A stretch of 20,104 nt of DNA from Candidatus Thorarchaeota archaeon (GTDB lineage: Archaea; Asgardarchaeota; Thorarchaeia; Thorarchaeales; Thorarchaeaceae), in NCBI GenBank assembly GCA_038893995.1, contig JAWAQK010000037.1, positions 1 to 20,104 of the forward strand. Direction: 5' to 3'. A model generated the notes under the pieces. It saw only the letters and a program-made list of their open reading frames with translations, was not told the DNA's origin and did no database searches. Shown here in pieces: positions 1 to 20,104 of the stretch (position 1 is the first letter of the stretch; each line of letters opens with the position of its first letter). The position numbers and the translations under genes were made by a program.

Positions 1-1
1 A

Positions 2-1606
2 GACTACTGCCAGGGTTACGATCTGGTATTGTACGTTTCGTCATCAGGTTTCTACGATGATTCCCTGGATGGTCTTGACAACATCGAGATAGTTGGGAAG
101 AACTGGCAGCTGAACGACATCGTTCCAGAACGTGCTGTGTCGTTCTACTCTCGCAACTACAAGGTCATTGATGCTGCCTGTAATCTCGCAAGGTTACTTC
201 AGGGGGTTCCAGGCAACGAGTCGGTCGCGAGATTCGTTTCTTCACTGAATTCTGAGAAGCTCACAGAAGTTTCGACGATACTGAAGAACTTCACAGAAGA
301 TGGAGAGATCGCAATTGGCGTAGACCCCGACCTTGATCGCTATCGCAACGCATTGAAGGCATTCACAACTGTCGTGTCCGAAACAGAGGCCTGGTTGAAT
401 GACGAGATAAATGAGAGGATCTCCAAGAGCAAGGTGACCCTAGGCGGACAGCAGATCATAAGCATTCTCCAGTCAGCAGACATCGAGGGCGCTGACGGTA
501 GTTCTCTGCGTAACATGCTCCCTCCAGAGATAGTAGAAACCTTCACTAATACTATCCAGGAGGCTGAGGATAGACTTGTGAAGGGGCTTTCACTCACTCC
601 GCGGGAGTCCGAATGGGTGAGCGGTATCTTCAAGGATGACCTGATGTTGCCTGTGACAATGGTTCAGAGTCGAGTCAATGAGATTGAGGACCACATCCGG
701 CAGGTGTTGGTTCTGCGTCAGTACAAGATGATGAAGAAGTATGCTGCACAGCTGGAGGCACTGAAACCAGTTGTCACGGAGGCCGTTCAGACACTTCTGG
801 AGTTCGATCTCTTTCTCGCAGTGGGCCTTTTCGCGGCCGATTATGACCTGAGGACTCCTGACATCTCCCTGGAGTACTCTGGTATTGGCGTGGTCAGAGC
901 ACGAAACCTATTCCTCGTCCAGAGTATGCTTGAGGGGCGACATGGTACGGTTCAGCCAATCGACTACGTTATCGGTAAGACCCCATTCTCGCCCGATGGA
1001 ACGAATGGCGAGAACTGCGCGATACTGTCAGGTGCAAACAGTGGTGGCAAGACCACGACCATACAGACGCTGGCTCAGATCGCAACAATGGCTCAGGCAG
1101 GGTTCCCAGTTCCTGCTGAGAAGGCATACCTCTGTCCATTTGAGGAGATATACTTCTTCTACAAGAGTCGTGGGATGGTCAGTGCAGGAGCATTTGAAAC
1201 CACTCTGAAGCAATTTGCTGACATTGTGGTATCGGACAAGGCAAAACTTGCACTGTTTGACGAGGTTGAGGCTATCACGGAACCAGGTAGCGCCGCCAAC
1301 GTCATCGCGGGACTGATAGAGATGCTACAGGGCGACCCTCATAGCTTTACTGTCATCTGCAGCCACCTCGCAAAGGAGATCAAGGCTGTCACCAGAGTGC
1401 CAATCCGAATTGATGGAATAGAGGCACGTGGCCTTGATGAGAACCTGGATCTCATAGTTGATCGGACACCCAGATTTGGACATCTCGCACGCAGCACTCC
1501 AGAGCTGATTGTGGAACGACTGTCGAAGCTGTCAAGAGGAAACAAGAAGGCGATATTCGACAAGATTCTGGAACATCTGACTAGTGCACGCGCTGCAGGG
1601 CACTGA
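2..1606 (+). CDS. Archaeal MutS-family (MutS2/MutS5-like) ATPase, 5'-truncated
   Basis: The frame is open from position 2 (DYCQGYDLVLY...), so the start lies upstream of the window. C-terminal MutS domain V motifs are present: Walker A LSGANSGGKTT, LAQ...MAQAGFPVPA, SAGAFETTL, Walker B LALFDEVEAITEPG, and CSHL. Confidence 0.85.
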   Translation, partial: DYCQGYDLVLYVSSSGFYDDSLDGLDNIEIVGKNWQLNDIVPERAVSFYSRNYKVIDAACNLARLLQGVPGNESVARFVSSLNSEKLTEVSTILKNFTEDGEIAIGVDPDLDRYRNALKAFTTVVSETEAWLNDEINERISKSKVTLGGQQIISILQSADIEGADGSSLRNMLPPEIVETFTNTIQEAEDRLVKGLSLTPRESEWVSGIFKDDLMLPVTMVQSRVNEIEDHIRQVLVLRQYKMMKKYAAQLEALKPVVTEAVQTLLEFDLFLAVGLFAADYDLRTPDISLEYSGIGVVRARNLFLVQSMLEGRHGTVQPIDYVIGKTPFSPDGTNGENCAILSGANSGGKTTTIQTLAQIATMAQAGFPVPAEKAYLCPFEEIYFFYKSRGMVSAGAFETTLKQFADIVVSDKAKLALFDEVEAITEPGSAANVIAGLIEMLQGDPHSFTVICSHLAKEIKAVTRVPIRIDGIEARGLDENLDLIVDRTPRFGHLARSTPELIVERLSKLSRGNKKAIFDKILEHLTSARAAGH

Positions 1607-1614
1607 ACGAGTTC

Positions 1615-2202
1615 ATGGAGCTGAATACATTGAAGCGAATCTTAGTATTCGGCGATGCACACGTTCCCTCACGTGCAGACTCTATCCCTGCCGGGTTCTA
1701 TCGTCACATCCATGATACCGTCTACGACCTTGCAATCGTGACCGGTGATCTTGTTGATGAATCGCAAATGCGTGCTGTACTGCCTCCTCTTCCTGTGTGT
1801 CATATTGTACAGGGCAACATGGATCACAATACAGACTACAACATGCATGAGGAGCTTACAGTGGAGGGTTTTGCTCTGCTTGCCTTGCACGGCACTCAGT
1901 TGAGCCCCAGGGGCAACATAAGGCAGCTGAATGAGATAGCACATCGCACGGGCTCTGACATAGTGATTCACGGGCACACCCACGTTCCATCAGTTGAACT
2001 CTATGATGCTGTGCTCTTCTTGAATCCTGGAACAATCACGGGTGCGACTGGCGGATGGGGTGGTCGGAAAGATGCCAGTTTCATTGAACTCGAAATATCT
2101 GAGTCCGAAGTCTCAGTCACACTGTTTGTCACGGACTGGACCTCTGAACACAGGAGCGTCACGAAATACAAGAAGGTCGACCGAGGAATAGTGATGGCCT
2201 AG
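1615..2202 (+). CDS. YfcE/Vps29-family metallophosphoesterase
   Basis: Calcineurin-like motifs GDAH, TGD, GNMD, HG, GHTH and NPG. Colinear by eye with eukaryotic Vps29 (GDxHxPxR...P, HIVxG, HGxQxxPxG, NPGxxTGA, SF, terminal YKK). Confidence 0.88.
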   Translation: MELNTLKRILVFGDAHVPSRADSIPAGFYRHIHDTVYDLAIVTGDLVDESQMRAVLPPLPVCHIVQGNMDHNTDYNMHEELTVEGFALLALHGTQLSPRGNIRQLNEIAHRTGSDIVIHGHTHVPSVELYDAVLFLNPGTITGATGGWGGRKDASFIELEISESEVSVTLFVTDWTSEHRSVTKYKKVDRGIVMA

Positions 2203-2208
2203 CCCCCT

Positions 2209-2754
2209 TTATGAGTTGGCCCACGGATCTGGGCTCAGCAACTGCTGATACAGGCTCTTGAGAATCTCGGTGCACTCCCCCATCAATTCTTCCATCTCTG
2301 ACCGCTCCACTCTTCTTCCCAGCACAGCAAATGCTGCCTTCTCGACCTCGCTTTCAGGATCAATGTCTCTCGTGAATCTGACTCGCGAGAAGAAGTACTG
2401 AAGCACTATGACTCTCTTGTCTTTCTGGAGCCCCGAAACATATGAAATGAGTTTGAGTGCAGTTCTTCGAAGACGCTCTGACATATATGACTGGATTTTC
2501 TCTGCCACTTCTCTGTTTCTAGCACATGAGATACCAATGTTGATCATCAGCATGCGCAACCGGTCCAACAATACCCCCGCGTCAGCGCTCTCGAATGGTT
2601 TGCTTCGCATTACTGCCGCCCACTCTGTGTATGCATTGTTGACCTTGATGAGTTCAACGTCATCAATACCCATCCTTCTGCTGTCCTCAGGAGGAACCAA
2701 TGGACACCACACGGTCATCCTATCACGGTCGTCCGGAGATCCGACCATGAGCAT
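2209..2754 (-). CDS. Hypothetical protein, probably helical
   Basis: 181-aa ORF that fills the gap between the phosphoesterase stop and the tRNA promoter region. No motif recognised. The start could be the ATG at 2748. Confidence 0.6.
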   Translation of the reverse strand: MLMVGSPDDRDRMTVWCPLVPPEDSRRMGIDDVELIKVNNAYTEWAAVMRSKPFESADAGVLLDRLRMLMINIGISCARNREVAEKIQSYMSERLRRTALKLISYVSGLQKDKRVIVLQYFFSRVRFTRDIDPESEVEKAAFAVLGRRVERSEMEELMGECTEILKSLYQQLLSPDPWANS

Positions 2755-2895
2755 CGACGCTGGGCAACTGTCTTTTCAGCATTGTCTGTATCTCTATATC
2801 CCGAGTCACTGTCTGGAGTAGTCTTGACGGAGTCATTGACAGATTGCGCTGTCTGGAAAGGCCGTGCTTGTCTTGCCTATTCGAACGACAGCAAC

Positions 2896-2904
2896 GTTAA
2901 TATT
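2896..2904 (+). promoter_or_regulatory. TATA-box-like element of the tRNA-Asn gene
   Basis: GTTAATATT lies about 27-35 nt upstream of the tRNA 5' end in GC-balanced DNA. The same GTTAATAT octamer occurs at 16328-16335. Confidence 0.6.
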
Positions 2905-2930
2905 ACAATCGTGGTGACTGATGCTTCAGT

Positions 2931-3123
2931 GCCGCCGTGGCTCAGTCGGTAGTGTGGTCAGACCAGTTTGGACCCACGCCGATAGCGACAGCCTGTTATC
3001 CCTCGGCGGAAGTCGAGAGCCAGACAGTTGTGGCACGTCACTCATCGTGACGAGCGGCCTATGGTCAGAGGTTCGAGAGACTTCTCTGTGCGGGAAGGTC
3101 CGAATGCCCTCTCGGCGGCGCCA
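2931..3123 (+). tRNA. tRNA-Asn(GUU) with four introns; exons 2931-2952, 2984-2998, 3026-3031, 3062-3077, 3107-3123
   Basis: Joined exons give 76 nt: GCCGCCGTGGCTCAGTCGGTAG-AGCGACAGCCTGTTA-AGTTGT-TGGTCAGAGGTTCGAG-CCCTCTCGGCGGCGCCA. Acceptor stem GCCGCCG/CGGCGGC, D-stem GCTC/GAGC, anticodon stem ACAGC/GTTGT with GTT at 2995-2997, T-stem AGAGG/CCTCT with loop TTCGAGC, discriminator G73, encoded CCA. Intron 3 boundaries are uncertain by 1-2 nt. Confidence 0.92.
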
Positions 3124-3143
3124 TCTTCTGAAATGATAATGTA

Positions 3144-4004
3144 TCAGAACAAGAACTGAAAGATGTTATCAAGGATCATCATTATGACAAATCCTGACAT
3201 AATCCCCCATGTTGCCTCTCTTTCGTGCCCCCCTGAATGGCTCTCGGGTATCATCTCGTCGCCAACGACAAATACCATTGCTCCCGCTGCAAAGGCAAGT
3301 CCGTAGGGCAGCACTGACACCGCAATTGTGACTATTGACACTCCAAGTGCTCCCCCCACTGGTTCTATTAGCCCCGTACCTAGTGCGAGTGCGGCCGCAT
3401 ACCTCTTCGAGTACCCCTCGCGTACCAGAGGGGCTGCTACTGCAAGTCCCTCTGGAATATTCTGCAACCCTATTGCCATGGCCACCGAGAACCCTGTCAC
3501 ATGACCCTCTGTCCCAAATGCAACACCAACCGCCAGTCCCTCTGGGAAGTTATGGATTGCTATTGCGATGACCAAGAGCCATACCCTTGCCATCTTGGAG
3601 CTGGGCCCCTCATGTCCCCTCAGAAGATGGTCGTGAGGCAAGTACTTGTCTGCAAGATGAACGAACAGCCCTCCCACCATGAAGCTTGTTCCCACGACAG
3701 ATAGTACCCCAGTCCAGTCCGTCAATGTTTCAATTGCAGGCATGAGTAGACTGAACGCCGATGCCGCAAGCATGACCCCTGCAGCGAAACCGAGCATTCT
3801 GTCGAGGCTTCTGTCAGTATATTCTCTTCCAAGGAGTACTGGAATTGTTCCAGCCCCTGTCGCGACTCCAGCGAGGAGACTGGCGGTCAATCCGAGCAAG
3901 ATGGCATCGTTCAACACAGAACACCACGGCGATGTCGTCTGCAATGGCCACTCCATATCTTCGGCCAAATGTAGTTGTCGTAACTGCCTTGAGATGAGTT
4001 CCAT
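3144..4004 (-). CDS. ZIP-family (GufA/ZupT-like) divalent metal transporter
   Basis: Motifs LGFAAGVML, IAIHNFPEGLAVGVAF, IGLQNIPEGLAVA, FAAGAMVFVV.DEMIPESH and a His-rich loop. The true start may be the GTG at 3917 or TTG at 3914. Confidence 0.92.
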   Translation of the reverse strand: MELISRQLRQLHLAEDMEWPLQTTSPWCSVLNDAILLGLTASLLAGVATGAGTIPVLLGREYTDRSLDRMLGFAAGVMLAASAFSLLMPAIETLTDWTGVLSVVGTSFMVGGLFVHLADKYLPHDHLLRGHEGPSSKMARVWLLVIAIAIHNFPEGLAVGVAFGTEGHVTGFSVAMAIGLQNIPEGLAVAAPLVREGYSKRYAAALALGTGLIEPVGGALGVSIVTIAVSVLPYGLAFAAGAMVFVVGDEMIPESHSGGHEREATWGIMSGFVIMMILDNIFQFLF

Positions 4005-4031
4005 CTGTTTCTCCGCGTACGCAGGACGTCC

Positions 4032-4802
4032 TCAGACACAGACTCGGTCTGGTGGTCCTGCGTCGACATCGTGATCACGACAGAGCAAGTCCCGAATCTC
4101 ACGAATCACACCAGTCATCGTCGTGATCTCTCGTCCTGTCACGTATGCCCTCCCGATTATGTTCTTGAACACTCTCTTCGCGATTGGTTTTCTGTGAGCC
4201 GGAATGGGGATTCTGTCGATGACATCGGAGAAGAACATGCTCGCCTGATCCTTTTCACTCCTTGTTGCGGGTCTAGCACGTGGGACCTGCATGTTGCCGC
4301 ATATCCCATACCTACGATAGAGGTCATACAGCACCACCGAAACTGCATGGCTGAGATTCATGCTGGGGTACTCGGGTGAGACCGGTATCCTGAATGCAAG
4401 GTCGCACAGTGCAAGTTCCTCATTCGTAAGCCCGCTTCCCTCTCTGCCGAAAACTATTGCGATATCCCCGGAGACTGTTCCCATGTCCGGAATTCTATCC
4501 ATAGGGACGGGCGCCCTCACAACACTGTGCGTGCCGCCGGTTCTAGCGGTCGTGGCCCACGACGCAGGTACACCCTCTAGAGCTGAGTCGAGGCCTGAGA
4601 ATACCTCAGCCCGATCCAAAATCTCACCCGCATGCATTGCAAACTTCTGCGCCTCATCATTGTTCCTCAAGTCCCGCCCCACTATCCTGAGCCTCTTCAC
4701 CCCAAAGTTGGCCATCGCCCTTGCAACAAAGCCCACGTTTCCAGGTGTTTCTGGTTCAACAAGAACTACTATCAGCCTCTGCATCTGGCTCAACTTATCC
4801 AT
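4032..4802 (-). CDS. trmJ: TrmJ/LasT-family SPOUT tRNA 2'-O-methyltransferase (position 32)
   Basis: Motifs VLVEPETPGNVGFVARAMANFG, ATTAR, AIVFGREGSGLTNEEL and IPVSPEYPSMNLSHAV. Confidence 0.88.
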   Translation of the reverse strand: MDKLSQMQRLIVVLVEPETPGNVGFVARAMANFGVKRLRIVGRDLRNNDEAQKFAMHAGEILDRAEVFSGLDSALEGVPASWATTARTGGTHSVVRAPVPMDRIPDMGTVSGDIAIVFGREGSGLTNEELALCDLAFRIPVSPEYPSMNLSHAVSVVLYDLYRRYGICGNMQVPRARPATRSEKDQASMFFSDVIDRIPIPAHRKPIAKRVFKNIIGRAYVTGREITTMTGVIREIRDLLCRDHDVDAGPPDRVCV

Positions 4803-4805
4803 TCC

Positions 4806-5975
4806 TCACTTGTGCAGAAACTGAACAATGTCCCCATCTCGCAGAGGATAGTTCAACCCGACCTGTCTGCGCCTTATCTTGTCATCCTCACGCAATATGA
4901 TCGCTGTTCTGAATCGTTCCACGAAGAGTTCCTTGTGGATCTTCTCAGCGGCATCCTCGACCACCGACCCCTCCGGAAGTACCAGAGGTTTCTCCTCCGG
5001 CTTCTTGCCAGGGACCTTGGTGTAGACTCGTAGGATGTCTAGATGTTCGAACATGGTTTTCCTCATGGCATCGAGGTTCTCCCCCTTTAGAGCCGATATT
5101 GGGACCATATCAAACCTGTCCCCATACTTGTCTCTTAATTCCTGGAACCGTTCAGCGGAGCCAGGCAGGTCCCCCTTTGTAGCAACAATCATTGCTCTCA
5201 CGTACGCCACACTGGAATCGAGTGCATCTACCAGCTGGTCAAAGGTGGCTGGTTTCTGAAATCTCACTATGATATTCAGTATTCTTCTACTCTTCAGATA
5301 CTCAATGATCTCGTCCCTTGTCCCCTGGAAGTTCTGAATCCCATAGATCATGTGTCCTCCTGAGCCTGTCTTCTCTACTCTGACAGCACTCTTCTCCTTG
5401 TTGAGTCGTATTCTCGCGCGATCAAGTTCATTCAGTATGATACGTATCTGAGTTTCAACGTCCTGCGACAGATCAATCACTATCGCGATGCAGTCGGTGT
5501 TTCTCGCAAGGGACAATGACTGTCTTCCGATGCTTGAGTCGTAGCATCCATCAAACAGTCCGGGCAGCTCTACGAGCTGAATGTTGACATCCTCATATGT
5601 CATCATCGCTGGAGTGGGAATTGACGTTGTGAACGGATAGTCTGCTGTAGGAAGATTTGCATTAGTGACTGCGTTGATGAGCGTCGACTTCCCGCTATTT
5701 GTCACGCCCAGCAGGCATATCTGACCGGCCCCCTCCTTTCTTATTGCCTCCTCGGTGCCGCCCCTTCTTGACCTCTCCTGCTCCCGTCTTCTCTCTAGCT
5801 CCGCACGGAGGTGTGCCAGCTTCTTCTTGTAGTCTGATACCATCTTCTTGGCGCCCTTGTGGTCTGGAGCCAGAGAAATCAGCTTCTGCAATTCCACTAT
5901 ACGTTGTTCAAGGTCCTCAGTGTCCTCGTAGATCTGTCTCTGTTTCTCGAACTCGGGAGAAACGTTGGTCGGCAA
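4806..5975 (-). CDS. DRG/Rbg-like OBG-family GTPase with C-terminal TGS domain
   Basis: N-terminus MPTN...PDHKGA; G1 GVTNSGKST; G2 YPFTT; G3 ELPG; G4 TKGD; G5 ISA; TGS region RVYTK...VG..Y.LRDGDIV. TTG start preceded by a GGGGTGTGA SD-like sequence. Confidence 0.92.
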   Translation of the reverse strand: MPTNVSPEFEKQRQIYEDTEDLEQRIVELQKLISLAPDHKGAKKMVSDYKKKLAHLRAELERRREQERSRRGGTEEAIRKEGAGQICLLGVTNSGKSTLINAVTNANLPTADYPFTTSIPTPAMMTYEDVNIQLVELPGLFDGCYDSSIGRQSLSLARNTDCIAIVIDLSQDVETQIRIILNELDRARIRLNKEKSAVRVEKTGSGGHMIYGIQNFQGTRDEIIEYLKSRRILNIIVRFQKPATFDQLVDALDSSVAYVRAMIVATKGDLPGSAERFQELRDKYGDRFDMVPISALKGENLDAMRKTMFEHLDILRVYTKVPGKKPEEKPLVLPEGSVVEDAAEKIHKELFVERFRTAIILREDDKIRRRQVGLNYPLRDGDIVQFLHK

Positions 5976-6035
5976 GGTTGTTCACACCCCACGGGCGAAC
6001 TAGGATGTAGGTCCAACATTGATTATGAACCTTTT

Positions 6036-6629
6036 TCATTCTCCTCTCTTGGTCCTCTGGTCAAACCATCTGTTGATATCCAGGACGAATCTCTCTGGTG
6101 TTCTTCTGCCTGGCACCGGCCTCGCCGTGTGAAACTCTGTGGTTGATGGCGACTCTCCTCTGTAGACGAAGACGCCGTTCGGACGGCAGTCTGGCCATTC
6201 GCTTGCGCTGACTGATCGCGATGCGATGTAGATCGGACGATCCTGCCAGTTGCGATAGAGAGCCCCTTCCAGAATACGAGCGATAACGATCCCGTTGTCA
6301 GTTATGACAGTTTCTCCAACGCCGATGTCCTCCGAGCGTTTCATCGCCTTACTGATGAAGAATGATATTGATCTCTCGTCTGGCGAAACTCTCCTCAGCC
6401 TGTTCCCACCAAGAGTGATCACCACGGCATGCTCGTTGGCTTCGCTGATAACTAGTGAAACCTCGGTATCACGCCTGAGTCCTCCCGATAGGAATAGTCC
6501 GACATTCACTACACGACACAGAGTCACGATCTCGGGACCTAGCGCTCCAGATCTTATTGAATCGAGGCTTGGTCTGTGTCCACTGAATGGAATAACAAAA
6601 CTTCGCATGGTCATCGGCTGCTGTTCCAT
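6036..6629 (-). CDS. trmY: TrmY-like protein (tRNA pseudouridine-54 N1-methyltransferase family) with a divergent C-terminus
   Basis: TrmY signatures LCRVVNVGLFLSGGLRRDT and G..LRRVSPDERSISFFISKAM. Located immediately downstream of srp54. The C-terminal SAM-binding knot motifs are not recognisable. Confidence 0.7.
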   Translation of the reverse strand: MEQQPMTMRSFVIPFSGHRPSLDSIRSGALGPEIVTLCRVVNVGLFLSGGLRRDTEVSLVISEANEHAVVITLGGNRLRRVSPDERSISFFISKAMKRSEDIGVGETVITDNGIVIARILEGALYRNWQDRPIYIASRSVSASEWPDCRPNGVFVYRGESPSTTEFHTARPVPGRRTPERFVLDINRWFDQRTKRGE

Positions 6630-6632
6630 GGA

Positions 6633-7967
6633 TCAGACACCTGCAAACCCTGGGATGTTTGGCATGCCTCTCCGTACACGCTGCTTGCTGAACCTCTTGA
6701 TTGTCTTCTTGAGCTGCTCGTACTGTTTCAGCAGGTTCTTTACGTCGCTCGGTTTCGTTCCCGAACCTCTTGCAATCCGTTCTATTCTGGACGACTTGAT
6801 TATGGCAGGATTATCCAGTTCCTCTCTGGTCATCGAGTTCATTATGACCTCGAAACGTCTGAGGTTCTCTTCTTGAAGTTCGGCGACACCCTCAGGAATA
6901 CTGTACCGTCCAAAGTGTTCTAGTATCTTAGTAAGAGAACCCATCTTCTTGAACTGCTTGAGCTGAGTCATCATGTCACGCAGTGACATTTGACCCTTCA
7001 TCATCCTCTTGGTGACATCCTCATCCAGTTCAATCTCAGCCTCTCTTACCTTCTCGATGAGACCCTTGATATCTGACATTCCAAGAAGGCGGCCAGCGAA
7101 CTTTGTTGGATTGAATGGTTCTATGGCGTCGATCCCCTCTCCCACACCGATGAACTTGATGGGTGCTCCCGTTGCCGCCACAGCTGAGAGTGCCCCACCC
7201 CCTTTTGCCCCACCATCGAGCTTCGTGACAACTATTGAGCCGATGTCTGTGGCGTTTCTGAATGCTGCTGCCTGTCTCCCCGCTTGTTGTCCCAGTGTAC
7301 CATCTATTACTAGCATGATCTCCTGTGGCTTTATTGCCTTTGCAATGTCTTGCATCTCCTTTATCAGCCCGGTCTCGTCACGATGTCTACCTGATGTATC
7401 GACTAGGATTAGCTCAACTCCTCTGTTCTTCATCTCCTCGATGCCCTTCTTGGCAAGCTTTACTGCATCTTTCTCGTTCTCGTTGCCGTAGAAGGGTATG
7501 TTCGTTCTCTCAGCCAACTGCTTCAGCTGGCTGTACGCGCCCGGCCTGAAGTTATCTGCACATACAACGCCGGCCCTTATCCCCCTCTTCTGGTAGTATC
7601 TGGCAATCTTCGCGACAGTAGTGGTCTTCCCCGAACCTTGAATACCGACCAGCATGACAACATTCTGTTTACCTGGTGTCACTACAAGTGGAACGGGTTT
7701 CTCTCCGAGATAGTACGCAAGACTGTCCCAGACTACCTTGATCACATGCTCTCTTCGGGAGATCCCCCTGGGAAGTGTATCATCAAGTGCTTGCTTCTGA
7801 ACTCGTTCTGTTATTGACATCACAAGTGAAACGTCAACATCGGCCTGAAGCAGTGCCCTCTGAAGGTCCCTGACAAGCTGCTTTACGAGTTCTTCGTCCA
7901 CTACACTGGCCCGAAAGAGTCGCTTCAGGGCTGCGTTGAGGGACTTCCCAAGGCCTTCGAGGACCAT
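6633..7967 (-). CDS. srp54: Signal recognition particle protein SRP54
   Basis: ALLQADV, GIQGSGKTTT, DNFRPGAYSQL, DTSGRH, TKLDGGAKGGGALS, and M domain IMNSMT...SRIERIARGSG. Start placed at the ATG of MVLEGLG (7967), which follows a GGTGA SD sequence. Confidence 0.97.
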   Translation of the reverse strand: MVLEGLGKSLNAALKRLFRASVVDEELVKQLVRDLQRALLQADVDVSLVMSITERVQKQALDDTLPRGISRREHVIKVVWDSLAYYLGEKPVPLVVTPGKQNVVMLVGIQGSGKTTTVAKIARYYQKRGIRAGVVCADNFRPGAYSQLKQLAERTNIPFYGNENEKDAVKLAKKGIEEMKNRGVELILVDTSGRHRDETGLIKEMQDIAKAIKPQEIMLVIDGTLGQQAGRQAAAFRNATDIGSIVVTKLDGGAKGGGALSAVAATGAPIKFIGVGEGIDAIEPFNPTKFAGRLLGMSDIKGLIEKVREAEIELDEDVTKRMMKGQMSLRDMMTQLKQFKKMGSLTKILEHFGRYSIPEGVAELQEENLRRFEVIMNSMTREELDNPAIIKSSRIERIARGSGTKPSDVKNLLKQYEQLKKTIKRFSKQRVRRGMPNIPGFAGV

Positions 7968-8099
7968 CAAGTTCACCCATGGGGGTAACAATGATTGCAT
8001 CATATCAATTTTCGCCCTCAACGATTCATCATCTGAATGTCTGGAGAAAGGTCTAAAACTGGGGAATCCCTACGGATGCCGAGAAGAGAGTCGGTAGTA

Positions 8100-8579
8100 A
8101 TGACAGACGAATCAAAGTTGAGAATTGTACGAATAAACAACGGGACTGTGATAGATCATATACGGGCGGGCACGGCTCTGGAGGTCCTTCAAATACTCGG
8201 CATCAACGGAAAAGAGGGTGCGATAGTCACACTGGCCATGAATATCTCCAGTCATCGTATAGGCAGGAAGGACATAGTCAAGCTCGAGGATCGATTCCTT
8301 GACGAGGCCGAGTTGGCAAAGATCGCACTAGTGGCTCCAGAGGCAACTATCAATCTGATTGAGAATGGTGCTGTGGTCAAGAAGACGAGGGTGAAGCTAC
8401 CCAGTACAATCACCAATATTGTTGTTTGCCCAAACACACGGTGCATAACTAATCAGGATCGCGAACCAGTCCGACCAAGGTATCAGGTCGTGACCGACGA
8501 TCCGATCACCCTAAAGTGTTTATACTGCTGGAGTCTCGTGACTGAGGCGGACATAATTGCTCAGTTCACTGGCAAGTAG
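8100..8579 (+). CDS. pyrI: Aspartate carbamoyltransferase regulatory chain
   Basis: I.NGTVIDHI.AG, S...GRKDIVKLE, ALVAPEATINLI, and Zn ligands CPNTRC...CLYC. Start placed at the ATG at 8100. Confidence 0.95.
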   Translation: MTDESKLRIVRINNGTVIDHIRAGTALEVLQILGINGKEGAIVTLAMNISSHRIGRKDIVKLEDRFLDEAELAKIALVAPEATINLIENGAVVKKTRVKLPSTITNIVVCPNTRCITNQDREPVRPRYQVVTDDPITLKCLYCWSLVTEADIIAQFTGK

Positions 8580-8596
8580 GCCCGCCATTCCCTAGT

Positions 8597-8612
8597 GAAA
8601 ACCCTTTTTAGT
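8597..8612 (+). promoter_or_regulatory. Putative BRE plus TATA promoter for atpF-atpA
   Basis: GAAAACCCTTTTTAGT: a purine run followed by a T-rich box, about 40 nt upstream of the atpF start. Confidence 0.4.
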
Positions 8613-8651
8613 AGCGTGACTCTGAGAACACCGGCCTGAGTGGGTCCAAAG

Positions 8652-8975
8652 ATGGTCAACGAGAGAATAGCGGTAATTGGCGACCGCGAAACGGTAATTG
8701 GGTTTCGGATGGCCGGAGTCGCCGAAACGAGCGTACCCACATCCAGCGAGGATGCTCGTCGTCGTCTGTTGAACTACTCTCGCGATCCATCTATTGGCCT
8801 TATCATGATTACAGAATCCATGGCACAAGGTCTAGAGGACACCATTCTCGAACTCTCTAAGGCTCCCCTCCCAGTGATCCTAGTTATTCCCCAGAGTATG
8901 GGCCCCAAAAGTGCCCACGAGAAGGTTCTGAGAGAGCTCGTTCGTAGAGCAGTCGGAGTAGACATCAACATCTGA
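8652..8975 (+). CDS. atpF: A/V-type ATP synthase subunit F
   Basis: IAVIGDRETVIGFRMAGV, IGLIMITE, P.ILVIP and LVRRAVGVDI; directly upstream of subunit A. Confidence 0.93.
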   Translation: MVNERIAVIGDRETVIGFRMAGVAETSVPTSSEDARRRLLNYSRDPSIGLIMITESMAQGLEDTILELSKAPLPVILVIPQSMGPKSAHEKVLRELVRRAVGVDINI

Positions 8976-9002
8976 ATCAGTTACTGATGGTGAGGTCGGA
9001 AC

Positions 9003-10799
9003 ATGACAGAGCGAGTCGGACGAATTGAGAATATTGCCGGACCCGTTGTGAAGTGCAGTGGTCTTGACGTCAAGATGTATGAAGTAGTACGAGTCGGACA
9101 CGAGAAACTTGTGGGCGAGGTCATAGAGGTCGGAGACCGGGAGTTCACTGCCCAGGTGTATGAGGAAACATCTGGAGTTGCTCCTGGTGAGCCGGTCTAC
9201 GCGACCGGTGATGCATTGTCTGTCGAGCTTGGCCCGGGTCTTCTTGGTTCCATATACGATGGTATCCAGCGTCCTCTGCCAGATCTAAGAGCGCTGTCGG
9301 GTGACTTCATCACGAGAGGTCTGATAGTAGAGGGTCTTAACAAGGAGAAGAAGTGGCACTTCGTTCCCAAGCTCAAGAAGGGCGCCTCAGTAGTCGCCGG
9401 TGACATCATTGGTGAGGTCCCGGAAACGGGTATAATCACGTCTCGTATCCTGATACCTCACGGGGTCAATGGTGAAGTGATCGAGATTGTCTCGGAGGGC
9501 GAGTACACAGTAGTTGACCCCATTTGCAGGGTGAAGACCCCCTCTGGTGAGGTTCGTGAAGTTATGATGATGCAACGGACTCCTGTCCGGAAGGGGCGTC
9601 CCTTCAAGGAGCGCGTCCTTATGGACACCCCTCTCATAACGGGTCAGCGCATCATTGACACTTTCATGCCGCAGGCAAAGGGTGGGACTGGAGCAATACC
9701 TGGTGGGTTTGGTACTGGAAAGACTGTCACACTTCATCAGTTCGCAAAATGGGCTGACGCACAGGTGGTAGTCTACGTTGGATGTGGAGAGCGCGGGAAT
9801 GAGATGACCGAGGCCCTGGAGGAGTGGCCAAGGCTCAAGGACCCCAAGTCGGGGCGGCCTCTGATGGAGCGCACGGTCCTTATTGCCAATACGTCAAATA
9901 TGCCCGTCGCCGCTCGTGAAGCCTCTATCTATGTGGCTGTGACTATTGCTGAGTATTTTCGCGATCAGGGATTCGATGTTGCACTTATGGCGGATTCCAC
10001 ATCACGTTGGGCAGAGGCCCTCAGAGAGATCTCCGGTCGTCTTGGTCAGCTACCCTCTGAAGAGGGATACCCTGCATATTTGGGGTCTCGTCTCGCTCAG
10101 TTCTACGAACGAGGTGGCCGAGTTCGGACACTGGGGTCTGACGAACGACTTGGTTCCATCACAATCTGTGGTGCTGTGTCTCCCCCGGGGGGAGATTTCT
10201 CAGAACCAGTGACCCAAGCAACTCTCAGGATTGTGAAGGTGTTCTGGGCTCTGGACAAGGACCTCGCAGCAAGAAGATTCTTCCCCGCGATAAATGTCCT
10301 GACCAGCTATTCACTGTATCAGAACAATCTGGAGGCCTGGCAGAGAGCCAATCTTGGTCCTGACTGGCCCGAGCTGGTCAAGGAGGCAATGGCACTGCTT
10401 CAGAAAGACCAGGAGCTGAGAGAGATAGTTCAGCTGGTCGGTCCTGATGCTCTTCCCGAGTCTGAACGGGCCATACTCGAGGCTGCACGGATGATAAAGG
10501 AGGACTTCTTGACCCAGAGTGCTGTGCACGAGATTGACACATACTGCCCACCAAAGAAGACATATCGCATGCTGAGGATAATCGTCACGTTTGCTAGGAA
10601 GATGGCTGAGGCAGTCCGAAGGGGTGCCCATGTGAGGCGCATACTTGAGTTCAGCGTTCTCGACAATATCGCTCGAATGAAAATAGCCCCATGGGACAAT
10701 TACGATAAGATAATGGATGCGATAGAGAACAAGATGGAACGGGAGTTCGAGCTGCTTGAGGAGGAGCTGACTGAGGCTGTCGCAAACCCATCGGTCTAA
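9003..10799 (+). CDS. atpA: A/V-type ATP synthase catalytic subunit A
   Basis: QVYEETSG, P-loop [47 protein letters not shown] and [23 protein letters not shown] upstream; no intein. Confidence 0.98.
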
Positions 10800-10883
10800 T
10801 GATTGAGGGGTCATTTGGAAATAGTAAAACGGTCTGGTCTAGTGGTAATTATATTTCATGACCCTGAATGACTTCCTGGATGA

Positions 10884-11387
10884 ATGATGTCAATCGTCGG
10901 GCCTGTCTGTCTCCCACTTCAACTCCCCTTCACCCCTGACTGGCTCGACAACATGGCTATCATACTCCATGTGGGCTATGCGATGGCGGTCAGGGGTTAC
11001 TTGATCCTGGTCCTAGTTGGCTTCATCTTCTATGCCACATGTCTCAATGACGGTCTAGCCAAGGCATTGGTCACGATAGGTGGGTCCCTTTACCTCATCG
11101 GCCCACCGATCATAAACTACCTCGCGCATCTGGCTGGACTTCCGTCGATAGATCCCGAGGCCGCTCAGTTGGCCTGGCTGGCCCATCTTGGTGTGACAGA
11201 CCTCGAGATAGTCGGTGTGATTCTCGTGCTGGGTGAGATTGTGGTCAGTATTTGCATACTGAGCGGCACAATACTATACCTCACTCCTACATCCGGAGAC
11301 CTGAAGTCGAAGGGTCAGTCACTCCTGACGCACTCTATCATCGTCCTCCCTGTACTCGCATTCTTTCACCTGACCCCATGGATATGA
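10884..11387 (+). CDS. Hypothetical multi-pass membrane protein with an apparent two-fold internal repeat
   Basis: Hydrophobic 167-aa ORF with about 4-5 TM segments and its own AT-rich upstream element (AATTATATTT, about 10847-10856). Start codon uncertain. Confidence 0.7.
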   Translation: MMSIVGPVCLPLQLPFTPDWLDNMAIILHVGYAMAVRGYLILVLVGFIFYATCLNDGLAKALVTIGGSLYLIGPPIINYLAHLAGLPSIDPEAAQLAWLAHLGVTDLEIVGVILVLGEIVVSICILSGTILYLTPTSGDLKSKGQSLLTHSIIVLPVLAFFHLTPWI

Positions 11388-11473
11388 TCATGCGTCAAGC
11401 GTTCCCTAGGAACTCTTAAATCACGGACTCCATCATTCCCTCCTGAGTTCCTGGGTTGGCTGGAGTGTCACCG

Positions 11474-12874
11474 ATGAAAGCTCAGTCGTCTGTGATGTAT
11501 CGTACCGTGTGTGATGTGAGTGGTCCCCTCTTGGTTGTTGAGAACACTCATGACGTCGCTTACAATGAGGTCGTCAAGATTCGTGCTCCCAATGGCGAGA
11601 TACTGACGGGTACGGTCCTCGAAACTGGACGAGGGCGTGCTGTCGTTCAGGTGTTCGAGGGGACTAGTGGTCTGGATACGAGTCAGACTGCTGTCAGATT
11701 CACAGGCGAGACCCTGAGCCTACCTGTTTCGAGTGATATACTTGGTCGTGTGCTTGATGGGTCAGGCAACCCTCTTGACAAGGGTCCTCCTCTGGTCGCA
11801 GAGGATCGTTGGAGCATATATGGCTCCCCCATAAACCCCTATGCAAGACAATATCCACGTCAACCCATCCAGACTGGTCTCTCTGTGATCGACGGTCTCA
11901 ACACGCTTGTCCGGGGCCAGAAGCTACCAATATTCTCGGGCTCTGGTCTCCCACACAATCGCATCGCGGCTCAGATAGTCAGGCAGGCGAAGATACCTGG
12001 TGAAGAGAGCGAGTTTGCAATAGTCTTTGCAGCTATGGGAATCACTGCCACGGAGGCCCAGTACTTCGTTTCATCATTTGAGGAAACCGGTGCACTGGAA
12101 CACACGGTCCTCTTCCTCAACCTGGCTGATGACCCCGCAATAGAGAGAATAGTCACTCCACGTGCTGCTCTGACTGCTGCTGAGTACCTAGCATACACGT
12201 CTGATCTTCACGTTCTGGTACTCTTGACTGACATGACGAACTATGCAGAGGCACTACGAGAGATAAGTGCCGCGAGATCAGAAGTTCCTGGCAGAAGAGG
12301 CTATCCCGGTTATCTCTACACAGACCTGAGTTCGATCTACGAACGAGCAGGTCGTATTCACGGTCGCAAAGGCACAATCACTCAAATGCCCATTCTGTCG
12401 ATGCCTCAGGATGACATGACTCATCCAATCCCTGATCTGTCCGGATATATCACAGAGGGCCAGCTTCCCCTCAGTAGAGCACTGCACCGCAGGGGTATAT
12501 ATCCCCCCATAGACCCGGGGCCATCACTGAGTCGGTTGATGAAAGAGGGTATTGGTGAGGGCATGACGCGTGCAGATCACAAGGAAGTCCAAGCACAGCT
12601 GTACTATGCCTACTCTGAAGGTAGGGACCTGCGAGACCTCGTCGCAGTGGTAGGCTCGGAAGCCCTCACCGATCGTGATCAAAAGTATCTTCGTTTTGCT
12701 GACAGATTCGAGATGGAATTCATTAACCAGGGTGAGTTTGAGGACAGGTCATTTGAACAGACCCTTGACCTGGGTTGGTCCCTCCTAAGCGAGTTTCCAG
12801 AACGAGAACTCAAGCGTTGTGATCCCGACACTATACTGTGGGCGAAGAATAGGGGTGTCTATCATCCCGAATAG
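11474..12874 (+). CDS. atpB: A/V-type ATP synthase subunit B
   Basis: [67 protein letters not shown] and [15 protein letters not shown]. Start placed at the ATG at 11474 after GGAGTG. Confidence 0.98.
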
Positions 12875-12950
12875 GTATGCGCTGTTGAAGACATGGTTTC
12901 TGTGAGCGGGGCTGACTGCCCAGGCTCTACAGCTGATCCATGGCAGCCTT

Positions 12951-13313
12951 CTATTCTATTCCGTGTCTCAGGTAATAGTCACTCTCTTTCTTCTCGCCAA
13001 AGCTTCGGAGTCCCTCATTCTCGAGCCTGCGTTTCAAATCTCTGGCCTCCGAACCGGATATCTCCCCCTGCCTGAGCATGAAGTCGACTATCTCCAGAGC
13101 CTGAGAAACTGTGTCACATCTTCTTATGTAGTCGATCACGCTGGGAATGAATGTCTTATCCAGTGGTTCATTAAGCTCCGGGTTGTCCGGCTCCTCGAAC
13201 ATGGTATCATTTCCACTGATCCTTAGTCGCTTGGTTCGATTCTCCCTGATCTCTCTGCTCAGTGCGGGAAAGGATCTTTCGAACTCATCGTCGTATGACA
13301 TCAGCTTCACCAT
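12951..13313 (-). CDS. DUF2095-family conserved archaeal protein
   Basis: Pattern F...FPAL.REI, PSVIDYIRRCDT..QALEIVDFM...GEIS and GLRSFG.KKE.DYY matches this family as I recall it. Confidence 0.75.
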   Translation of the reverse strand: MVKLMSYDDEFERSFPALSREIRENRTKRLRISGNDTMFEEPDNPELNEPLDKTFIPSVIDYIRRCDTVSQALEIVDFMLRQGEISGSEARDLKRRLENEGLRSFGEKKESDYYLRHGIE

Positions 13314-13407
13314 TGTTCGTTTCGAAACGAGATTTCAGTTGACACTAAAGATTCTCTTGAGTGGCTTATAATGTCTGCCATGATGCTATGTTGATGATCT
13401 TATGGCA

Positions 13408-14931
13408 TCAACTTATGAACGCCCATGGCAGCGGGTCCTCTTGGCGTCTAGGTCCTGTGACTATTTCGTTGAATGGGATGCCCGTCTCCCGCTCAGCTCT
13501 CCGCCATCCTCCCAGCCCTCCATACTTTGCCGCAAGTCGAATCAGAGGGCCAAGCCTTCTATCACCCACCGACAGGGCTGCTTGTATTCTCGCCAACCGT
13601 GGATCTAGTATCTCCAGTTCGACACCTGGTAGATGCTTCAGAGACTTTCGAACAATGGACATCCTCTCCCTAAGAACATCAAGGGACAACTGTGGTTTCC
13701 TTTCAAATTCAGTGCCTGCCTTCGGTATGAATGGGTTGAGACTGACGGTCACTCTCATGCGACCAATCTCTCGAAATCGTGCGATCATCCTCCCGATCTC
13801 GTGTACATCGTCCAGACTCTCTTCCGGCAGTCCAAATATGAAGTATGCCTTGAGAAACTTCATCCCCACCCTCGAGGCGAGAGCGACTACGTCATAGAAT
13901 GTCTCGTTCGATATCCTCTTTCTGATCCTATAGCGCAGCTCCTGGCCTCCGACCTCTGGTGCAATGGTGAGAGTCTTCTGTCCCCCCTCAACAAGAGTTC
14001 GAAGCAGCTCCTCGGTGATGGAGTCCGCCCTCAAAGAGGGTACAGAGATCCTTACCCCTCTGTGGACTAGCATAGACCCTATCTCAGCAAGGCCATCAAC
14101 CGCGCCAACCGAGGATCCGATGAATGCGACCTTTCCGACCGGTGTCCTCTTCAGACCATCCTCGCATATCTCCAGTTGACGTTTCAGGCTCCTCACTCTT
14201 CGAGGCCTGCATATGTGGCCGACCACACAGAACGCACAGGCATGGCCGCATCCACGATTGACCTCAATCAGGAATGACTTTCCGAGTATGGGTTCGTGAA
14301 CGTCGCCATCGGGAACTATTGGGACAATCTGTGAAGTTGGATGAAACGCAAGATCCAGATCCGGTACTATTCTCCTGCTTATGCTCGTGGGTTCCTTGGC
14401 TGGTACGTATACTCCTGCTATGTCCGACAATGCCTCAAGGAAGCCCAACCGGTCACGTACATCTTGGCCAGCATCTAAGATCTCCTGGATCGCATCTTCT
14501 CCATCACCGATAACGAAGGCATCAATGAAATCAACATAGGGTTCGGGATTGGCTGTGATGACCGGTCCCCCCGCGATGACAATAGGGTCCTCCGGACCCC
14601 TCTCTTTGCACAACACGGGTATGTGTGCACCGTCCAGCATCTGTAGTACGTGAAGTATGTCTTCTTCGCTGCTGAGTGAGAACCCCACAATGTGGTTGTT
14701 TCTAAGGGGCCGTCCACTCTCTATTGAGTTGACACAGGATGGAACATCGTACCTGAAGTAACGTTCGCAAGATACATCGTCTCTCATGTTCAACAACTGG
14801 TAGAACAGGTGGGTTGCCAGACTTGTCATGCCCACCCTATACGTAGATGGGTAGCAGTATCCAAAGAGCAACGAGACCGATCTCTGATCCTTGATGATCG
14901 AATTATACTCTCGGAGTCTGCTAGCTGGCAA
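13408..14931 (-). CDS. Radical SAM protein with an N-terminal B12-binding-like domain (COG1032-type)
   Basis: CxxxCxxC in IEVNRGCGHACAFC; also YPSTYRVGMTSL, IAGGPVITANPEP, IGDGE, SVPSLRAD, TLTIAPE, YFIFGLP.E and FIPKAGT.FE. Substrate unknown. Confidence 0.88.
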   Translation of the reverse strand: MPASRLREYNSIIKDQRSVSLLFGYCYPSTYRVGMTSLATHLFYQLLNMRDDVSCERYFRYDVPSCVNSIESGRPLRNNHIVGFSLSSEEDILHVLQMLDGAHIPVLCKERGPEDPIVIAGGPVITANPEPYVDFIDAFVIGDGEDAIQEILDAGQDVRDRLGFLEALSDIAGVYVPAKEPTSISRRIVPDLDLAFHPTSQIVPIVPDGDVHEPILGKSFLIEVNRGCGHACAFCVVGHICRPRRVRSLKRQLEICEDGLKRTPVGKVAFIGSSVGAVDGLAEIGSMLVHRGVRISVPSLRADSITEELLRTLVEGGQKTLTIAPEVGGQELRYRIRKRISNETFYDVVALASRVGMKFLKAYFIFGLPEESLDDVHEIGRMIARFREIGRMRVTVSLNPFIPKAGTEFERKPQLSLDVLRERMSIVRKSLKHLPGVELEILDPRLARIQAALSVGDRRLGPLIRLAAKYGGLGGWRRAERETGIPFNEIVTGPRRQEDPLPWAFIS

Positions 14932-14937
14932 CGAATC

Positions 14938-16221
14938 TCACTCGTCCGGCCTCAATGGTATGACCCTCTTGGGCTGTTCAGCAATCACTAGTGTGTTTGG
15001 ATCTATGTCACGATCGACAATCAGACCGACCCCAGTTCGGGCATCCTGGTGTATCACAACGCCTGGGGAAATCAAAGTTCCTATTCCTGTCTTGACGTTG
15101 TCCCCGACAATTGCACCTAGCTTACGTCGTCCCGAGCTGACTCTGGTCCCTTTCAGCGTGACTCTGACGTGCCTGTCATCGTGTCTGAGATTCGCCGTGA
15201 TGGTTCCCGCTCCAAAATTCACATGATGTCCAATTATCGAGTCCCCTACGTAGGAGAGATGACCTATCGATGTGTTGTCCATCACTATTGAGTTCTTGAT
15301 CTCCACCGCATTTCCGACCTTCACACCTTTCCCAAGCGATGTGGCTGGCCTTATGTAGCAGTTTGGTCCAACGACAGACCCTTCGCCTATGAAGCATGGG
15401 CCCTCTATGTATGCCCCACTCCTTACGGTCGCTCCCTTCTCTACTATCACGTTGTTCTTGAGGGTGGCACCATCTTCCACAACTCCTTCTACACTCCCCT
15501 TCGATTCCGACAGAACCAGCTCGTTGGCCCTAAGTAGGTCCCATGGTCGTCCTATGTCTAGCCACCATGTTGATGTTTCGTAGACGTCGACTCTGTCACG
15601 TTTTATCAGCAGTGAAATGGAGTCTGTGATCTCATACTCTCCTCTAGGAGAGAGTTGTGTTGCGTCTATCGCTTCCCAGAGTGCTGGTCCCGCGACGTAG
15701 ATCCCAGCATTTGCCAAGTTACTGGATATCTGATCTGACGAGGGTTTCTCGACAAGACCTACTGCCCTTCCCTTTTCAGCAAGTATAATACCGTACGAGG
15801 ACGGGTCTTCGACGCGCACTGTGCAGATGGTGAGGTCAGATCTAGAAGGATCGTGTTTTCTGATGAGTCCTTGGAGGGTGCCGTGACCAAAGATCACATC
15901 TCCGTATACTATGACGATCTCATCTTCACCAGCGAACTTTCGTGCATGGGCCGCTGCGTGGGCCGTCCCTCTTCGCTGTTCCTGTGTTACGAATGAGATC
16001 TCAAGTGGGGCCCACTGATCTGGATTCACGTGTTCCCGTAGCCTATCTTGGTGGTACCCACAGACGATGAGGACCTCCTTTACTCCCGCATCTCTGAGTG
16101 CTGCAAGGGTGTGATGGATAAGTGCCTTGCCCCCTACGGGTAAGACATGTTTTGGAACATATGCGGAGAGTGGTAACATTCTTGTTGAGTCGCCTGCTGC
16201 GAGTATGGCTGCTTTATTCAT
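14938..16221 (-). CDS. glmU: Archaeal bifunctional sugar-1-phosphate nucleotidylyltransferase/acetyltransferase (GlmU-like)
   Basis: ILAAGDSTRMLPL...PK, EKP, SPRGEYEITD, W.DIGRPWDLL.AN, hexapeptide repeats, HLSYVGDS and NFGAGTITANLRHD...RRKLGA. Start placed at 16221, with 16227 as an alternative. Confidence 0.9.
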   Translation of the reverse strand: MNKAAILAAGDSTRMLPLSAYVPKHVLPVGGKALIHHTLAALRDAGVKEVLIVCGYHQDRLREHVNPDQWAPLEISFVTQEQRRGTAHAAAHARKFAGEDEIVIVYGDVIFGHGTLQGLIRKHDPSRSDLTICTVRVEDPSSYGIILAEKGRAVGLVEKPSSDQISSNLANAGIYVAGPALWEAIDATQLSPRGEYEITDSISLLIKRDRVDVYETSTWWLDIGRPWDLLRANELVLSESKGSVEGVVEDGATLKNNVIVEKGATVRSGAYIEGPCFIGEGSVVGPNCYIRPATSLGKGVKVGNAVEIKNSIVMDNTSIGHLSYVGDSIIGHHVNFGAGTITANLRHDDRHVRVTLKGTRVSSGRRKLGAIVGDNVKTGIGTLISPGVVIHQDARTGVGLIVDRDIDPNTLVIAEQPKRVIPLRPDE

Positions 16222-16327
16222 CCCCATCACTTTCATCAGCGACACTGTCTGGTTCTTATGTTTTTGTTCAGTTGAATACATAATGCGCGGTGACAGACCG
16301 CGTCACACCAATCCCGAGCAGCGATAG

Positions 16328-16387
16328 GTTAATATAGGTATTCGTGAGAAGCATCACATGCTTGTGCAACGCTCGTGCGCATTGCAC
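16328..16387 (+). promoter_or_regulatory. TATA-like box followed by two tandem inverted repeats upstream of the wHTH gene
   Basis: TTAATATA at 16329-16336; AAGCAT-cac-ATGCTT at 16349-16363; GTGCAA-N12-TTGCAC at 16364-16387. An AGGAG SD sequence precedes the start at 16416. Confidence 0.5.
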
Positions 16388-16415
16388 TGGATCAATGTAA
16401 AGGAGATGTTTTCCT

Positions 16416-16661
16416 ATGATGACTGAAGCTGAATTGCAGGCCGAACTGAAGGATGCGAAGTTGACCAAGAGTCAACTGATAGTACTGGACATCCTCAGAA
16501 GCAGTGGTCGAAACGGTGTTACTCCCAAGCAGCTACTTGACAAGGTGTCTTTTGCACCAAGGACGGTCAGGTACGCTCTACGCAAGCTTCTGAAGAAGAA
16601 CCTGATCAAACGAGTGCCGTGTCTGACTGATATGCGACAATGGATATACGTGCCCGCATAG
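16416..16661 (+). CDS. Small archaeal winged-helix (MarR-like) DNA-binding protein
   Basis: LTKSQLIVL...T.KQL.......RTVRYALRKL...LI.R.....D.RQ.IY pattern of stand-alone archaeal wHTH proteins; good SD. Confidence 0.85.
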   Translation: MMTEAELQAELKDAKLTKSQLIVLDILRSSGRNGVTPKQLLDKVSFAPRTVRYALRKLLKKNLIKRVPCLTDMRQWIYVPA

Positions 16662-16731
16662 AAACGTTTCAAGAAATCTCTATTTGGTCCGGAGGCTGTG
16701 TTCTTCCTATTGAAAGGGCACTGAGGATGGA

Positions 16732-17403
16732 ATGGAGGCAATGGACTCGGTCAAGATCCTCACCGGAGATGCTGCTATTGTGGCACTCCACGCACTGGCT
16801 GACGAGAACAGAAGACGTATTCTCGCGGCACTCAGTGTCAGACGGATGTCCACATCCGAAATAGTGGACCTCTTAGATGGCCTTGATGCCACAAGAAAGG
16901 TCAAGCCTCAGACCGTCCGCTATCATCTGAAGGAACTAGAACGTTGCGGACTGATACAACAGGACGGGTATGAGCCCGCTGGAAATGAAGATTCGCATGT
17001 CATGACCAAGTTATGGAGGGCTACTGCAGAAAGCGTCCTGATCGCGACTGGGTTCATGTCGACCCATCAGACCTCGCCTGAGACCTCTGCCATCGAAACA
17101 CAGGAACTATCAGAGGTCATCAGGCAGGTTGGCATCTCAATAAGTGACTCAGAGCGTCTCTCCGAGGCAGAACGGCTGTTCTCGGAATGGAAACGTCTCT
17201 GGTATCAGGGTCGAAAGAATGCAGAGGAAGTCTTCAAACAACTGGACAATATCAATCTCAGTTCATATCTGACGATCAGACGACTACTCAGCGTCATCAG
17301 CTTGCCGGACGGCGACTACGAACAATACTGGGAATCGAGTCGCCGACTATGCGACCTCCTCAGAGCTGCTTATCGAGTCCGCGTGAACCCTAAAGTATAC
17401 TGA
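16732..17403 (+). CDS. ArsR-like wHTH transcriptional regulator with a helical C-terminal domain
   Basis: ALADENRRRILAALS...MSTSEI...QTVRYHLKELERCGLI and a wing ending KLWRATA. Alternative start at 16741. Confidence 0.82.
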   Translation: MEAMDSVKILTGDAAIVALHALADENRRRILAALSVRRMSTSEIVDLLDGLDATRKVKPQTVRYHLKELERCGLIQQDGYEPAGNEDSHVMTKLWRATAESVLIATGFMSTHQTSPETSAIETQELSEVIRQVGISISDSERLSEAERLFSEWKRLWYQGRKNAEEVFKQLDNINLSSYLTIRRLLSVISLPDGDYEQYWESSRRLCDLLRAAYRVRVNPKVY

Positions 17404-17413
17404 CCATGTCCAC

Positions 17414-19711
17414 TCACCCAGTGTACTGAAGAGTAAGTATACGCCTTATCGTCGCTGCCGTCTTCGGACCGACTCCCCTGGCCCTCTGCAACTCCTTTTC
17501 AGTGGCTGAGAATACCTTCTCCAGTGTGCCGAACTCTTGGAGAAGAGATCTCGATATCACAGTGTCCACACCTGGGAACCCTGATAGTATGTACTCGAGT
17601 GTTCGTGCCTCGTCATGTGTTGCTGGTGGTTGCCTTGTGCGTAGTGGTCTATGTGCATCAACTTGTTCCAAGTGCGCTATACGATACAGTACAGCTGCGC
17701 TCTCCTCTTCATTACGCGTCCATATGATGGGTATCTGAAGTCTTGTAGCTACTGATGCCAGCGTCCCAAAGATCGCAGCAGGGTTCATTCCACTAGCACC
17801 TACGATGTGTTCCCCCTCGATCAGCAACACCGGTCGACGATATGTTGCCCTCAGCGCAGAGAGCTGGACAAACAGGCGTCCATCAATGATAGACTGGACG
17901 AAGTCTGATGTGGTCTTTCTCTCGATAGCGGTCTCTTCTGATGCGATGTAGTCTCCGACATCCAGCTTCTCACCTGATATGCCCACTCCCATCCTGGTCA
18001 GCTCTCTCGCAACTCCGGTTGGAAGCTCACGAGAATCAACGATCAAAGAGATTGAATGATCTGTGGTTCTTGACACTGCAGTACTGCTGGCGTCATTTGC
18101 CTGCTCGGCTGAAGTTTCAAATTCCTCAAGGCTAGTCTGCATCTTCTCGGGATCCTGTGAGGCCTTTCTCAGTGCTTCAGGGATCTGTTTCAACTTCCTC
18201 ATCACACTCCAGTGATAGTATTCATCGTGTGTGCCCCTTGAGACAAGTATCACGACTCGGCCTGGTGCTCGACGTCCGGTCCGCCCCCTCCTCTGAATAT
18301 AGGGAACTACCGATGGGACACAGTCATAGAAGACCACGAGGTTGCACTCTGGAATGTCAAGGCCCTCTTCTCCCACCTGTGTTGCTACAAGTATATTGAA
18401 CTCATTCCTCCTGAATCCATCAAGTATCTCGACCTGCTTCTTCTGACTGAGCCCCCGGTCCATTCCACGTGAGCTCTGCCCGACGAAGCGACTGACTCTC
18501 GCGTTCTCCAACTGACTAAGGGTTTCGACGACCTCTGTTGCTGTGTCCCTGAATCTTGTGAACACGAGCACTCTAGAATCCGCGTTCGCAGAGATCTGCT
18601 CACTGACTATTTCTAGCAGAGCGTCAGCCTTCGGATGGCGCAGTCCCTTGCTTATGAGTGCATTCAGTAGTTTCTCGAACTGCTTAAACTCCTCCCGCCC
18701 CAGGAGGTCCCGCAGGCCTTTGGACGATCTCTGATTGAGCGCCTCCTCATACATTGACTCCACATACCTAGAGGTGGGCTCTAGACCCTGAGTTCCGACG
18801 AACTCTAACAGATGAACGACTCTTAACGCCGCAGTCAGCTGCCGGATGAGCATGAACAGACCCTTAGGAGGCGCAGTACTCTCTCCAATGAGTCGTCGAG
18901 TGTCCTCAAGCATCCTCAGGACCTCCCGCCGACTCAATCTCTTCTCATCTGGGACTGCAATCCCGTAATCCGCTGCGGGGGCAACATAGTCCCGAAGGAT
19001 ATTGCTCAGCAGGTCCCGCAGTGCCTCGATCTCAGGGGGAAGTGTGACATAGCGGATATCGTTCTGAACTGATACCATATATGGTCTGACGTCGGGACTC
19101 TGTTCATTCCTCATTTCGATCCGACTCAGCCTCAGATTCTTGCATACCGTCTGGATATGCTCAGGATCGTGTCCCGGTGAAGCAGTGAGCCCCACAGAGC
19201 GTTGATCATGCCCCTGGGCCTCATACATGTCAGCAACGAACGTGTAGGCATAGTTTCCAACCCCCCTGTGTGCCTCATCATAGATTATCAGAGAAACATC
19301 ACTGAGATCATATGCCCGCTGAATCAGGTCATTCTGAAGTGCCTGAGGAGTCATCACTATCATGCGCGATTGCTCCCAGATGCCCCTTCGCTCCTCCGGA
19401 GGGTCGTTCCCCGTCATACAAACCACGAGATTCTCGTCAATATCGATCACTCTTCTGAGAAAGCGTGCTTGCTGTTCGGCCAGTGGACGTGATGGCGCAA
19501 GGAATAGAATCTTGGAGGTGGGGCATGCATGGAGTCTTCTCGCGGCCGCGAGGGCCGCAATCACAGTCTTTCCAAGCCCAGTACTGAGCACTATCATGGT
19601 GTTCTCTCGTGAGGCGATCTCCGATAGTGTGAGCTGGTATGCCCGCTCTTCAATCGAGTTCTTTCTTATGAATGGCAGGTCCACATAGCGTACATCTGAG
19701 GCCATATTCAT
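17414..19711 (-). CDS. hef: Hef: FANCM/Mph1-like SF2 helicase fused to an ERCC4 (XPF) nuclease and HhH domain
   Basis: RAYQ, STGLGKT, DEAHR, GLTASPG, HPK, RFVGQ, EEGLDIP and QRRGRTGR; nuclease motifs VDSRE, GDY, ERKT..DF..SIIDGRL..Q; HhH motifs PGVD and GVGPKTA. Start placed at 19711, with 19705 as an alternative. Confidence 0.95.
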   Translation of the reverse strand: MNMASDVRYVDLPFIRKNSIEERAYQLTLSEIASRENTMIVLSTGLGKTVIAALAAARRLHACPTSKILFLAPSRPLAEQQARFLRRVIDIDENLVVCMTGNDPPEERRGIWEQSRMIVMTPQALQNDLIQRAYDLSDVSLIIYDEAHRGVGNYAYTFVADMYEAQGHDQRSVGLTASPGHDPEHIQTVCKNLRLSRIEMRNEQSPDVRPYMVSVQNDIRYVTLPPEIEALRDLLSNILRDYVAPAADYGIAVPDEKRLSRREVLRMLEDTRRLIGESTAPPKGLFMLIRQLTAALRVVHLLEFVGTQGLEPTSRYVESMYEEALNQRSSKGLRDLLGREEFKQFEKLLNALISKGLRHPKADALLEIVSEQISANADSRVLVFTRFRDTATEVVETLSQLENARVSRFVGQSSRGMDRGLSQKKQVEILDGFRRNEFNILVATQVGEEGLDIPECNLVVFYDCVPSVVPYIQRRGRTGRRAPGRVVILVSRGTHDEYYHWSVMRKLKQIPEALRKASQDPEKMQTSLEEFETSAEQANDASSTAVSRTTDHSISLIVDSRELPTGVARELTRMGVGISGEKLDVGDYIASEETAIERKTTSDFVQSIIDGRLFVQLSALRATYRRPVLLIEGEHIVGASGMNPAAIFGTLASVATRLQIPIIWTRNEEESAAVLYRIAHLEQVDAHRPLRTRQPPATHDEARTLEYILSGFPGVDTVISRSLLQEFGTLEKVFSATEKELQRARGVGPKTAATIRRILTLQYTG

Positions 19712-19817
19712 GATCTCAACGCAGAATCGGGGTATTAAGACAATTCTATTCAGTTCACCGGATAATACACACTCTAAAGAGAGTTGATTTGAAACACCTG
19801 TTTCGGAGAACGTGGAT

Positions 19818-20104
19818 ATGACAGCCAAGGAAGAACTGCCCTGTATCGAAGCAGAGCTCTACGAACTCAGCATGCCCGGGCGACTACTCGGAAAAGAGGT
19901 GCTCGACAGCAGAGCGCGTAGGATAGGTATCGTCAGAAGTATTCGCATAGGTCTTCACCCCACGCGCTCAGAGCTGATAGTGAAGGGTGCTGAGGTTGAG
20001 TTTCCGGTGGACTTCTCAAAGGTGGAAACGGTCGGTACTGTGGTTCAACTGAACTCTGTGGTCAAGGATGCAGAGGAGATTGAGGTACACGAAGTCTTGA
20101 GACT
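19818..20104 (+). CDS. PRC-barrel domain protein, 3'-truncated (not in the supplied ORF track)
   Basis: Manual translation from the ATG at 19818: MTAKEELPCIEAELYELSMPGRLLGKEVLDSRARRIGIVRSIRIGLHPTRSELIVKGAEVEFPVDFSKVETVGTVVQLNSVVKDAEEIEVHEVLR. It shows the PRC pattern LLGKEV.D..+..IG.V..I.I and (I/V)....V..VG..V.L, and stays open to the window end. Confidence 0.75.
   Translation, partial: MTAKEELPCIEAELYELSMPGRLLGKEVLDSRARRIGIVRSIRIGLHPTRSELIVKGAEVEFPVDFSKVETVGTVVQLNSVVKDAEEIEVHEVLR

Follow-up and report, generated by a model that had tools for sequence, protein, structure and literature searches.

A tRNA-Asn(GUU) gene with four predicted BHB-type introns in a Candidatus Thorarchaeota archaeon

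Does a 193-nt segment of a Candidatus Thorarchaeota genome, of which only 76 nt can be read as tRNA, encode a functional tRNA-Asn, and how could a precursor with four inserts be converted into a mature tRNA? The segment lies at positions 2931-3123 (+) of the window, by which is meant the whole 20,104-nt stretch of contig JAWAQK010000037.1 (assembly GCA_038893995.1) that was analyzed. The DNA was derived from hot-spring metagenomes; a search for sequencing runs listed three DNA runs of one study and no RNA run. The SRP54 gene on the same contig is 71-77% identical to those of many Candidatus Thorarchaeota MAGs and 45-47% identical to that of Heimdallarchaeum. The results described below indicate that the locus is almost certainly a real and functional tRNA-Asn(GUU) gene.

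Gene anatomy, detection, and chance controls

The gene consists of five exons (22, 15, 6, 16, and 17 nt), which join to 76 nt, and four inserts (31, 27, 30, and 29 nt), which account for 117 of the 193 nt (61%). In tRNA numbering, the inserts are located at 22/23, 37/38, 43/44, and 59/60. The features of the locus are as follows, in window coordinates.

2889-2904 (+): promoter-like element CAGCAACG-TTAATATT, with a TATA-like box at 2897-2904 (-34 to -27 from the mature 5' end)
2931-2952 (+): exon 1, nt 1-22; acceptor 5' strand, U8, D-stem 5' strand, D-loop, and G22; identical or near-identical in relatives
2953-2983 (+): intron 1, 31 nt, at 22/23 (D arm); strict hBHBh' (H 4/4, h' 4 bp, h 2 bp)
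2984-2998 (+): exon 2, nt 23-37; D-stem 3' strand, G26, anticodon-stem 5' strand, loop with GUU, and A37
2999-3025 (+): intron 2, 27 nt, at the canonical 37/38 site; relaxed BHB (3/4 central pairs)
3026-3031 (+): exon 3, nt 38-43, just 6 nt; A38 and the anticodon-stem 3' strand
3032-3061 (+): intron 3, 30 nt, at 43/44; relaxed BHB with its central helix on nt 39-41
3062-3077 (+): exon 4, nt 44-59; variable loop UGGUC, T-stem 5' strand, and T-loop UUCGAG
3078-3106 (+): intron 4, 29 nt, at 59/60 (T-loop); strict hBHBh' (H 4/4, outer helix formed by the 5-bp T stem)
3107-3123 (+): exon 5, nt 60-76; C60, T-stem 3' strand, acceptor 3' strand, discriminator G73, and CCA

When the inserts were removed, ARAGORN called tRNA-Asn(gtt) over positions 1-76 of the spliced 76-mer. 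The cloverleaf has an acceptor stem of 7 bp, a D stem of 4 bp, and anticodon and T stems of 5 bp each, and its pairs and conserved tertiary positions (U8, A14, G18G19, G15:C48, U33, A37, G53:C61, U54U55C56, A58, and G73) are all intact. The CCA end is encoded in the gene, as is the case at about 26 of 29 listed tRNA 3' ends in the genome.

The splice motifs were evaluated with the standard BHB geometry, which places each cut between nt 2 and 3 of a 3-nt bulge. Strict motifs are present at introns 1 and 4. In intron 1, a complete central helix (CGGU/GCCG, 4/4) is flanked by the bulges AG^U and AU^A, a 4-bp inner stem (GUGG/CCAC), and a 2-bp outer helix; in intron 4, the central helix UUCG/CGAA (4/4) is accompanied by the bulges AG^A and UG^C, a 3-bp inner stem (GAC/GUC), and the T stem (5 bp) as the outer helix. 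Introns 2 and 3 have 3/4 central pairs each, a configuration placed in the "relaxed" class by the classifier of a recent preprint (bioRxiv, 10.64898/2026.10.13.758758). The central helix of intron 2 is CUG/CAG plus a U35-C mismatch, with the 5-bp anticodon stem as the outer helix, and its hairpin (CUCGGC-GGAA-GUCGAG) is not adjacent as an inner helix. The central pairs of intron 3 are G39-C, U40-G, and U41-G, without an outer helix; both 3-nt bulges are in register, and a 9-bp inner hairpin contains one A-A mismatch. At all four introns, the boundaries obtained by motif-free alignment to an intronless orthologue coincided with the BHB cut sites. The original prediction had described a tRNA-Asn(GUU) with four BHB-type introns at these positions; each of its coordinates and motifs was present in the sequence, and the ARAGORN call on the 76-mer and the agreement of boundaries with cut sites bear out its reading.

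The gene had also been expected to be missed by default tRNA finders, which was true of ARAGORN and Rfam RF00005. The unspliced gene was not found by ARAGORN, with or without the intron option, or by Rfam at gathering or permissive thresholds; at permissive E values, positions 2850-3200 yielded just chance-level snoRNA, CRISPR, and miRNA matches on the minus strand. A whole-genome RF00005 scan returned 27 tRNAs above the cutoff and 6 below it, and the tRNA-Asn gene was not among them. In comparison, the intronless orthologue L015 (genome G012), which matches the spliced product at 69/76 positions, scored 70.1 bits on RF00005 (cutoff, 29). ARAGORN with the intron option reported 26 tRNA genes in the genome, several of them with a misplaced intron or the wrong anticodon. 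Standard annotation would list this genome as having no tRNA-Asn.

A custom search was used in which the cloverleaf was read from left to right, skips were allowed at BHB-like motifs alone, and products were confirmed with ARAGORN. With strict filters applied to both strands of the 2.33-Mb genome, the tRNA-Asn locus was the sole four-intron solution, and all solutions of ≤200 nt were plausible tRNAs with a single anticodon. The same search of one reversed, non-complemented genome strand found no locus with ≤4 introns. The four-intron parse exceeds chance. Relaxed filters also produced solutions with spans of >235 nt, four or five "introns," and several anticodons per locus; these were rejected, and the strict run and solutions of ≤200 nt alone were retained.

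The relaxed finder also returned a second solution on the same span, in which a class II-like "tRNA-His(GUG)" with three introns would be the true parse and the Asn reading an artifact of a permissive search. The 66-nt "intron" of that parse absorbs the conserved exon 2 and part of exon 1, leaving an 86-nt product, and the parse was seen just with the relaxed filters, which yield obvious false positives elsewhere. Furthermore, a genuine tRNA-His(GUG) is located at C27:24656-24756, and the orthologues in related genomes conserve exactly the Asn exons. The chance that the locus is a three-intron tRNA-His is considered negligible.

Orthologues and genomic context

BLAST of the locus against 40 related genomes recovered the orthologous gene within the same family. 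The comparison comprised 19 family genomes, including this one (G000), and 20 loci, with 19 orthologues beside the gene described here. Relatives were parsed by motif-free alignment to the spliced sequence followed by a check for BHB motifs; a "fewest introns" rule gave wrong parses and was discarded. The number of tRNA-Asn introns per genome was as follows.

No introns: G012
Two introns: eight genomes
Three introns: six genomes
Four introns: G000, G006, G017, and G022

Each of the four intron sites of G000 is empty in some of the 19 orthologues. Intron 1 is absent, with exact boundaries, from 13 orthologues (6 carriers), and intron 3 is absent in the same manner from 11 (8 carriers). In relatives lacking intron 1 or 3, the exons abut precisely at the junctions predicted for G000. 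Intron 2 is present in 16/19 orthologues, 13 of which share the CCAGAC 3' end and the U35-C mismatch, and intron 4 is present in 12/19. The exons are 91-100% identical to those of G000 (69-76/76 positions; identical in G013 and 91-97% in the others), and the introns that are shared are 40-72% identical.

Covariation in the aligned sequences supports the BHB of intron 1 and the hairpin of intron 3. Over the six carriers of intron 1, pairing in the BHB register reaches 98% of cells, versus 27-53% in shifted registers, a result equaled in 0/500 shuffles, and D-loop nt 17 covaries with its intron 1 partner (C-G, U-A, and A-U). In the hairpin of intron 3, both sides have changed in six of nine pairs, and 97% of cells pair. 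The central pairs at nt 39-41 are kept in 8/8 carriers, with U-A/U-G variation, and the nt 38 pair is found in 2/8. Many Asn introns of the family are built alike: a single nucleotide precedes a 9-bp hairpin, whose 5-nt loop often contains UUCG or UUCC, and 4 nt of central helix and a final 2 nt follow.

These comparisons bear on whether intron 3 is an intron at all. The gene might instead contain three introns, with the 30-nt insert at 43/44 staying in the mature tRNA to lengthen its variable arm because the splice motif would be too weak to be cut: the three central pairs (one G-C and two U-G) are weak, the outer helix is missing, and the BHB costs ∼10 kcal/mol relative to the minimum free energy (MFE). 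However, tRNA-Asn is a class I tRNA, 11/19 orthologues are wholly without the insert, and the insert lies 5' of nt 44, outside the variable loop. Insert and loop together would amount to 35 nt, a length that no class II arm is known to reach. In addition, the central helix is complete (4 bp) in two carriers, all carriers preserve pairs 39-41, and both 3-nt bulges are in register. Retention of the insert is thus regarded as highly improbable, and the four-intron structure is the preferred reading.

The original prediction had left room for a separate, intact tRNA-Asn elsewhere in the genome. A short-word BLAST of the spliced sequence against the G000 assembly (91% complete, 82 contigs) revealed no second cluster of Asn exon matches. 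The four longer exons matched at this locus alone; the 6-nt exon 3 is too short for such a search. The locus is probably the sole tRNA-Asn gene of the genome, as judged in this 91%-complete assembly.

The incompleteness of the assembly, together with the seemingly heavy burden of four introns, could be taken to indicate that the locus is a decaying pseudogene and that a working tRNA-Asn resides on the ∼9% of the genome that is unassembled. Such decay is difficult to reconcile with exons that equal those of G013 and are 91-97% identical to those of other orthologues while the introns have diverged, with the intact cloverleaf pairs and tertiary positions, or with the conserved promoter box. Each relative searched has one such locus, which is usually intron-bearing too, and compensatory changes keep the BHB helices. 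A pseudogene is therefore very unlikely, and the locus is treated below as the working gene.

In a second sample of the hot-spring study, contigs matched the window in two pieces (positions 2799-2967 and 2986-3500) without differences; the identical sequence therefore takes in introns 2-4 entirely and intron 1 at its start. Among the contigs of this study, no intronless variant of the locus was found; the first sample may be the source of the assembly, and the third sample had no coverage of the locus.

The element CAGCAAyS-TTAATATT is found upstream of the gene in 20/20 family loci at about the same distance (-42 to -27), in flanks that are otherwise unrelated, and similar boxes precede other tRNA genes of G000. 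Judged by its conservation and position, it is probably a BRE/TATA promoter.

The neighborhood of the gene is ordinary housekeeping. Predicted RNA methyltransferases of the SpoU family and Methyltrn_RNA_2 (4032-4802 [-] and 6036-6629 [-]), a Drg-type GTPase, and SRP54 are encoded within 5 kb downstream. A weak C/D-box-like match to snoZ105 at 3144-3190 (-) (19.3 bits; E value, 0.76) has AUGAUGA and CUGA boxes and sits in the 3' end of a ZIP transporter open reading frame (3144-4004); it is probably due to chance.

Splicing enzymes and the predicted course of splicing

G000 encodes two EndA paralogues, and both were also detected in 15/15 family genomes searched. The alpha subunit (C15:14715-14969; 192-aa open reading frame) aligns end to end with Aeropyrum pernix alpha (E value, 7.6e-44). 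The catalytic Tyr, His, and Lys are present, and K44/R46 align without gaps with K47/R49 of the Crenarchaea-specific loop (CSL) of A. pernix alpha. This loop gives EndA activity on non-canonical sites and relaxed motifs (PMC3241643). In the beta subunit (C39:7349-7609; 215-aa open reading frame), Thr replaces the catalytic His, and similarity to solved beta subunits is distant (N. equitans NEQ261; E value, 6e-7; P. aerophilum PAE0789; E value, 0.003). The ligase RtcB is present as well.

The enzyme thus resembles the (alpha-beta)2 EndA of A. pernix (PMC3241643; PDB 3p1z and 3ajv) in the alpha triad, in the Lys/Arg of the loop, and in a second paralogue that lacks the catalytic His and would serve as the structural beta; here, it is known from sequence. 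The four introns had been thought to imply a broad-specificity endonuclease. At the sequence level, the two paralogues and the CSL residues lend support to that idea.

At its MFE (-85.0 kcal/mol), the 193-nt precursor folds with its acceptor, anticodon, and T stems formed and the inserts as hairpins; this fold also contains the intron 4 helix and its 3' bulge. Forcing the BHB of intron 1, 2, or 4 cost 2.4-6.3 kcal/mol, and the three together gave -72.5. Forcing the BHB of intron 3 raised the energy to ∼10 kcal/mol above the MFE because nt 39-41 must leave the anticodon stem, and all four together gave -61.5. From these modeled folds, we infer that introns 1, 2, and 4 could be presented on one cloverleaf-like fold and that intron 3 would need a separate conformer. 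Such a conformer would imply some order or independence of the cuts, which is a prediction of the model.

It is very probable that the precursor of this functional, and probably only, tRNA-Asn(GUU) gene is cut by the two-subunit EndA and joined by RtcB into a 76-nt tRNA. The transcription, cleavage, ligation, and splicing order that we infer would proceed as follows. Transcription from the conserved BRE/TATA-like promoter would yield a precursor of ∼200 nt, in which the acceptor, T, and anticodon stems would form and the four inserts would protrude as hairpins. An (alpha-beta)2-type EndA would recognize the BHB at each insert and cut both 3-nt bulges between their second and third nucleotides. 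A single cloverleaf-like fold would accommodate the motifs of introns 1, 2, and 4. Intron 3 borrows nt 39-41 of the anticodon stem, so that its cleavage would require an alternative conformer and probably a step of its own. RtcB would then ligate the five exons into a 76-nt class I tRNA.

Asn decoding in this organism appears to rest on a single transcript from which four introns must be accurately excised and in which four junctions must be ligated, which would make the precursor a demanding natural substrate for an archaeal splicing endonuclease. One of the splice motifs, that of intron 3, is predicted to form only upon melting of the anticodon stem.

Other interrupted tRNA genes and the mosaic of intron sites

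The multiple introns of tRNA-Asn are not isolated in this genome. An approximate census of the G000 tRNAs with ARAGORN, RF00005, and the custom finder recognized at least 40 tRNA genes, ∼12 without introns, ∼15 with one, ∼11 with two, at least one with three (the initiator, C5:46096-46264), and one with four (tRNA-Asn). The census corresponds to roughly 1.1 introns per tRNA gene; a few genes could not be parsed, and it is therefore incomplete. Of the 42 predicted tRNA introns, half are 29-31 nt long. Val-CAC and Leu-CAG genes were also among the tRNAs recovered by the custom finder.

Two neighboring, near-identical tRNA-Arg genes (C19:5510-5695 and C19:6080-6264; anticodons CCG and GCG) each have, when parsed by eye, a D-loop insert of ∼31 nt and an intron at 37/38. 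The BHB rules did not place the D-loop insert of these two genes, and its motif may be atypical.

BHB modules of the 30-nt hairpin plan numbered 343 on the real strands versus 337 on the reversed strands, with no genome-wide excess outside tRNAs. By this module-count criterion, there is therefore no sign of mRNA micro-introns in G000.

Reports on the Thermoproteales are said to give a maximum of three introns per tRNA gene. With that group as its benchmark, the original prediction had placed four introns at or beyond the known range. The benchmark is out of date; three further genomes of the family described here have a four-intron tRNA-Asn, four introns have been tabulated in Freyarchaeia, and up to five are given in an Asgard preprint. 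In three complete Atabeyarchaeia/Freyarchaeia genomes, 92-95% of tRNA genes are intron-bearing, many with multiple and non-canonical introns (Valentin-Alvarado et al. 2024, PMC11291895). In Supplementary Data 4 of that study, which provides columns for four introns, four are given for tRNA-Arg(TCT) and tRNA-Ile2(CAT) of Freyarchaeia; for Leu-GAG and Atabeyarchaeia-2 Trp-CCA, software called three and curation found four; and tRNA-Asn has two in all three complete genomes. The preprint describes up to five intervening sequences per tRNA gene in Freyrarchaeaceae, Jordiarchaeaceae, and Atabeyarchaeaceae, 0.91 introns per tRNA gene in other Asgard families, and two EndA paralogues in most Asgard genomes (bioRxiv, October 2026, 10.64898/2026.10.13.758758). 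In view of the four-intron reports from Freyarchaeia and Atabeyarchaeia and the five in the preprint, the claim of novelty fails.

The Thorarchaeote gene resembles these Asgard multi-intron tRNAs (PMC11291895; 10.64898/2026.10.13.758758) in phylum, in short BHB introns at canonical and non-canonical sites, in the regions that the sites occupy (D arm, 37/38, variable region, and T arm), in the two EndA paralogues, and in that standard annotators miss part of the introns. It differs in belonging to Thorarchaeia and in its isoacceptor, tRNA-Asn, and the intron load of G000 (∼1.1 per gene in the incomplete census) is lower than the 2.2 of the Asgard focal families in the published work. Thorarchaeia are not named as intron-rich in the main text of either source, and the word "Thor" is absent from the main text of the preprint. 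A four-intron tRNA in a further Asgard class, and in a different isoacceptor, is what is new here; the kind is already known. Heavily interrupted tRNA genes are thereby extended to Thorarchaeia.

Outside the Asgard archaea, reports on Thermoproteales (Sugahara et al. 2008, via PMC11291895; PMC4033280; PMC4090602) describe several non-canonical BHB introns per gene and an (alpha-beta)2 EndA with the Crenarchaea-specific loop, both as found here. In contrast, the present introns are from a different phylum and are unusually uniform (∼27-31 nt, with one hairpin plan). The highly disrupted nuclear tRNA genes of the red alga Cyanidioschyzon merolae (PMC3728597; PMC9602550) belong to a eukaryotic nucleus with a different endonuclease complex, and some of them are permuted, whereas the Thorarchaeote tRNA-Asn is collinear.

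The most interesting by-product of the comparison is a family-wide mosaic of six intron sites. Introns of the family tRNA-Asn recur at 22/23, 28/29, 37/38, 43/44, 50/51, and 59/60, and this orthologous series of zero to four introns is material for the study of intron gain, loss, and movement. On an SRP54 tree, intron content differed in five of six well-supported pairs of sister species. Gains and losses could not be polarized because the tree resolved just the sister pairs, without the deeper branching.

A 30-nt intron at 50/51, in the 5' strand of the T stem, is present in L016, L018, and L019 (genomes G003, G016, and G001, respectively). Its mean identity to the introns at 43/44 (L002-L007, L011, and L014) is 0.67 (maximum, 0.80), comparable to the 0.66 of the 43/44 introns among themselves, versus 0.49-0.57 for other pairs of sites. 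The two introns never occur in one genome, and each of the sister species G018 and G003 has a different one. Their likeness and lack of co-occurrence suggest, as a tentative reading of the alignments, that one intron of ∼30 nt may have shifted by 7 nt from 43/44 to 50/51.

Taken together, the six sites, the differences between sister species, and the putative 7-nt shift might mean that the Thorarchaeial tRNA-Asn is a fast-evolving intron mosaic, a generalization that we put forward with considerable doubt. If it is true, gain, loss, and sliding of archaeal tRNA introns would be documented in the series at the level of species, and the four-intron precursor would be a case of forced, ordered splicing because intron 3 could be presented only after the anticodon stem opens.

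One of the family loci has an additional feature. About 176 nt upstream of the tRNA-Asn gene in L020 (G022), a second promoter box precedes no more than nt 1-19 of tRNA-Asn, beyond which the sequence is unrelated; the 5' end of the gene seems to have been duplicated in tandem and truncated.
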